A DNA stretch of 64,000 bases from an uncultured delta proteobacterium (GTDB taxonomy: Bacteria > Desulfobacterota > Syntrophobacteria > BM002), in contig CAVQGX010000033.1 of the NCBI GenBank assembly GCA_963712115.1, forward strand, positions 1-64,000. Reading direction: 5' to 3'. A model generated the notes under the pieces. It worked only from the letters and a program-made list of their open reading frames with translations, was not told where the DNA came from and did no database searches. Made by a program: the position numbers and the translations under genes. Every line of letters begins with the position of its first letter. The stretch's first letter is position 1. Of this stretch, positions 1-64,000 are shown piece by piece.

Positions 1-84
1 TGCCGAAGGGGAGACTCGAACTCCCACGGGGAAACCCCCACTAGACCCTGAACCTAGCGCGTCTACCAGTTCCGCCACTTCGGC
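1..84 (-). tRNA. tRNA-Leu(CAG)
   Basis: Reverse complement GCCGAAGTGGCGGAACTGGTAGACGCGCTAGGTTCAGGGTCTAG...GGGAGTTCGAGTCTCCCCTTCGGCA forms a cloverleaf with long variable arm and anticodon CAG. The 3' end is at the window edge. Confidence 0.95.
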
Positions 85-119
85 ACGAAGAAAATTGGTA
101 TTGCTTGTTGAAAAAAGTT

Positions 120-148
120 AATGTATTCTTACAGCCTTTCTTTGTCAA
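120..148 (-). promoter_or_regulatory. sigma70-type promoter for tRNA-Leu
   Basis: TTGACA-17 nt-TACATT on the minus strand upstream of the tRNA. Confidence 0.6.
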
Positions 149-207
149 GCGGGAAAAGCAAGGTCTTTTTCTGAGACTGCCAGGAGTTGGAGGTTCCTTT
201 TTTTTCC

Positions 208-1161
208 ATGGAAGTGATAGATGGCATAGACAAAATTAAGAGAAAGTTTCGCAACCCGGTAATTACCATTGGCAACTTCGATGGTGTCCATATTGGACAC
301 CTGAGCCTCTTTCGGCGGGTCAAGGACTTAGCTAAAACTCTGGGGGGTGAATCAATCATAATCACCTTCTATCCCCATCCCATCAAGGTGCTCTCCCCTT
401 CCAATGGCCCACCCCTCATCACCACCCATGAACAGAAAGTTCAACTCATAGAGACCGCCGGCATCGATGTTTTCGTAGTCATCGAGTTTACCCCTGAATT
501 CGCCACCATGACCGCCAATGACTTTGTCCAGGAAATAATCCACGCTAAGATTGGTGCTCGAGCAGTTGTCGTAGGACCTGACTACCGTTTCGGCCACAAA
601 AGAGAGGGAGACATCCCGGCCCTCACCCGAATGGGCGAAGAGTTGAACTTTGAGGTTCACGTGGTGCCTGATATCACTTTAAACGGAGTAGAGGTGAGTT
701 CCAGCACTATCCGTGAATTCGTGACACTGGGAGACCTGAAAAGGGCCCGCGAAATGCTTGGTCGTGACTACCAGGTTGCGGGACGAGTCATCCAAGGACG
801 TGACCGGGGTGGACGTCTCCTAGGCTTTCCCACCGCCAACCTGCAACTCATCGATGAACTCACTCCCAAGCCGGGTGTTTACGCCACAGAAGTTGTGATT
901 GAGGGTCAATTATATGATGGCGCCACCAACATAGGTTACAGTCCCACCTTCGAGAACGGAGCCTTCTCGGTAGAGACCCACATTTTGGACTTTAGCGAGG
1001 ATATTTATGGAAAGATCATCCAGGTGCGTTTCATCGAAAGGCTCCGGGATGAGCAAACCTTTTCAGGCCCAGAGGAGCTTTCTCAGCAGATCCAAAAAGA
1101 CGTGAAGCGTGCCCGGGAAATACTTGCCAAAAAACGTAGTGAGTACACAAGCCAATCCTAG
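208..1161 (+). CDS. ribF: bifunctional riboflavin kinase / FAD synthetase
   Basis: TIGNFDGVHIGH, VSSSTIR, GFPTAN and VETHILDF motifs. The ATG at 208 is preferred over the TTG at 187. Confidence 0.95.
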   Translation: MEVIDGIDKIKRKFRNPVITIGNFDGVHIGHLSLFRRVKDLAKTLGGESIIITFYPHPIKVLSPSNGPPLITTHEQKVQLIETAGIDVFVVIEFTPEFATMTANDFVQEIIHAKIGARAVVVGPDYRFGHKREGDIPALTRMGEELNFEVHVVPDITLNGVEVSSSTIREFVTLGDLKRAREMLGRDYQVAGRVIQGRDRGGRLLGFPTANLQLIDELTPKPGVYATEVVIEGQLYDGATNIGYSPTFENGAFSVETHILDFSEDIYGKIIQVRFIERLRDEQTFSGPEELSQQIQKDVKRAREILAKKRSEYTSQS

Positions 1162-1214
1162 TGCATAAAGTCTTACTTCCCTTCCACGCCCTTGCCGCCC
1201 ACCACCTCCAGGTC

Positions 1215-1350
1215 AAATCCGAATATCTAAATCCGAAATTCTAAACAAATCCAAAATTCAAATATCCAATTCTCCAAACGAGAGTGTTTCGAATTTTGTG
1301 CTTTGAACATTCGAATTTGTTTCGGATTTCCTGCTTGGGATTTTGGATTT
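1215..1350. repeat. imperfect palindromic intergenic repeat, family C (AAATCCG / CGGATTT heptamer arms)
   Basis: aaatccgaatatctaaatccgaaa... mirrored by ...tttcggatttcc...ggattt. Related copies at 4822-4982, 33094-33310, 46854-46980 and 48021-48182. Confidence 0.7.
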
Positions 1351-3078
1351 ATAGGTCGCTTGTTGGATTTTTTGCTCTTCACAGCCTAGTGGAGACACAA
1401 AGTTAGAATTAGCTAATCGGCAGTTCACTTGCTTGCGACCTAGCTCCTCCGGCACCAGGGGCAACCTTTTCTCCATGGCCTCAACCAGAGAGGTCAGGTT
1501 GTCTCCATTGAGGGCGGACACTCCAATCGCGCCATTCCGCTTGCACATATTCTGCAAATAGCCCTGATCCTGCACCAAGTCCACCTTATTGAAGATCCGA
1601 AGCATTGGAATGAGGTGTAGGTCCAGCTCTTCCAGTATCTCTTCCACCGCCTTCATTTGCTCCTCGAACATAGGATTACTTATATCAATCACGTGGAGCA
1701 ATAGATCAGCATGGCGGAGTTCTTCCAAAGTTGCGCCAAAGGCCTCTTTCAAGTCACTCGGCAGGTCGCGAATGAACCCGACTGTATCAGTTATTATAGC
1801 TTCCTGATCGCGGGGGAAGCGTAGTCTACGGCTTGCAGGGTCAAGAGTGGCGAAAAGTCGATCCTCCACCTGCTCCCGACTGTGGGTAAGAGTATTTAGC
1901 AGCGTTGACTTTCCCGCGTTTGTGTAGCCAACTATGGAAATGATGGGAAGGCCCGCACTTAGCCGCAACCCTCGTCTCTGGCCCCTTTGTTTACTGATTT
2001 GTTTCAGCTGCTTTTCTAGCCTGCCTATGCGATCTCGAACCCTCCGCCTGTTGACTTCCAGTTTGGTCTCCCCGGGCCCCCTACCGCCGATCCCCCCGGT
2101 AAGCCTCGACAAAGCGTCATCCTTTAGCACCAGTCGCGGCAACATATACTTTAACTGCGCCATCTCTACCTGAATTTTACCCTCTCGGCTCTTAGCCCTT
2201 TGAGCGAATATGTCCAAGATAAGCTGGGTCCGGTCAATAACCCGCAGCTCAGTGAAGTCGGTAATGGAACGCACTTGCGATGGGTTAAGGTCCTGGTCGA
2301 AGATCAGGAGATCAACTCCCAGTTGCAGGGCTCGGAGCACAAGCTCACTGAGTTTACCCCGTCCTAATAGGTACTTCGGGTTTGTCTTTTGCTGCCGCTG
2401 GATGATTCTCTCGGCAACGGCTATACCCGATGAATAGGCCAACTCGGCCAGCTCTTCCATGGAGGCCTCGGCCTCAGTCTTAGGAGCGCTAGTCACGCTG
2501 ACCAGTATAGCCCGATCCTGGGTGCCTTGCACCTCGAGCAAAACCTGCTTTCCCGCAAATTCACCTTCTAAGGACTGGACCAACTGAAGGAAGTCCAGCT
2601 GCGGATCATGGGCTGGAAGAGGATCCATTACAAGCCACCCTTTACCATTGACGTTTTCAGGCAGCAAGTGGGCACCGAGGAGGCGACGGGCGCCGCCATG
2701 TTCGTCTACCTCCAGGACCGCCATTAAATCCAACCTCAAGAAAACCAGGTCCATTAGATCGTCTTCAGTGACAGGTTCTCCATTTAGATGGGTATGGACG
2801 CAGCGCAGGCCGCGAAGGCGATTGCGGTGACCACGAGTAGGAGAAAGCTCCGGGATGAGTATTGAGCGATGATCCCCAACAATTACCCGTTCAATGTCGC
2901 CGCTACGACTGATGAGCAGGCCCAGTTGTCGATTGGCTTCGAATGAAAGCCTGGCCAGGGTGCGTGATAGTTCAGGGGTGATAATTCCTTGGGGGGGCAG
3001 ACGTCGCCGGTACAACTTCTGCAAACGCTTTATGTAAGGCGCGTTCAGGCCGGCAGTGTGACCATATACTTTTCGGAT
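1258..3078 (-). CDS. hflX: GTPase HflX, long form with N-terminal extension
   Basis: GYTNAGKSTL, LFATLD, DTVGF, NKVD and GGRGPGET motifs. The frame stays open upstream of the TTG at 3024 to an ATC at 3078 preceded by GGAGG. Confidence 0.92.
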   Translation of the reverse strand: MRKVYGHTAGLNAPYIKRLQKLYRRRLPPQGIITPELSRTLARLSFEANRQLGLLISRSGDIERVIVGDHRSILIPELSPTRGHRNRLRGLRCVHTHLNGEPVTEDDLMDLVFLRLDLMAVLEVDEHGGARRLLGAHLLPENVNGKGWLVMDPLPAHDPQLDFLQLVQSLEGEFAGKQVLLEVQGTQDRAILVSVTSAPKTEAEASMEELAELAYSSGIAVAERIIQRQQKTNPKYLLGRGKLSELVLRALQLGVDLLIFDQDLNPSQVRSITDFTELRVIDRTQLILDIFAQRAKSREGKIQVEMAQLKYMLPRLVLKDDALSRLTGGIGGRGPGETKLEVNRRRVRDRIGRLEKQLKQISKQRGQRRGLRLSAGLPIISIVGYTNAGKSTLLNTLTHSREQVEDRLFATLDPASRRLRFPRDQEAIITDTVGFIRDLPSDLKEAFGATLEELRHADLLLHVIDISNPMFEEQMKAVEEILEELDLHLIPMLRIFNKVDLVQDQGYLQNMCKRNGAIGVSALNGDNLTSLVEAMEKRLPLVPEELGRKQVNCRLANSNFVSPLGCEEQKIQQATYKSKIPSRKSETNSNVQSTKFETLSFGELDI

Positions 3079-3113
3079 GGATCAACCTCCCAGTTTTTAT
3101 ACCACACTATTAA

Positions 3114-3142
3114 ATTTTAATCCGCCAAGCAGAATTTTGCAA
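3114..3142 (-). promoter_or_regulatory. sigma70-type promoter for hflX
   Basis: TTGCAA-17 nt-TAAAAT on the minus strand. Confidence 0.5.
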
Positions 3143-3292
3143 CAGAGGTAATTTTATGCTCACAGCTCAAAGGAGTTCGTCGATTAGTTGATTCGTTTTC
3201 GTAAGCGGTCAGCAGTAAGCGGTCAGCGGTAAATGCTATGAATAGTTCAAGTCTTTCAAACCGTTTAAGTCGATGAAACCGTTCAATTCGCA

Positions 3293-3420
3293 AGACTCAC
3301 TTGCGATTTGAAGGCTCCTACCTATTACAACGAATGACAGCGAAGCGTAATGACCGAATGACGGCGAAGCCAAAATGACGTGAAGCTCGATCAGAGCGAA
3401 GCAGTGGTGCCTAGTGCTTA
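3293..3420 (+). repeat. dispersed intergenic repeat family B, copy 1
   Basis: 128 bp; differs at 2 positions from the reverse complement of 18473-18600. Confidence 0.9.
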
Positions 3421-3453
3421 CTGCTTAGTGCCTAGTTCGCATAGCGCAATGCG

Positions 3454-4779
3454 CTATGCGTTACGACGATCTTCAACCCGGACCGCCTTCCCCTGAGAGC
3501 GGGGTAAAGTGTTGGGCTGAACCAGTTCTACTTTAGGGGTGATGAGAAGTTCATTGCGAAGCTCGCGAGTGATTTTTTGCTCAACTCCCTTGAGGTAGCG
3601 CATATCCTCCTCGAAAATCTCGGACCTCACCTCTACTTGTATGCGCATGGTGTCCATTCCGTCAGCCCTTTCCAGGATTATCAAGTAGTTCTGCCCAACT
3701 TCAGAAATCTCCATCAGAGTTTGTTCCACCTGAATCGGGAAGATATTAACCCCTTTGATAATGAGCATGTCGTCAGTCCGACCCATGATTCGAGCTAAGC
3801 GGCTGTGAGTTCGGCCGCATGGGCATGGCCCCGGGAGAATACGGGCAAGATCGCTTGTGCGGTAACGGATAATCGGCATGGCCTCACGCTTTAGTGTGGT
3901 TAAAACCAACTCCCCTTCTTGCCCTGTCTCCACCGGCTCCAGCGTCGCGGGATCGACAATTTCCACCAAGAATGCATCTTCCCAAATATGCATTCCCATC
4001 TTTTCCGGACACTCGAAAGCAACCCCCGGTCCATTCATCTCCGAAAGGCCGTAGGAATTGTAAGCCTCTACCCCAAAATAGCGCTCCACCCGCTGCCTAA
4101 CCTCTTCCGAATGGGGCTCTGCTCCGAGAAAAGCGATCCGTAATTTCAAATCCACAGAGGGATCAACCCCCAACTCTTCCATCACTTGCATGAGCCGCAT
4201 GGCATAGCTGGGAATCAGGTGAATGACGGTGGTGCCGAATTGCTGCATGAGGAGGATTTGTCGCTTGGTGTTACCCGTACCGGATGGAATGGTTAGAGCT
4301 CCCAGACGCTCGCCTCCATAGTGAAATCCGAGCCCTCCGGTGAAAAGACCGTAACCGGTAAGGTTCTGGAAGACGTCATCCTGTCGCACTCCTGTCATGT
4401 ACATACACCTGCTGACCAGATCAGCCCAGTTTTCAATGTCTTTCTGGTTGTGAAAAACAACTGTAGCCTGGCCTGTGGTACCAGATGACGAATGGAGCCT
4501 GACCACTTCTTTGAGATCCACCGAGAGCAGACCGTAAGGAAATTGACTCCGCAGGTCCTCTTTGGTAGTGAAGGGGAGCTGGCGGATATCTTCAAGGTGT
4601 CGAATTTTTCCAGGTTCTATCCCTCCGTCCGCAAAGATCTTGCTGTAGTGAGGAGATTTACCCGCCCGCTGCACGGTCCATTGCAAGCGCTCCAATTGGA
4701 ACTCGGCGAGGGTTTCTCTGGGCATAGTCTCCCATTCTTGATTCCAGTACACTACCATCACATCCCTCAGCGAGAGCAC
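3454..4779 (-). CDS. paaK: phenylacetate-CoA ligase family protein
   Basis: LPFTTKEDLR, HSSSGTTG, YGLSEM, RYRTSD, GRTDDM and KAVRV motifs. The true start may be a few codons downstream. Confidence 0.88.
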   Translation of the reverse strand: MLSLRDVMVVYWNQEWETMPRETLAEFQLERLQWTVQRAGKSPHYSKIFADGGIEPGKIRHLEDIRQLPFTTKEDLRSQFPYGLLSVDLKEVVRLHSSSGTTGQATVVFHNQKDIENWADLVSRCMYMTGVRQDDVFQNLTGYGLFTGGLGFHYGGERLGALTIPSGTGNTKRQILLMQQFGTTVIHLIPSYAMRLMQVMEELGVDPSVDLKLRIAFLGAEPHSEEVRQRVERYFGVEAYNSYGLSEMNGPGVAFECPEKMGMHIWEDAFLVEIVDPATLEPVETGQEGELVLTTLKREAMPIIRYRTSDLARILPGPCPCGRTHSRLARIMGRTDDMLIIKGVNIFPIQVEQTLMEISEVGQNYLIILERADGMDTMRIQVEVRSEIFEEDMRYLKGVEQKITRELRNELLITPKVELVQPNTLPRSQGKAVRVEDRRNA

Positions 4780-4821
4780 AAATCAGGTACTCTCTTGGTT
4801 TTCGTTAACTAAGCCTAATAG

Positions 4822-4982
4822 AAATCCGAAATCCCAAGCACGAAATCCGAAACAAATTGCGGAATCCCAATTTTCAAATTTGCAAAACAGAACAGCCTAG
4901 CACGAGAAAGGTCTTGTTTTGATCATTGATATTTGGAAATTGGAACATTGATTTCGGATTTAGAAATTCGGATTTCGGATTT
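4822..4982. repeat. family C imperfect palindrome
   Basis: aaatccgaaatcccaagcacgaaatccgaaac ... gatttcggatttagaaattcggatttcggattt. Confidence 0.7.
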
Positions 4983-5056
4983 AACTAAGTTAGAGAATTG
5001 GATCTCCGACTCGAAATCTGCCACTTGAGAAATTACTGACAGCACGCCGGGAGTTT

Positions 5057-6403
5057 CTACCCCGTTTCCTCAAATGCCAAATTATCAAAACGGGTGTATT
5101 GGGTAAGAAAAGTGAGTTTGGCCCTCCCCGTTGGCCCATTGCGCTGCTTGCCGATGATTATCTCGGCCCGGCCTTGGTCAGGGCTATCCGGGTGGTAAAC
5201 TTCATCGCGGTAGATAAAGGCGATCACATCAGCATCCTGCTCTATGGCGCCGGACTCTCGCAGATCAGCAAGTTGGGGCCGTTTGTCGTGCCGTTCCTCC
5301 ACCCTTCGGTTAAGCTGAGAAAGAGCCACTACCGGCACGTCAAGCTCCTTGGCAAGGGCCTTGAGTGATCCAGATATTTCGGATATCTCTTGCTCACGCC
5401 GCTCGCTACCCGGAGATCCCCGCATTAACTGCAAGTAGTCCACAATTATGAGTCCTAGATTCTGATCCCGCTTCAGACGACGGGACTTGGCCCTGAGCTC
5501 CATTGCGGAAATTGCCGGAGTGTCGTCTATGAATAATGGTGCCTCGCTTATCGTGCCAGCCGCCCGGGTGAGACGTGGCCAGTCTCGTTCGCTTAGAAAT
5601 CCACTACGCATTTTCTGAGAATCCACCCGGGCTTCCGAGCAAAGCATTCGCATACCCAGCTGCGCCTTGTTCATCTCCAGAGAAAAAATACCCACCGGCG
5701 TGTCCGCCTCAACCGCAGCATGGCGGGCTATATTGAGGGCAAGGGCTGTCTTCCCCATGCTTGGGCGGCCGGCGATTATTATCAGGTCAGATGATTGAAA
5801 GCCAGAGGTGAGCCGGTCCAGTTCGGTAAAGCCGGTGGGAACACCGGTTATCATCTCCCTCCGATCATAGAGCGTCTCAAGAGTCTTGATGCTTTGCTTG
5901 ATTATCTCTTTGATGGGAAAAAATGAGGGGTTGATGCGGTCTTCGCTGACTTGAAATATGGCCTGCTCAGCCCGGTCAAGGAGATTCTCTGCCGTCAAAC
6001 TGCTGTCAAAACCGCTTGCCACAATCTCGGTTGCCCGACTGATCAAGGTGCGGATCATGGACTTCTCTTTGACGATCCGGGCATATTGGCCGGCATTGGC
6101 CGAGGAAGGAACTCTGTCAACCAGTGAGGCTAAATAACTGGCACCTCCCACCTCTTCCAGTTTTTTTTGGGACCTCAGAAGGTCGCTGAGGGTAACGAGG
6201 TCGCAGGGCTCGTTCCTTTCAAACAGCTCCATCACAGCAGCAAAGATGGTGCGGTGAGCAGCCCGGTAAAACTCCCCACCCCTAAGGATCTCCAAGACGT
6301 TGGATAAGACTTCATTGTCGAGAAGAATGCCGCCGATAACCGACTGCTCAGCCTCGATGTTGTGAGGAGGAACCCTCGTGGGTTGGCCGCCCTGCTCGTT
6401 CAT
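5057..6403 (-). CDS. dnaB: replicative DNA helicase
   Basis: PPHNIEAEQSVIG, GRPSMGKT, VDYLQL, LSQLNR and LRESGAIEQDAD motifs. Confidence 0.98.
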   Translation of the reverse strand: MNEQGGQPTRVPPHNIEAEQSVIGGILLDNEVLSNVLEILRGGEFYRAAHRTIFAAVMELFERNEPCDLVTLSDLLRSQKKLEEVGGASYLASLVDRVPSSANAGQYARIVKEKSMIRTLISRATEIVASGFDSSLTAENLLDRAEQAIFQVSEDRINPSFFPIKEIIKQSIKTLETLYDRREMITGVPTGFTELDRLTSGFQSSDLIIIAGRPSMGKTALALNIARHAAVEADTPVGIFSLEMNKAQLGMRMLCSEARVDSQKMRSGFLSERDWPRLTRAAGTISEAPLFIDDTPAISAMELRAKSRRLKRDQNLGLIIVDYLQLMRGSPGSERREQEISEISGSLKALAKELDVPVVALSQLNRRVEERHDKRPQLADLRESGAIEQDADVIAFIYRDEVYHPDSPDQGRAEIIIGKQRNGPTGRAKLTFLTQYTRFDNLAFEETG

Positions 6404-6557
6404 GGTCTTCCCTGGTCCTGCAAGACCAAATCTTTTTGATGTTTCTAGAGGTCCATGCTCTTAGGTGGAAGTGGTGTCGCAGGAAACTGGAGTAATGGAG
6501 CGCTGAGGATTGCTGATTCTAGAATGACCTAGAGTAACATCTTACCGTCTTGCCCGT

Positions 6558-7004
6558 CTAATCTTCCTTGACAACCTGAACAGTGAGCTCGGCTGTCACA
6601 TCATGATACACCTTGATGGAAACCTTGAATTCGCCCAAGCTCTTTATGGGTTCATCTAGCTTGATCAATTTACGTTCAATCTCCACACCCGCTTCTTCCA
6701 GAGCCTGAGAAATATCACTTACTGAAACAGAACCGTATAGCTTATCCTCTTCCACAACCTTACGGGTGAGGGTGAGGGTCAATCCGCTGATTTTCCCGGC
6801 CAATCCCTCAGCTTCCTTGCGAGCCAAGTCTGCCTTACGCTGGATCAACATACGCTCGTGCTCTAAGGCCTTCATATTCTTGCTAGAAGCCTGTATAGCT
6901 TTTCCCTGAGGGATGAGGTAGTTGCGACCATAGCCACGGGCCACCTGGACCGTCTGCCCCATCCTTCCGAGCTTGGGAATGTCTTCTTTTAGTATGACTT
7001 TCAT
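6558..7004 (-). CDS. rplI: 50S ribosomal protein L9
   Basis: MKVILKEDI...GYGRNYLIP and KLYGSV motifs. Confidence 0.97.
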   Translation of the reverse strand: MKVILKEDIPKLGRMGQTVQVARGYGRNYLIPQGKAIQASSKNMKALEHERMLIQRKADLARKEAEGLAGKISGLTLTLTRKVVEEDKLYGSVSVSDISQALEEAGVEIERKLIKLDEPIKSLGEFKVSIKVYHDVTAELTVQVVKED

Positions 7005-7231
7005 TCAAAAAACCTCCGTTCCAGCATGAACAGAATTTTTCGCCCCCCGGGAAACCCACTGTCCGACAATGCAGCGCCATCTGAACGGTAGATTTCAACT
7101 CTAAGCGACCATTGAAAAAATCTTGGACTGATTATAATCCACTATAGGACAAAATGAGCGCGACTATGTGATTTACCGAAAGCGGAACACAATCTAGCTA
7201 CAGGAATTTAACGGAATCTGAAATTACTCAA

Positions 7232-7480
7232 CTAGTGCGGCTGAATTGTCGTGTAGGGCATCAGGGCAATGTGCCGGGCTCTCTTAATGGCCATGGTTAT
7301 CTCTCTTTGGTGCCTGGCACAGTTGCCGGAGATACGCCTGGGAATGATCTTCCCTCGCTCGGTAATAAAGTATTTCAGTAACTTAGGATCCTTATAATCA
7401 ATCTTCACATTTGAATCAGCGCAGAACCGACAAACCTTCCGCCGGGGAAATGATCTTCGTCTTCTTCTGTAAGTCACCAT
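7232..7480 (-). CDS. rpsR: 30S ribosomal protein S18
   Basis: CRFC...IDYKD...[12 protein letters not shown]...AIKRAR. Confidence 0.97.
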
Positions 7481-7494
7481 CTACTCCTTCCTGC

Positions 7495-7914
7495 CTACTC
7501 CTCTTCAGTTTCCTCTTCTTCACTTTCTTGGGCTTCGGGAGATTGAGCTTCTTCTTCAGCGACCTCGGTCTTATCCGCTTCTTTTTTAGGCTTGGGTTTT
7601 TCTGCCTCCACGGTCGCGGGATCAACCTGGTCTGCCAACTTAACCGTTAGGTACTTAAGTACCCGATCGTCCAGTCTCATGTTCCGTTCAAGCTCGGCAA
7701 CAACGTCGGCGTGCCCCAGATAATCCATCAAAACATAATAGCCTTTGTTTTGTTTCTTTATGTTATAGGCCAAGCTTTTTTTACCTTGCTCGTCATAAGC
7801 GGCAATCTTGCCGTTCATCCCGGTGATCACACCTCTAAATTTATCAGCCACTGCTTGGAGCTCTTCTTCGGAACTATCAGGGGTGACGATGAAAACTGTC
7901 TCGTAACGTCTCAT
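7495..7914 (-). CDS. rpsF: 30S ribosomal protein S6
   Basis: MRRYETVFI...LAYNIKK...GYY with acidic tail; first gene of the rpsF-rpsR operon. Confidence 0.96.
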   Translation of the reverse strand: MRRYETVFIVTPDSSEEELQAVADKFRGVITGMNGKIAAYDEQGKKSLAYNIKKQNKGYYVLMDYLGHADVVAELERNMRLDDRVLKYLTVKLADQVDPATVEAEKPKPKKEADKTEVAEEEAQSPEAQESEEEETEEE

Positions 7915-7970
7915 GCCTGGCTCCTTTCGGGTTTATCAGCCCCGGCCTACGAACCGGAGCAAGGAGTTAT
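7915..7970 (-). promoter_or_regulatory. S6:S18 ribosomal protein leader RNA (autogenous regulation)
   Basis: ACTCCTTGCTCCGG-loop-CCGGGGC...ACCCGAAAGGAG directly upstream of rpsF. CTCCTT can pair with the SD, and the CCG bulge is typical of this leader. Confidence 0.7.
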
Positions 7971-8212
7971 GAGGTAAACTGTATGGACTTTTTGTAGATA
8001 AGCCGAGAATAGCTATCACATGACCATTAAATAGTCAAGCATTAAATTAGCAAGAGGCACAAGGCGTCAGGCTCAAGGCAAAGGGCATGGAGCATAGCGT
8101 TTTGTTGATTAGTTAATTCGTTAAAAGCGTTAAAACCGTTGAAGTCGTTCAAGACTCAGTTGGATTCGAAGGTCTCACTGTTCAGGTTTGACAGGCTTCA
8201 GCTATTTGACGT

Positions 8213-8276
8213 AATGACGGCGAAGCCAAAATGACGTGAAGCTCGATCAGAGCGAAGCAGTGGTGCCCAGTGCTTA
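8213..8276 (+). repeat. family B repeat, partial copy
   Basis: aatgacggcgaagccaaaatgacgtgaagctcgatcagagcgaagcagtggtgcc is nearly identical to the 3' half of 3293-3420. Confidence 0.85.
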
Positions 8277-8289
8277 GTGCCTAGTTTCC

Positions 8290-8946
8290 TCAAATCAGCC
8301 GCTGGGCTCCAGAAAAGCCAAAATAGATGCCAAATCCCAACAGAGCCAGGGCACAACAGGCGATCACCCCCTTGTAGATCCTGTCGCTCATGAACCTACG
8401 TCCATGAGCGACAGTAAAAGAGACTGCCGCATACCAGGCCAAATCGGCAAGGATATGTCCTGCAAAAAAAGCTACCACTCCCAACAGACCCAACTTGAAA
8501 GAATAGAGAATATAGCCAAGGCCTATGGTAGCCCACCATATGATCCAATAGGGATTGGCAAGACTCATGAGTATTCCGGCCCACACCGGATTAGTGGATT
8601 TGTTGTCTTTGGACATCCCCTCCAGGCTCAAAGACGGCAGACTACGAATCATTCCAACTGCCATCCAAATTAGAACCACAGCCCCCACCAAACCGACACT
8701 GCCAATGAGGTGGTCGTTTTTAAGCATAGGTGCAAGTCCAAGCAAAAGAAGCAACACCAAGACAAGTTCTAAAATACCATGGCCCAGGACAATTAGTGGT
8801 CCGGCGAGAAAACCTCGTCTTGAGCTCTCACTCAAGGTGATGGTCAAGAGAGGTCCAGGCATTAAGGCCCCGGAGAGGGCTATGACAAAAGAGGTGGCGA
8901 ATATGGTGATCAAAATCCACACGGTCTTGCTCCAGCCTTGTATCAC
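8290..8946 (-). CDS. LysE family translocator
   Basis: SGALMPGPL and NPYWIIWW motifs; about six hydrophobic helices. Confidence 0.88.
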   Translation of the reverse strand: MIQGWSKTVWILITIFATSFVIALSGALMPGPLLTITLSESSRRGFLAGPLIVLGHGILELVLVLLLLLGLAPMLKNDHLIGSVGLVGAVVLIWMAVGMIRSLPSLSLEGMSKDNKSTNPVWAGILMSLANPYWIIWWATIGLGYILYSFKLGLLGVVAFFAGHILADLAWYAAVSFTVAHGRRFMSDRIYKGVIACCALALLGFGIYFGFSGAQRLI

Positions 8947-9158
8947 TAAGCACTAGGCACCAAGGCGCTGAGAAGTCAGAGGTCGGAGATCGGAGATCAG
9001 AGCACAGAAGATAGATGATTTTGAATTTTTAATTTCGAATTTCGAAATTTGAACCCTATGCTCCATGCCCCATGCTCTATGCCCTATGCCCTATGCCTTT
9101 TCAAATCCGCAATCCGAAATCCGAAATCCCAAATTGCAGAAGTGCCTAGTTCCTCTGC

Positions 9159-9494
9159 CTATCGAAGACTTCTACGATCTTCTTCGCTTATGGAAGTAAA
9201 ACGAATTCCTGTTCCAAAAAGACCGTTTTTAAGTTCCTCTGTGTGAACGACCTCACCCTTGGCAGTGATGATCTTGTCCTCAATGGCTATGTCCATTTCC
9301 AGCTCTGTCCCATTGGCCAATTGCCTGTGAGTTTCCACCTTGACACCTCCCTCGCTCACATCGAGAGTCCTACCAATGGAGACAATGTATTCTTGCCTAT
9401 CAGCCTTTCTTGGCGTGTAAGATGTTAGATTTAGGGAACGAATGCGCCGACTGGTTCTCTTCTCCCTCACATTTTCCAGTTGGTGTTCACTCAT
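9159..9494 (-). CDS. PilZ domain protein (putative c-di-GMP receptor)
   Basis: RxxxR (RTSRR) and DxSxxG (DVSEGG) motifs, GIRF end, SD GGAG. Confidence 0.85.
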   Translation of the reverse strand: MSEHQLENVREKRTSRRIRSLNLTSYTPRKADRQEYIVSIGRTLDVSEGGVKVETHRQLANGTELEMDIAIEDKIITAKGEVVHTEELKNGLFGTGIRFTSISEEDRRSLR

Positions 9495-9712
9495 AGAGGC
9501 TCCTCCCTAACCCGCTGAATTCGCCTAACCCTTGGCTTGGTGTGCGGGCGGTTGAATCTTTGTTCTTTTCTCTTATACAGGCTCGCAAAAGACGGTGCAA
9601 ATGCTTTTTTTTCTCATTTCCCCTGCCCTATTGCGAATACAACCCTATGAGCAGCTCAAATCCACCGTCTAATTTAGTTATCAGGACTGAAATCAGCGGC
9701 TTATGGAGTATT

Positions 9713-9878
9713 CCTGATCACCAGCAAGGTATTAGATGTAAGGCGCCGAGGAGTGACGACTGAGGCTTATGGGGCAATACGCCGCAAGGAGGAGCGATCG
9801 AAGGCAACGCCGCCCTTCGACTTTGCTCAGGGCCGTGAGCCTGTCGAACGGCAGATGATGCCCTGCTGGTGGATCAGG
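9713..9878. repeat. terminal-inverted-repeat element related to family A, with a nested REP-like unit
   Basis: Ends CCTGATCACCAGCA / TGCTGGTGGATCAGG. Core gaggcttat..atacgccgcaagg. Nested cccttcgactttgctcagg...gtcgaacgg. Confidence 0.6.
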
Positions 9879-9943
9879 GGCAGTTGGGCCGGTTGCCTAT
9901 GGTAGATGTTTCATGCTATCGTATTTTTCGCGAGGCTTTCAAC

Positions 9944-10615
9944 ATGAAGAGAATACAGGTCCTGGCAACGCTAGTATGTTTACTCCTCCTAAGTGGCTGT
10001 TATGTAAGCACCAGTGTCAAGCTTCAGAATCGACAACTCCCTGCCGACTTTTCAGCCCCGGTGCTGGTTGTCACTGTCCAGGAAAAGACCGGTCTGGATA
10101 AGAACCATTTGGCTCTGCTGGAAGAGAACGCTCTGCAGGCTCTTACCGATAAGGGCATTAACTCTGTCACTTTGTACGAGGCAGTGGGGGAGGATGATCC
10201 GGACAATGCGACAAAATTGCTTTTAGTTAAAGACTACGGGGCTCTTTTAACAATAGTAATTGACTTCTGGGGATCCAAGACTGAAGTCCTACAAGACCCT
10301 ATTTTAACTTCTGTGGGCAGCTCTGACACTGGCCCTGAACCAGGCTCCACCTTCCGCCCACCAAGTTCCATTGATTACGATGAATCAGTTCCAGGTCCGG
10401 AGAGTAGCTATAAAAAGGTAGCCATGGTAGGGTATTTGACCGACCTGCAAAGCAGTCGGCTAGTTTGGTCCGCTCGAGTGAATGCCAGGCCCGCCGTGGT
10501 AGGTCGATCCTGCTTATATCATCGTTTCAACCGCAGCCTAGAATATGACGAACTGGCCAACCGTTGCTTGAAAAAGATCGCGGGGGAACTCGGCCGCGTA
10601 TGGCCCAAGGAGTGA
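9944..10615 (+). CDS. hypothetical lipoprotein
   Basis: MKRIQVLATLVCLLLLSGC signal peptide with lipobox. Confidence 0.75.
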   Translation: MKRIQVLATLVCLLLLSGCYVSTSVKLQNRQLPADFSAPVLVVTVQEKTGLDKNHLALLEENALQALTDKGINSVTLYEAVGEDDPDNATKLLLVKDYGALLTIVIDFWGSKTEVLQDPILTSVGSSDTGPEPGSTFRPPSSIDYDESVPGPESSYKKVAMVGYLTDLQSSRLVWSARVNARPAVVGRSCLYHRFNRSLEYDELANRCLKKIAGELGRVWPKE

Positions 10616-10673
10616 GGGGAAAAGGAATTGAGGAATTCCCTGGTGCATCAATTCCTGATTTGACCAATCCCCC

Positions 10674-10908
10674 AACCCGGATATTTCATGAATTGCTGTC
10701 GCGAGGCCGCGAGGATGGTCGTGCCACCTGGCAACCGTCCCGCGGTACCGCGGGATTGGTTCCGAGGCGTACCTGAATGGTACGTCGCAGGGGCCGACAC
10801 CCGAGGACGCCAGGCTTCCGGCTCGGAGAGCCTACAGCTCGGAGAGAAGGACGGCCATATCCGTGGTCGCAGTCACGCCAGGGCGTGAATTCATGGAATA
10901 TCCGGGTT
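10674..10908 (+). mobile_element. MITE/REPIN-like element, family A
   Basis: TIRs AACCCGGATATTTCATGAATT / AATTCATGGAATATCCGGGTT. Core GAGGCGTAC..GTACGTCGCAGGG is shared with copies at 21041, 30510 and 48201. Confidence 0.75.
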
Positions 10909-11866
10909 AATCCTTTCCATAAAAAGACCTGTACCAGCTGATGAAACTGGCTATTCCTTCCTCGATTCTTGTAGTCGGTTGAAACCCTAGATCTCGCTCG
11001 CTCTCACTTATATCCGCATAGGTCTCAACCACATCTCCGGGCTGTATGGGAAGCATTTTCTTCTCAGCTTTCTTACCTAATTCCTTCTCTATACACTCGA
11101 TGAAATAGAGAAGATCAACCGCCCTGGAATTGCCCAGGTTGTAGATGGCATAAGGTACTGGTCGATCCATACTGGCCAGTACCCCCAGGACGATATCGTC
11201 AATATAAGTGAAATCTCTTCTCATCTTGCCGAAGTTGTATACTTCAATAGGCTGATTTTTTGTAATGGCCTTAGTAAATATGAACAGAGCCATATCCGGT
11301 CGCCCCCAGGGCCCATAGACTGTAAAGAACCTAAGGCCTGAACACGGCAGACCGTGGAGATGGCTATAAGTGTGGGCTACAAGTTCATTTGCCTTTTTGG
11401 TGGCAGCATAGAGTGATATTGGATTGTCCACCCTGTCTTGGACGCTGAAAGGTACCTTTTTGTTGTTACCATAGACGGAAGAAGAAGAGGCGTAGACGAA
11501 ATTCTCCACTTGGTGCTCTTGCGACAGGTGGATAATATTTAGAAAGCCCTCCAGATTTGAGCTCTGATAGGCAAAGGGATTCACCAGAGAGTAGCGAACA
11601 CCTGCCTGTGCGGCCATATTACATACCACCTGAATCCTATTTTTCCCAAAAATCTGGGTGAGAGCTTCCCTGTTGGCGAGATCTTCTTTGTAAAAGGTGA
11701 AGTGCTCATTGTCTTGCAGCAGGCGCAATCGTGCTTCTTTTAAAGAGACATCGTAGTAGTCATTTAGGTTATCTAGACCTAGAACACGGTCTCCCCGTTC
11801 CAGCAGGGCACGGCTTACGTGAAAGCCGATGAAACCTGCGGCACCAGTGACTAAGTAGGTTTTCAA
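10907..11866 (-). CDS. NAD-dependent epimerase, UDP-glucuronate 4-epimerase-like
   Basis: TGAAGFIG, AQAGVRYS, YAATK, FFTVYGPWGRPDMA and RDFTYIDD motifs. Confidence 0.93.
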   Translation of the reverse strand: MKTYLVTGAAGFIGFHVSRALLERGDRVLGLDNLNDYYDVSLKEARLRLLQDNEHFTFYKEDLANREALTQIFGKNRIQVVCNMAAQAGVRYSLVNPFAYQSSNLEGFLNIIHLSQEHQVENFVYASSSSVYGNNKKVPFSVQDRVDNPISLYAATKKANELVAHTYSHLHGLPCSGLRFFTVYGPWGRPDMALFIFTKAITKNQPIEVYNFGKMRRDFTYIDDIVLGVLASMDRPVPYAIYNLGNSRAVDLLYFIECIEKELGKKAEKKMLPIQPGDVVETYADISESERDLGFQPTTRIEEGIASFISWYRSFYGKD

Positions 11867-11969
11867 CAGACTCCCTCCCAGTATTTTCCCTTCATGAAAT
11901 TATCCTTGCCACGTTTACCCTGGTGTGCTATCTAAAACATGAGGCAGGCACTAGCCTGCCATTTTTGGT

Positions 11970-12047
11970 GGTGGGTGTAGCTCAGCTGGTAAGAGCGCCG
12001 GGTTGTGGCCCCGGAGGTCGAGGGTTCGAATCCCTTCACTCACCCCA
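11970..12047 (+). tRNA. tRNA-His(GTG)
   Basis: G-1 then GTGGGTGTAGCTCAGCTGGTAAGAGCGCCGGGTTGTGGCCCCGG...GTTCGAATCCCTTCACTCACCCCA; upstream TTGCCA-17 nt-TATCTA. Confidence 0.96.
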
Positions 12048-12315
12048 TTTCCTACCGTTCTTCTTCGCACCATCCTAAATATTAATTCCTGTCTCCACTT
12101 TCCAGTACTCACCCTTATTTGTACTAAGCACTAGGCAGTAGACACTAGGCACCAAGGGCAAGAAAGCGGAATTTGGATCGCGGTACTCGGAATATTCTAA
12201 TACAGCCAATCTCTATGTCTTTGCTTCTTATGATTCCCCGTTCCTCGTTTCGATTTGTAGTGCTTAGTGCCTAGTGCCTAGTTCCTAGTGCGCTAAGCGC
12301 CGTGCGCTATGCGCT

Positions 12316-13305
12316 TTAGCGGCAGAGTGGTGACTCCCAGTAGTCATCCGGCCCCACCAGCAGTGGCTCATATTGTTCTAATGACTCTGGGACCCCTCCC
12401 TGAGCCTGGTTTGTTTTAAGGTGTTCGAAGAGCTGGGTCACCTTTGCTGTCTTACCCATGATGGCGTAAAGGTTTATTGCTCGGTCAAAACTGAGATAGG
12501 CCATTTCCCATAGCTGCTGTTCTTGGCGCAAAAGTCCAATTTCCTCCAAAACCTGGGCTATTCCACTAGTGTTCTCCGCACCCTTGTCAATTCCCAGGGC
12601 TTTAGTCAACTGCTTTTCAGCCTTGGAGAAATCACCTTGAACCCTTGCCACCAGTCCCAGCTGCATGTGGGAATTGGCTAAAGATGATTTTGAACCGGTT
12701 CTTTCGCCTATGGCTAAGGCTCTTTGTAGCAATAACTCCGCTTCCTTTAGCCGCTCCTGCTTCCTCTTTAGCATCCCCAGATGATTCAGATTTATGGCGA
12801 GAGCGCTTTTTTGCCCATTTTCCTCAGCTATAACCAGCGCTCTTTCCCATAGCTCTTCGGCATCTTCATAACGCTCAGCCTTATAAGCCAAGACTCCGAG
12901 GTTCCCCAGGGCGAGGGACTCTTCGTTTCCGCTTTGAAGCAGCTTGTTTAGCTCCAGTGCCTTTTGCAGGTGTTCGCCGGCCTCCAAATAGTGGTCCTGC
13001 GCCAGAGCAACAGCCCCTAAGTTATTATGGGCCCGAACCATCTCTGCCAAGTTATCCACTAACCGACTGACCTCCAAGGCCTGGTAAAAGCTCCGTTCCG
13101 CCTTGCTAAAGCACCCCTGGCGAAACCAGTAACTTCCTTCACTGGCCAGCCGTTTTACCTCTGCTAGACGGGGTGGCAGTTGATTTTTGCGGCCGCCGCC
13201 ACAACCCATTAGAAGTATGATGAGAAAGCCCCCAAGACCCAAAAGAAGTATCTTGATTCCCGTGAAAGAAGCTTTCCGACTGGCATCCTTAAACATCCGT
13301 CTCAA
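12316..13305 (-). CDS. tetratricopeptide-repeat lipoprotein
   Basis: LMGC lipobox and repeated NNLG/GNLG/NHLG TPR helices; overlaps the mlaD stop. Confidence 0.85.
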   Translation of the reverse strand: MRRMFKDASRKASFTGIKILLLGLGGFLIILLMGCGGGRKNQLPPRLAEVKRLASEGSYWFRQGCFSKAERSFYQALEVSRLVDNLAEMVRAHNNLGAVALAQDHYLEAGEHLQKALELNKLLQSGNEESLALGNLGVLAYKAERYEDAEELWERALVIAEENGQKSALAINLNHLGMLKRKQERLKEAELLLQRALAIGERTGSKSSLANSHMQLGLVARVQGDFSKAEKQLTKALGIDKGAENTSGIAQVLEEIGLLRQEQQLWEMAYLSFDRAINLYAIMGKTAKVTQLFEHLKTNQAQGGVPESLEQYEPLLVGPDDYWESPLCR

Positions 13306-14234
13306 TCTCCCCTAATTTCTAGGCCGTGGCTTTCCGACTCAGGAGAGGGAGGCAAATTCGGACGGATAAGGAAATTCTCTTTTACTGACTCGAGGATTTG
13401 ATTTACTTCCCGCATTCCTTCTCTCGCCTGAGTAGTTATTTCTGGAACTTCGGTCATGGCCTTTTCCATGAGAGCATTCACCCTGAGCAACCTATCCAAA
13501 AGCTCCTGAACTTTGTCCACCATCTCAGGAACCTCCCGAGTGGCCTTCTCCACATTTTTGGAGCCCTCCTCGATGTTTGCCCCTGCTCGGACAAGGTAGT
13601 CGGCCGTCTCCTGAAGGGTCGCCACAAATCTACCAATGGCATCCAGCTCATCACTGATCTGCTGGTAAAGCTCGTCACTCTTAACAAGTCGACCGAGTGA
13701 GCCCTTACCGGCGTCAACAGTTCCTGTAATCTGAGCAAGATCTTCCAGAATCTTACCGATATTTTCCAGTTTCTCTCCGATCTCATATTCTTCTAGATAC
13801 TCCATCAGCTTCTTTTTTTCTTTTGTAGGGATTTCACCTTCTGGTGGAATGGGGGGCGCATTTGTGGTGCCCGGATTTATGTTGATGTACTCGCTGCCAA
13901 TCACTGTCGGGCTTTCGACAGCGGCCACGCTGTTAGTGCGGATCCTAGAGGCATAGTCAGCCAAGACTCTTATCTTGACTCTGGCTTGGTTGTTTTCAGA
14001 CAATACCACCTCCACCACACTGCCCACATCTGTTCCCACTAGCTTCACCCTTGAACCTGAGACGAGGTTGTAACCTTCCTCGAAGGTTGTATAGAAGACA
14101 ACGTGCTTACGGAACCAATTCTTGCCACGGCCCACTACGGCAACGGTAAATAAAAAGATCAACAGGGTCAGAAGAATAAAAGCCCCGGTCATCCTTTCCA
14201 TAGTACTGTACTGGACTCTCATCCGTTTCTCCAT
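13302..14234 (-). CDS. MCE/MlaD family protein with helical tail
   Basis: N-terminal TM helix; MCE motifs GSRVKLVGTDVGSV and IGSEYININPG. Confidence 0.88.
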   Translation of the reverse strand: MEKRMRVQYSTMERMTGAFILLTLLIFLFTVAVVGRGKNWFRKHVVFYTTFEEGYNLVSGSRVKLVGTDVGSVVEVVLSENNQARVKIRVLADYASRIRTNSVAAVESPTVIGSEYININPGTTNAPPIPPEGEIPTKEKKKLMEYLEEYEIGEKLENIGKILEDLAQITGTVDAGKGSLGRLVKSDELYQQISDELDAIGRFVATLQETADYLVRAGANIEEGSKNVEKATREVPEMVDKVQELLDRLLRVNALMEKAMTEVPEITTQAREGMREVNQILESVKENFLIRPNLPPSPESESHGLEIRGD

Positions 14235-14977
14235 TCTCTGGATAGAGTGGCGCCACGCAGTCTCATGGATTCCCGGTAGATCGAGGGATCGAATTGCCCC
14301 ACCTCAAAATGTTGACATCGACCCTGGTCAAATACCATTACCCAGTCGCCCCAACGATTAACCACCTCAGGTATCATGCTAGCCACTAGAAAGGCACAGC
14401 CATCCTCGATGCTACAGGTTTTGAACACCTCCAACAGGAGACTGTAGACCCTCTCTCCCAAGTCCAAAGATGGGTGTTCCAGCAAGAAAAGCTGGGGCTT
14501 TTTAACCAGTTCCCTAGCGTAAACCGCCAAGCGCCTTTGCTCGAAGGTGAGCTCGGCTGGCCGCAAGAATCTGTATTCATAGAGCTCGAACTGTTTCAGT
14601 ACCTCTGTTATTCTATCGTAGGACTGCTCCCGAGTTAGCTCCTCGTGGTATTGAATCCCAAGGCTGATGTTGTCCAGTATGGTCATGTTACTGATCAGAG
14701 ATGTCTCCCGGTGAACGAAGCCAATACGCCTGCGCACTTGGTGCAGCCATTGTTCCTCCGACTCGCCCGGGCTGCGGCCAAACCACGAAATCGTCCCATT
14801 CGTTGGCTGAATCAGAGTAGCACAGATCTTTAGCAAAATATTGGCACACCGGTGAGGCTCAGCCAGCAACACCCCTCGCTGCCCCCTTTCCAGGCGAAAG
14901 GACACTTCAGTGAAGAGGCAATTGCCGTCCTCTTCACAATACTCAAGATTTTTAGCGTCAATAAGCGGCTCTCTCAC
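14219..14977 (-). CDS. MlaF-like ABC ATPase, degenerate
   Basis: ABC-like sequence (RRRIGFV, MTILDNI, AREL, KPQLFLLEHP) between mlaE and mlaD, with altered Walker A, signature and Walker B. Confidence 0.8.
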   Translation of the reverse strand: MREPLIDAKNLEYCEEDGNCLFTEVSFRLERGQRGVLLAEPHRCANILLKICATLIQPTNGTISWFGRSPGESEEQWLHQVRRRIGFVHRETSLISNMTILDNISLGIQYHEELTREQSYDRITEVLKQFELYEYRFLRPAELTFEQRRLAVYARELVKKPQLFLLEHPSLDLGERVYSLLLEVFKTCSIEDGCAFLVASMIPEVVNRWGDWVMVFDQGRCQHFEVGQFDPSIYRESMRLRGATLSREWRNG

Positions 14978-15102
14978 GGTCTAACTTCCCAATTCAGCAA
15001 ATTTAGGAATTTTGGAATTCAGGGATTCAACCATTTTAGACTCCCTAGATCGCTCACCTCATTAATTCCACAATTCCTAAATTCCCTTACAATGCAAACC
15101 CC

Positions 15103-15909
15103 TCATAGGTAGAACAGTGCCGAAATCAATACGTTAAAGAATATGCAGAGCATAAAACAGTCCACCATGGCTCGGGACACCTGGGGCGGAATATTGGTGA
15201 TGGCGTCGCCCGTCCTGAATCCATGAAACATGCAGACCAGAGCTATGGTTAAGCCAAACATCAGTGCTTTCACCGAGCCGACAATTATGTCTATACCATC
15301 TACCTCTCGGGCCAGATCATAGAAAAGCGCCAAGAATGGAACATCTACCAGTGCCCAGGCTGCGACGAATCCCCCAAAGATGCTCACCACGTTAAAAAAC
15401 ACGACAAGGCTAATTACGGATACAGTAACGCCCACCAGCCGAGGTATTGCCAAAAAATGGAGCGGATCGATGCCCTGCATCTCGATGCTTTCAATCTCAC
15501 CGAGAACAGTCATGTACCCCATTTCGATTGCTATGGCTGAGCCGGACCTAAGAATAACAACGACAGCAGTGAGCAGCGGCCCCACCTCGCGAATTATTAC
15601 GACAGTCAATAGGGAAGCCAAGACATTACGGCTCCCCACTCGCGTAAGCTGAGCAATTCCCTGAATTACGACCAGCCCACCCACCAGCAAGGCGATAAAA
15701 CAGACAAGCTCAAGGGACTGGACCCCGGTAAAATAAATTTGCTGGACAAAGGTGCGAGCCATGAGCCTCTGACCCGTATGCCGGTAACGCAAAGCGGTCT
15801 TGAGACAAACCACAAAAAAACCTAAAAGCTCTCCTAGTCGGCTCAGCTTTTGAAGAATCCATCGACCAAAGGAACCGGCCATCACCTGCAAGTAATGTCC
15901 CGCTGACAT
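15103..15909 (-). CDS. MlaE family ABC permease
   Basis: QQIYFTG, REVGPLLTA, RSGSAIAIE and GIDP...PR motifs. Confidence 0.9.
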   Translation of the reverse strand: MSAGHYLQVMAGSFGRWILQKLSRLGELLGFFVVCLKTALRYRHTGQRLMARTFVQQIYFTGVQSLELVCFIALLVGGLVVIQGIAQLTRVGSRNVLASLLTVVIIREVGPLLTAVVVILRSGSAIAIEMGYMTVLGEIESIEMQGIDPLHFLAIPRLVGVTVSVISLVVFFNVVSIFGGFVAAWALVDVPFLALFYDLAREVDGIDIIVGSVKALMFGLTIALVCMFHGFRTGDAITNIPPQVSRAMVDCFMLCIFFNVLISALFYL

Positions 15910-16100
15910 GTCTGTCCTAGAACGCGCAAAGCGCAGTCTGCATAGCGCATAGCGACTGGGGGGTAATCTATAGCACACCAGTTTGATGTGCTCTCACCAG
16001 GCAGCACTAACCACTACCCACACCTGCCAATTTCAAAACTGTTGTTGAAAATAAATGTTTTATGCACAACCCGTGCCTCGTAGTCCATAGTTGTTCTTCT

Positions 16101-16194
16101 ACCGGTTTTTGCTTGGATAACCTTCTCTTAGCCGCTGATACTATGGCCTCCCTGAGACCGGGGGGAGCACCGAGACAAAGTGCATCTCAGCCAC
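16101..16194 (-). repeat. diverged partial copy of the 35370-35640 element
   Basis: Reverse complement ggctgagatgcactttgtctcgg...caagcaaaaaccgg aligns with ggctcagatgcactttgactcgg...caagcaaatcccgg at 35543-35632. Confidence 0.7.
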
Positions 16195-16200
16195 TGACAA

Positions 16201-16719
16201 CTACCTCAGAGCCCGGATGATCTCACGACAAAAAGCGGGCAGGTCGTCGGGTTTCCTGGAGGTGATCAAAGTACCATCTACAACCACCTCCGCATCCTCA
16301 TATTCAGCCCCGGCATGAACCAGGTCATCACGGATGGCGAAAAATCCGGTTACTTTCTTACCATTGACTATGTCTGCCGAGGTCAACATCCAGCCGGCAT
16401 GACAGATAGCGGCAACCACTTTTCCTTGCTCAAAGCCGTCTCGAACAAGTTTGACTGTGGCCTCATACCTCCGCATGAGGTCGGGGGCATATCCGCCAGG
16501 GATGATTATTCCATCATAGTCGCTGACATCAACATCTCTGGCAGCCGCATCCGAGGTGACCGGATATCCGGTCTTGCTCTTGTAAGTTACCCCAGCCTCG
16601 GTGCCAACAGTTGTGACCTCAGCGCCCTCCTCTCTCATCCTCAGCAAAGGATACCACACTTCAAGTTCCTGATAGAGATCCTCCACCAGAACGATTATCT
16701 TCTTCCCCTGAAGCTTCAT
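16201..16719 (-). CDS. PfpI/DJ-1 family protein
   Basis: IPGGYAPD, AICHAG and ITSRKPDDLPAF motifs; SD GGAGGAG before the ATG at 16719. Confidence 0.92.
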   Translation of the reverse strand: MKLQGKKIIVLVEDLYQELEVWYPLLRMREEGAEVTTVGTEAGVTYKSKTGYPVTSDAAARDVDVSDYDGIIIPGGYAPDLMRRYEATVKLVRDGFEQGKVVAAICHAGWMLTSADIVNGKKVTGFFAIRDDLVHAGAEYEDAEVVVDGTLITSRKPDDLPAFCREIIRALR

Positions 16720-17238
16720 AAAACTCCTCCTTATTGGTCCGAATATTTCACGCATCCCATTTTCTTTAATAAGACGCAACTTTAGCTTTCGCAAGCAAGT
16801 AGAAAGAAACCTAACAAAAGGGGTTATCTCAGTCAAGCAGGACGTAATATGGTAAGCAGTGAGCGGTAAGCGTTAAGCAGTAAAGAATGGCAGTATGCGA
16901 GAAAGGCTAGACGGTGTAAGTGCAAAGCACTCCGGCGAGACGGGCGAGACGGGATGTCGAGCGAGACGGGGATTAGAGATCAGAGGTCAGAAGTCAGACG
17001 ACAGAAGACAGATAAATATAGTTCAAAGTCCCATATTTAAGGTTCAAAGTTTTCTGGCCAATCTTCTGCCGAATTCCTTGACTCGAAACTTTAAACTTTA
17101 ATCTTTGAATTGATCGCCATGCCCTATGCTTTTTCAAATCCGCAAATCCGAAATCCGAAATTACAAAAGTGCTTAGTGCTTACTGCATAGTGCCTAGTGC
17201 GCATCGCCCCAGGCGCTTTGCCCTATTGGCAAAAATCC

Positions 17239-17267
17239 TTGACAATTAACAACCGATTTCCTATAAG
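17239..17267 (+). promoter_or_regulatory. sigma70 promoter of the tRNA-Arg/tRNA-Lys operon
   Basis: TTGACA-17 nt-TATAAG. Confidence 0.7.
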
Positions 17268-17287
17268 CAAACCTGTCCTTATCTTGT

Positions 17288-17365
17288 GCGCCCGTAGCTC
17301 AGCCTGGATAGAGCGTCGGACTTCGAATCCGCAGGTCAGAGGTTCGAATCCTCTCGGGCGCGCCA
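17288..17365 (+). tRNA. tRNA-Arg(TCG)
   Basis: GCGCCCGTAGCTCAGCCTGGATAGAGCGTCGGACTTCGAATCCGCAGGTCAGAGGTTCGAATCCTCTCGGGCGCGCCA. Confidence 0.95.
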
Positions 17366-17396
17366 TTTTTTTGTGCACCTGACTATCACCTTTAGC

Positions 17397-17473
<77 letters not shown>

Positions 17474-17489
17474 GCAAATCTTTACAACC

Positions 17490-17528
17490 AGGGGATTTAG
17501 GGACGATTCCTAAATCCCCTGCTTTTTT
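17490..17528 (+). terminator. intrinsic terminator
   Basis: AGGGGATTTAGG-loop-CCTAAATCCCCT followed by a T-tract. Confidence 0.8.
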
Positions 17529-17548
17529 GGTGGGTATACAATAAAAAG

Positions 17549-18046
17549 CTATGGCACCACAAATTGCATAACTGAGCCTTGTGCTCCCCCTCCCTCTGCT
17601 GAAGATCCAGGACCATCGTTTTGATTTGCTTCATTTGTCTGAGAACGAGCCTTGTTCTGAGAGGTGGAAGAGAGCACGAACTCGCGGGGCATGTCTTTTT
17701 GGTTCTTCAGAAGTTGGCGAGGTATCTTGACTTTCAGGCCGCTAAACATGTTGTTCGGCTCTACCCAGGGATTAACCTCTGCCAGAGCCTTCCAATTTCT
17801 CCAATCACCGGTGTACCATTTTGCGATCAGCGAGAGCGTTTCTCCTTCCCATCGAACCTGGTGGAAAAACGGTAAATTTTCATTTGAGTTCGTTGTTACC
17901 ATAACCGCCGTCACTTTCTTGGTCTCCCTTGATTGGTCAGCCTTCTGCGGACTTTTCTTCACCATGGTGCAGCCGCTGCACGCCCAAAAAAGGGCTACCA
18001 ACACCAGCCACCACCTGGCTTGCACCTCTAATCTATAGCATCTCAT
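17549..18046 (-). CDS. LysM-domain lipoprotein
   Basis: CSGC lipobox; LysM pattern HQVRWEGETLSLIAKWYTG...LAEVNP...KVKIP. Confidence 0.8.
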   Translation of the reverse strand: MRCYRLEVQARWWLVLVALFWACSGCTMVKKSPQKADQSRETKKVTAVMVTTNSNENLPFFHQVRWEGETLSLIAKWYTGDWRNWKALAEVNPWVEPNNMFSGLKVKIPRQLLKNQKDMPREFVLSSTSQNKARSQTNEANQNDGPGSSAEGGGAQGSVMQFVVP

Positions 18047-18309
18047 TGGATTCCTCCCCCTGGCTTTTCGGACAAGCCTAATTATGATCTTGCCGCCCCC
18101 CCACTATTTGGCTTGGCTGTTTTGGACTAGGTGCACAATTGTGCATCCGCCAAAGATAGATAAAAACCCATCTGCCATAAAAATCGAGTCCCCAACTGCG
18201 ACGCCGGCCCAGGCGCAGGCCACAATCGTTTCTTAATTCCGTTTTCGCCGCAGAAAACTAGGGTTTATACCAAGCTTATACAGTAGGCTTTGGTTTCCTC
18301 TTGTTAGTG

Positions 18310-18325
18310 TGCAGATTCTGTGCCA
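18310..18325 (-). promoter_or_regulatory. putative sigma54 (-24/-12) promoter
   Basis: TGGCAC-AGAAT-CTGCA on the minus strand, about 265 nt upstream of the LysM gene. Confidence 0.5.
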
Positions 18326-18472
18326 TCCCATGGCGCCTTTAATGTCATCTGGAGGTCAGAAGTCAGACGACAGCAGGCAGCTTTTCGACTTCGCTCGGGA
18401 CAGGATTGCAGCTGACAGCCCCGCGACGAGCTCGGGACAGGCGGGCAGCCGTGCCAACGAGGCACTAGGAAC

Positions 18473-18600
18473 TAAGCACTAGGCACCGCTGCTTCGCTCT
18501 GATCGAGCTTCACGTCATTTTGGCTTCGCCGTCATTAGGTCATTACGCTTCGCTGTCATTCGTTGTAATAGGTAGGAGCCTTCAAATCGCAAGTGAGTCT
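18473..18600 (-). repeat. family B repeat, copy 2
   Basis: Reverse complement matches 3293-3420 at 126 of 128 nt. Confidence 0.9.
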
Positions 18601-18842
18601 GGCGACTTGAACGGTTTTAACGCTTTTAACGAATTAACTAATCGACAAAACGCTATGCGCTATGCGACCCGACTTGGCCCGTCCAAGATCCCTCTGTGCG
18701 GAAAAGGACCAGGTTTCCTGGATTCGAATGACTTGACAGCTAGTAAACTTCCGTGACAGATTTAGCCCGGATGTTTCATGAATCGCTTGCTGCGATCTAA
18801 TTATGGAATTCTTTGTATCCAGTATGTGAGGAGTAGCACTAT

Positions 18843-19586
18843 ATGGGATGGCTGGGAAAGATCGTTGGAGGAACATTGGGATTTGCTCTGGGGGGTCCCC
18901 TCGGGGCAATTGCCGGAGCTGCTTTAGGTCACAGTTTCGATGCAACCGACAATCAATACTCCAGGGCCCGACTTTCATACCATGAAGAGACTCAAATGAC
19001 TTTCTTCGTTGCCACCTTTTCAATGCTGGCAAAAGTCGCCCACGCGGACGGTCGCATTTCACCGGAGGAAATACAAGCCGTTGAAGATTTTATGGCCAAT
19101 GAGCTAAATCTTACTCCTGAGAGCAAGAGATTTGCCGTGGAGATCTTTGAGACAGCGATCAATTCTCCCATGGCATTCCAGGATTTTGCCGGCCAATTCT
19201 ACCATCAGTTCCACAACCAGCCTCGACTCTTGGACCTGATGATAGATGTATTACTTAGGCTTTCTGTAGCCGACGGCGCCCTGAGTGATAGTGAAGAGAA
19301 ACTTATCAGTTCTGCTGCCAGGACATTCCGTTTCAGTGAGCAAAAATACAATGAACTAAAGGCCAGGTATGCCCCAGACTTTGAGAAGTATTACGCCATT
19401 TTGGGCATCCATAGTAGGGCATCCGATGACGAGATAAAGCGGCAGTACAGAAAGCTGGTAAAAGAATATCATCCCGACAAAATAGCTTCCAAAGGGTTGC
19501 CGGAAGAGTTCAACAAGTTCGCCAATGACAAATTCCGTGAGATCCAGGATGCATATGATGCGGTTAAACAGGAACGGGGTCTCTAG
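18843..19586 (+). CDS. djlA: co-chaperone DjlA (TerB-like domain plus J domain)
   Basis: MGWLGKIVGG TM, AKVAHADG, and a C-terminal J domain with YHPDK. Confidence 0.92.
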   Translation: MGWLGKIVGGTLGFALGGPLGAIAGAALGHSFDATDNQYSRARLSYHEETQMTFFVATFSMLAKVAHADGRISPEEIQAVEDFMANELNLTPESKRFAVEIFETAINSPMAFQDFAGQFYHQFHNQPRLLDLMIDVLLRLSVADGALSDSEEKLISSAARTFRFSEQKYNELKARYAPDFEKYYAILGIHSRASDDEIKRQYRKLVKEYHPDKIASKGLPEEFNKFANDKFREIQDAYDAVKQERGL

Positions 19587-19841
19587 AGTGTCATTAGGCC
19601 TTACGGCCGTCATTAGGTCATTTGGGCTTACGCCCGTCATTAGGTCGTTAAGACGCCATACTTGCAGAGAACTGTAAATGGCAGGAAAGAGTGATGATTT
19701 TGTGATAATAAATGACGCCGAAGGCATAGTGACAGCGGAGCGTAGTGACGGCCACCTTTAGTGGCCAAGTGACTATGAATGACAGTATAGAGTAATGACT
19801 CCGGAACTATGACTCAACGCCCTATGCTCTATGCTCTCTGC

Positions 19842-21023
19842 CTAAACTAGGGCAGCGAGCCCCGGTAATGTTTTTCCTTCCAGGAACTCCAATGAAGCCC
19901 CGCCACCCGTGGAAATGTGCGAGATGGCTTCGGCCTGCCCTGAACGTTTTACCGCTGCCACCGAATCACCTCCTCCCACGACTGTCAGAGCTTTACTCTT
20001 AGCCAGGGCAATTGCGATGGCCATGGTGCCTGCGTCAAAGGGCTTTATTTCAAAGAGTCCCAATGGTCCATTCCAGAAAACAGTTCGGGCTCGAGCGATC
20101 TCACCTTCATATTTGGTAATAGTTTCCGGACCTACATCGAGACCCATTTTCCCTTCCGGTATCTCGCCTTTCACAATTTTTGCCTGGCTGCCCTCCTCTG
20201 CCTTGTCTGCGACTACATGATCGGTGGGCAAAAGCAAAGACAACCCCCGATCATCGGCAATTTGCAAAAGTTCGGCTGCCAAAGAAAGCTGGCTTTCTTC
20301 CACCAGTGATTTTCCCGTCTGGTGACCTTGGGCCCTAAGAAAAGTGTAGGCCATGGCGCCGCCGATGAGCAAGGCGTCAACCAGCTCCAGCAGGCTGCGG
20401 ATGACCTGTATTTTATCGGAGACCTTTGCGCCTCCAAGAATTGCCACAAAAGGGCGCTCTGGATTTGCCAAAACCCTGCCCAAATATTCGCACTCGCGTT
20501 GCAGCAGAAAGCCGGCTGCACGCTCGGCAACGAACTTCGCCATGCCCACTGTCGAGGCGTGTGCCCTATGAGCGGCACCGAAAGCATCGTTCACATAAAT
20601 ATCAGCCAGTTGGGCCAAACCTTTGGCAAAGTTTTCGTCATTTTCGCTTTCTTCCTTGTGGAAACGAAGGTTCTCCAAGAGCAGCACCTCACCGGGTCCC
20701 ATCTCGGCAATCATGCTCTCCACCTCCGGTCCCATACAATCCGGCGCCATCTTTACCTTCACTCTGAGCAATTCCGCCAAAGCCGAACTTACCGGCTTCA
20801 GGCTCAACTCAGGTTTCCTTTCGCCCTTGGGACGACCGAGGTGCGAAGCCAATATAACCTTGGCTCCCTGATTGAGAGCATAGCGAATAGTTGGTAATGC
20901 AGCTTCGATCCGGGTCCGATCTGCAACCCGCCCATCAGCCAGGGGCACGTTGAAATCCACTCGGATAAAAACTCGCTTGCCTTTTAGGTCGAGCTGATCG
21001 ATTACTTTGATGTCTTGAACCAT
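19842..21023 (-). CDS. pgk: phosphoglycerate kinase
   Basis: [29 protein letters not shown] and STGGGASLE motifs. Confidence 0.98.
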
Positions 21024-21040
21024 GGTTTCAATCTCCTCTC

Positions 21041-21224
21041 TAGCCCGGATATTTCATAATTCGGCTGCTCCGACCGAGGATATGACCTTCCTTCCGGGCG
21101 TCCTCGCGTGTTGTACCCTGCGACGTACTTTTCAAGTACGCCTCGGATCCAACCCCCTGCGGTAGCCCGGCGGTTCGGCCATCTTCAAGGTCTCGCGACA
21201 CAGAATCATGAAATATCCTGGCTA
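21041..21224 (-). mobile_element. family A element, inverted copy
   Basis: TAGCCCGGATATTTCAT ... ATGAAATATCCTGGCTA with core ccctgcgacgtac..gtacgcctc. Confidence 0.7.
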
Positions 21225-21528
21225 ATGTAACATCGGGGCTATAAGGTTTCGTTTGACTCTATCTGTTTTGAGATAAAAGTCAATTCTAGAGTCAGGAGTC
21301 AGCATCAGGCATCGAGAATCTAGTATCCAGTATCCAGCATCTAGTATGTAAAAGTTAAAATTGCTGAGTCTCGGTATGGAAAACTTTCAGTATTTACGGA
21401 TTTAGGGTATACTTCCATGATTTTTCTTCTTGGTTCGCCCCGCAAATTCCAAAAATTTGTCTAGACAATCGGCTTACAACCCGGCTAAGAAGGTAGATGT
21501 GCAAATAGAAAAACAGGAAACTGAACCA

Positions 21529-22371
21529 ATGAATCCCAACGGTCAGAACCCAGATGTAGATGAATCTGCCATTGAACAGCCCATGTTATTGGCCTGGCCT
21601 TTCGCCACTGTGGGCAGGAAAGCGGTCGATTTGGTCAACAATCTCGGCGCTGCAGCCATCTTTCTTGCCAAAGCCTTTTTAATGATATTCCGTGTGAGGC
21701 AAATACCCGGAATCATCCAACAAGTCTACTATATCGGCGCCAGGTCCGTAACCATTATCATGCTGGTGGGCTTTTTCACCGGCATGGTACTGGGGCTTCA
21801 GTCCTACCATGCCCTGGTCAAATTCGGCGCCCAAGGAGCCCTGGGTACTTTAGTGGCCCTCTCCCTCATCAGGGAACTGGGACCTGTGCTCACAGCCATT
21901 ATGATTACCGCCCGGGCAGGCTCAGCTATGACCGCGGAGATCGGCATCCAGCGCATTTCCGAGCAGATCGATGCCTTGGATACCATGCGCATCGATCCGC
22001 TCAGGTTCTTGATCAGCCCCAGGATTGCCGCTTCGATTATCAGCTTCCCCCTGCTCACCGCGCTCTTCGACCTTGTTGGTATCCTTGGGGGTTTTCTCTC
22101 TGGTTGTGTGCTCTTGGGGGTGAATGCCGGCACTTACTTCCACCGGGTCCAGTCAAGCGTAGAGATGAAGGACATAACCGACGGCTTTATCAAAGCACTG
22201 GTTTTCGCTGTAATAGTTACGGTAGTCTGCTGTTACCAAGGGTATTTTACCCACACGCGCACAGACAGCTACGGTGCTAAAGGTGTCAGCCTTTCCACAA
22301 CTTCAGCCGTGGTGCTCTCCTGCGTGCTTATTCTTGTGGCGGACTATATTGTGACCTCTTTTCTCATTTAA
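21529..22371 (+). CDS. mlaE: MlaE family ABC permease
   Basis: RELGPVLTA, RAGSAMTAEIG and EQIDAL motifs; start uncertain. Confidence 0.92.
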   Translation: MNPNGQNPDVDESAIEQPMLLAWPFATVGRKAVDLVNNLGAAAIFLAKAFLMIFRVRQIPGIIQQVYYIGARSVTIIMLVGFFTGMVLGLQSYHALVKFGAQGALGTLVALSLIRELGPVLTAIMITARAGSAMTAEIGIQRISEQIDALDTMRIDPLRFLISPRIAASIISFPLLTALFDLVGILGGFLSGCVLLGVNAGTYFHRVQSSVEMKDITDGFIKALVFAVIVTVVCCYQGYFTHTRTDSYGAKGVSLSTTSAVVLSCVLILVADYIVTSFLI

Positions 22372-22470
22372 ACGAAGATTGAATAACGAAGTAGAAAATG
22401 CTGGAGTGATGGAGTGGTGGAGTGATGGAGCCTATGAAATCCCAAACTCCAAACACCAAATCTCAACGTT

Positions 22471-22536
22471 TCAGGTGTCAGGTTTCAGGAAAAAGAAAAA
22501 TCAAGAGGAAAACCTGAAACCTGAACACTGAAACCT
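22471..22536. repeat. family D inverted repeat (TCAGGTGTCAGGTTTC / GAAACCTGAACACTGAAACCT)
   Basis: The same arms recur at 38914-38995 and 53463-53529. Confidence 0.75.
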
Positions 22537-22661
22537 CGCTGGCAAAACCATAGAAATTTGACCCCCGCACAGCGGGATCTTCGACCGGCCCAAAGGACCA
22601 GGTTTTCTATGATTCAATAAATGAGCATACTCTGTCTGTGGAAAGTAGAGGTGGAAAACCA

Positions 22662-23120
22662 ATGAGAAAGTACGCTATGGAGACAACGGTGGGCATTTTC
22701 GTCGTTATCGGACTGCTCTGCATAGGATACATGACCGTGAAGCTGGGCAATATAGGACTTTTCGGCGACAACTCCTATCCAATTATTGCTCGCTTCACTT
22801 CAGTATCCGGCCTCAGAGATGGCAGCGCCGTACAAATGCTCGGCATTGAGATAGGACGGGTGGAAAAACTCACCATGGACCAGGAAAAGCAGGTGGCGGT
22901 GGTGGAATTCAGAATCAAGCAAGGCATTAAAATTTACGACGACGCCATAGCCTCCATCAAAACTGAGGGACTGATCGGCGACCGATACGTCAGCATCGAT
23001 CCCGGGGGAGGCTCGGATGAACTACTTAAACCGGGAGGAGTAATCACCGAGACCGAGTCGCCCACCGACATCCAGGAACTCATAAGTAAATATGCCTTCG
23101 GGGACGTTCAGAAGAAGTAG
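22662..23120 (+). CDS. mlaD: lipid asymmetry maintenance protein MlaD
   Basis: ETTVGIFV TM, SGLR..AVQMLGIEIGRV and TEGLIGDRYVSIDPGG motifs. Confidence 0.92.
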   Translation: MRKYAMETTVGIFVVIGLLCIGYMTVKLGNIGLFGDNSYPIIARFTSVSGLRDGSAVQMLGIEIGRVEKLTMDQEKQVAVVEFRIKQGIKIYDDAIASIKTEGLIGDRYVSIDPGGGSDELLKPGGVITETESPTDIQELISKYAFGDVQKK

Positions 23121-23332
23121 GCTGTGGAAATACGAATGGGGCCTGAGGAACAGGCTTTGGGCTGCTCCCAAGAGAACGGCTGAAGGCACAGGGTACAGGG
23201 CTCAAGGTAGAAACCAAAAACTTATCCTGCACCTTAATGCCTTGCGCCTTGAATACCTGCTGGGCCGGCAAAGCCATTGGACTTGATTTGCCAGAGGACC
23301 AGGTTTTCTATGACTACATAAAGGGGTGAACA

Positions 23333-23926
23333 ATGAGAACAGTACTACCAGGGTTATTGATTCTAATGCTTTTCATTTCCCCGCCGCACGCTGAGGCTGG
23401 TCTACCACTTGACACTGTAGAGGGACATGTAAACAATGTGCTCGACGTTCTTCGTGATCCAGCCCTGCAGGGCGAAGCCAACAAAGAGGCCAAAGAGAAG
23501 AAAATCGAGTCCATTGCGGACCAGATGTTTGACTATGTTGTCCTTTCACGGCTGACCCTTGGGCGAGGTTGGAAAGAATTCAACAAAGAGCAGCAAAAGG
23601 AATTCGTCAGTCTGTACCGCTCTATCCTGGAAAAGGCTTACATGGACAAGATCCTCGCTTACACCGACGAGAAGGTGCTCTTTGATAAAGAAATGATGCT
23701 TTCAGAAGATAAGGCCGAAGTACAAACCAAAATTATTACCAAGTCTACCGAGATCCCCATCAATTACAGGTTGTATTTGAAAGACGGACAATGGAGAGTG
23801 TATGACGTAATTATTGAGGGCATCAGCCTGATCAAAAACTACCGCACCCAGTTCAGAGAAATCCTTGCCAACAACCCGCCCGAGGAAGTGCTCAAGATCC
23901 TGCGGGAAAAAACAGGTGAAGCTTAG
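23333..23926 (+). CDS. mlaC: MlaC/Ttg2D periplasmic shuttle
   Basis: Signal peptide; WRVYDVIIEGISLIKNYRTQF motif. Confidence 0.92.
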   Translation: MRTVLPGLLILMLFISPPHAEAGLPLDTVEGHVNNVLDVLRDPALQGEANKEAKEKKIESIADQMFDYVVLSRLTLGRGWKEFNKEQQKEFVSLYRSILEKAYMDKILAYTDEKVLFDKEMMLSEDKAEVQTKIITKSTEIPINYRLYLKDGQWRVYDVIIEGISLIKNYRTQFREILANNPPEEVLKILREKTGEA

Positions 23927-23973
23927 AGCGGAAAATACAGCCGGAATCTCAACCAACAGTGAGCGGTAATCTC

Positions 23974-25412
23974 ATGAAGTCATTCTCATGTCTCATTTTG
24001 GCCATTGCTCTATTTTCATTCGGCTGCGCTCACAACAGTACTTCTTCCTTGTCTCTCTCCTCTACAGCCCCCCAGCTGCAAGAATCAGAGCTCAAGCTTA
24101 CGGCAAACCCCGAAGAGAGACCGCTACCCCCGGAGGAAATTACTCCGGAACAGAGTTCATCACGACCAGAGGACCTAGGGCAGGTCAGGAGCCACCTGCA
24201 ACAGAGGAGGCAAAGGAAGGGCAGGATCCAACGGCTTCAGAAAAGGTATCGGACGATTTGTCGGACGAGGACCTCAAGTTTGAAGAAGAGCTGGATTTTT
24301 TGGAGGAAGAGGGGGAAGAGGTAGTAACCATCGCCGATCCCCTAGAACCTTTCAATCGTGCTGTTTTTCACTTCAATGACAAGCTCTACTTCTGGTTTCT
24401 CAAACCTGCAGCGCGAGGTTACAACTACGTCTTTCCCGAAGATCTTCGCATCTGCGTGCGCAACTTCTTTGTCAACCTCTTGTTTCCCGTTCGTTTCGTC
24501 AACTCCATTCTCCAGGGCAACTTCAGAGGTGCTGGAATAGAACTCTCACGCTTTATGGTCAACAGCACCCTCGGCCTCGGAGGTCTTTTCGATCCTTCCT
24601 CGAGAGGGCTAAACCTCCCCATGCAGGACGAGGACCTGGGACAGACTTTGGGTGTCTACAGGATGGGACACGGTGTTTTCCTCACTGTGCCGGTATTGGG
24701 TCCTTACACCGTCCGCTCCTTGCTGGGATGGGTTGGAGATACTTACCTTGACCCCGTCACCTGGTACGTCGACCCCTTGCTGTGGCGTTGGGGGGTAAAG
24801 GGATATAAGAAATTCAATGAGGTATCTCTCACCCTGGGGGATTACGAGGCTCTCAAGGAGGCGGCCATCGATCCTTATGTGGCCATCCGCAACGCCTACG
24901 TCCAGTACCGCAATACCAAGGTGAAAGAAAGGGGAGTATTTCCCGAAAAGGCACCGCCAGTGGAAGTCTACTCCAGCAAACCTGAGATTCAAAGGGTCAG
25001 CAATGACTATTTTACCGCTGAGCTCGAGCCCCAACTCAAAGAGGGCCAGGGGTTTTTCTCAACCTTCCGTTTTGTCCTCACCAACAAAACAAACCAGGAG
25101 CTGAGTCTTGATTGGGAAAACTCATACTATCTCTTCAACGGCCGGAGAAATGGCCTCTTCCTCTGGGAGGGTGTTACCTGGGATTCACTGAAGGAAATAA
25201 GAAGCCAACCCCTTGTGCTGGTTGCCCCGGGAAGTACCTTCACGAAAGTAATCTTTCCTGCAGCCTTGGTGGGCAGAGCATCAATCATGATCAAAGGAGG
25301 CGTCCAGTACACCCAGGGAGCCCTGCCTGAGGGAGAAAACGGCATAGCACTGGTGGTCAGACAGGATGGCAAAGTTATAAGTGAAAAAATGGTGGTCACC
25401 ATAAGCAAGTAG
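23974..25412 (+). pseudogene. mlaA: MlaA/VacJ lipoprotein with C-terminal extra domain, frameshifted near 24180
   Basis: The signal and lipobox (MKSF...SFGC) lie in one frame and the DPLEPFNR...EDLGQTLG...DPYVAIRNAY core in another. One extra base at GGG 24178-24180 would join them. May be a sequencing error. Confidence 0.75.
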
Positions 25413-25510
25413 TATCGGCATGGAGCAAAGGGCATAGGGAAGGAGCCAGGAGTAGAATCCAGGATTCAGGAGAAAAGCAATCAAGATTGACTTCATCTGA
25501 GCTACGCCTC

Positions 25511-25615
25511 TTGAACAGCAGCAATGTCGAACAAGGAATTTCGAATATCGAATATCACTTCATCATTCTGCGGTTCCTTGTTCTGCTATTCGACATTCAG
25601 TACTTTGAACCATCT
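25511..25615 (+). repeat. family E intergenic repeat
   Basis: Matches the reverse complement of 38728-38873 apart from a ~40-bp insert there. Confidence 0.8.
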
Positions 25616-25808
25616 CTGACTCCTGACTCCTTACTCTATGCCCCATGCCTAGTTAGCCTCGGGCCGCCAATCCAGCCTTGTCTGGGAACATATAATCCGC
25701 TATAGTCACAATATATTACCTGTCTGGATGTAACAATCCTCCGGCAAACCAGTAATATGATAATCCCTACAGGTTAGGGTAAAGTGTAGGATTAATCGAG
25801 ATTAGCAG

Positions 25809-26420
25809 ATGAAAACACCTTCAACCATAGCCTGCCACGAGTGTGACCTCCTTTATGAACTTCCACCTCTGCCGGAGGGAAGCGTGGCCAAATGTTCTCG
25901 CTGCGGGGCGGTATTGCAACGCCACAAGCGAGACAGCCTGGATCGTACCTTGTCATGGACCATTGCCGGGCTGATTTTGTTTGTTGTTGCCAACGCTTTT
26001 CCCTTTCTGGCCCTCAAGAGTGGCGGCCTGGTACGGCAGACTACCCTGATAACAGGCGTAGTAGAGCTCTACAAACAGGATATGCGGAGTGTGGCGGTGG
26101 TTGTCTTTCTTACCGCCATTTTGTTTCCTGTGGTCCAGCTTGCAGGGATGCTCTACCTGCTGCTGCCGCTGAAGATCAAGCGGCTGCCCTGGTGGAAGCC
26201 CGCTTTGGTTTTTCGCTTCATCCGAAGTCTTCAGCCCTGGGCAATGATGGAGGTTTTCATGGTGGGCATCCTGGTTTCCATGGTCAAACTGGCTAAATTG
26301 GCAAAGGTTGTCCCTGGTATCGCCATTTACTCCTTTGCCATACTCATCTTCGTCTTGGCCGCGGCTGCTGCATCCCTGGATCCCCATCTTGTCTGGGATA
26401 GATTGGAGATAGATAGTTGA
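25809..26420 (+). CDS. pqiA: paraquat-inducible protein A, N-terminal half gene
   Basis: CHEC / CSRC zinc-ribbon motifs and PWAMMEVF. Confidence 0.9.
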   Translation: MKTPSTIACHECDLLYELPPLPEGSVAKCSRCGAVLQRHKRDSLDRTLSWTIAGLILFVVANAFPFLALKSGGLVRQTTLITGVVELYKQDMRSVAVVVFLTAILFPVVQLAGMLYLLLPLKIKRLPWWKPALVFRFIRSLQPWAMMEVFMVGILVSMVKLAKLAKVVPGIAIYSFAILIFVLAAAAASLDPHLVWDRLEIDS

Positions 26421-27055
26421 AGGAAGGATTCGCCACAGCTCTAGAGAAATCACTGGTTGGCTGCCATAGCTGCCATCTGGTGAGTAAAGCCACAGCGGTT
26501 CATGGTAAGGGAGAGATGATGTGTCCCCGGTGCGGTTCGGTGTTGCACCAGCGCAAACCCCGCAGCCTGTCAAGAACCTGGGCCCTGGTTATCGCTGCCT
26601 TTATCTTCTACATCCCCGCCAATGTGCTTCCCATTACCACAGTGATTTCTTTGGGCCACGCCCAATCGGACACCATTATGAGCGGGGTTATTTACTTCAT
26701 CCTCACCGGCATGTGGCCCATAGCCCTGGTCATTTTTGTTGCCAGCATCTTTGTTCCCCTGGTGAAACTTTTAATTCTCACCTTTTTACTTATTTCCGTT
26801 CAGCGCAAATGGCAATGGCGGCCAAAGGACCGCACCCGCTTGTACCGCATAACCGAGGCGATTGGTCGTTGGTCCATGACGGATATTTATGTGGTTACCA
26901 TTCTCGTGGCCCTGGTCAAGCTGGGTGGTTTGGCAACCATCGAGGCCGAGCCCGGGGCAATTTTCTTTGCGGCAGTGGTGGTGACCACCATATTTGCCGC
27001 CATGAGCTTTGATCCCAGGCTCATATGGGATTCCATGGAGACAAATCATGAATGA
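26417..27055 (+). CDS. pqiA: paraquat-inducible protein A, second half gene
   Basis: CHSC / CPRC, YIPANVLP, IGRWSMTD and FDPRLIWD motifs. Confidence 0.9.
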   Translation: MKEGFATALEKSLVGCHSCHLVSKATAVHGKGEMMCPRCGSVLHQRKPRSLSRTWALVIAAFIFYIPANVLPITTVISLGHAQSDTIMSGVIYFILTGMWPIALVIFVASIFVPLVKLLILTFLLISVQRKWQWRPKDRTRLYRITEAIGRWSMTDIYVVTILVALVKLGGLATIEAEPGAIFFAAVVVTTIFAAMSFDPRLIWDSMETNHE

Positions 27056-28684
27056 GCAAGATAGCGGCAGCGGAACTCCTTCGGCCACACCCGAAGCGAT
27101 TGTCCAAACCAAGAAAAAATTCTCTTTCTCAATTGTCTGGCTCGTGCCGGTGGTGGCTGCTCTGATCGGTGGCTGGCTGGTGTACAAGGCTTATCCGAGA
27201 AAGGGCCCACCATCACCATAACCTTCGCGACCGCCGAAGGGCTGGAGGCCGGCAAGACCAAGATCAAGTACAAGGATGTGGAGGTCGGCCAGGTTGAATC
27301 TATCGATCTCGTTAAAGACCTCTCCCACGTCATTGTCACCGCAGAGTTGAACAAAGGAGCAACTCCATATCTCACCGAGAACACGCGGTTTTGGGTGGTC
27401 CGGGCCAGGGTGGCCGCCGGCGGGGTCTCCGGTTTGGGAACTCTTTTTTCCGGCGCCTATATCGGCATCGACCCCGGCAAACCCGGCAAGCCGACTCGCT
27501 CTTTTAAAGGGCTGGAGATACAGCCAATCATAACTACCGGTCTACCCGGTGCCCATTTCATGTTGAAGGCGGAAACACTCGGCTCCCTGGACATCGGCTC
27601 ACCGGTTTACTACCGGCAGATCAAGGTGGGACAGGTTGTGGCTTACGAGCTCGAGAAAGACGGTAAAGCTGTGGATATCAAGATCTTTATCGACGCCCCC
27701 CATCACCAGGCCGTTCGGCAAAATACCCGCTTCTGGAACGCCTCGGGGCTGGATGTAGTCCTTGACGCCAGTGGTATCAAGGTCAACACCGAGTCTTTTG
27801 TCACCATGATGGTCGGGGGGATTGCCTTCGATACCCCAACCAATCTCGAGCCTGGTGGTCAGGCTGAAGAGGGGGCCATCTTTAAGTTGTACGAAAGCCG
27901 CGCGAAGATTTTTGAGAAGGCCTATGCGGAGAGGAAGCCGTGGCTAATGTACTTCGATGGTTCGGTAAGGGGTCTTGCTGTTGGGGCGCCGGTGGAATTA
28001 CAGGGAATTAGAATCGGAGAGGTCACCGATATAACATTGGAATTCGATCAGGAAAAGATGGCCTTTCGCATCCCTGTTTTGATTGAGGTGGAACCAGAAA
28101 GGATTAAATTTATTGAAAGGAAAACAGAGCCCTCTCCTCTGGACAGGAAACGTGGTATGGATATCCTGGTGGAGAAGGGTCTCAGGGCACAGCTCAAAAC
28201 GGGTAGCCTCTTGACCGGGCAACTATTAGTTAGTCTGGACATGTACCCCGAGGCACCTCCTGCAAAGATCAACTGGGATGGGAGGTATCCTGAACTGCCC
28301 ACTATACCAACACCTATGGAGGAGATAACCAGAAGTGTAACCAGAATCGTCGAAAAGTTTGAGAAGTTGCCGCTGGAGCAGATTGGCAAAGACCTCCGGG
28401 ACACCATGCAGAACTTGAACAAGACCACAGGTGATTTGCAAAAGCTGGTACAGAATCTCGATGCCAGTGTTGTGCCAGCAGCCAACGCCACCCTGGAACA
28501 GACTCAGAAGACACTGATTAAAGTGGACAGGCTGTTGAATGCAGACTCGCCCACCGGTCACGAATTGAAACGGGCCCTGGGAGAGCTTGCCGATGCGGCG
28601 CGCAATATCAGCATTCTGATGGAATACCTTGAACGGCATCCGGAGTCCGTGGTTTTCGGAAAGGAAAAGGGCAATGAAAAATAG
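27048..28684 (+). pseudogene. pqiB: PqiB (multi-MCE), frameshifted near 27190
   Basis: SIVWLVP..GGWLVYKA in one frame continues as LSEKGPTITITF..AEGLEAGKT in another. One T is missing in GCTTATCC. Confidence 0.8.
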
Positions 28685-29289
28685 AGCATCTTTGGGGAAC
28701 ATGGGCTGGGCTTTATTGCTTGTAGCCTTTTTGCTTGCCGGCTTGCAGCAGTAGCCCTCCTGTGCGGTTTTATAACCTCAACTCCTTGCCTAGTGGGCAG
28801 CAGGAAAATCCTCCTGTGCTCCCAGGTGAAGACATCGCTATAGGCGTCGGGCCGGTGGAGTTTCCAGCGTTTCTGGACCGGCCGCAGATCGTCACCAGAA
28901 AAAGCCAAAACCAGGTCGAGATAGCCGAATTCCATCGGTGGGCCTCTTCCTTGCCTGGAGATTTCTCGCGAGTTCTAGCAAAGAATATTTCCACTCTCCT
29001 GCCGACGGACCGGGTGGCTGTATATCCCTGGGATGATACCTTCTCTCCCACCTATCAGGTAAAGCTGGATGTGGAGCAGTTTGACGGCCAGTTGGGTGAG
29101 CGCGTATTTCTTCGCGTCATCTGGTCGCTGGTGGGTCAAGAGGGGATGAAGGAACTGGTGGTGCGAAAAACTCTCATAGAAGAACCGGTACTAACCAACG
29201 ACTATAACGGGCTGGTTGCGGCCCAGAGCAACGCTTTAGCTACCCTCAGCCGGGAAATAGTCGAGGAAATAAGAAAGTTGGGGATATAA
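28674..29289 (+). pseudogene. pqiC: PqiC lipoprotein, frameshifted at the lipobox near 28743
   Basis: ATG 28674 gives MKNRASLGNMGWALLLVAFLLAG, out of frame with CSSSPPVRFY...LDRPQIV...HRWA. Removing one base restores an LAGC lipobox. Confidence 0.75.
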
Positions 29290-29299
29290 GTTCGCAGTA

Positions 29300-30512
29300 A
29301 TGAATCAACCCCTCATTCAGTTTGACAACGTTTATAAGAGGTTCGGGGCCAACCAGGTCCTGAATGGGGTCAATCTATCCATCTACCAGGGGGAGATCAC
29401 CACTATTATAGGCATGAGCGGCATGGGAAAAAGCGTGCTGCTAAAACACATCATAGGTCTCCTTAAACCAGATTCTGGTAGAATTCTCTATCAGGGACGT
29501 CCCCTTTATGAAATGAAAAGGGCTGATATTGATAAGCTGAAAGCCAGATTCAGTTATGTCTTCCAGGATACCGCCCTTTTTGACTCCATGTCCGTTTATG
29601 AGAACATCGCCCTGCCTCTGAAGGAAGCCACATCCCTGCCCAAAGGGGAGATCCGCACACGAGTCCAGGACAAAATGAAGTTGTTTGACCTGGAAGGGAT
29701 CGACCAGAAATATCCCAGCCAGTTGTCCGGAGGCATGAAAAAACGCGTGGCCCTGGCGAGAGCCCTGGTGACTGAACCGGAGATTGTTCTTTTCGATGAG
29801 CCAACCACAGGTCTCGACCCCATAAGAAAAAGCGCTGTCCACAGCATGATCTCCGACTACCAGAGGAGGCTAGGGTTCACTGGGGTGGTGATCAGCCACG
29901 ATATACCTGATATCTTTTACATCTCCCAGCGGGTGGCCATGCTGGATGAGGGGAAAATCCGGTTCGAAGGCAGCCCTGAGGAGATCCAGCAGGCCTCTGA
30001 CGAGATCGTGCAGCAGTTCATCCAGGGTTTGGAAACTCCTCACGACGCTCTCACCGGAACGGCCTCTCAGGCTCAAGGGGAGAGGAAGATTTCAAGAAGA
30101 GATGGCCCGTCTGCAAAGCCAACATATTACTTTTTCCCTTATTTCATTCGCTGTGCAAAATCTGGATGAAGTCAATGAGAAGCTCGGGCATGTGACAGGC
30201 CAGACCGTGGTCAAGAACCTCGCCTCCCAGGTGAAGCAACGGCTCGAGATCACCGATACCTGCTCACGTTACGGCATGGATAAGATCATGGTAGTCCAGC
30301 ACAACGCCAAGATGGATAAGGCCCGGAAGTTTTGCATCAAATTAGCCAGGGAGTTGAGGGTATGTGATTTTATCGAGGGTGAATGCCAACCCGGGCTGAA
30401 TTTATGGATTACAGCTGGATTCGCCGAAGCCCAGGAAGGAAGCCCGTTGAAAGAGGTACTTGCGAACGCGGAATCTAAAGACAGCACCTACTTTGAATTT
30501 CGTATCGAGTAG
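29300..30512 (+). CDS. MlaF-type ABC ATPase fused to a degenerate GGDEF domain (+1 frameshift near 30085)
   Basis: GMSGMGKS, LSGGMKKR and FDEPT, then HDALTG (GGDEF domain start). It continues in the +1 frame as ...LGHVTGQTV...RYGMDKI...TAGFAE. Confidence 0.75.
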
Positions 30513-30692
30513 CCCGGATATTTCGTGAATTGCTGTCGCGAGACCGCGAAGATGGTCGTACCACCTGGCAACCGCAGGGTGTTGGTTCCGAGGCGTACCT
30601 GAACGGTACGTCGCAGGGACCGACATCCGAGGACGCCAGGAAGAACGGCCATATCCGTGGTCGCAGCAAGTGATTAATGAAATATCCGGGCT
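30510..30692 (+). mobile_element. family A element
   Basis: AGCCCGGATATTTCGT ... ATGAAATATCCGGGCT; the left end overlaps the TAG stop of the upstream gene. Confidence 0.75.
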
Positions 30693-30720
30693 TAGCTCAG
30701 CACTATAGTGGAGGCTCACT

Positions 30721-31131
30721 GTGGCGAACAACCTTTCCATCTCGTTTCATAACGACATGCAGGAGTTGACTCATGTGCTTCAGGTGGTGAACGTCTTTCT
30801 GGAACCTCGAGAGTTACAGTCCAAGCTAGTCTACGCGGTAAACCTCATTCTGGAAGAGATTCTCGTGAATATCATCAAATATGGATACGACGATGAGGAT
30901 TCACATGAGATTGAGGTTAAGATCGGGGTGGAGGAGGAAGTTGCCTTAACAGTCATAGACGACGGCAAGGAGTTTAACCCCCTCACTGTCCCCCCGCCGG
31001 ATCATTCCAAATCCGCTATGGACCGCATTGAAGAAGGTCTGGGGTTGCAATTCGTCCGGCACATGAGAAACGCCATGGAGTATCGCCGGGAAGGGGATAA
31101 GAATATACTACGCATCTGGATTTTTGTTTAA
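30721..31131 (+). CDS. RsbW-like anti-sigma factor / HATPase protein
   Basis: LEEILVNIIKYGY, DDGKEFNP and GLGLQFVR motifs. Confidence 0.88.
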   Translation: MANNLSISFHNDMQELTHVLQVVNVFLEPRELQSKLVYAVNLILEEILVNIIKYGYDDEDSHEIEVKIGVEEEVALTVIDDGKEFNPLTVPPPDHSKSAMDRIEEGLGLQFVRHMRNAMEYRREGDKNILRIWIFV

Positions 31132-31134
31132 CCT

Positions 31135-31980
31135 TTAGGCAGATTTTGCAAGATGCTCCTCCAAAACCCGCCCTAAAGCTCTAAGATGACCCTTTTCCTC
31201 CTCGGCTATATGAAAAAGAACCTCTTTAGTGGTAACATTGCTGCTCTCCGCCGCCATCCTCAGATAGAGATCCAGTGCTTGGGTCTCCACCATCATTGCC
31301 ACATCGATAACTCCGGTGACCGTCTGCAGAAACGAGTCATTCTTCGCCAAGAATTCCCCGATATCAACACCCCCCTCCATGACCACAGACTCGAGGTTCT
31401 CCTGAAATGCCTTAACCTCTTTAGGGTCCATTTCCCACTTGGAACTCACCTCCAGCAATCTTCTCATGTGGCTCTCTTCTGCTCTGACAAGATGACCGAG
31501 AAGTTCGACAAGTGCGGGATCTGTTGCCCTGGATCTCACTGTTTCATGGAAAGTCTTCAACCCCATTTCCATACTGTATGAGAGCTTAATGATCTCCTGA
31601 GGGGTTTCATCGCCCCGAACAAATTGCAGATGAAACTCCCTCGGACCTACCGCCGCGGGACCTTCCCATCCCTCCATGCCCCCTTCTAAATAGAACACCT
31701 CCTTGAAATCTTGATTGACCAGCAACTGCGCCGCCATCCGACTTCGTCCCCCCACCGCACAGTACACTATGATTGGCTTCTCCGCTTCCAGGACCTCGAG
31801 AGAGTCAACCAGTTCCGGCAATGGAACCAGTTTTGCCCCGGGCAGGTGCTCTTCTTCGTACTCCGGCGGCTGCCGTACATCCAAGAGAGTATAAGTGCCC
31901 TCTGCATGTTGGGACATGAACTCCTCGGCATCCTCTGGAAACATTACTTCCGCGCCTGAGGATTGTTGAGTTGATGTCAT
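31135..31980 (-). CDS. rhodanese domain fused to a ferritin/rubrerythrin-like domain
   Basis: LDVRQ..EY..HLPGA and YCAVGGRS; C-terminal ExxH pairs (EESH, EKGH). Confidence 0.85.
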   Translation of the reverse strand: MTSTQQSSGAEVMFPEDAEEFMSQHAEGTYTLLDVRQPPEYEEEHLPGAKLVPLPELVDSLEVLEAEKPIIVYCAVGGRSRMAAQLLVNQDFKEVFYLEGGMEGWEGPAAVGPREFHLQFVRGDETPQEIIKLSYSMEMGLKTFHETVRSRATDPALVELLGHLVRAEESHMRRLLEVSSKWEMDPKEVKAFQENLESVVMEGGVDIGEFLAKNDSFLQTVTGVIDVAMMVETQALDLYLRMAAESSNVTTKEVLFHIAEEEKGHLRALGRVLEEHLAKSA

Positions 31981-32208
31981 TTCAAACCTCCTCGAAGTGG
32001 AATGGAAAGAATTAAAGGAGTCAGGGTCAGCAGACAGCAGGCAACTGGCAGCTAGCGATTCAGACTAGTTCATTCGTTAAAAGCGTTAGAACCGTTGAAG
32101 TCACCTGCCGGCCATCGCGAGCCCCATCGGCATGCGAGGCTTCAGCTGTCAGCCGAGGCAGGACGACCACTCAGGCCGAAGCCGGGCGGGCTGAAACCGT
32201 TAAGTCGC

Positions 32209-32320
32209 TAGACTCTACTTGCGATTCGATGGCTCTATGCTCTTACACGCAAGGACGACGGAGCGAACTGACAATTTCGGCGAAGCCACCTGACGTGTAG
32301 TTGAATCAGACAACTAGTTG
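32209..32320 (+). repeat. family B repeat, diverged copy
   Basis: agactctacttgcgattcgatggctc...cggcgaagccacctgacgtgtag. Confidence 0.55.
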
Positions 32321-32538
32321 GTACCTCGCTGCCCCTAATGGTTAGTTGAAACCGCTGCCCGCCTTGTTCTGTGGAGAAAAAGACTAGTCAAAAAGTTTTT
32401 TTTGAGCTAGCATTAGTAGCTGACGGTTCTCGGGTTGATGGGAACCCCCCTGGAACTCTCAAGAGGTCCCGGTGATAGACAAAAAGTTCGCGAAATATCA
32501 ATTAGAACCGCGCCCTAAACGGTTGAAAAAATTGGACT

Positions 32539-33012
32539 ATGGAAAAGCGGCCGATTACAAGGAATGGTTATGAAAGGCTTCGTGCAGAGCTCTCTTTCCT
32601 CTGCCGCTTTGTCCGTCCCCAAGTCATAGAAGAACTTTGTAATGCCCGGGCCTACGGCTACAAAGCCAACAACCTGCAGTATTTTGCCGCTCGCGAGCGG
32701 CAGGCCTTTTTGGAGTGGAGAATAGACGATCTCCGCCGCAAGATCTCCCTTTCAGAAATCGTGGTAGGACAACAACTAATCTCCTCCATTGCCTGTTTCG
32801 GGGCTACAGTAGAGGTGGAGGATATAGATAATGGCGAACGGGCAACTTATCAGCTAGTAGGCCCCTTCGAAGCTGATGCCATGAACGGTCTGATTTCTAT
32901 TGACTCCCCCATGGGGCGCACCCTTTTAGGCCGAGGGGTGGGAGATGAAGTCATTGTCTACGCTCCAGGAGGCGTCCGTGCCTACCGCATTCTTTTTGTT
33001 GTCTCCACCTAA
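32539..33012 (+). CDS. GreA/GreB family protein, atypical
   Basis: PITRNGYERLRAEL, YFAARERQ, FGATV, YQLVG and ISIDSPMGR; coiled-coil tip is GYKANNLQY. Confidence 0.85.
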   Translation: MEKRPITRNGYERLRAELSFLCRFVRPQVIEELCNARAYGYKANNLQYFAARERQAFLEWRIDDLRRKISLSEIVVGQQLISSIACFGATVEVEDIDNGERATYQLVGPFEADAMNGLISIDSPMGRTLLGRGVGDEVIVYAPGGVRAYRILFVVST

Positions 33013-33093
33013 GCCCTCCAGCTTCCACCACCTTGCTTCGTTACAGTCTATGTCAAGTTATCGCTAGGAGCTCGCCCCTCATCGACCATCCTG

Positions 33094-33310
33094 GAAATCC
33101 GAAATCCCAAGCACCAAATCCTAAACAAATTCAAATTTTCTAAATTCAAAATTCAAAACAGCATAACCCGTTTTCTTGGACCAAGTCACTGAAGGAATGT
33201 TTTGTTTTGGTATTTGAAAATTGGGATTTCGATATTGTTTCGAAACCGGGAACCCGCCCCGCAGGGGTGGGAGTCCGAAGGACAATTTCGATATTAGATA
33301 TTCGGATTTA
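33094..33310. repeat. family C palindrome with a nested GC-rich insert
   Basis: aaatccgaaatcccaagcacc ... ttcggattt with insert cccgccccgcaggggtggg. Confidence 0.7.
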
Positions 33311-33365
33311 AGATGCCGCAACTGGAACCACCAGCAATAAAGATTAACTATCCAATCACCACTCC

Positions 33366-34820
33366 CTAACCTTTGATAACCCCCATAGGTCGTAAGCGCA
33401 CCACTTTCCTGCTGATCCCAGCCCCGTACACAACTTCAACCACCTGACTCACATCCTTGTAAGCCTCGGGGATCTCTTCCCTGACTGTTGCCTTCCCAGC
33501 GCTGCGGATTATAATTCCCTGATCCTCCAATTCCCGGACTATAGCCCTGCCTTGTGACACCTTCATTGCTTGCTTGCGACTCATAACCCTGCCAGCCCCG
33601 TGGCAGGTACTGCCATAGGTCTCTGCCATGGCCTGCTCCGTACCCACAAGTACATAGGAGTAACGTCCCATGTCTCCGGGGATGAGAACTGGCTGGCCAA
33701 CCTCTTTGTAATCATCAGGTATGTCCGGGTGATGGGGCGGAAAGGCTCGGGTGGCACCTTTCCTGTGGACACACACTTTCATTTCCTTGCCCGCCACTTT
33801 ATGGGTTTCGATCTTGGCGATGTTGTGGCAGACGTCATAGATAAGCCTGAGCCCCAGACGGTCGGAGCTCACTTGAAATACCTGCTCGAAGGTTTCTCGC
33901 ACCCAATGGTAGATTATCTGTCGATTAGCAAAAGCGTAGTTGGCGGCACCTGCCATGGCTGCTAGGTACTGCTTCCCTTCCTTTGAGCTCAATGGGGCGC
34001 AACACAGCTGGCGATCCGGTAGCTCGATGCCATATTTCTGGGTGGACTTCATCAGTATCTTGATATAGTCATCGCAAACTTGGTGTCCCAGCCCCCGTGA
34101 GCCGGTGTGTACGATAATCGTCACCTGATCTTTGAACAAGCCCAGGGCTCTGGCCGCATTCTCATCGTAGACTTCATCAACGTAACCAACTTCTACAAAA
34201 TGGTTGCCTGAACCAAGCGTACCTAACTGGGGCCTGCCTCTTTCAAGGGCCCTATTGGAGATCAGGCTGGGGTCCGCACCCTCTATGCAACCCCGCTCCT
34301 CAATAAATTTCAGATCCTCCTCATAGCCGAAACCCTGTTTAACTGCCCATCCGGCACCTTTGGCCAGCACCTTTTCCAGCTCTTTGTGGCTGAGTCTTAG
34401 ATCCTTTCGTTTGGAACCGACGCCTGAGGGAATGTTGCCAAAAAGTCCATCTACTAACTTCCTTATGTGTCCCGTTACTTCCTTGCGCTCCAGACCGGAA
34501 CGCACCAGTCGCACCCCTCAGTTAATGTCGTAGCCTACCCCTCCTGGGGAGACCACTCCTTGGTCCAGAGAAAATGCTGCCACTCCCCCTATGGGAAAGC
34601 CGTAGCCCCAATGGATGTCAGGCATGGCCAGTGAGTTACCCACGATCCCAGGTAGCCAGGCAACGTTGGCCACTTGCAGCAGACTCTTGTCCTTGCGGAT
34701 ATCGGCCATCATGGCCTCATTGGCGTAAACGATGCCGTCGGTGCGCATCTTTCCTTCTTTGACCACCCGCCAACGATATTCGTCGATTTTTTGCACCTTG
34801 ATGGAATCTCCTTTTTCCAC
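33366..34820 (-). CDS. rtcB: RtcB RNA-splicing/repair ligase, predicted selenoprotein (484 aa, Sec101)
   Basis: Two in-frame ORFs joined by one TGA at 34520-34518 in [47 protein letters not shown] and HGAGR are intact. GTG start at 34820 follows GGAGG. Confidence 0.9.
34484..34504 (-). promoter_or_regulatory. bacterial SECIS-like hairpin
   Basis: TGCGTTCC-GGTCT-GGAGCGCA: 8-bp stem with a G-initiated loop starting after 21 nt downstream of the UGA. Confidence 0.8.
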
Positions 34821-34858
34821 GACAAAACCTCCTATATCCAGTATCAAGAAACCAGAAT

Positions 34859-35287
34859 CTAGATATCAAATATAACCTGGGCTTGCCATCCCTGGTCTCT
34901 TTTAGCGACCTCTAGTTGATGATAGGTCACTGCTTTTATTTCTGTTTTCATCGTATGGATGTTTGGGTCAAAAACATCGCCCCAGGCAGTGGCCTCCAAT
35001 GAAAGGCCATGTATTTTGACCTGGAAGCGGGCAAAAACAAGGTCTTCCGTATCCAGTAGATAAAGGAGTTCCTGCAGCCAGCTCACCAGCAGGGTCTCCA
35101 CATCATCCTCCTCAAGTTTGAATCTCCGCTCCACCGGGCAATCAACTGAATCAACGCTGGTAACCAGCTCGGTAAAGGCTAATCCGGCGGTCTCAAAGAG
35201 ATCTTCAAGAGTCGGGGCCTCCACCCTGACGCCGGCGTCTGCCGTGTGGTCTATGAATTCAAAGGATCCCCTGGTGTGTTCGCTCAT
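34859..35287 (-). CDS. archease
   Basis: FIDHTAD, IKAVTYH and C-terminal FDI; directly upstream of rtcB. Confidence 0.93.
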
Positions 35288-35369
35288 GGTTTCTCAACTC
35301 ACCTTGCAAAGGATAAGCTTACGGCTTATGTGGTGGTCTCTGTTGCTCCCAAAGCTCATAGGCCATTTT

Positions 35370-35640
35370 AGGTTCATCCGGGATTTGCTTGGATGCCATG
35401 ATGTTCGAGGTAGATGAGGCAGGGGGAATTCCTCGACAAAGATGCATATTCGCATCTATGGGATTTCGGCTTGTGGTCCTTCAAAAGGGCTACCGCCGAC
35501 GCAGACGAGGGGTATTCCAGGCTGCCAGAGCAAAACACCGGTGGCTCAGATGCACTTTGACTCGGACCTCCCCCTGTCCGAGGGTAGCCGCAGTATCAAT
35601 GGCTGAAAGATGACCATGCAAGCAAATCCCGGATGAACCT
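35370..35640. mobile_element. 271-bp MITE-like element with perfect 22-bp TIRs
   Basis: AGGTTCATCCGGGATTTGCTTG ... CAAGCAAATCCCGGATGAACCT; no convincing coding content. Confidence 0.75.
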
Positions 35641-35923
35641 CATTTTATTTAGTATAGCATGCTCATCGGGAAGGTTACACTTTAGATAGTGTCCATCCGG
35701 AAATCCCCCCTCCACTTTTGCTTTAAGCTCGGTCAAGGTGGCGCTAAACAGACAATAAATGATCTGGACTTGGGCTGCCAGGTCGGATAAAATGTTTGCA
35801 TTTTGTTTTAATGCTTAATCTGAAGAGTTAAAAGCAACATGATTGCGGGTATTGGTAGATTTAATATCGAGGTTGGATCGTAGTCTCAGTGATTTCAAAC
35901 CAAAAAGAACAAAGGAGAGAGTG

Positions 35924-36751
35924 ATGAGAAATCGTTTTTTTATGTTAATTATTCTCTTAGGGATTCTGACGATGACTGTTGGTTTACCGAACTATATCTC
36001 AGCCCAAGGCATAGACTTGGAGGCGGAACATCCCAAAGAGGTCGCAGTCGAAGGTGAGACCGCTACCTCGTTAGGACTTGGTTTCGGGATCGTACCGGAT
36101 TACGAAGGATCAGAGGATTACACAGTGGTCCCCCTACCCTATCTCTCCGTGAAATTTGCCAATAACATGTCTATCCTGTGGGTTGCCAATAAGGCGAGAG
36201 CCAACCTGGTTCCAAGTGGCAACTGGATGGCGGGGCCTATTGTGGAGTATATCAGCTCGAGAGCTGATGTGGACAATAACAAGGTGGACAGGATGAAGAA
36301 TGTCGACGCTTCATTGATGCTCGGCGGCTTTGTTGGTTACAGAATTGATCGATTCAGCTTCACGCTCGAAGCGATGCAAGATGTTGCCGACGGAAATGAG
36401 GGGGTCATTGCAAGGTTGAAGGGGTCATACCACATGCCGATCGACGAAGAGTGGAGTGCGCTTTTCGTCGTGTACACGACATGGGCGGACAACGATTACA
36501 TGGAGGCGTATTTCGGGGTCGATCAAGCAGACTCGGCAAGAAGCGGGTTAAAGACATATGACGCCGACTCGGGGTTCAAGGACGTGGGGTTTGTCGTGCC
36601 GGTGACCTATAGTCCGTTTGAGCATTGGAGCTTCATGGGCGCTCTGGGTTATAAACGGCTTGTTGGGGATGCGGAGGACAGCCCGGTGGTGGATGACGCG
36701 GGTAATGCAAATCAATTCGTGGCGGGCGCGTTTGCTATCTACAAGTTCTAG
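35924..36751 (+). CDS. MipA/OmpV family outer-membrane protein
   Basis: Signal peptide, PDYEGS, YFGVD...SGL..YDA, RLVGDAEDSP and terminal F. Confidence 0.88.
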   Translation: MRNRFFMLIILLGILTMTVGLPNYISAQGIDLEAEHPKEVAVEGETATSLGLGFGIVPDYEGSEDYTVVPLPYLSVKFANNMSILWVANKARANLVPSGNWMAGPIVEYISSRADVDNNKVDRMKNVDASLMLGGFVGYRIDRFSFTLEAMQDVADGNEGVIARLKGSYHMPIDEEWSALFVVYTTWADNDYMEAYFGVDQADSARSGLKTYDADSGFKDVGFVVPVTYSPFEHWSFMGALGYKRLVGDAEDSPVVDDAGNANQFVAGAFAIYKF

Positions 36752-36919
36752 GGCATATTTCCCGCTTAGTATCTGGCTGCAAGCGGCATACTCATGAATT
36801 TATAACTTTTGTGGCTCGACTGATAATAACCCTCTTTCGATTAGGAGAAAGTACAGGATAAGAGGGTCTTGTGTGTCAAGCATCGAGAACGGCACATTAT
36901 AGGCTTCCCAGCAAGTAGA

Positions 36920-37564
36920 TCAACAGGAGATGTTCTTGATATAGCCTTCAACTACCTGCTTCGGATCAAGCTGCAGTGCTTCAGCGTAGGACTTGAGAAA
37001 GCTTATCAGATAAATCTTAGGCGGAAGATTGACCACATCGTCTTTTTCAATGGCGGCCAAAGCGGTGGGACTGATCTTGGTGGCCTCAAAAATCTCTTCT
37101 AACTCTATGCCCAGTGATTCACGTAAGTTTCTCAGATCTTTTCCGGAAATGTGATCACGCTTCAACATGGTGGTCACAAGATCTCCTGCTTTCTTTTCCT
37201 GAATCTTTTTCTTTATTCTTGCCAAGCTATTGTTATTTGCCCGAGCTTTACTTGTTAGGTAAATGGGTATTGCCTTCTTTTTCTCTCTGTCTGTCAATAT
37301 TTTGTCAGATGCTTCTCCTGTATTTACCAGATTATTGTCGTAAACCTTTCTCTTGTTATCGTCTATCAAAGTCAAAAAGGCATCTTCAATCTTTGACAAT
37401 ATCAGTTTTCGTTCATCTTCCGCAAAGAATGAATAGGTCGCCAACGAATTCTCTTCATAAATGGCCAGAATATGTTTGTACGCCTGCCTGATCTCAAAAG
37501 AAGATGCATTATAGGAAATCCTTAACAGTTCATAATAATTTAAATCTTCAAATTTTTTAATCAT
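36920..37564 (-). CDS. J-like domain plus HTH (RodZ-type) protein
   Basis: NYYELL...EIRQAY N-terminus; C-terminal LRESLGIELEEI...TKIS...AIE...LPPKIY...YAEAL. Confidence 0.75.
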   Translation of the reverse strand: MIKKFEDLNYYELLRISYNASSFEIRQAYKHILAIYEENSLATYSFFAEDERKLILSKIEDAFLTLIDDNKRKVYDNNLVNTGEASDKILTDREKKKAIPIYLTSKARANNNSLARIKKKIQEKKAGDLVTTMLKRDHISGKDLRNLRESLGIELEEIFEATKISPTALAAIEKDDVVNLPPKIYLISFLKSYAEALQLDPKQVVEGYIKNISC

Positions 37565-38484
37565 CTTTGAACTCTAACTCGAACAGACTCTTGTTTTTCT
37601 CCTGTGAGATTGCTAACCATGCTTTGCAGGTCAGAAACAGTTTTTGTATAGGGATATTTACTTATGAATATATTTCTGGCAATTATCGATTCATAAACTC
37701 GGTTGTCGTAGCTGATATTACCTAAGAAACCAAAACTAGGATAGAGATGTCTGTTGCATACCTCCACGAGTTGCTCTCCCAGGTTTTCATTAACCTGTCC
37801 ACGAAATTTATTAAGAATTAGTCTAAACTCCAAATTGCTCAGCAGATCTTCAAAGATTCTGCCCTTCTCGGGATCCCTGGCAATGAGAATGCTGATTAAA
37901 TCGAGGGGAGATTTGAGTGAACCTCTTGATAATTTTGCAATTTCCTCTTGGCAAGTGTGCCACATGTTGGCTTCTTTTAATGAAAGTTTCAACTTCCTCA
38001 AATAAACAGACTTCATGAAAATAAAGGTGTTTTCAATCGCTGTCGGTTCCGGAGTGGTTACAAAGAACCCTTCCGGAGCAATCAGAAAAAAGTCGAGGGT
38101 ATTGAAGTTTGTTCCCGGCCCTAAATCCAGAAGAATATAGTCAAAAGGCAAGCTCTTAATAGCATTGATTATCTTGAGTTTTTGAGCATAAAACAGATTG
38201 GCTATCTCCAAAGAGCATCTTGTTGAACTGATAAGGTAGAGGTTGGGTATAGTTGTAGTAAGTGCGACTTCTTCTAATTTGCTGGCGGTCTTGTCTATGT
38301 AACTGTCGAGACCCTTCTCCGGTATTCTCTCGCCTAGAAGGGTGTGAAGGTTGGAGGCGCCCAAATCTAGATCCACAAGTACCACTCTCTTGCCAAGCTT
38401 TGCCAGCAATATACCAAGGCTTGCTGCAATGAAGCTCTTTCCCGATCCCCCTTTTCCTCCGCCAATGGAATATATGCGCCGCAT
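37561..38484 (-). CDS. MinD/FlhG-like P-loop ATPase
   Basis: GGKGGSGKS, DLDLGASNLH, DLGPGT and TPEPTAIEN motifs. Confidence 0.88.
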   Translation of the reverse strand: MRRIYSIGGGKGGSGKSFIAASLGILLAKLGKRVVLVDLDLGASNLHTLLGERIPEKGLDSYIDKTASKLEEVALTTTIPNLYLISSTRCSLEIANLFYAQKLKIINAIKSLPFDYILLDLGPGTNFNTLDFFLIAPEGFFVTTPEPTAIENTFIFMKSVYLRKLKLSLKEANMWHTCQEEIAKLSRGSLKSPLDLISILIARDPEKGRIFEDLLSNLEFRLILNKFRGQVNENLGEQLVEVCNRHLYPSFGFLGNISYDNRVYESIIARNIFISKYPYTKTVSDLQSMVSNLTGEKQESVRVRVQR

Positions 38485-38727
38485 TTTTCTACCTTCGATC
38501 AGTAAACTGAGTTGTTGCCGGTCAAAAGACAGAACACCTTGGTTCAAGTAAGCAAATATTAGGCCAGCTGAGACTTAATCCCTCATCGCCTAGGGGCTGG
38601 GTATTTTCGCTACTCATGCCCTTTTGCCGTGCTCTGTTTTATGTTTTATTTTGTATACATTAGCGTCTTTCATGACACTTGCAGGGAGGAGTTCGGAAAA
38701 AGAATGAGAGGACAGAGGACAGACGAC

Positions 38728-38873
38728 AGATGGTTCAAAGTACTGAATATCCGCCCGCTTCGCCTGAGCGGCTCGCGATGGCGGGCAGGTCGAACAGCAG
38801 AACAAGAAACCGCAGAATGATGAAGTGATCACTTCGATATTCGAAATTCCTTGTTCGACATTCTGCGGTTCAA
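38728..38873 (-). repeat. family E repeat carrying a nested family F hairpin
   Basis: Matches 25511-25615. The insert at 38751-38789 resembles 42598-42638 and 32104-32190. Confidence 0.75.
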
Positions 38874-39075
38874 AGCCTGCGGCACAAATCCCAAATCTCA
38901 AGCACCAAAGTTCAAGGTGTCAGGTTTCGGGTGTCAGGTGTCAGTGAAGAGAAACACAAAAGCTGAAACCTGAACACTGAAACCTTAAACCTGAATTCTG
39001 GATTCTGACTCCTGGCTTCTTACTCTATGCTCCATGCCCCATGCTCTATGCCTTCCCAAATCTTCAATCTTTTTC

Positions 39076-39603
39076 TCAGTCCAGATTCGCCAGGGCTAAC
39101 TGGTAGCGCCGCATAGCCGCATCCTGGTGGATGGAAAATATTAGCGTTGTTGGTGGAGAACTGCCCGCAGCTTCTAACTTTGTCACTTGATCACACAGGC
39201 AGGACATAACTCGATATGCAGATATACAAGGCTCCAATAGCTCAAAACGATCCAGTCCCAGACAATTAACCTTGAGAGAAGCTACCTGCCAAATCAACTG
39301 ACGCAAGGTTTCCTCTACCGTCTCAGCCCGGCAATGTGGCTGCTTGTCGAAATCTAAAAGCACCAGCCGGTAAAGCCAGGTTGCAATCAGACCCTTGGCT
39401 TGGGCAGGAATGATCTCCCCCAGAGGTCGCGGTAGGGTGGCCTCGGCCCGGGCGATCAGCTCACCCATGGTGGTCTGTTGTTCTTCCAAAACAGCGTACG
39501 GATCAACGATCAGGTTCTTGTCTTCTGGGTAGGCGAGTGCATTAACCTCCAGGAGTGCGCCCTCTTTATCGGTAAGAATGACCTCTGGCCGTTTACTTGC
39601 CAA
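39076..39603 (-). CDS. hypothetical protein, possibly macro-domain-like
   Basis: SD AGGAG with TTG start; weak resemblance to the macro alpha/beta fold. Confidence 0.6.
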   Translation of the reverse strand: MASKRPEVILTDKEGALLEVNALAYPEDKNLIVDPYAVLEEQQTTMGELIARAEATLPRPLGEIIPAQAKGLIATWLYRLVLLDFDKQPHCRAETVEETLRQLIWQVASLKVNCLGLDRFELLEPCISAYRVMSCLCDQVTKLEAAGSSPPTTLIFSIHQDAAMRRYQLALANLD

Positions 39604-40053
39604 TCGCTCCTCTTTCGGGCAGAATTTTTACTCAGCCGGCTCAATGAAAACACGCCCCAGCAACCAAACTTCGCAACTGGTTATCACAAAACTACTGTAC
39701 TGACAATGGTGGCTTAGTCCCAAGGGGACGACGCAAGGCTTAAGGCTCAGGGCCTGTGTTAGCTAGCAGCAGACAACTGGCAGCTGGCAGAGCAATTTAG
39801 TTCAAAGTTCCATGTTCAAGGTTCCAAGTTTTCTGACTGATCTCAGACGCATTTCGAACTTGAAACTTTGAACTTGCTGAACATAACTCTATGCTCCATG
39901 CCCTATGCTCTATGCTATCTGAGCTGGCTCACAGGACCAGGTCTTACGGGCCCAGTAAATTGCCGCTTGTTTTTTGAGCGGGCTGGGATTAAGGTATCAG
40001 GAGAGCCAGTCATTATTACAACCATTGACCAGATCAACAGATAGGAGGGATTC

Positions 40054-41193
40054 ATGAGCAGCGATTTATCAAAATATCGGCCTGAAAACGTACAAAAACG
40101 ATTTCCAAATTCCAAGGCGCCTCTGGTGAACGGCAAGGTGCTCTACCAGGCGGCCCGAAAAGCAAATGCGATGATCATGGCCGCAAACATCCGCTGCCGC
40201 CTGCCACTGGAGGGTATCATCCGGGCATCTATGGCAACTCAAGCGCCGGTAATTTACGAAATAGCCAAGTCTGAGCTGGGCTACACTGAGTTCGACCCCA
40301 TGCGCTTTGCGGAATTTATCGTCACGGAAAATGATCGGTTGGCAAACACCTCAGTGCCCTTCGCCGTCCATGGAGACCACATCACGGTGAAGAAACCAGA
40401 AGAAAAAAAAGAAGTGGCGGAGCTGGTCGCCGCTGAACTGGAAGCAGGGTTCACCACCTTCGCTATCGATTGCTCTCACATGGAGAACGAGTTGAACCTG
40501 GCCGCCACCCTGGAGTTGGCCCAACCCGTGGTTGCCGCCGGCCTCGGCCTGGAGGTGGAATTGGGGGAAATAGGGGCCAAGAGCGGTACTGCCGAAGGAT
40601 TCACCAGGCCAGATGAAGCTGAGTGGTTCATTTCTGGATTGGAAAAGGGCGGCGTCCACCCGAACCTGCTGGCCATAAATAACGGTTCCATTCACGGCAC
40701 TTACTTCGGCACCACGCAAGAAGGCATCCAGCTTGAACTTACCAAGGATATCTGGGAGGCCATCCAACCCTGGAAGGTTGACATTGCCCAGCACGGCATT
40801 ACCGGGACCTCGCTGGACAAGATCACCCAATTCATTTACCAAGGCATACGCAAGGGTAACGTGGGTACTTTCTGGCAGAACATCAGTTTTGGCCTAGCTA
40901 TGAACCAGAATGGCAACGCCCTCACCACACCTGAAAAACACTATATCAAGCGGTCTTACCGGGGTGTTCCAGATGAGCTCTGGGATAAAATGTGGAAATG
41001 GGCGGAGGACACCGGCAACACCGGGGGCAACATTAAAAAGGCAAACAAAGCTTTTGTTGACCAACTTAATGCTGTGGGAAAAGAATTTAAGGAACGGATT
41101 ACCCTGCAAGCCTATGAGGAGGCCATTCGCCTTTTTGAGGCCACCAATTCCGCAGGGCTGGCTAGGGAAGTCATTGGGTTGCTCACCGGTTAA
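40054..41193 (+). CDS. fba: class II fructose-bisphosphate aldolase
   Basis: VHGDH, EVELGEIG, NGSIHG and QHGITG metal-binding motifs. Confidence 0.9.
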   Translation: MSSDLSKYRPENVQKRFPNSKAPLVNGKVLYQAARKANAMIMAANIRCRLPLEGIIRASMATQAPVIYEIAKSELGYTEFDPMRFAEFIVTENDRLANTSVPFAVHGDHITVKKPEEKKEVAELVAAELEAGFTTFAIDCSHMENELNLAATLELAQPVVAAGLGLEVELGEIGAKSGTAEGFTRPDEAEWFISGLEKGGVHPNLLAINNGSIHGTYFGTTQEGIQLELTKDIWEAIQPWKVDIAQHGITGTSLDKITQFIYQGIRKGNVGTFWQNISFGLAMNQNGNALTTPEKHYIKRSYRGVPDELWDKMWKWAEDTGNTGGNIKKANKAFVDQLNAVGKEFKERITLQAYEEAIRLFEATNSAGLAREVIGLLTG

Positions 41194-41392
41194 CAAATAA
41201 TTGGCTAGAAGTGAGTTGCATGGGGCAATTTGGGATCTCAGATTGCAGATTTTTGATTTAAGATTTCAAGTCGTATGCTTTGTCTATAAATCTACAATCT
41301 CAAATCTTAAATCTCAAATAAAATTCGAAATTCGCAATTCGAAATAATCTCCCCATGCCCCATGCCCAAATGACGGTGGAGAATAATAAATA

Positions 41393-42436
41393 ATGGCAAA
41401 AGTCAGCAAGGCTGCAGAAAAGGAAACGGCGATGGACATGGGTCGGGAAGTTACACTGGAGTTCATTCGAGTCACGGAAGCTGCTGCTCTTAAAGCCAGC
41501 CGCTGGATGGGAAGAGGCGATAAAGAGGCAGCTGACCAGGCAGCAGTGGATGCCATGCGCGGCATGTTAGATCTTGTCAGTATTCGCGGTACCATCATCA
41601 TTGGAGAAGGAGAGAAGGACCAGGCTCCTATGTTGTACATCGGCGAGAAAGTGGGTGGCGGTGGCTTGCGAGATCCAAAGGTGGACATTGCCGTGGACCC
41701 GATTGATGGCACCACCTTAACTTCCAAGGGGCTTCCAAACGCCATCTCAGTAATTGCAGTGGGAAACGAGGGTACTCTTACTTCTTTTCCCTGCCACTAC
41801 GTGAACAAGATCGCTGTGGGCCCCCGGGCCAAAGGAAGCATTGACATAAATGATCCCGTAGAAGCCAACCTGGAGAGGGTGGCCAAGGCCTACAACGCTC
41901 GCACCAGAGACTTGACCGCAATAGTGCTTGATCGTCCCCGTCACTCGGAGATAATAGAGCAGATTCGCGAGACTGGTGCTCGGATCAAGCTTATCAGCGA
42001 CGGTGACGTTGCCGGGGCCATAGCAACTGCCATGGAGGATTCAGGGGTGAACATCCTCTTCGGTATAGGGGGTTCTCCTGAGGCAGTATTGGCCGCTGCC
42101 GCCCTCAAGTGTTTAGGGGGCGAGATGCAGGTTAAGATGTGGCCAAAGAATGATGAGGAGCGAACGAAAATTTTAGACATGGGGTACTCTGAAGGGGATC
42201 TTGCCGAGGTTTACGAAACCGAGGATTTAACCAAGGGAGATAGTATCATATTCTGTGCTACCGGTATTACCGGTGGTGACTTTCTACCAGGGGTTCGGTA
42301 TCGAGGCAATATTGCCATAACCAATTCTGTTGCCATGCGGGTCAAAACTACCACGGTGCGTTATGTGACTGCTTACCACGACCTAGACATCAAGACCATT
42401 CCCTCAAGGGCCGAAGCACGGGAAATAGAGATTTAA
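41393..42436 (+). CDS. glpX: class II fructose-1,6-bisphosphatase
   Basis: RVTEAAA, IGEGEKD, DPIDGT, LDRPRH and DGDV motifs. Confidence 0.96.
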   Translation: MAKVSKAAEKETAMDMGREVTLEFIRVTEAAALKASRWMGRGDKEAADQAAVDAMRGMLDLVSIRGTIIIGEGEKDQAPMLYIGEKVGGGGLRDPKVDIAVDPIDGTTLTSKGLPNAISVIAVGNEGTLTSFPCHYVNKIAVGPRAKGSIDINDPVEANLERVAKAYNARTRDLTAIVLDRPRHSEIIEQIRETGARIKLISDGDVAGAIATAMEDSGVNILFGIGGSPEAVLAAAALKCLGGEMQVKMWPKNDEERTKILDMGYSEGDLAEVYETEDLTKGDSIIFCATGITGGDFLPGVRYRGNIAITNSVAMRVKTTTVRYVTAYHDLDIKTIPSRAEAREIEI

Positions 42437-42597
42437 GAAACAACTAGTCAGGAGTCAGAATCCAGGGATTGTGGCATAGGGCATGGAGCTAGAATATTGC
42501 GGATTGCGGATTTCGGATTTTCAAATTACCAGGCGTGACCTCCGACCTCTGATGTCTGACTTCTGACCTCTCATCGCCGTCTCGCCCTTTCTCCGCG

Positions 42598-42638
42598 CCT
42601 GCCCGCCATCGGCTTCGCCTTCAGGCGAGGCGGGCGGG
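42598..42638. repeat. family F REP-like hairpin
   Basis: CCTGCCCGCC...GGCGGGCGGG. Confidence 0.6.
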
Positions 42639-42737
42639 TCCCCGCTTCGCTCCGCCTTGCCTAGTATCAATAGTCCCTCTGAGGACTCGAGAGACCCCGA
42701 GTTCACAGAGGGGGAACGGGCGAGAAATGCTTTTTCC

Positions 42738-42923
42738 TTACTCGAGGACGATCTTGTGATTGACCAGTGACATGCTCTTCAATTTGGCATCCAGCACCTT
42801 CTGCTCCCCGAAGATGTTTGCCAAGCGAATCTTTCCCTCTTCAGCTTGCTCCAAAATGTCCACAGCCTCCAGTATCAACTCCTCTTTCCCTTCCTTGAGC
42901 AAATAGGCGTTGGCTTCACACAT
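42738..42923 (-). CDS. cooT: CooT family nickel-binding protein
   Basis: MCEANAY...IFGEQK...LVNHKIVL with Cys2 and C-terminal His; SD AGGAGG. Confidence 0.88.
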   Translation of the reverse strand: MCEANAYLLKEGKEELILEAVDILEQAEEGKIRLANIFGEQKVLDAKLKSMSLVNHKIVLE

Positions 42924-43103
42924 GATGTTCACCTCCTGAAACCACTAAAATTATTATTTCACCCCGGAGTCTCACGGAGTTAGACCGAATTAGCAGAATG
43001 CTCTCTTTCGCTTCTTGCACTTTATGGAGCGAAATCAAATTACGCGCACATCTTCCTATCTTTCCAGTGATCTTCCGTGTCTCTCCGTGGTGAACTTTTA
43101 CAT

Positions 43104-43208
43104 AAAATAGGGCCACGACAACCCTTTTGCGCTGTGGCCTTCGTGACCCCTAGGGAAAGACCTTCTCGATCTTTTTTTCAATTTACCATTGAGCAACTCC
43201 TTTGACAA
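43104..43208 (-). promoter_or_regulatory. cooT promoter and structured leader
   Basis: TTGTCA-17 nt-TAAATT, then GGTCACGAAGGCCAC...TCGTGGCC-CTATTTT. Confidence 0.5.
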
Positions 43209-43319
43209 GAAAGAAGTCTTCTTGAATGGGGGATTGCGGAACTTGGAATGCGGATTTTGGCTTTGTCTGTCAGTTCCCCGTTACTAATTGACACCGAAAT
43301 CCGAAATCCGAAATCTCCC

Positions 43320-46055
43320 CTACTGGGCATGCATTCTTTGCTTTTGCTCTGAAGGAATAATTGCTTCCACCGGCTTTTCTGGAATGGCGCTCACAAGTAG
43401 ATGGTATTGAAAGAGCCTCCGGGCGACTTTGAGAACATCCTCTGCACTTACCTGTTCAACAAGCTTTGGGTAGCGAGCGTCCCAATCGTATCCCAATCCC
43501 AATGCCTCGTTTACTGCCGCACTACGGGCCTGAGCGGTATTGGTCTCCAAACTCATCTCATGCATTGTGACAACCATGTCTCTTGCAGCTGCCAATTCTT
43601 CACTGGTCAGCGGCTGTTGCTGAATCTTTTGCAGCTTCGCCAAAATTATCTCCACCACCTTTTCATAGTTGGCCATAGTGGTCTGGGTGATAATCCCAAA
43701 ATGACCACCATCAATGCCAGCACTAGGGAAGGCGTGAATAACGTAAACTAAACTCCGATTCCCTCCCCTCAAGGCCTCATGCAACCATCCGCTGGGGTAG
43801 CCGATACCAGACAAAACCGCGTCGATTACATCTAGTGTCGGCCTCTCGGGATCCTCCAAAGTAATGCCATTGGTGCCCAGATAAATGGCAGCTGAGACTT
43901 TGTCTGTCTTTTTCTTAATGCGCTCACTGCGAGTGAGGGGCGCTACCGTTTTACTGATGACAGGTTCAGCTACCTTTCCTGTCCTCCATTTGCCGAGGGC
44001 AGACATTACCTCTGTCACCATCTTGTCTGGATCAATATCACCGAAAATTGCCAGCACCGCATTGTTGGGCATGACCATTTGCTGGTAGAAGTTCATGATG
44101 TCCATGCGGCTCATTTTATTGATCGCCTCTTCAGTGCCAATGATGTCATTTCGATAGGGATGATGCTGATAGTATTGTCTGCGGAAAACCCGTGCTACTT
44201 CATTTTCCCAACTCTCATCAAGACGGCGGATAGCCAGTAGAGTATCAGTCCGTTGCTTTTCGATTTCTTTTTCCGGAAAGCTGGGGTTCTGCAGCACATC
44301 TGCCAGCAATTCCAGTCCCATGTCAGCGTCATCCTTGAGTACCGATAGTGAAACATAGTAGGTATTCCGTCCTGAGCCCGAGTCCAGACTCCCGCCTAAG
44401 CTTTCTATGGTTGCAGCGATATCGCCCTTACTTCTGCTACCAGTCCCTTTGGTTAACAGTTCCATGGTGAAAGTGCTGATGCCCTCCAGGTCTTCTGGCT
44501 CGAACCTTTGTCCCCCGAGGCCGAATACCTGGTAGTGGACAATTGGCACTGAGGGGTTGCGTTTCAACAGCAAGGTCAATCCGTTGTCGAGAGTAACCTT
44601 GCTGATTTTTGTCGCCGTCCTCTGGAGGGTAGCTTCCGCCCTTTCTGCTGGTTTTCGCGGTGGAGACAGAATAGAGACGGTACTAGCCTCCTGGCGCAGG
44701 TAAGTACGGGCCACCCGCCGGATGTCTTCTCGGCTAACTGCCTTGATCCTCTCTACATAAAGACTGTCGAAATAGGGGTCGCCTGTTGCAGCATAGGAAC
44801 TCGCAAGACTGGAGGCCATCCCTGCAGCAGATTGCTTGGAAAAAGTGAAGTCAGCAATAATCTGACGCTTGGCCTTTTCCAACTCGCCTTTTTTCACCAG
44901 GTTTTTCTTTATTAGAGCGACCTCATCCCAGACTGCTGCCAGAGTTGGTTCGAGTTTCTCACCATCTAGGGTGAAAGAAAAGTTAAAGAGCCCAGGTGCA
45001 TAAGATGGGGTCCAACTGGAAGCACTCACTGAGAGCACCAAATCCTCTCGATCCTTGAGCCCAAGGTAGAGTCTGCTGGTTCGCCCCTGACCCAGGATAA
45101 TTGCCATAACATCTAGGGGATAAAGATCTGTATGACTCAGAGGGACCGTATGGAAACCAATGATCATGGATGTTAATCTGGCGGGAGGAAATGACTTTTC
45201 TGCCCATCTCGGTGTTGTCTGAGTTTGCTCCGTCTGGAGCACTATTGGTGGATCGAAGGTCCGCAATATGTTCTTGCTCAGCTCCAGCACCGTTTTCAAA
45301 GCTTCCGCAGTCTGCACATCGCCAACAATGGTTACTACCATGTTCTGCGGAGTGTAGCGCTGCCGGTAGTAGTCCAGGAGGTCATCACGACTGATGGTCA
45401 CGAACACGTCCTCGTAACCAATTACTGGATGCCGAATAGGATGCTCGAGATAGGCGGTCTGGGAAAATAACTTCCACAACTGCCGGCCTCCATCGGTCTC
45501 CCCCAGTTTATATTCCTGTTGAATTACTGCTTTTTCCCTTTTAACCTCCTTAGGATCCAACAGAGATTCAGATACGTAGGAAAAAAGCAGTTTTAGGGCT
45601 TCTCGGTAATGTTCTCCAGTGGTGTCGATAAAGTAGACGGTTCGGTCGTAGCTGGTGTAGGCATTGCTGGCACCGCCCAGCGACTTTAGCATTTTCTGGG
45701 CTTCCACTTCAGTGAACGATCTGGTGCTGCCACCTGAAACCACGTGTTCGAGATAATGAGAGAGGCCAGCAAAAGAATACTTGCCTTCATAGATAGAGCC
45801 CGCCTTTACCAGTATCTGAGTGGAAACGACCCGGGAAGCATGATTTTCTCGGATAAGGATGGTCATGCCGTTTCGCAGTTGCACAAAGGTATCGCCCGGT
45901 TTTGACGGCAGCACCTTACTCACTCGCGCAACCATGTCTTGCGGTAGAGCCAAGGCCTCGATATCGACCAGCTGCAAGTCGTCATTCTGAGCGAAAATCG
46001 GGGTGACCAGCGCCAGTATCAATACGGAACACCAAATAAGTATTGCTTTCCTCAT
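43320..46055 (-). CDS. M16 (pitrilysin) zinc peptidase, secreted
   Basis: Signal peptide, HYLEH inverted zincin motif, SNAYTS, duplicated C-terminal half. Confidence 0.92.
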   Translation of the reverse strand: MRKAILIWCSVLILALVTPIFAQNDDLQLVDIEALALPQDMVARVSKVLPSKPGDTFVQLRNGMTILIRENHASRVVSTQILVKAGSIYEGKYSFAGLSHYLEHVVSGGSTRSFTEVEAQKMLKSLGGASNAYTSYDRTVYFIDTTGEHYREALKLLFSYVSESLLDPKEVKREKAVIQQEYKLGETDGGRQLWKLFSQTAYLEHPIRHPVIGYEDVFVTISRDDLLDYYRQRYTPQNMVVTIVGDVQTAEALKTVLELSKNILRTFDPPIVLQTEQTQTTPRWAEKSFPPARLTSMIIGFHTVPLSHTDLYPLDVMAIILGQGRTSRLYLGLKDREDLVLSVSASSWTPSYAPGLFNFSFTLDGEKLEPTLAAVWDEVALIKKNLVKKGELEKAKRQIIADFTFSKQSAAGMASSLASSYAATGDPYFDSLYVERIKAVSREDIRRVARTYLRQEASTVSILSPPRKPAERAEATLQRTATKISKVTLDNGLTLLLKRNPSVPIVHYQVFGLGGQRFEPEDLEGISTFTMELLTKGTGSRSKGDIAATIESLGGSLDSGSGRNTYYVSLSVLKDDADMGLELLADVLQNPSFPEKEIEKQRTDTLLAIRRLDESWENEVARVFRRQYYQHHPYRNDIIGTEEAINKMSRMDIMNFYQQMVMPNNAVLAIFGDIDPDKMVTEVMSALGKWRTGKVAEPVISKTVAPLTRSERIKKKTDKVSAAIYLGTNGITLEDPERPTLDVIDAVLSGIGYPSGWLHEALRGGNRSLVYVIHAFPSAGIDGGHFGIITQTTMANYEKVVEIILAKLQKIQQQPLTSEELAAARDMVVTMHEMSLETNTAQARSAAVNEALGLGYDWDARYPKLVEQVSAEDVLKVARRLFQYHLLVSAIPEKPVEAIIPSEQKQRMHAQ

Positions 46056-46347
46056 GTTCTAAAGTCTCCTATGCTAGCGCATGGCGTAAAAGAAAATTAG
46101 CCAGCGGTCAGAATCCATAATTCAGGAGAAAATATCAAAAACAATAATTACAATCTCCTGGCTACTGACTTCTAGCTCCTGTATTCTTCAAGCTTGTGTC
46201 TTACGCCTTGGACCGTAATAGTTATGAATGCTAGGTTGCACTGCATACTGCCTTACTATTTCAGTTTAGGCTTTGCATTAACAAACGCTGTGTGCTCAAA
46301 TAGTAATCACCCTTCCCTGCAGCGTCTAGCGTAAAATTTTTATAGAG

Positions 46348-46794
46348 GTGCAGCCTTTGCCTAATTCAGAGCAGATGAAAAAGGCAAAATTTCAAGATGT
46401 GGTCACCGTCTTTCTCACCTGGGGCGGTAAAGTCTTGGTGCTCAAAAGAAGCGGAAAGGTAGGTACCTACAAAGGTCATTGGGCCGGGATTAGCGGCTAT
46501 TTGGAAAGTGAAGATCCTCTGAGGCAGGCATATGAGGAAATGGTCGAAGAGGTGGGCCTTGGCAAGGAAGACGTCTCCTTAGTGAAGATGGGCAAGCCCC
46601 TTGAGATCTTTGATCCGGTTCGGGAGCGCGCCTGGCGGGTTCATCCTTTCCTTTTTGTTGTCCATAACCCTGATAAAATCAGACTGGACTGGGAGAACCT
46701 CGAAATGCGCTGGATCCTTCCTGAAGAAATTGTCCAACTCCAGACCGTCCCGGCGCTAAAAGAAACATTAGATAGGGTAATTGGGGATGGCTAG
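46348..46794 (+). CDS. NUDIX hydrolase
   Basis: LVLKRS and Nudix-like box SGYLE...AYEEMVEEVGL. Confidence 0.85.
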   Translation: MQPLPNSEQMKKAKFQDVVTVFLTWGGKVLVLKRSGKVGTYKGHWAGISGYLESEDPLRQAYEEMVEEVGLGKEDVSLVKMGKPLEIFDPVRERAWRVHPFLFVVHNPDKIRLDWENLEMRWILPEEIVQLQTVPALKETLDRVIGDG

Positions 46795-47041
46795 GGATTA
46801 AGCAATGGACCAGGTAAACAGCGACGATTGCCCTCTGGAGTAATGGAGCCTATGAAATCCCAAACTCCAAGCACCAAATTACAAACAAATTTCAAATTCC
46901 AATACCAAATGACCGAAACAGGTTTGAAATTTTGAATTTTGGTCATTGTTATTTGTTTGTGATTTGTGATTTGGAATTTTTGGTAAATCTAGTACTCCAT
47001 TACTCCAGCTTGCGTCTCTTTGTGGATCAAAACGCTCTTCT

Positions 47042-47965
47042 GTGCCTATGAACTGGGTTGAGAAAAAGATTGATGCTATGGCGAGGGATCGGAGTCACGG
47101 TGCCGCCCAATTGGCAAGTTCTGCCATTAAAATTCTCGTAAGTGTGTGCAAACGTTGCAGTGGAAAAGATTTAGGGCAACTCGCTTCTGCAGTCAGACAA
47201 ACCGCACTATCTCTTGCAAAGGTGCGCCCTTCTATGGCACCCATCCGCAATTGGAGCTTGGTCTTTTCCCATCGCTTCCACGAGAAAATCAACGACACCA
47301 CTTCTCTCTCGGAAGGGCAACAACAAGGAGTAATGTTAGGAGAAGAATTATTGGCAGAGCAGCAAAGATTCGTCGAACTCCAGGTTAAGGCTGCCCGAGC
47401 CATACTCAAAAACTGTAAGTCCTTGGTAACCCTAAGTTATTCCTCCACGGTAGAATCAATCCTGAGGTACTGCCTACCATCCAGTTGTCGGATTGTCATC
47501 GCTGAGTCCCGTCCTTTGATGGAGGGACGTCGTTTATTCAAAAACCTAGAGCACATTTTCACCGACCTCCGTGTGATTACCGATGCCCAAATGGGACTAG
47601 CCATCCCAAAGACAGACCTGGTGCTGGTGGGGGCTGATACGATCCTAGCTGATTTAGCCGTGGTCAATAAGACTGGCACCTATCTGTCCGCTCTAGTTTC
47701 TCACACTCACAGTCGCGATTTTTTTGTGGCCGCTGACACTTACAAAATCAATGCTGCCATGGATTCCGGCAATTGCGTGCTGGAATCCAAATCCGGTAGA
47801 GAGTTGTGGCCAAACCATGAAAAACACTGCGACAACGTGTACTTTGACATTACCCCTGCTAAGCTTATTTCAGGTTTTGTTACCGAGGAAGGCATTCTTG
47901 ATGTGGCAGGCATGAAACCACACGTCCAAAAATGGCAGCGGTTGTCACAGGATTTTGACATTTGA
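47042..47965 (+). CDS. eIF-2B/MtnA/R15Pi family protein
   Basis: DRSHGA, RPSMA, ESRP..EG, VGAD, NKTGT, FDITP and TEEG motifs. Confidence 0.85.
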   Translation: MPMNWVEKKIDAMARDRSHGAAQLASSAIKILVSVCKRCSGKDLGQLASAVRQTALSLAKVRPSMAPIRNWSLVFSHRFHEKINDTTSLSEGQQQGVMLGEELLAEQQRFVELQVKAARAILKNCKSLVTLSYSSTVESILRYCLPSSCRIVIAESRPLMEGRRLFKNLEHIFTDLRVITDAQMGLAIPKTDLVLVGADTILADLAVVNKTGTYLSALVSHTHSRDFFVAADTYKINAAMDSGNCVLESKSGRELWPNHEKHCDNVYFDITPAKLISGFVTEEGILDVAGMKPHVQKWQRLSQDFDI

Positions 47966-48200
47966 GGTAGTTCTAGTTAAAGAGATTGATTTGAGGATTC
48001 ACAACTGTAACAGAGCCAATTAAATCCTAAATCCCAATATCTAAATCCTAAACAAATTCAAATTTCCAAAATTCGAATGACCAAAACCTACTGTGACTGA
48101 ATTTAGCTTTCTGTCGTTTGGAGAATTGGAGCATTTGAATTTCGTATTTGTTTCGTGTTTCGGATTTAGGATTTCGAATTTACCTGCGGCTTCGCAGGGC

Positions 48201-48383
48201 TAGCCCACATTCTTTACGAAACGTTGTCACGAGACCGTAAAGATGGTCGTGCTACCGGGCACCCGCAGGGTTTCGCAGCCGAGACGTACTTGACCGTACG
48301 TCGCAGGGTTCGAGACCCGAGGACGACCGGAAGGACGGCCATATCTGGGGTCGCAGTAGACGGTTCGTGAGGAATGGGGGCTA
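48201..48383 (+). mobile_element. family A element, diverged
   Basis: TAGCCCACATTC ... GAATGGGGGCTA with core gagacgtac..gtacgtcgcaggg; the right end overlaps the TAG of the convergent gene. Confidence 0.65.
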
Positions 48384-49190
48384 AGAACTCGAGGAAGGAT
48401 CTAAAGGATAGGCTTGCGGGGCTGCTTCTTCATTCACCAGTTCGCTAACAGCCACATTTTCGGCCTGGACAGTTGAGTCCAAGATGAGCTGCTCCTCTTG
48501 GTCATAGACCAAGATGCGGAAAGCCTCGGAATGGGAGAATGGAAAGGCAAATTTCCCGTTGACATATTTGAAATACCTTATACTGAACCCCACCGATTTT
48601 CTCAATTTGACCGGCATACCATCTTCCAATCTCATACTGGGAAATGAGACGAATCGCGGCTGGTGCGGTGGCCTGAGAGAAGCAACTATGGCCACATTTC
48701 CGACTATGGGTTCACCAATAAGGTTTACCAATTTAAAGCTAAAGTCAAAACCTTCCCTATCATCAGCCAGGTGGATTACTTTGGCATCTTCAACCTTGGC
48801 TACAGGTTGCCCATCGGTTTCTCTTTCGCCACCAATCTGGATCTGAGACTCTCTCGCCTCTGAACTTGTCTCATCCTTCTCCTCAACCGGGGTAACCTCC
48901 ACTGGTGGCCTGGCTGCAGTTTCTGCTATCGCTTGTGCAGGATCCTCTCCACCCTGCCTTTCCGACCGTTCTTCGAACTTGGTCATTAGCTGCTCGAGAA
49001 GGGCTATCCTGCCTTCCAGCCTTTGGCTTTCTTCTCGTTCTTGAAAATAGGCTTGTGCAAAAAAAATGCAGCTCACCACCAAGACTATCAACATGGCCAG
49101 TGGCAAGTAAACAACGCGACGATCCAGATTGAAGGTACGGGTCTTGCCCTTGTGTCTGGAAAATATTGTTATCGAGTAGTCACTTTCCAT
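48381..49190 (-). CDS. hypothetical membrane-anchored protein
   Basis: N-terminal TM, coiled coil and beta-rich C-terminal domain; downstream of bactofilin. Confidence 0.7.
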   Translation of the reverse strand: MESDYSITIFSRHKGKTRTFNLDRRVVYLPLAMLIVLVVSCIFFAQAYFQEREESQRLEGRIALLEQLMTKFEERSERQGGEDPAQAIAETAARPPVEVTPVEEKDETSSEARESQIQIGGERETDGQPVAKVEDAKVIHLADDREGFDFSFKLVNLIGEPIVGNVAIVASLRPPHQPRFVSFPSMRLEDGMPVKLRKSVGFSIRYFKYVNGKFAFPFSHSEAFRILVYDQEEQLILDSTVQAENVAVSELVNEEAAPQAYPLDPSSSS

Positions 49191-49306
49191 GGGCTTTTCT
49201 GGTATGGGCAAGTAGCTGCTGGACCAGGTACATCTAACAGCCACACCGGTAGCGAAAGAATAATAACCCTTTCTAGATTGATAAACTGCTCTATTTGGAG
49301 CTTAAT

Positions 49307-49765
49307 TCACGCCTGGGGTAGGCTTTCGATGGGATCAGAAGGGGATTGGATGTTGGCCTGATCGCTTTTTTTCGCAGACAAGCCACTTTCCAACTGCTTA
49401 TAAGCGGTTTCCGTTGCCTCCATCATTTTGAACGAACCGTCCACCATTCCACCCTCAGCAACGGTGATCGTTGTTGCCTCAATATCTCCGGTCACCCGCC
49501 CCGTGGGAGTGATTTCCAATCGGCTCCTAGCGTTAATATTGCCAACAACCTGACCGCCCACTACAATGGAGTCGGCGTAAATATCAGCCTCCACCTTGCC
49601 TTCGCGGCCTACTACAACCTCACCTTTGGCCTCGATTCTCCCTCTAATGCTGCCCTCGACACAAACACTTCGGTCACTCTGGATTGACCCTTCGAAAAAA
49701 GTGTTCGGACCGATAAGGGTATCCAAGGACAAATCTTTCCCTTTTTTATTCTTATTAAGTTTCAT
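49307..49765 (-). CDS. bactofilin (polymer-forming cytoskeletal protein)
   Basis: TLIG..FEG..V.G.I.G beta-helix repeats; follows the M23 peptidase. Confidence 0.9.
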   Translation of the reverse strand: MKLNKNKKGKDLSLDTLIGPNTFFEGSIQSDRSVCVEGSIRGRIEAKGEVVVGREGKVEADIYADSIVVGGQVVGNINARSRLEITPTGRVTGDIEATTITVAEGGMVDGSFKMMEATETAYKQLESGLSAKKSDQANIQSPSDPIESLPQA

Positions 49766-50715
49766 TGCCCGCTACCCTCGATTTGCAAAGGGCGGACCAA
49801 GAGACGATTGGCCTTCGCGTTTAAAATGTAGTGAAGCGGATTGACGCACCTATCCTTGACTTTAATCATGTAGTGCAGATGATGGCCAGTTGACAGTCCG
49901 CTATTACCCATGGAAGCAACAATGTCGCCCCGCTTAACTTTCTGTCCGGGACTTACATTGCAAGCCGAAAGATGCCCATAAGTGGTAATGATCTTTCGGC
50001 CGTGGTCTATCTTTAGGAATTTGCCAAGATATTTGTCGTATCCTCTCTTGATAACCGTGCCATCGGCAGGTGCGACAATAGGCGTCCCTTTACCACTGCT
50101 AATGTCCAGTCCGTTGTGGAACTCCTTTAGACCCGTAAAGGGACTGCGTCGCCAGCCAAAGCCCGAGGAAAACCAGTAATCAGTAACGCTAATAGGCATG
50201 ATACTCGGAGTACTATCCCAGTTCTCCCGTTGACTCCGCATGGTTTCCACCAACTCCTGCAGGTCCAATTCCAAGCTCTTGGCCCTTTGCAGAACTGAAA
50301 CCTCTTTGGGTTTGGCCGGAAACGGCACGCTGCCGCTGGCCATGGCATCATTTGGAGCTATGGTGGAAAGATCCGGGGACGGCTCACCTCCCTGGCCGAG
50401 ACCGTTTGTCTCTTCACCACTCTTTTCCACCCCTAGAAAACTTCGGATGGTATTCTCATCCTTGCGGATTCGCTCCATGGTCTGTCGAAGTGCATCCAAT
50501 TCCCTCTCTTTCTCGAGCAAATAGGTATTTTCCTCTCGTAATTCGAGGTAGTCATCATAGAGACTTTTGCCAAAATAGCCCCCAGTCGCCAGAAGTGCCC
50601 AAGAGAGCACAAGCGTACCCACAAAAACATACAAGATTAGAGGGGGGAGAGAGAAGGTTCGGGATCTAGAACTCACCGACGGCATCCACATCACAGTTAT
50701 TCTTTTTCGCTTCAT
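49762..50715 (-). CDS. M23 family metallopeptidase
   Basis: HNGLD, YGHL and STGHHLHY motifs; N-terminal TM and coiled coil. Confidence 0.92.
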   Translation of the reverse strand: MKRKRITVMWMPSVSSRSRTFSLPPLILYVFVGTLVLSWALLATGGYFGKSLYDDYLELREENTYLLEKERELDALRQTMERIRKDENTIRSFLGVEKSGEETNGLGQGGEPSPDLSTIAPNDAMASGSVPFPAKPKEVSVLQRAKSLELDLQELVETMRSQRENWDSTPSIMPISVTDYWFSSGFGWRRSPFTGLKEFHNGLDISSGKGTPIVAPADGTVIKRGYDKYLGKFLKIDHGRKIITTYGHLSACNVSPGQKVKRGDIVASMGNSGLSTGHHLHYMIKVKDRCVNPLHYILNAKANRLLVRPLQIEGSGQ

Positions 50716-51205
50716 ACCGTCACCTGTCCTTGGCCAGTGGGAGAGAGAGTTAGTAATCTTACTTTCGATCGTAACTTTTCAGAAAAACTTTTAAATATCA
50801 AATCCCGGTGAGTTCCGGGCGGCAAGGCGAGAAGGAAGTGATTAGTTCTCCTAAAAACTACTGTCATCGGATCGTCTCAGAATGAGGCCCCAGGGTAGAG
50901 ATGCTTCAGCGCACTTTCAGCACATTGGGCCCACTTTTAATTAAAACCTCATGCTCTGTCAAGTTTTTTTTAAACCATCGCGGTTAGTTAAACGGTTGCC
51001 GCGTGACTTACTTACTTCCGGCAACTATTTTGACATCACTCCTAGTCCCTTGATTCTTAAGCAAATTTTGCGCCAAAAAATATGATCCCCTCTCTTTTGT
51101 TGAATAAGCAAAGTACAAAGTTCGAATAATCATCTATAATTATTGACGTAGCCTTCCTTTTGGTATACAAACAAATACACAACAAACTTCTAAGGAGGAT
51201 TTTCC

Positions 51206-52714
51206 ATGCAAAATCGGTCGGTCGATCCTCGAGTAAGTATACTCAAAGATATCTCTCCATTACTTACTTCAGTTCTTGATACCGATAGTGTTTTGGAAAT
51301 GATTATCGAATCGGTGACCAGGCTGATGGAAGCCAAAGCGAGTTCCCTGCTCTTAGTGGATAAGGGCACGAATAAACTTTATTTTCAGGTTGCAACTGGA
51401 GAAGCTAAAGAGGAAGTCAAGAAATTTGAGATCGACATGGGTCAGGGAATCGCCGGCCATGTGGCCTTAACCGGCAAACCACTTCTCATTCCTGACGTAT
51501 CCAAAGATCCCCTCTGGGACAGTACTATTAGCGAAGCCACCGGATTTGAAACCCGGTCCATTGCCTGCGTTCCCATCAAGAGCGGGCGAGAAGTTATCGG
51601 CGTGATCCAGATCATTGACAGGGAGGACGGCCAGCCAATCCATGAAGATGATATGGAAATTTTGAAACATTTCTCTGAGCTTTCTTCGGTAGCCATTGAG
51701 CGGGCTCGAAACTACAAGGACATAGTTAATGAGAACCTATATCTGAAAAAGGAGTTGGAGTCCCGGTATGAAATTATTGGTGTGAGCAAGGCCATAGAAA
51801 AAGTAATCTCCGATGCCGTCAAAGTTGCCAATTCTAAGACCACCACTTTGATCACCGGTGAAAGTGGCACAGGCAAAGAGCTTGTTGCTAGACTAATTCA
51901 CAAGATTGGGCCCAGACGCAAGAAAAAGCTCATGGTGGTCAATTGCGCCGCCTTTACCGACACTCTGCTGGAATCTGAACTGTTCGGGCACGAGAAGGGT
52001 TCATTTACTGGTGCCATCTCACGCAAAACCGGAGTCCTTGAAATTGCCGACGGCGGCACTCTCTTTCTGGACGAGGTTGCTGAAATGAGCCCCTCCATGC
52101 AGGTAAAACTGTTGAGGGTCATCCAAGAAGGCACCTTCAATCGAGTGGGCTCGCCCTCTCCCATGCAGGTAGATATCAGAGCCATTGCAGCCACCAACAA
52201 AAATCTCTTTGAGGAAGTACACAAAGGGCTATTCCGCGAGGATTTATATTACCGACTCAACGTGGTGCACATCCACATTCCCGCGCTGAGGGAGCGGAGG
52301 GACGACATCCTGGTTCTTGCCCAACACTTCCTAGATAAGTACAAGCACATCAGGGGACCGTCTAATATCAGTTTCAGCCCTGCTACCACCGAAGTGATGC
52401 AAAACTATCACTGGCCTGGTAATGTACGGGAACTGGAGAATGCCGTTGAGAGAGCCATAGTGATGGGTACCGGCGAGTTTATAGAGCCTGAAGATCTGCC
52501 CTTCAGTGTGGTACCATCAGGAGACACTGCACAAGAACTTCTGGGTTGCTCCCTGAAAGACGCACTCGATTCTTTCAAACGTGATTTCTTGCAGCGCAAC
52601 TTGGATCATCAGGGTGGTAGTGTCAAGGATACGGCAAAGGTTCTTGGCATTCAGCGCACCTATCTTTCCCGGCTGATTTCCAAATACGGTTTGACAACCA
52701 GGCGGGGTCGCTGA
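51206..52714 (+). CDS. sigma54-dependent transcriptional activator (GAF-AAA+-HTH)
   Basis: GESGTGKE, ESELFGHEKGSFTGA, LFLDE, FREDLYYRL and WPGNVREL; N-terminal GAF. Confidence 0.95.
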   Translation: MQNRSVDPRVSILKDISPLLTSVLDTDSVLEMIIESVTRLMEAKASSLLLVDKGTNKLYFQVATGEAKEEVKKFEIDMGQGIAGHVALTGKPLLIPDVSKDPLWDSTISEATGFETRSIACVPIKSGREVIGVIQIIDREDGQPIHEDDMEILKHFSELSSVAIERARNYKDIVNENLYLKKELESRYEIIGVSKAIEKVISDAVKVANSKTTTLITGESGTGKELVARLIHKIGPRRKKKLMVVNCAAFTDTLLESELFGHEKGSFTGAISRKTGVLEIADGGTLFLDEVAEMSPSMQVKLLRVIQEGTFNRVGSPSPMQVDIRAIAATNKNLFEEVHKGLFREDLYYRLNVVHIHIPALRERRDDILVLAQHFLDKYKHIRGPSNISFSPATTEVMQNYHWPGNVRELENAVERAIVMGTGEFIEPEDLPFSVVPSGDTAQELLGCSLKDALDSFKRDFLQRNLDHQGGSVKDTAKVLGIQRTYLSRLISKYGLTTRRGR

Positions 52715-52991
52715 TCGCCGAAGCTTAAGCTAATGTGGCGAAGGAGACTAGCGCTGAGCACCAAGAGTGGTGTCTTAGGAGTTAGGAGTTAGGAGTCAGG
52801 AGTCAGAATTCAAAATCAAACTGACAAAAGGCATAAAGCGTAAGGCCTTAAGCGCAGGGCTGAATTGAATCAGCCTAAACCTTGAGCCTTGCTCCCTGAG
52901 CCTTGCGCCATTACTATTTCAGTTATGCATTTCTCTAAACAACTGACAACGGACCACTGACCACCGACGGCACAGCAGGTTGGAGACCAAA

Positions 52992-53456
52992 ATGGCGGGC
53001 ATGATCAGAAAAGCTAAGGTAGACGAGGTCCGTGAAATTCAAAAAATGCTGGCCTCCCGCGCTGAGCGCGGCGACCTGCTGCCCCGCTCTTTAAGCGAAC
53101 TCTTTGACAACCTCCGGGACATATTTGTCTACCTGGATGACGACAAACCTGAAATCATCGGCACTTGCAGCATGCACATTTGCTGGGAAGATCTCGCCGA
53201 GATTCGCTCTCTGGTAGTAAGGGAGCCCTATCAGGGTCAAGGAATTGGTAAGAAACTAGTAGATGAATGCGTTTCTGAAGCCCTAACCTTGGGATTGAAC
53301 CGTATCTTCGTTCTTACATATCAGGTGGAGTTCTTTCATAAATTGGGATTCAGGGAAGTGGACAAGGCGACTCTGCCCCACAAGATTTGGGCAGACTGTC
53401 TCAAGTGCGTCAAATTTCCCGAGTGCGATGAAGTAGCGATGATTTATGAGATATAA
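52992..53456 (+). CDS. argA: amino-acid N-acetyltransferase (short ArgA)
   Basis: LLPRSL, WEDLAEIRSL and LPHKIWADCLKC motifs; near argJ. Confidence 0.85.
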   Translation: MAGMIRKAKVDEVREIQKMLASRAERGDLLPRSLSELFDNLRDIFVYLDDDKPEIIGTCSMHICWEDLAEIRSLVVREPYQGQGIGKKLVDECVSEALTLGLNRIFVLTYQVEFFHKLGFREVDKATLPHKIWADCLKCVKFPECDEVAMIYEI

Positions 53457-53549
53457 AGAATCGGTGTCAGGTTTCGGGTGTCAGGTGAGGAAAGATTGGT
53501 TGAAACCTGAACACTGAAACCTGAAACCTTCGAGGGTAGGGGATAACAC

Positions 53550-56393
53550 ATGGGTTTAATAACAAATCCATTAACTAAGATTTTTGGCAGCAAGAATGAA
53601 CGCGAACTGAAAAGAATAGCGCCACTGGTGGATCAAATCAACAGCCTGGAAGCAGAGATTAGGTCCCTAAGCGATGCGGAGCTGGCTGGCGCCACTCCAC
53701 GTTTTCGTGAAAGCTTGGATCGCGGGGCCACTCTTGATGAGCTCTTGCCGGAGGCGTTTGCCGTGGTCCGGGAGGCCTCGGTGCGCACTCTGGGGATGCG
53801 TCCTTTTGACGTCCAGTTAATCGGCGGAATCGTCCTCCACCAAGGCAAGATCTCCGAAATGAAAACCGGCGAAGGCAAGACTTTGGCCGCCACCATGCCG
53901 GTTTATCTAAATGGTCTAACAGGCCGCGGGGTCCACTTGGTGACGGTCAATGACTATCTTGCTCGCCGAGACGCCGAGTGGATGGGAGCCATCTATAAAT
54001 TCCTCGGCCTGAGCGTGGGGGTCATCCTCCATCATCTTAATGATCAAGAACGGCAACTTGCCTATGCTGCCGATGTAACCTACGGCACCAACAACGAATT
54101 CGGCTTCGACTATCTGCGGGACAACATGAAATTCCACCGCCGGGAATGCGTGCAGAGAGAACTACATTACGCCATCGTTGACGAGGTGGACAGCATCCTC
54201 ATAGACGAAGCTCGGACGCCGTTGATCATATCCGGGCCAGTGGAATATTCAATCAAAGACTACGAGAAGCTGCGCGGCCCGGTGTCCAGTCTGTTTCAGC
54301 GTCAACAGCAGTTGGCGGTCCAATATATCAGAGAGACTCAAAAACTCCTGGAGCAAGACCAGGAATACGAAGCCAGCGAGATGTTTCTGCACGCTAATCG
54401 AGCCGCCCCCAGGCATCCAAGCGTTATGGAGATGATGGAAGAGGGGAAGATGCGCAAGCTGCTAAAAAATGTAGAGCAGGATTACTCTCTGGCCAAACGT
54501 CTTCCCGAGGTCGATGAATCACTGCTCTACGTGGTGGAGGAAAGAGAGCGCAACGTCTATCCCACCGAGCGAGGCAAGGACATAATAGCCAAAAACGATC
54601 CGAAATTTTTTATGTTGCCCGAGTTAGAGATGGAACTGGAGAGGATCAATCAGGACACCTCCCTTGCCCCGGAAGAAAAAACGGAACAATCGCAGCGAAT
54701 TCGCAGCGAGTATGAGCAAAAGCTCACCCGCAACCACGTTATCAACCAGCTGCTCAAGGCCTATGCTCTCTTCGCCAAAGATGTGGATTATGTGGTCAAA
54801 GACGGGCAGATTATTATCGTGGATGAGTTTACCGGGCGCCTCATGCCCGGCCGTCGCTATAGCGATGGCTTGCATCAAGCATTGGAAGCCAAGGAAGGCG
54901 TGCGAGTCGAACAAGAAAACCAGACCCTGGCCACCATCACCTTTCAGAACTATTTTCGTATGTATGAAAAACTAGCAGGCATGACAGGTACTGCCGACAC
55001 TGAAGCTCCGGAGTTTGCCAAAATCTACGAACTAGATGTAGCACTAATTCCTACCAACAAAAAGATGATCAGGAGTGATAATTCTGATGTCATCTATAAG
55101 ACCGAACGGGAGAAGTTCCGGGCTGTTGTGCAGGAGATCAAGGAGTTGGCCCAGATGGAGCACCCGGTCTTGGTCGGCACCGTTTCAATTGAGAAATCTG
55201 AAAGACTCAGCAACATGCTAACCAAAGATGGCGTTAAACATTCTGTGCTAAATGCTAAGAATCATGAGAAGGAAGCAGAAATTGTAGCCAAAGCAGGCCA
55301 AAAGGGAGCAGTAACCATTTCAACCAACATGGCAGGTCGCGGCACTGACATTGTTCTTGGTTCTGGAGTGGTGGAAATGGGCGGCCTGCACATTATAGGT
55401 ACCGAGCGCCATGAAGCTCGCCGGATAGACAACCAGCTTCGAGGCCGAGCTGGCCGGCAGGGAGATCCGGGCTCTTCCCGCTTCTATCTATCCTTGGAAG
55501 ACGATCTCATGAGAATTTTTGCCGCCGACCGCATTGCCAATCTCATGGATCGAGTGGGCATGGAGGAAGATCAACCAATCGAACACTCTCTCATCAGCAG
55601 GGCAATAGAAAACGCCCAGAAAAAAGTGGAAGCTCAGAACTTCAATATCCGCAAGCAGCTTATCGAATATGACGATGTTATGAACCAGCAGCGAGAGATA
55701 ATTTACCAACAAAGAAGACAAGCTTTGGAAGAAGAAAATTTGCAGCCAGTGGTCCTGGACATGATTGAAGATATTGTGGATGACCTGGTGGAATCTCACA
55801 CAGGGGAGGAAACTCCTCCGGAGGAGTGGGACCTCCGAGGACTGGAGGAAGCTTTTCTTAAGCAGTTCTCCCTGCCGCTGACTCTCAGTGACAAAGTGGT
55901 TGAAGATCTCACCCAAGAGGGTATCCGTGAATTTCTTCTGGAAAAAGCCCGAAATGGTTATTTTCAGAAGGAGAAGGAATGGGGCCCAGAAATCACTCGA
56001 GACATGGAGCGGTTAATAACCTTGCAGACAGTGGATCAGCGTTGGCGTGAGCACCTACTGGCCATGGATCATCTCAAGGAAGGGATCGGTCTCCGCGGGT
56101 ATGCCCAACAAAACCCCCTCATCGAGTACAAGCGTGAAGGACTCGATATGTTTCAGGAGATGATAGAGAGGATCAAAGGTGAGACCATTCAGATGCTTTT
56201 TAGAATTCAAGTGGCCACCCAAGAAGAAACCGAGCAACTGGAAGAGGCCCATCAACAGCCAATGTTCTTTAGTCACGGAGATGCAGCTGCTGGCTCGAAA
56301 AGAAAGCCAGTAAAAAAAGCTGCCAAGATAGGCCGCAACCAGCCTTGTCCCTGTGGCAGCGGCAAAAAATACAAAAAATGTTGTGGGAGATAG
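53550..56393 (+). CDS. secA: preprotein translocase ATPase SecA
   Basis: [44 protein letters not shown] and [13 protein letters not shown]. Confidence 0.98.
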
Positions 56394-56587
56394 GCGCTTG
56401 GAGCAAGCTGCAACGAGACGTGAAGTCGGGCGAGACGCGAGGTCGAGAATTAAAGGTATTTGATAATTTTGTCTTTCCCCGTCTCGCTAGTCTCACCAGT
56501 CTCGCTCGTCTCTTGAGAAGAGACTTTACCGGCTTAACCCTTTGGCGAGCTAACACATTAACCCCTTTCACAAATGATTACTGACCA

Positions 56588-57805
56588 ATGACCAATGACC
56601 AAATACCTGTTGCAGAGCAGTACCGCGTTCCCGGATTCAAGGCAGGCGCCGTAGCCGCCGGAATTCGTTATCAGGGCCGTCCGGACCTCGCCCTTATAAT
56701 TAGTGAAGTTACCGCTGCTGCAGCCGGGGTTTTCACCACCAACAAAGTTCAAGCAGCGCCAGTCCTGCTCAGCCGCTCACATTTGACTGGCAACAGGGCC
56801 AGAGCCATTGTGGTCAACAGCGGCATCGCCAACGCCTGTACCGGTGAGGTTGGCTTGCAGCGTGCCCAGGCCACGGCTCATATGGTTGCTGAAGCCATTG
56901 GCTGCCCCATCCATGAAGTTCTGGTAGCTTCAACTGGGGTAATCGGAATGGATCTTCCCCTTGAGCCGGTGGCCAATTATCTGCCCAAGTTAGTCTCTGC
57001 TGTGCACGTTGACGGCTGGTTTGATGCGGCTCGGGCAATCATGACCACAGATACGGTGCCAAAAATCCATATGGTGAAGGACCTGCTGCAGGATCGCCCT
57101 TTCACTGTGCTTGGCATCGCCAAAGGCGCGGGCATGATCTACCCGGACATGGCAACCTTACTCTCATTTGTGGCTACCGATGCAGCCATCTCCCCGGAAG
57201 CGCTTCAAGCACTGGTGCGACAAGAGACAGACCGGTCCTTTAACCGGATTACTGTGGACGGAGATACCAGCACCAATGACACCCTTTTTGTACTCGCCAA
57301 CGGCCTTGCGGGTAACCGACCTATAAGAAACCTGGACTCTTCTGATGGTGAACGTCTACGCTGGGCCTTAGGAGAGGTTCTTGTCAATCTGGCAAAAATG
57401 ATTGTGGCGGACGGAGAAGGTGCTACCAAGTTCGTAGAAATAACAGTGAAAGGTGGCTCAAGCAAAGCTGCAGCGCTGATTGCAGCCCGTACCGTCTCCA
57501 ACTCACCCCTGGTAAAAACTGCTCTTTTCGGCGAGGACGCAAATTGGGGCCGAATCCTGGCAGCTTTGGGGCGGGCGGGCATCGACTTTGACCCCCTGCG
57601 GGTACAGCTGTTTTTTAATGGGGTTAAGCTTGTTGAGAATGGTCTCGCCGTTGGACAAGAAGCGGAGGCTCAAGTTAGTGACATCCTAAAGAAATCGTCA
57701 TTTTCTATTACCATTGATCTTGGTCAGGGAAAGGCTGAGGAAACTGTCTACACCTGCGATCTCAGCCTCGATTACGTCAAGATCAACGCCAACTATCGCA
57801 GTTGA
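56588..57805 (+). CDS. argJ: glutamate N-acetyltransferase / ornithine acetyltransferase
   Basis: KGAGMIYPDMAT, DGDTSTND, DGEGATK and YVKINANYRS motifs. Confidence 0.97.
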   Translation: MTNDQIPVAEQYRVPGFKAGAVAAGIRYQGRPDLALIISEVTAAAAGVFTTNKVQAAPVLLSRSHLTGNRARAIVVNSGIANACTGEVGLQRAQATAHMVAEAIGCPIHEVLVASTGVIGMDLPLEPVANYLPKLVSAVHVDGWFDAARAIMTTDTVPKIHMVKDLLQDRPFTVLGIAKGAGMIYPDMATLLSFVATDAAISPEALQALVRQETDRSFNRITVDGDTSTNDTLFVLANGLAGNRPIRNLDSSDGERLRWALGEVLVNLAKMIVADGEGATKFVEITVKGGSSKAAALIAARTVSNSPLVKTALFGEDANWGRILAALGRAGIDFDPLRVQLFFNGVKLVENGLAVGQEAEAQVSDILKKSSFSITIDLGQGKAEETVYTCDLSLDYVKINANYRS

Positions 57806-57887
57806 ACCAGCCATCAGCTTTCAGCTGTCAGCTATCAGCAAAAAGAAGCTGACGGCTGATCGCTGAATACTGACAGCTTTAATTGCC

Positions 57888-58592
57888 ATGATGATCGCCT
57901 GCCACCACCCGAATTTCATGCCTTGGCCCGGAATATTCTTTAAGGCAATGCAAGCAAGTCAAATGGTGCTCCTCGATGATGTCCAATTTCCCCTTGGTGG
58001 AAGCTGGGTAAACCGAAACCGGTTCAAAAACGACCAGGGAGAATTATGGCTGACCGTACCGGTTTGGAAAAGGGGTCGGAGTCTCCAACGGATAGATCAG
58101 GTTGAAATCTGTGACGAAGAAGACTGGCAGAAAAAGCACCTGCTGAGTCTCGTCCATGCATACAATCACGCCCCCTATTGGGATGAACACCGCGCGTTCT
58201 GTCAAGGAATATACCAAAATCCTTGGCACGGACTCCTGGAGCTAAACCTTGACATCTTGGATTATCTGCGGATTGCCTTGTCCATCGGGCAGCCTTTTCT
58301 CCGCAACTCTTCCCTGGCCATTGAGTCCAAAGGTTCTCAAAGACTGGTGGATATCTGTAAGGCTTTGGGAGCCAGCAAGTATTTGACCATAGCTTCTTCA
58401 AATAAATACCTGGACGAGGACCTCTTCCAAAAGTCAGGGATCCAGTTGGTCTACTATAAGTATGAACCCCCTGTCTATCCTCAACTCTGGGGTGATTTTA
58501 TTGCCAATCTCTCTGTTTTGGACCTTCTCCTCATCTGTGGGCCAAAAAGCGCCGGACTGATCCAGCAAGCCGGCTGGCTCCTCAGTTCGTGA
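57888..58592 (+). CDS. WbqC family protein
   Basis: HHPNFMPW, NRNR, WLTVP and YPQL..F..NLSVLDLL motifs. Confidence 0.9.
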   Translation: MMIACHHPNFMPWPGIFFKAMQASQMVLLDDVQFPLGGSWVNRNRFKNDQGELWLTVPVWKRGRSLQRIDQVEICDEEDWQKKHLLSLVHAYNHAPYWDEHRAFCQGIYQNPWHGLLELNLDILDYLRIALSIGQPFLRNSSLAIESKGSQRLVDICKALGASKYLTIASSNKYLDEDLFQKSGIQLVYYKYEPPVYPQLWGDFIANLSVLDLLLICGPKSAGLIQQAGWLLSS

Positions 58593-58817
58593 GCTCCTGG
58601 CTGTAAGCCAGAAGCAAGCTTGCAGCTGCCAGCAGATACGGGCTGTTGCGGTGGCATGCAGCAATGATTCTATAGACAGGATATTTTTTTCCTGCTAGCT
58701 GCCAGTTGCCCGCTGAAAGTCTCGTCTCTCTTTTCTCCTTGAAAGTTAACATTAAGTGTGATAGTTAATACCGGTTTAGCTAAAGGCGCGAGCCGACTCG
58801 CTTCGCGCGGTTTTTAA

Positions 58818-58912
58818 GAACACACATCCCCTGGATCCTTTGGTGCCCCAGCGGTTGGGGTGGCTGTCAGGTATTTCAAGGGGGATGGAGGAAAAACCAG
58901 AGGGAGGAAAAC
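58818..58912 (+). promoter_or_regulatory. rpsB (S2) leader RNA
   Basis: ACACACATCCC...GGGATGGAGG...AACC architecture typical of S2 leaders. Confidence 0.65.
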
Positions 58913-59734
58913 ATGCCTATTATCACCATGAAGCAACTTCTTGAATCGGGTGTTCATTTTGGACACCAAACCCGCCGCTGGAATCCGAAAATGAGACCTT
59001 ACATTTTCGGAGCGCGCAACGGAATCTACATCATCGATCTGCAAAAGACCGTTCGGATGTTCAACACTGCCTATCAGTTCCTTGTTGATACGGTTGCAGG
59101 TGGAGATTCGGTGTTATTTGTTGGCACCAAGAAACAGGCTGTAGATTCCATCGTGGAAGAATCCGAGCGTTGCGGCATGTTTAGGGTTACCCACCGCTGG
59201 CTGGGCGGAATGCTTACCAACTTCCAGACCATCAAGAATAGCATAGATCGGCTAAAGCAACTTAAAGCCATGAAAGAAGATGGCAGCATCAGCAAGTTCC
59301 CCAAAAAGGAGATTCTCCAGATGGAACGGGAGATGATGAAACTGGATAGGAACTTGGGGGGCATTGAAGACATGGAGCGTCTGCCAGGGGCGGTGTTTGT
59401 AGTGGACCCACGGCGTGAAAACATTGCGGTAGCCGAAGCAAACAAGTTGCGCATACCGATCGTCGCGATTGTGGACAGCAATTGCGACCCAGATCCCATA
59501 GATTATGTCATTCCCGGCAACGATGACGCTATCCGCTCCATCCGTCTCTTTTCTGCCAAAATCGCCGATGCATGTCTTGAGGGTAAACAAAGAAGAGAAG
59601 AGCAACTTCAGGCCTCCATGGATAAAGCGGTTAATGACATCGAAGTGGAGACTGCACCAATCGGCAGTGCTATTGCAGCTGAAGAAGGAGGACCGGAAAT
59701 AGAGATTATCAATCCTGTGGAAGAGGCAGAATGA
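58913..59734 (+). CDS. rpsB: 30S ribosomal protein S2
   Basis: [17 protein letters not shown] and PGNDDAIRS motifs. Confidence 0.98.
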
Positions 59735-59756
59735 GTGAGTTCGAAGGAGGAGAAAA

Positions 59757-60362
59757 TTGCAAATCACCTCAGCAATGGTAAAGAAACTGCGAGATAAAAC
59801 GAACGCTGGAATTATGGACTGCAAGGCGGCCCTCCAGGAATCCCAGGGTGATATGGAAAAGGCGGTGGATTACCTCAGACAAAAAGGTCTGGCTGTCGCT
59901 CAAAAAAGGGCCGGGCGGACCGCCAGTGAAGGTCTGGTCCACTCATACATTCACGCTGGAGGCAAAATTGGGGTCATGGTGGAAGTAAACTGTGAGACTG
60001 ACTTTACTGCGCGAAGTGAGGCATTTTTGGACTTTACAAAAAACCTCGCTATGCACATCGCCGCAACCAACCCCCTGTCGATTGACCGCGAAGGCCTCAC
60101 CCCTGAGGTTGTAACCCGTGAGCAGGAAATCTACCGAGCTCAGGCACTTGATTCGGGCAAACCGGAGAAAATCCTAGACAAAATTGTCGAAGGTAAACTC
60201 AATAAATTCTACCAGGAAGTTTGTCTTTTAGAACAACCATACGTGCGCGACACAGACATCACAGTAGAGGACCTACTCAATGAGCTTCGGGCCAAGACCG
60301 GTGAGAACGTAATAGTGAGCCGCTTTGTCCGATACCAACTGGGTGAGGACTTGACGGGATAG
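59757..60362 (+). CDS. tsf: elongation factor Ts, short form
   Basis: VKKLR..T.AGIMDCK and EVNCETDF; TTG start after GGAGG. Confidence 0.96.
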   Translation: MQITSAMVKKLRDKTNAGIMDCKAALQESQGDMEKAVDYLRQKGLAVAQKRAGRTASEGLVHSYIHAGGKIGVMVEVNCETDFTARSEAFLDFTKNLAMHIAATNPLSIDREGLTPEVVTREQEIYRAQALDSGKPEKILDKIVEGKLNKFYQEVCLLEQPYVRDTDITVEDLLNELRAKTGENVIVSRFVRYQLGEDLTG

Positions 60363-60567
60363 CACTCGAAACACTAGGCACCAGGCAGTAAGCACTATGC
60401 ACCCAGACTAGCTTGAATCATAGTTGGTCTTGGACAGTTTAATCAATAAATACTCTCTTTACATCTTAAGCGGTGCCTAGTTCCTAGTGCTTAGTGCCTA
60501 GTAGACCGGAGTAGATTCGATAGAGGGCGAAGGGCAAGAAAAAACTAAACGAAACCGACAAAACGCT

Positions 60568-61296
60568 ATGTCTGAGGTTAAATACAAGCGGATACTTCTC
60601 AAAATCAGCGGTGAGGCTCTAATGGGAGATGCCCCTTTCGGCATCATGCCCGAGGTTATAGCCAAGGTTGCCGAGGACATCTTTGCAGTAGACCGCTTGG
60701 GGGTTGAAGTCGCTGTGGTAATCGGCGGCGGCAACATCTTTCGCGGCGTGTCTGCTGCTTCCTTCGGTATGGACCGGGCCTCTGCTGACTACATGGGTAT
60801 GCTGGCCACCGTCATCAATGCTTTGGCCCTGCAAGACGCCCTGGAGAGATTGGGAGCACAGACAAGGTTGCAATCTGCCATTACCATGCGAGAGGTGGCA
60901 GAGCCCTACATTCGTCGTAGAGCAATTCGCCACTTGGAGAAGGGTCGTATAGTAATCTTTGCTGCGGGAACCGGTAATCCTTACTTCACTACGGATACCG
61001 CTGCCGCATTGCGCGCCATGGAGATTCAGGCCGATGTTCTCCTCAAAGCCACTAGAGTTGACGGCGTTTACCCCGCTGATCCGGAGACGACACCAGGTAT
61101 TGAAAAAATAGATAGTCTCACTTATCTGGAAGTCTTACAAAGACAACTCAAAGTAATGGATGCCACCGCGATTTCTTTGGCTATGGACAATGATATGCCC
61201 GTAATCGTCTTCAACCTCACAAAACCGGGTTACATGAAAAGGGTTGTCATGGGTGAACCGGTAGGTACCATTGTGAAGGGAGAGGATAATGGTTGA
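60568..61296 (+). CDS. pyrH: UMP kinase
   Basis: [15 protein letters not shown] and [11 protein letters not shown] motifs. Confidence 0.98.
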
Positions 61297-61846
61297 AGAG
61301 ATATTCGAAGACTTGAATGAACGGATGGGAAAGTCCATAGAGACTCTCAAACGAGAATACAGCCGGTTGCGCACCGGCAGGGCTTCTATTTCTCTACTGG
61401 ACGGGATTAGGGTCTCTTATTACGACACCCTAACCCCCCTGAACCAGATGGCCTCACTAGCGGTTCCTGAACCTCGCCTCATAGTCATTCAACCATGGGA
61501 CAAGACTGCAATCGGCGACATCGAAAAGGCAATCTTGAAATCAGAGCTAGGTCTCACCCCAATGAACGATGGCAAAGTAATTCGCATCGCCATCCCTTCT
61601 CTAACCGAGGAACGGAGGAAAGAGCTGGTAAAAGTTGCCCGGAAAATGGCTGAAGACAACAAGGTCGCCATCAGAAACATTCGCCGCGATGCCAACGACA
61701 TGCTAAAGGATCTCAAAACGGAAAAGGAGATTACCGAAGACGATCTATACCGCTCGCAGGATGAAGTTCAGAAAATAACCGACGACTTTATTTCTCAGGT
61801 GGACGAATTGTGTACGGTCAAAGAAAAAGAAATACTCGAAATTTAA
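61289..61846 (+). CDS. frr: ribosome recycling factor
   Basis: [15 protein letters not shown] and AIRNIRRD motifs. Confidence 0.98.
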
Positions 61847-61897
61847 ACTGGGATTAAATTCTCTTCCCGTCGGTCCACTGACAGGAATAGATGAATA

Positions 61898-62692
61898 ATG
61901 GTTACTATTCCTAATCTGTCAAAAAAAAATACAATTCCCGACCAAGCCGCCTCGGAAAGGGTCACACTTGCAAACCTACCCCGGCACCTGGCCATCATTA
62001 TGGATGGCAATGGTCGTTGGGCCAAGGAGCGCAATCTCAGCCGTATTGAGGGTCATCGTGCCGGAGCTGAGTCAGTGCGAGTCATAGTTCGATCCTGCCG
62101 TAAAATTGGCATCCCAGTCCTCACCCTCTATGCTTTCTCCAAAGAAAACTGGCAGCGCCCCTCTCGTGAGGTTCAGGCCCTTTGGCGCCTTTTAAGCAGA
62201 TATCTCAAATCCGAACTCGGAGAGATGATGGAGAACTCCATCCGACTCAATGCCATAGGGGACATCCAAGAATTGCCGAAAAGCGTTCACCGTCTTCTAG
62301 TTGACACTATGGAGCAAACCAGGACAAACCGCGATATGGTCCTTAATCTAGCTCTCAGTTACGGCGGTCGAAGCGAGATAGTCAGAGCTGCGCAGAAGTT
62401 GGCGGCCGCCTGCGTGGAAAAGGAGCTGAAACCTGCGGAAATAGATGAAGCGATATTTTCTAAGAATCTCTATACGGCAGACATGCCAGATCCGGACCTC
62501 CTCATTCGCACCAGCGGTGAGCAACGGATAAGCAACTTTCTCCTCTGGCAAATGGCCTATACCGAGCTTTATGTCAGTCCCCTATACTGGCCCGACTTCC
62601 GTGAGCCAGAACTAATGGAGGCACTCGCCGACTATCAGCGGCGCGAAAGAAGATTTGGTAAAACTGGAGAACAAAAAGGAAAGGAGGCGTAG
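61898..62692 (+). CDS. uppS: undecaprenyl diphosphate synthase
   Basis: IMDGNGRWA, FSKENW and RTSGEQRISNFLLWQ motifs. Confidence 0.97.
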   Translation: MVTIPNLSKKNTIPDQAASERVTLANLPRHLAIIMDGNGRWAKERNLSRIEGHRAGAESVRVIVRSCRKIGIPVLTLYAFSKENWQRPSREVQALWRLLSRYLKSELGEMMENSIRLNAIGDIQELPKSVHRLLVDTMEQTRTNRDMVLNLALSYGGRSEIVRAAQKLAAACVEKELKPAEIDEAIFSKNLYTADMPDPDLLIRTSGEQRISNFLLWQMAYTELYVSPLYWPDFREPELMEALADYQRRERRFGKTGEQKGKEA

Positions 62693-62774
62693 GAGCTTTC
62701 AATTGATGGCAGCACCCGCCCTTCTTCAGCAGCAGGAGTGCAGATTTGGTAATATTCTGGAGCAATGGAGATAT

Positions 62775-62918
62775 AGCAGCTGTATAGCCGGTATCTCCCT
62801 GGAAAGAATCAGCCGAGCCATGATTCCTTTTTTGCTCGCTGCAATAGTGGTGCTCTTGCTGGTCACTTACATCTCCTCTCTTTCCATGTGGATCCCACAA
62901 CTCTATCTGCAGCGGTAA
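62775..62918 (+). pseudogene. C-terminal remnant of a TRAP large permease (DctM)
   Basis: IAGISLERISRAMIPFLLAAIVVLLLVTYISSLSMWIPQL resembles the last TM of DctM; no upstream body is present. Confidence 0.6.
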
Positions 62919-63034
62919 TACAGCAACGCGCATAGCCCGTCTCGCTCGTGTCGGTTCCTTTTGTGCCTAATCTCAAAACAGACTTGATGCAAGGGCAATT
63001 TCATATTATGTTGTCGGTTCTATAAGGCGAAATT

Positions 63035-63862
63035 ATGGAGAAGAATTCGGTTGACAAGCAGCACTTGCATCGCTGGCTGACCGCAGCTGTGGCTCTGCCA
63101 CTATTAGCGCTTATTATTGCCCTCGGGCCTGGCTGGCTCTTGCTCAGCCTTGTAGTTTTGGTAACCACGGGCGGGATGCTGGAACTACTTAGCTTGCTCT
63201 TACCTGAGACAAAGTCCTGGGTCCGAATTGCAACTCTGGCTACAGGTTTGCTGTTGCCGCTGGCGACATACTGGAAAGGGATCCTCGGCCTAAGCACTGC
63301 CACAGTTGTTGTAATTTTCGTGGCGCTTACCATCCATTTACTGCTCTATGCCAAACAGAAAGCTGTCCTGCAATCTTTGGGATCAATGGTTTTTGCTCAG
63401 CTCTACATTCCCTTTTTGCTGAGCCATGTGTTGCTCCTTTTTCAGGTGCCATCCGGGCGACGCTGGATCTTCTTTCTTTTCTTTGTCATTTTTGCTGGAG
63501 ACACCGGCGCATACTACGCTGGCCACCGCTGGGGACGGCACAAGCTTTGGCCTGCTGTCAGCCCTGGAAAGACAGTCGAGGGCGCCATTGGCGGCCTTTT
63601 GAGCTCATTGGCGACTGCTCTGCTGGTTGGAAAGCTATTGCTTTCTCTAGGTGAATTCGGTATCACCTTTCTTCTCTCTTTAGGATTGGTTATAGCTTCG
63701 GCAGGCCAGATGGGTGACCTGATGGAATCAATGATTAAACGAGTAAGTCAGGTTAAGGACGCCAGTAGCATACTTCCCGGACATGGAGGTCTGCTGGATC
63801 GATTGGACAGTTTGATCTTCGCTTTTCCTTTGACTTACTATGGGGTCGTTTTCTTCGCTTAA
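63035..63862 (+). CDS. cdsA: phosphatidate cytidylyltransferase
   Basis: DTGAY, SPGKTVEG, GDLMES..KR and PGHGGLLDRLDS motifs. Confidence 0.96.
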   Translation: MEKNSVDKQHLHRWLTAAVALPLLALIIALGPGWLLLSLVVLVTTGGMLELLSLLLPETKSWVRIATLATGLLLPLATYWKGILGLSTATVVVIFVALTIHLLLYAKQKAVLQSLGSMVFAQLYIPFLLSHVLLLFQVPSGRRWIFFLFFVIFAGDTGAYYAGHRWGRHKLWPAVSPGKTVEGAIGGLLSSLATALLVGKLLLSLGEFGITFLLSLGLVIASAGQMGDLMESMIKRVSQVKDASSILPGHGGLLDRLDSLIFAFPLTYYGVVFFA

Positions 63863-63863
63863 A

Positions 63864-63995
63864 AATTGAGGAATTAAGGAATTAGGGAATTGGGGAATTA
63901 GGAAATTGAGGAATTAAGGAATTAAAAGATTGGGCTTCGTCTTTTTTCGAATCCCTAGATCCCTGAATTCCTGCATTCCTGAATCCCTAAATTCC
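63864..63995. repeat. 9-nt periodic tract (GGAATTGAG-like) with inverted partner
   Basis: aattgaggaattaaggaattagggaattgggg ... cctgaattcctgcattcctgaatccctaaattcc; similar tract at 14985-15090. Confidence 0.7.
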
Positions 63996-64000
63996 TTTAT

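Follow-up and report, generated by a model that had tools for sequence, protein, structure and literature searches.

An RtcB RNA ligase gene with an in-frame TGA at the metal-bridging cysteine codon, a probable natural selenocysteine form of RtcB in sediment bacteria

The archease-RtcB locus

The window analysed is a 64,000-nt stretch (positions 1 to 64,000, forward strand) of contig CAVQGX010000033.1 in assembly GCA_963712115.1, assigned to an uncultured delta proteobacterium (GTDB: Desulfobacterota; Syntrophobacteria; BM002). Its minus strand carries a gene for an RtcB RNA ligase. The gene for the RtcB activator archease has the same orientation and directly precedes it, with 38 nt separating it from the start of RtcB (Table 1). 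Archease-RtcB operons are described in PMC3973293 (excerpt).

Translation table 11 splits the RtcB frame into a 109-aa ORF (34518-34847) and a 382-aa ORF (33366-34514), both on the minus strand. The in-frame codons around the junction are GGC TAC GAC ATT AAC TGA GGG GTG CGA CTG, which is the same reading, GYDIN-U-GVRL, as that given by the first-pass annotation. Reading through the TGA yields a single 484-residue RtcB product in which this TGA is the sole interruption, confirming that the two halves share one frame as had been proposed.

Table 1. Features of the archease-RtcB locus, in window coordinates
Feature	Position	Strand	Remarks
RtcB RNA ligase gene	33366..34820	-	GTG start, 484 codons including a single in-frame TGA, then TAG stop
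TGA codon 101, proposed selenocysteine codon	34518..34520	-	aligned to Mn-bridging Cys (P. horikoshii Cys98)
Proposed bacterial SECIS hairpin	34484..34504	-	5' arm 34497-34504, loop GGUCU 34492-34496, 3' arm 34484-34491
AGGAGG ribosome-binding site	34828..34833	-	7 nt before GTG start (34820); read from sequence
Archease gene (RtcB activator)	34859..35287	-	ORF; Pfam PF01951, E 5.5e-47, profile 1-136/136

The read-through product matched Pfam PF01139 over the entire profile (positions 1-426 of 426, 601.7 bits with a cut-off of 27, E 1.3e-180), and a six-frame search of the genome returned this RtcB as the only PF01139 match (594.6 bits). PDB chains were matched with E values from 9e-191 (2epg) to 2.4e-141, including P. 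horikoshii RtcB at E ~4e-177. In these chains the TGA aligns to the Cys of GYDINCGVRL, corresponding to P. horikoshii Cys98 when counted through the 7lfq alignment, and residues D98, H207, H238, H332 and H407 align to P. horikoshii Asp95, His203, His234, His329 and His404, in agreement with the first-pass statement that the other catalytic motifs are intact. In P. horikoshii numbering, the RtcB metal ligands are Asp95, Cys98, His203, His234 and His329, with His404 as the GMP acceptor (PMC10630183, in the part available); the same text agrees with the earlier statement that Cys98 bridges both Mn ions and is oxidation-sensitive. As aligned, the ligand set is complete only if the TGA is decoded as Sec or Cys.

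Conservation of the TGA codon among relatives

Relatives were searched with the read-through protein in the own family, in other families and in a 301-genome sample of the phylum (150 entries listed). One TGA is present in each of the 18 same-family genomes that gave a match, and none of the 33 genomes of other families covering codon 101 has an internal stop. In the phylum sample, one TGA was present in 32 of the 150 listed entries, belonging to 9 families, and neither TAA nor TAG occurred in any entry listed. The internal stops in the RtcB genes of relatives were TGA in 48/48 cases, and the TGA sat at the catalytic-Cys codon in 18/18 and 30/30 fetched loci (47/47 relatives checked). The position of codon 101 is TGC or TGT in 22 Cys-type orthologs, and closely related Sec and Cys orthologs are paired in the tree at distances of 0.11-0.25.

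Scanning one genome per species for the sequence pattern gave at least 120 matching stretches; 80 of them were listed, and 79 of these 80 are RtcB with TGA at the catalytic-Cys codon, adding at least 79 more genomes. The record titles of the listed matches name Thermodesulfobacteriota/Deltaproteobacteria, Nitrospirota, Acidobacteriota, Binatia, Eisenbacteria, Gemmatimonadales and Polyangiaceae. Judged from these genes, the TGA form of RtcB is common to many sediment bacteria.

Within the family, synonymous and nonsynonymous differences are 0.285 and 0.133 upstream of the TGA and 0.339 and 0.121 downstream of it, and the gene halves on both sides are under similar purifying selection. An independent public contig with 19 differences retains the TGA. 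A single DNA contig crosses the codon. Contigs of RNA libraries flank it on both sides, ending at or near it, and none spans it by 31 nt. The public runs carry the habitat labels estuary and marine sediment (labels only).

A SECIS-type hairpin under RNA-level constraint

The proposed hairpin is located within codons 106-112 (VRSGLER), inside the coding sequence, and consists of 8 bp including one G-U pair and a 5-nt loop, with the stem beginning 13 nt and the loop 21 nt past the TGA. The bSECIS model (PMC13188914 section 5) describes an apical loop of 3-9 nt, an upper stem of 4-16 bp, a G in loop positions 1-2, a UGA-to-loop distance of 16-37 nt and an MFE <= -7.5 kcal/mol. The RtcB hairpin fits this model throughout: its 8-bp stem carries a 5-nt loop with G in first place, the distance from UGA to loop is 21 nt, and codons 105-114 fold with an MFE of -13.1 kcal/mol. 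This is in line with the SECIS geometry ascribed to it by the first-pass annotation.

Genome-wide, a comparably strict hairpin was found downstream of 1015 of 175160 TGA triplets (0.58%). When codons 105-114 were recoded synonymously, the value of -13.1 kcal/mol was equalled in 0.7% of 300 trials (mean -4.7, sd 2.4). The overall fold of 76 nt is unremarkable (z -0.81), and Rfam at gathering thresholds gave four tRNA matches only in the whole window, leaving the hairpin without a family match.

Among the 47 TGA genes, the 9-codon window starting at codon 106 has the lowest synonymous divergence of 476 windows (0.323 vs a mean of 0.569), and it keeps this lowest rank when the 17 same-family genes and the 30 others are analysed as separate sets. 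The same window ranks 376/476 in the 22 Cys genes. The synonymous-recoding test gave a mean z of -2.49 for the TGA genes, 33/47 of them at <=5%, vs -0.81 for the Cys genes, with 3/22 at <=5%. The hairpin region is under RNA-level constraint in TGA forms only, not in Cys forms. Different stems occur at the same place in other phyla: a G-loop hairpin of >=5 bp at 16-37 nt is present in 90/116 distinct Sec-type regions vs 5/22 Cys forms, with a background of 16.5%.

The first-pass annotation had suggested checking orthologs both for TGA at the Cys codon, which was found, and for a covarying hairpin, which fared less well. In the 47-sequence alignment, fixed-register covariation is weak, with one double-change pair that was equalled in 339/500 shuffles, and it is no better than shuffles on most measures. 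The 5' arm is almost invariant and lies within conserved codons. Since three registers of pairing occur for the 3' arm, the synonymous-site tests were used instead of covariation.

Selenocysteine machinery of the genome

The genome encodes selA (618.2 bits, cut-off 267.9), selB (395.4 bits, cut-off 242.25, profile positions 1-580) and selD (381.8 bits, cut-off 125), the last being itself of the selenoprotein type with its own TGA in the motif GKGG-U-ACK. FdhA-like matches with an in-frame TGA are also present. The selC gene, the fourth that the first-pass annotation had listed for checking, is represented by a fragment only: contig C54 opens with 18 nt that match the final 18 nt of selC in a congener, and no more of it is assembled.

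The best RF01852 matches in the genome (45.8 bits, cut-off 47) are tRNA-Ser according to ARAGORN, which called 44 tRNAs genome-wide and none for SeC, tRNA-Asp and tRNA-Phe being likewise absent from the calls. A scan of the genome for the anticodon-loop and T-loop motifs of tRNA-Sec returned 6 matches, none of them tRNA-like, and Rfam at E up to 1 found no tRNA-Sec around selA, selB and selD. In relatives, tRNA-Sec is intact in 4/5 searched, at 75 bits. The assembly is 94.4% complete with 5.99% estimated contamination. An integrated island at the contig break was considered and dropped, with no integrase in the first 5 kb of C54, a region that encodes CsgG-like, DUF2333, Cache and PDZ proteins. 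In the phylum sample, selA is present in 32/32 TGA genomes, a test that hardly discriminates with selA in 279/301 genomes of the sample.

Proposed decoding and alternative explanations

The RtcB gene is very probably one gene, whose TGA inserts selenocysteine at the Mn-bridging active-site position, and the first-pass interpretation is thus supported. The locus would be a two-gene archease-RtcB operon whose RtcB message carries UGA at codon 101, and the in-gene stem-loop beyond it would serve as a bacterial SECIS. SelB with Sec-tRNA(Sec) would recognise this hairpin, so that selenocysteine is inserted and termination avoided. The predicted product, of full length at 484 residues, would be a 3'-phosphate/5'-OH RNA ligase whose guanylylation site has its two Mn ions bridged by a selenolate in place of the thiolate. 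RtcB ligases depend on GTP and Mn and couple 5'-OH ends to ends that bear a 2',3'-cyclic phosphate or a 3'-phosphate.

That the UGA is read through by other means, with a near-cognate Trp or Cys tRNA, or with Cys inserted via the Sec machinery under selenium scarcity, is improbable; the full-length enzyme would in that case have Cys or Trp as residue 101. Conservation of both halves demands read-through but leaves the inserted residue unspecified, and all non-TGA orthologs have Cys at position 101. Against decoding without Sec stand a hairpin that fits SECIS geometry and is constrained in TGA forms only, as well as dedicated Sec machinery in this genome and, by selA, in all of the sampled TGA genomes. 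Trp, moreover, could not ligate metals, and RtcB with the conserved Cys changed to Ala (E. coli Cys78, human Cys122) is ligase-dead (PMC10630183, same part).

It is still less probable that the gene is truly split, with an N-terminal piece of 100 residues and a C-terminal piece of ~380 residues that has its own start, the two forming a Cys-less enzyme. The two pieces are identical to the gene-caller output, relatives at >=92% identity are called as 379-387-aa proteins, and a GTG lies two codons past the TGA in the window. A split gene, however, sits poorly with internal stops that are never TAA or TAG and a junction that is always at the catalytic Cys codon. There is no conserved restart codon, since codon 103 is GTG in only 26/47 TGA genes (GTA, GTC or GTT in the remainder) and codon 106 is CTG or ATA in 8/47. 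No ribosome-binding motif was seen ahead of codon 103 in the window sequence, and a Cys-less enzyme would lack the essential ligand (PMC10630183, as above). A nonsense mutation or assembly error in a decaying pseudogene has a negligible probability: this is a lone in-frame stop in a metagenome-assembled genome with the contamination given above, but the same TGA occurs in the 47 fetched relatives and in the further genomes of the pattern scan, both halves are under purifying selection, and the independent contig keeps the codon. The gene is also the sole RtcB gene of the genome, in an intact operon with archease, and the 80-93% identities of the relatives exclude one repeated misassembly. A nonsense mutation, which the first-pass annotation had named as the outcome if the genome lacked Sec machinery and no relative shared the TGA and hairpin, is contradicted by this conservation.

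Selenocysteine at codon 101 would be expected to ligate the RtcB metals as Cys does. The Mn2+ ion is hard and selenolate is a soft ligand, and the metal site of Sec-RtcB may differ from that of the Cys enzymes. The benefit of Sec may be resistance to irreversible oxidative inactivation of residue 101, or altered metal handling. As the assembly holds no second RtcB gene, the organism would need a supply of selenium for RtcB-type RNA ligation. Sec at this residue may also carry a cost, since a P. horikoshii RtcB engineered to have Sec as residue 98 spontaneously cleaved a peptide bond close by (PMC4150793, excerpt).

Comparison with known RtcB proteins and metal-ligating selenoenzymes

Full-length homology and the same ligand set connect this RtcB with the Cys-type enzymes (P. 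horikoshii PH1602/RtcB, T. thermophilus TTHA1785, E. coli RtcB and human RTCB), and the archease partner is encoded next to RtcB as in Cys-type systems. The difference lies in the Mn-bridging residue, which is coded here by TGA with a SECIS-type hairpin rather than by TGC or TGT. The engineered U98 enzyme of P. horikoshii (PMC4150793, same excerpt) has Sec at the same residue as proposed here. It is an artificial, reportedly self-cleaving protein made via UAG and EF-Tu without SECIS, whereas the natural genes have UGA and a SECIS-type hairpin; given the conservation of these genes, the natural Sec-RtcB enzymes are presumably stable and active.

The best NCBIfam match is the intein-containing RtcB (NF038162), with residues 100-484 aligned to profile positions 578-961. 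The insertion point of the intein abuts the same Cys position, and Cys98 is described as the intein splice junction (PMC4150793, same excerpt). The intein is absent here, as the score is 770 bits vs a cut-off of 1150; what sets this gene apart is its codon and not an insertion.

Sec ligates the catalytic metal in FdhA (Mo/W) and [NiFeSe] hydrogenases (Ni), as is proposed for Sec-RtcB, and the bacterial recoding by UGA and a downstream hairpin is the same. In these enzymes, Sec as metal ligand has been proposed in a review to protect from irreversible over-oxidation. FdhA and [NiFeSe] hydrogenases are redox enzymes, in contrast to RtcB, whose nucleotidyl-transfer and phosphodiester-forming steps at residue-bridged Mn ions involve no net redox chemistry.

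Annotation, novelty and significance

In public protein collections, every relative at >=92% identity is an ORF of 379-387 aa with the N-terminal part missing. Because of this systematic mis-annotation of TGA genes, many sediment and soil genomes have their RtcB erroneously counted as broken or as lacking its N-terminal part. RtcB is not listed in the main text of a catalogue of prokaryotic selenoproteins from May 2026, which covers 119 families, and it is absent from the main texts of the selenoproteome papers covered; in that of PMC8318568, 'ligase' appears only in two mentions on pyrrolysine synthesis. A natural Sec-RtcB was not found in the main texts of the open full-text literature, which does not confirm the first-pass suggestion that one may have been predicted before; candidate lists in supplementary tables (for example those cited in PMC8318568, PMC5029168 and PMC12013277) may contain RtcB.

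With somewhat less than even confidence, Sec-RtcB can be read as an old, widespread and unrecognised selenoprotein family across several bacterial phyla of anoxic sediment and soil, in which the selenolate protects the two-Mn centre from oxidation, RNA ligation is selenium-dependent and Sec-to-Cys reversions leave fossil hairpins. If this tentative reading is true, RNA repair or processing would have its first selenoenzyme, with Sec bridging a two-Mn centre whose reaction is non-redox. The active-site Cys of RtcB is a weak point for oxidative inactivation (PMC12263435, PMC10630183, each in part). The selenolate would then counter the metal-catalysed irreversible oxidation that inactivates Cys-type RtcB, for which animals use PYROXD1, and Sec might also shift the metal preference of the enzyme. 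Repeated Sec-to-Cys reversions with fossil hairpins would record the lapse of the Sec advantage.

Prokaryotic selenoproteins are mostly redox enzymes or thought to be so, according to a 2026 review; an RNA ligase with Sec as a bridging metal ligand would, if true, widen the known roles of selenium. It would offer a natural counterpart to the oxidation problem of RtcB, and the paired Sec and Cys orthologs would provide material on what Sec buys.

The RtcB gene and its in-frame TGA

The first-pass annotation had read two ORFs as a single gene for a selenocysteine (Sec)-containing RtcB RNA ligase. Standard translation (table 11) breaks the frame into a 109-residue and a 382-residue ORF, while the 484-residue read-through product matches the whole Pfam RtcB profile (E 1.3e-180), which upholds one RtcB frame with a single TGA, at codon 101. 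No other PF01139 match exists in the genome assembly. Alignment with solved structures (E 9e-191 for Thermus thermophilus TTHA1785, about 4e-177 for Pyrococcus horikoshii) places the TGA on the Cys of GYDINCGVRL, corresponding to P. horikoshii Cys98 by counting through the 7lfq alignment, and D98, H207, H238, H332 and H407 occupy the positions of Asp95, His203, His234, His329 and His404. According to passages of the review PMC10630183, Cys98, His234 and His329 bind one Mn, and Asp95, Cys98 and His203 bind the second; Ala in place of the conserved Cys (Cys78 in Escherichia coli, Cys122 in human) gives ligase-dead RtcB, and this Cys is oxidized in aerobically purified enzyme. The alignments and the review thus agree with the earlier assignment of the TGA to the Mn-bridging, oxidation-sensitive position. 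The order of archease and RtcB is the operon arrangement described in part of PMC3973293.

Features of the RtcB locus (window coordinates)
Feature	Position	Strand	Description or basis
RtcB reading frame	34820 to 33366	minus	GTG start, TAG end, 484 residues read through
In-frame TGA, sole interruption of the frame	34518-34520	minus	sequence reading
AGGAGG	seven bases upstream of the GTG start	minus	sequence reading
Archease gene	ends 38 bases upstream of RtcB	same as RtcB	PF01951, E 5.5e-47
Candidate SECIS hairpin	34484-34504	minus	eight pairs including one G-U; GGUCU loop

The best NCBIfam match of the product is the intein-containing RtcB model NF038162, in which positions 578-961 of the profile align with residues 100-484 and the intein insertion point therefore lies next to the Cys/Sec codon; PMC4150793 names Cys98 as the splice junction. 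The intergenic region just 3' of the RtcB stop has a G+C-rich inverted repeat flanked by the 11-nt word AATATCGAAAT in two copies (33225-33310, minus strand); no T-run terminator was called there.

Conservation of the TGA and of both halves

Whole genomes were searched with the read-through protein, any internal stop being reported. Among 61 relatives including the window's own genome, 54 had an RtcB match, and one TGA was present in 18/18 matched genomes of the window's family (four genera, 80-93% identical), while 33/33 genomes of other families covering codon 101 showed no stop; the four same-family genomes with no match are 61-87% complete. A phylum sample of 301 genomes gave matches in 244, and among 150 of the 252 match rows, 32 rows from nine families carried one TGA and none carried TAA or TAG. 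The TGA occupied the same codon in 18/18 plus 30/30 fetched loci, and 22/22 fetched Cys-type loci had TGC or TGT there.

A scan of one genome per prokaryotic species with the degenerate pattern GY/FDIN-TGA-GV returned at least 120 stretches, 79 of the 80 among the matches listed being RtcB with the TGA in frame; the remaining one (L133) was spurious. As the scan demanded TGA by construction, the choice of stop codon is tested by the two protein searches alone. By title, the listed RtcB matches comprised 19 from Nitrospirota or Thermodesulfovibrionia (including Candidatus Magnetobacterium casense), 14 from Acidobacteriota, two from Binatia and one each from Eisenbacteria, Gemmatimonadales, Polyangiaceae and 'Pseudomonadota', and the other 40 bore Thermodesulfobacteriota or Deltaproteobacteria-type titles or no taxon.

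Within the family (16 genes), codons 1-100 showed synonymous and nonsynonymous differences of 0.285 and 0.133, and codons 102-484 of 0.339 and 0.121; the corresponding values for 30 other TGA genes were 0.378/0.297 and 0.407/0.293. No conserved restart codon past the TGA was found in 47 TGA genes: at codon 103, 26 have GTG and 21 another Val codon, and at codon 106, 39 have ATG, GTG or TTG and eight have CTG or ATA. Near-identical DNA occurs in runs labelled estuary and marine-sediment metagenomes, and the contig of one such run (X1), covering 33370-34795 with 19 differences, has none of them at 34518-34520, confirming the TGA in independent data. RNA-library contigs are present on either side of the TGA, none bridging it by 31 nt.

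A conserved hairpin after the TGA

The bacterial SECIS (bSECIS) model in section 5 of PMC13188914 has a loop of 3-9 nt with G among its first two positions, a stem of 4-16 bp, a spacing of 16-37 nt and an MFE of at most -7.5 kcal/mol. The RtcB hairpin agrees with the model on four of four criteria (MFE -13.1 kcal/mol over codons 105-114), with the loop beginning 21 nt past the TGA, in accordance with the SECIS geometry first proposed. Of 175160 TGA triplets genome-wide, 0.58% are followed by a hairpin of this kind, making this one unusual, yet not decisive alone. The 76-nt fold gave a z of -0.81, and Rfam gave no match at the hairpin.

Selection at the RNA level was examined in a codon alignment of 69 RtcB genes (47 TGA, 22 Cys), using the rate of different codons among same-amino-acid pairs in every 9-codon window (476 windows). 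The window starting at codon 106, exactly the extent of the hairpin, ranked lowest in each set of TGA genes.

Synonymous codon differences in the 9-codon window starting at codon 106
Gene set	Codon-106 window	Gene mean	Rank among 476 windows
All 47 TGA genes	0.323	0.569	lowest
17 same-family TGA genes	0.160	0.399	lowest
30 other TGA genes	0.303	0.589	lowest
22 Cys genes	0.632	0.577	376th

When codons 105-114 were replaced with each gene's own synonymous codons, the native TGA genes proved much more stable than the recoded ones (mean z -2.49; 33/47 at or below 5%), whereas Cys genes showed no such excess (mean z -0.81; 3/22). With a strict finder, hairpins of 5 bp or more with a G-loop, placed at 16-37 nt, were detected in 90 of 116 distinct Sec-type regions, in 5/22 Cys forms and at 16.5% of random genomic TGA sites.

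The first-pass annotation had proposed looking for orthologs with an aligned TGA and a covarying hairpin; the TGA was recovered, and fixed-register covariation was weak: a single pair changed on both sides (from C-G to A-U in locus L038, both changes synonymous), equalled in 339/500 shuffles. This weakness arises because the 5' arm, UGCGCUC, is almost invariant and the alignment shows three registers of pairing by the 3' arm, namely a perfect 8-bp stem, a one-base-bulge stem with a GGUC loop and a 7-bp stem in shifted position. Beyond the window's phylum the stem sequences differ and the place is retained, with a GACC/GGUC-type stem at the same place in Acidobacteriota, Binatia, Eisenbacteria and Gemmatimonadales; the Nitrospirota stem is longer and further 3'.

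Selenocysteine machinery

The genome assembly (70 contigs, 94.4% complete, 5.99% contamination) contains, by profile searches, selA (618 bits), selB (395 bits, profile positions 1-580) and selD (C22:26789-27709). The last has one in-frame TGA, in the context GKGG-U-ACK followed by a stem-loop, which fits the UxxK motif given for selenophosphate synthetase in the table portion of PMC13188914. FdhA-like matches with an in-frame TGA lie on two further contigs (C45:9950-12983 and C20:157087-157812).

The fourth Sec gene, selC, was not found in this 94.4%-complete assembly by Rfam, ARAGORN or a motif scan, and is represented only by C54:1-18, which is identical to the final 18 nt of selC in a congener and is followed by sequence that diverges from the congener's flank. 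The proteins encoded in the first 5 kb of this contig are of CsgG-like, DUF2333, Cache and PDZ types, with no integrase among them, and the contig start is, in the simplest reading, probably an assembly break inside selC. ARAGORN reported 44 tRNAs, with tRNA-Asp and tRNA-Phe missing as well. A 75-bit tRNA-Sec with anticodon TCA was found in 4/5 relatives searched. An Rfam tRNA match (49.5 bits) at the contig start, window 1-84 on the minus strand, was not reported by ARAGORN.

In the phylum sample, selA is present in 279/301 genomes, including 32/32 with TGA-RtcB among the rows listed, and the six selA-less genomes among those rows have no stop in RtcB. With selA so widespread, its distribution is consistent with the Sec reading and a poor discriminator.

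Exchange between Sec and Cys

On an unrooted FastTree of 119 RtcB proteins (97 Sec-type, 22 Cys-type) built with the Sec/Cys residue masked, at least seven Sec/Cys changes are needed, Sec forms being over-represented in the sample through the pattern scan. In four families, Cys forms adjoin Sec forms (nearest-Sec distances 0.11-0.35), and some Cys-type loci (L086, L041, L091 and L090) retain a SECIS-like hairpin that neighbouring Sec forms have. In L086 (TGT) the stem is perfect, 8-9 bp long and identical with that of its TGA neighbour L065, and the hairpin of L041 (TGC) is as stable as those of Sec forms, beating all 300 synonymous recodings. Such hairpins resemble SECIS fossils from recent Sec-to-Cys conversions, a direction that we infer because the tree is unrooted.

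Annotation, novelty and possible role

In a collection of 5.8 billion proteins, relatives of at least 92% identity are, among the matches listed, all ORFs of 379-387 residues starting just past the TGA; several of them bear the name tRNA-splicing ligase RtcB and none is full length, full-length hits beginning at 74% identity. Close relatives of this RtcB are systematically mis-annotated in protein collections, and no NCBIfam selenoprotein model for RtcB was among the hits. Table 1 of PMC13188914 (May 2026), an inventory of 119 families or subfamilies that its authors call the most comprehensive, has no entry for RtcB, PF01139 or RNA ligase, and the words ligase and splicing are missing from its main text. 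Natural Sec-RtcB was not found in full-text searches of the open literature or by term look-up in further papers; it may have been listed earlier as a computational candidate in supplementary tables or subscription journals. The RtcB family and the Sec recoding system are both known, and their combination is apparently uncatalogued. Rhodanese-like proteins are among the selenoprotein families in the table portion of PMC13188914, and an ORF at 31135-31980 (minus strand) joins rhodanese and rubrerythrin/DUF892-like domains.

Judged from sequence, standard bacterial recoding is the best-supported account of the TGA, which would be decoded as Sec to give full-length RtcB with the selenolate as metal-bridging ligand. 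In a section of PMC4150793, P. horikoshii RtcB engineered with U98 underwent scission at a peptide bond close by, a caution for Sec at the equivalent site here. The Cys at this site is a known target of metal-induced oxidative inactivation (PMC12263435, PMC10630183), and PMC13188914 proposes that in FdhA and [NiFeSe] hydrogenases the Sec ligands protect from irreversible over-oxidation. By analogy, Sec at position 101 may protect the metal-ligand residue of RtcB from irreversible oxidation, in what would be an apparently uncatalogued occurrence of Sec in a non-redox RNA enzyme.
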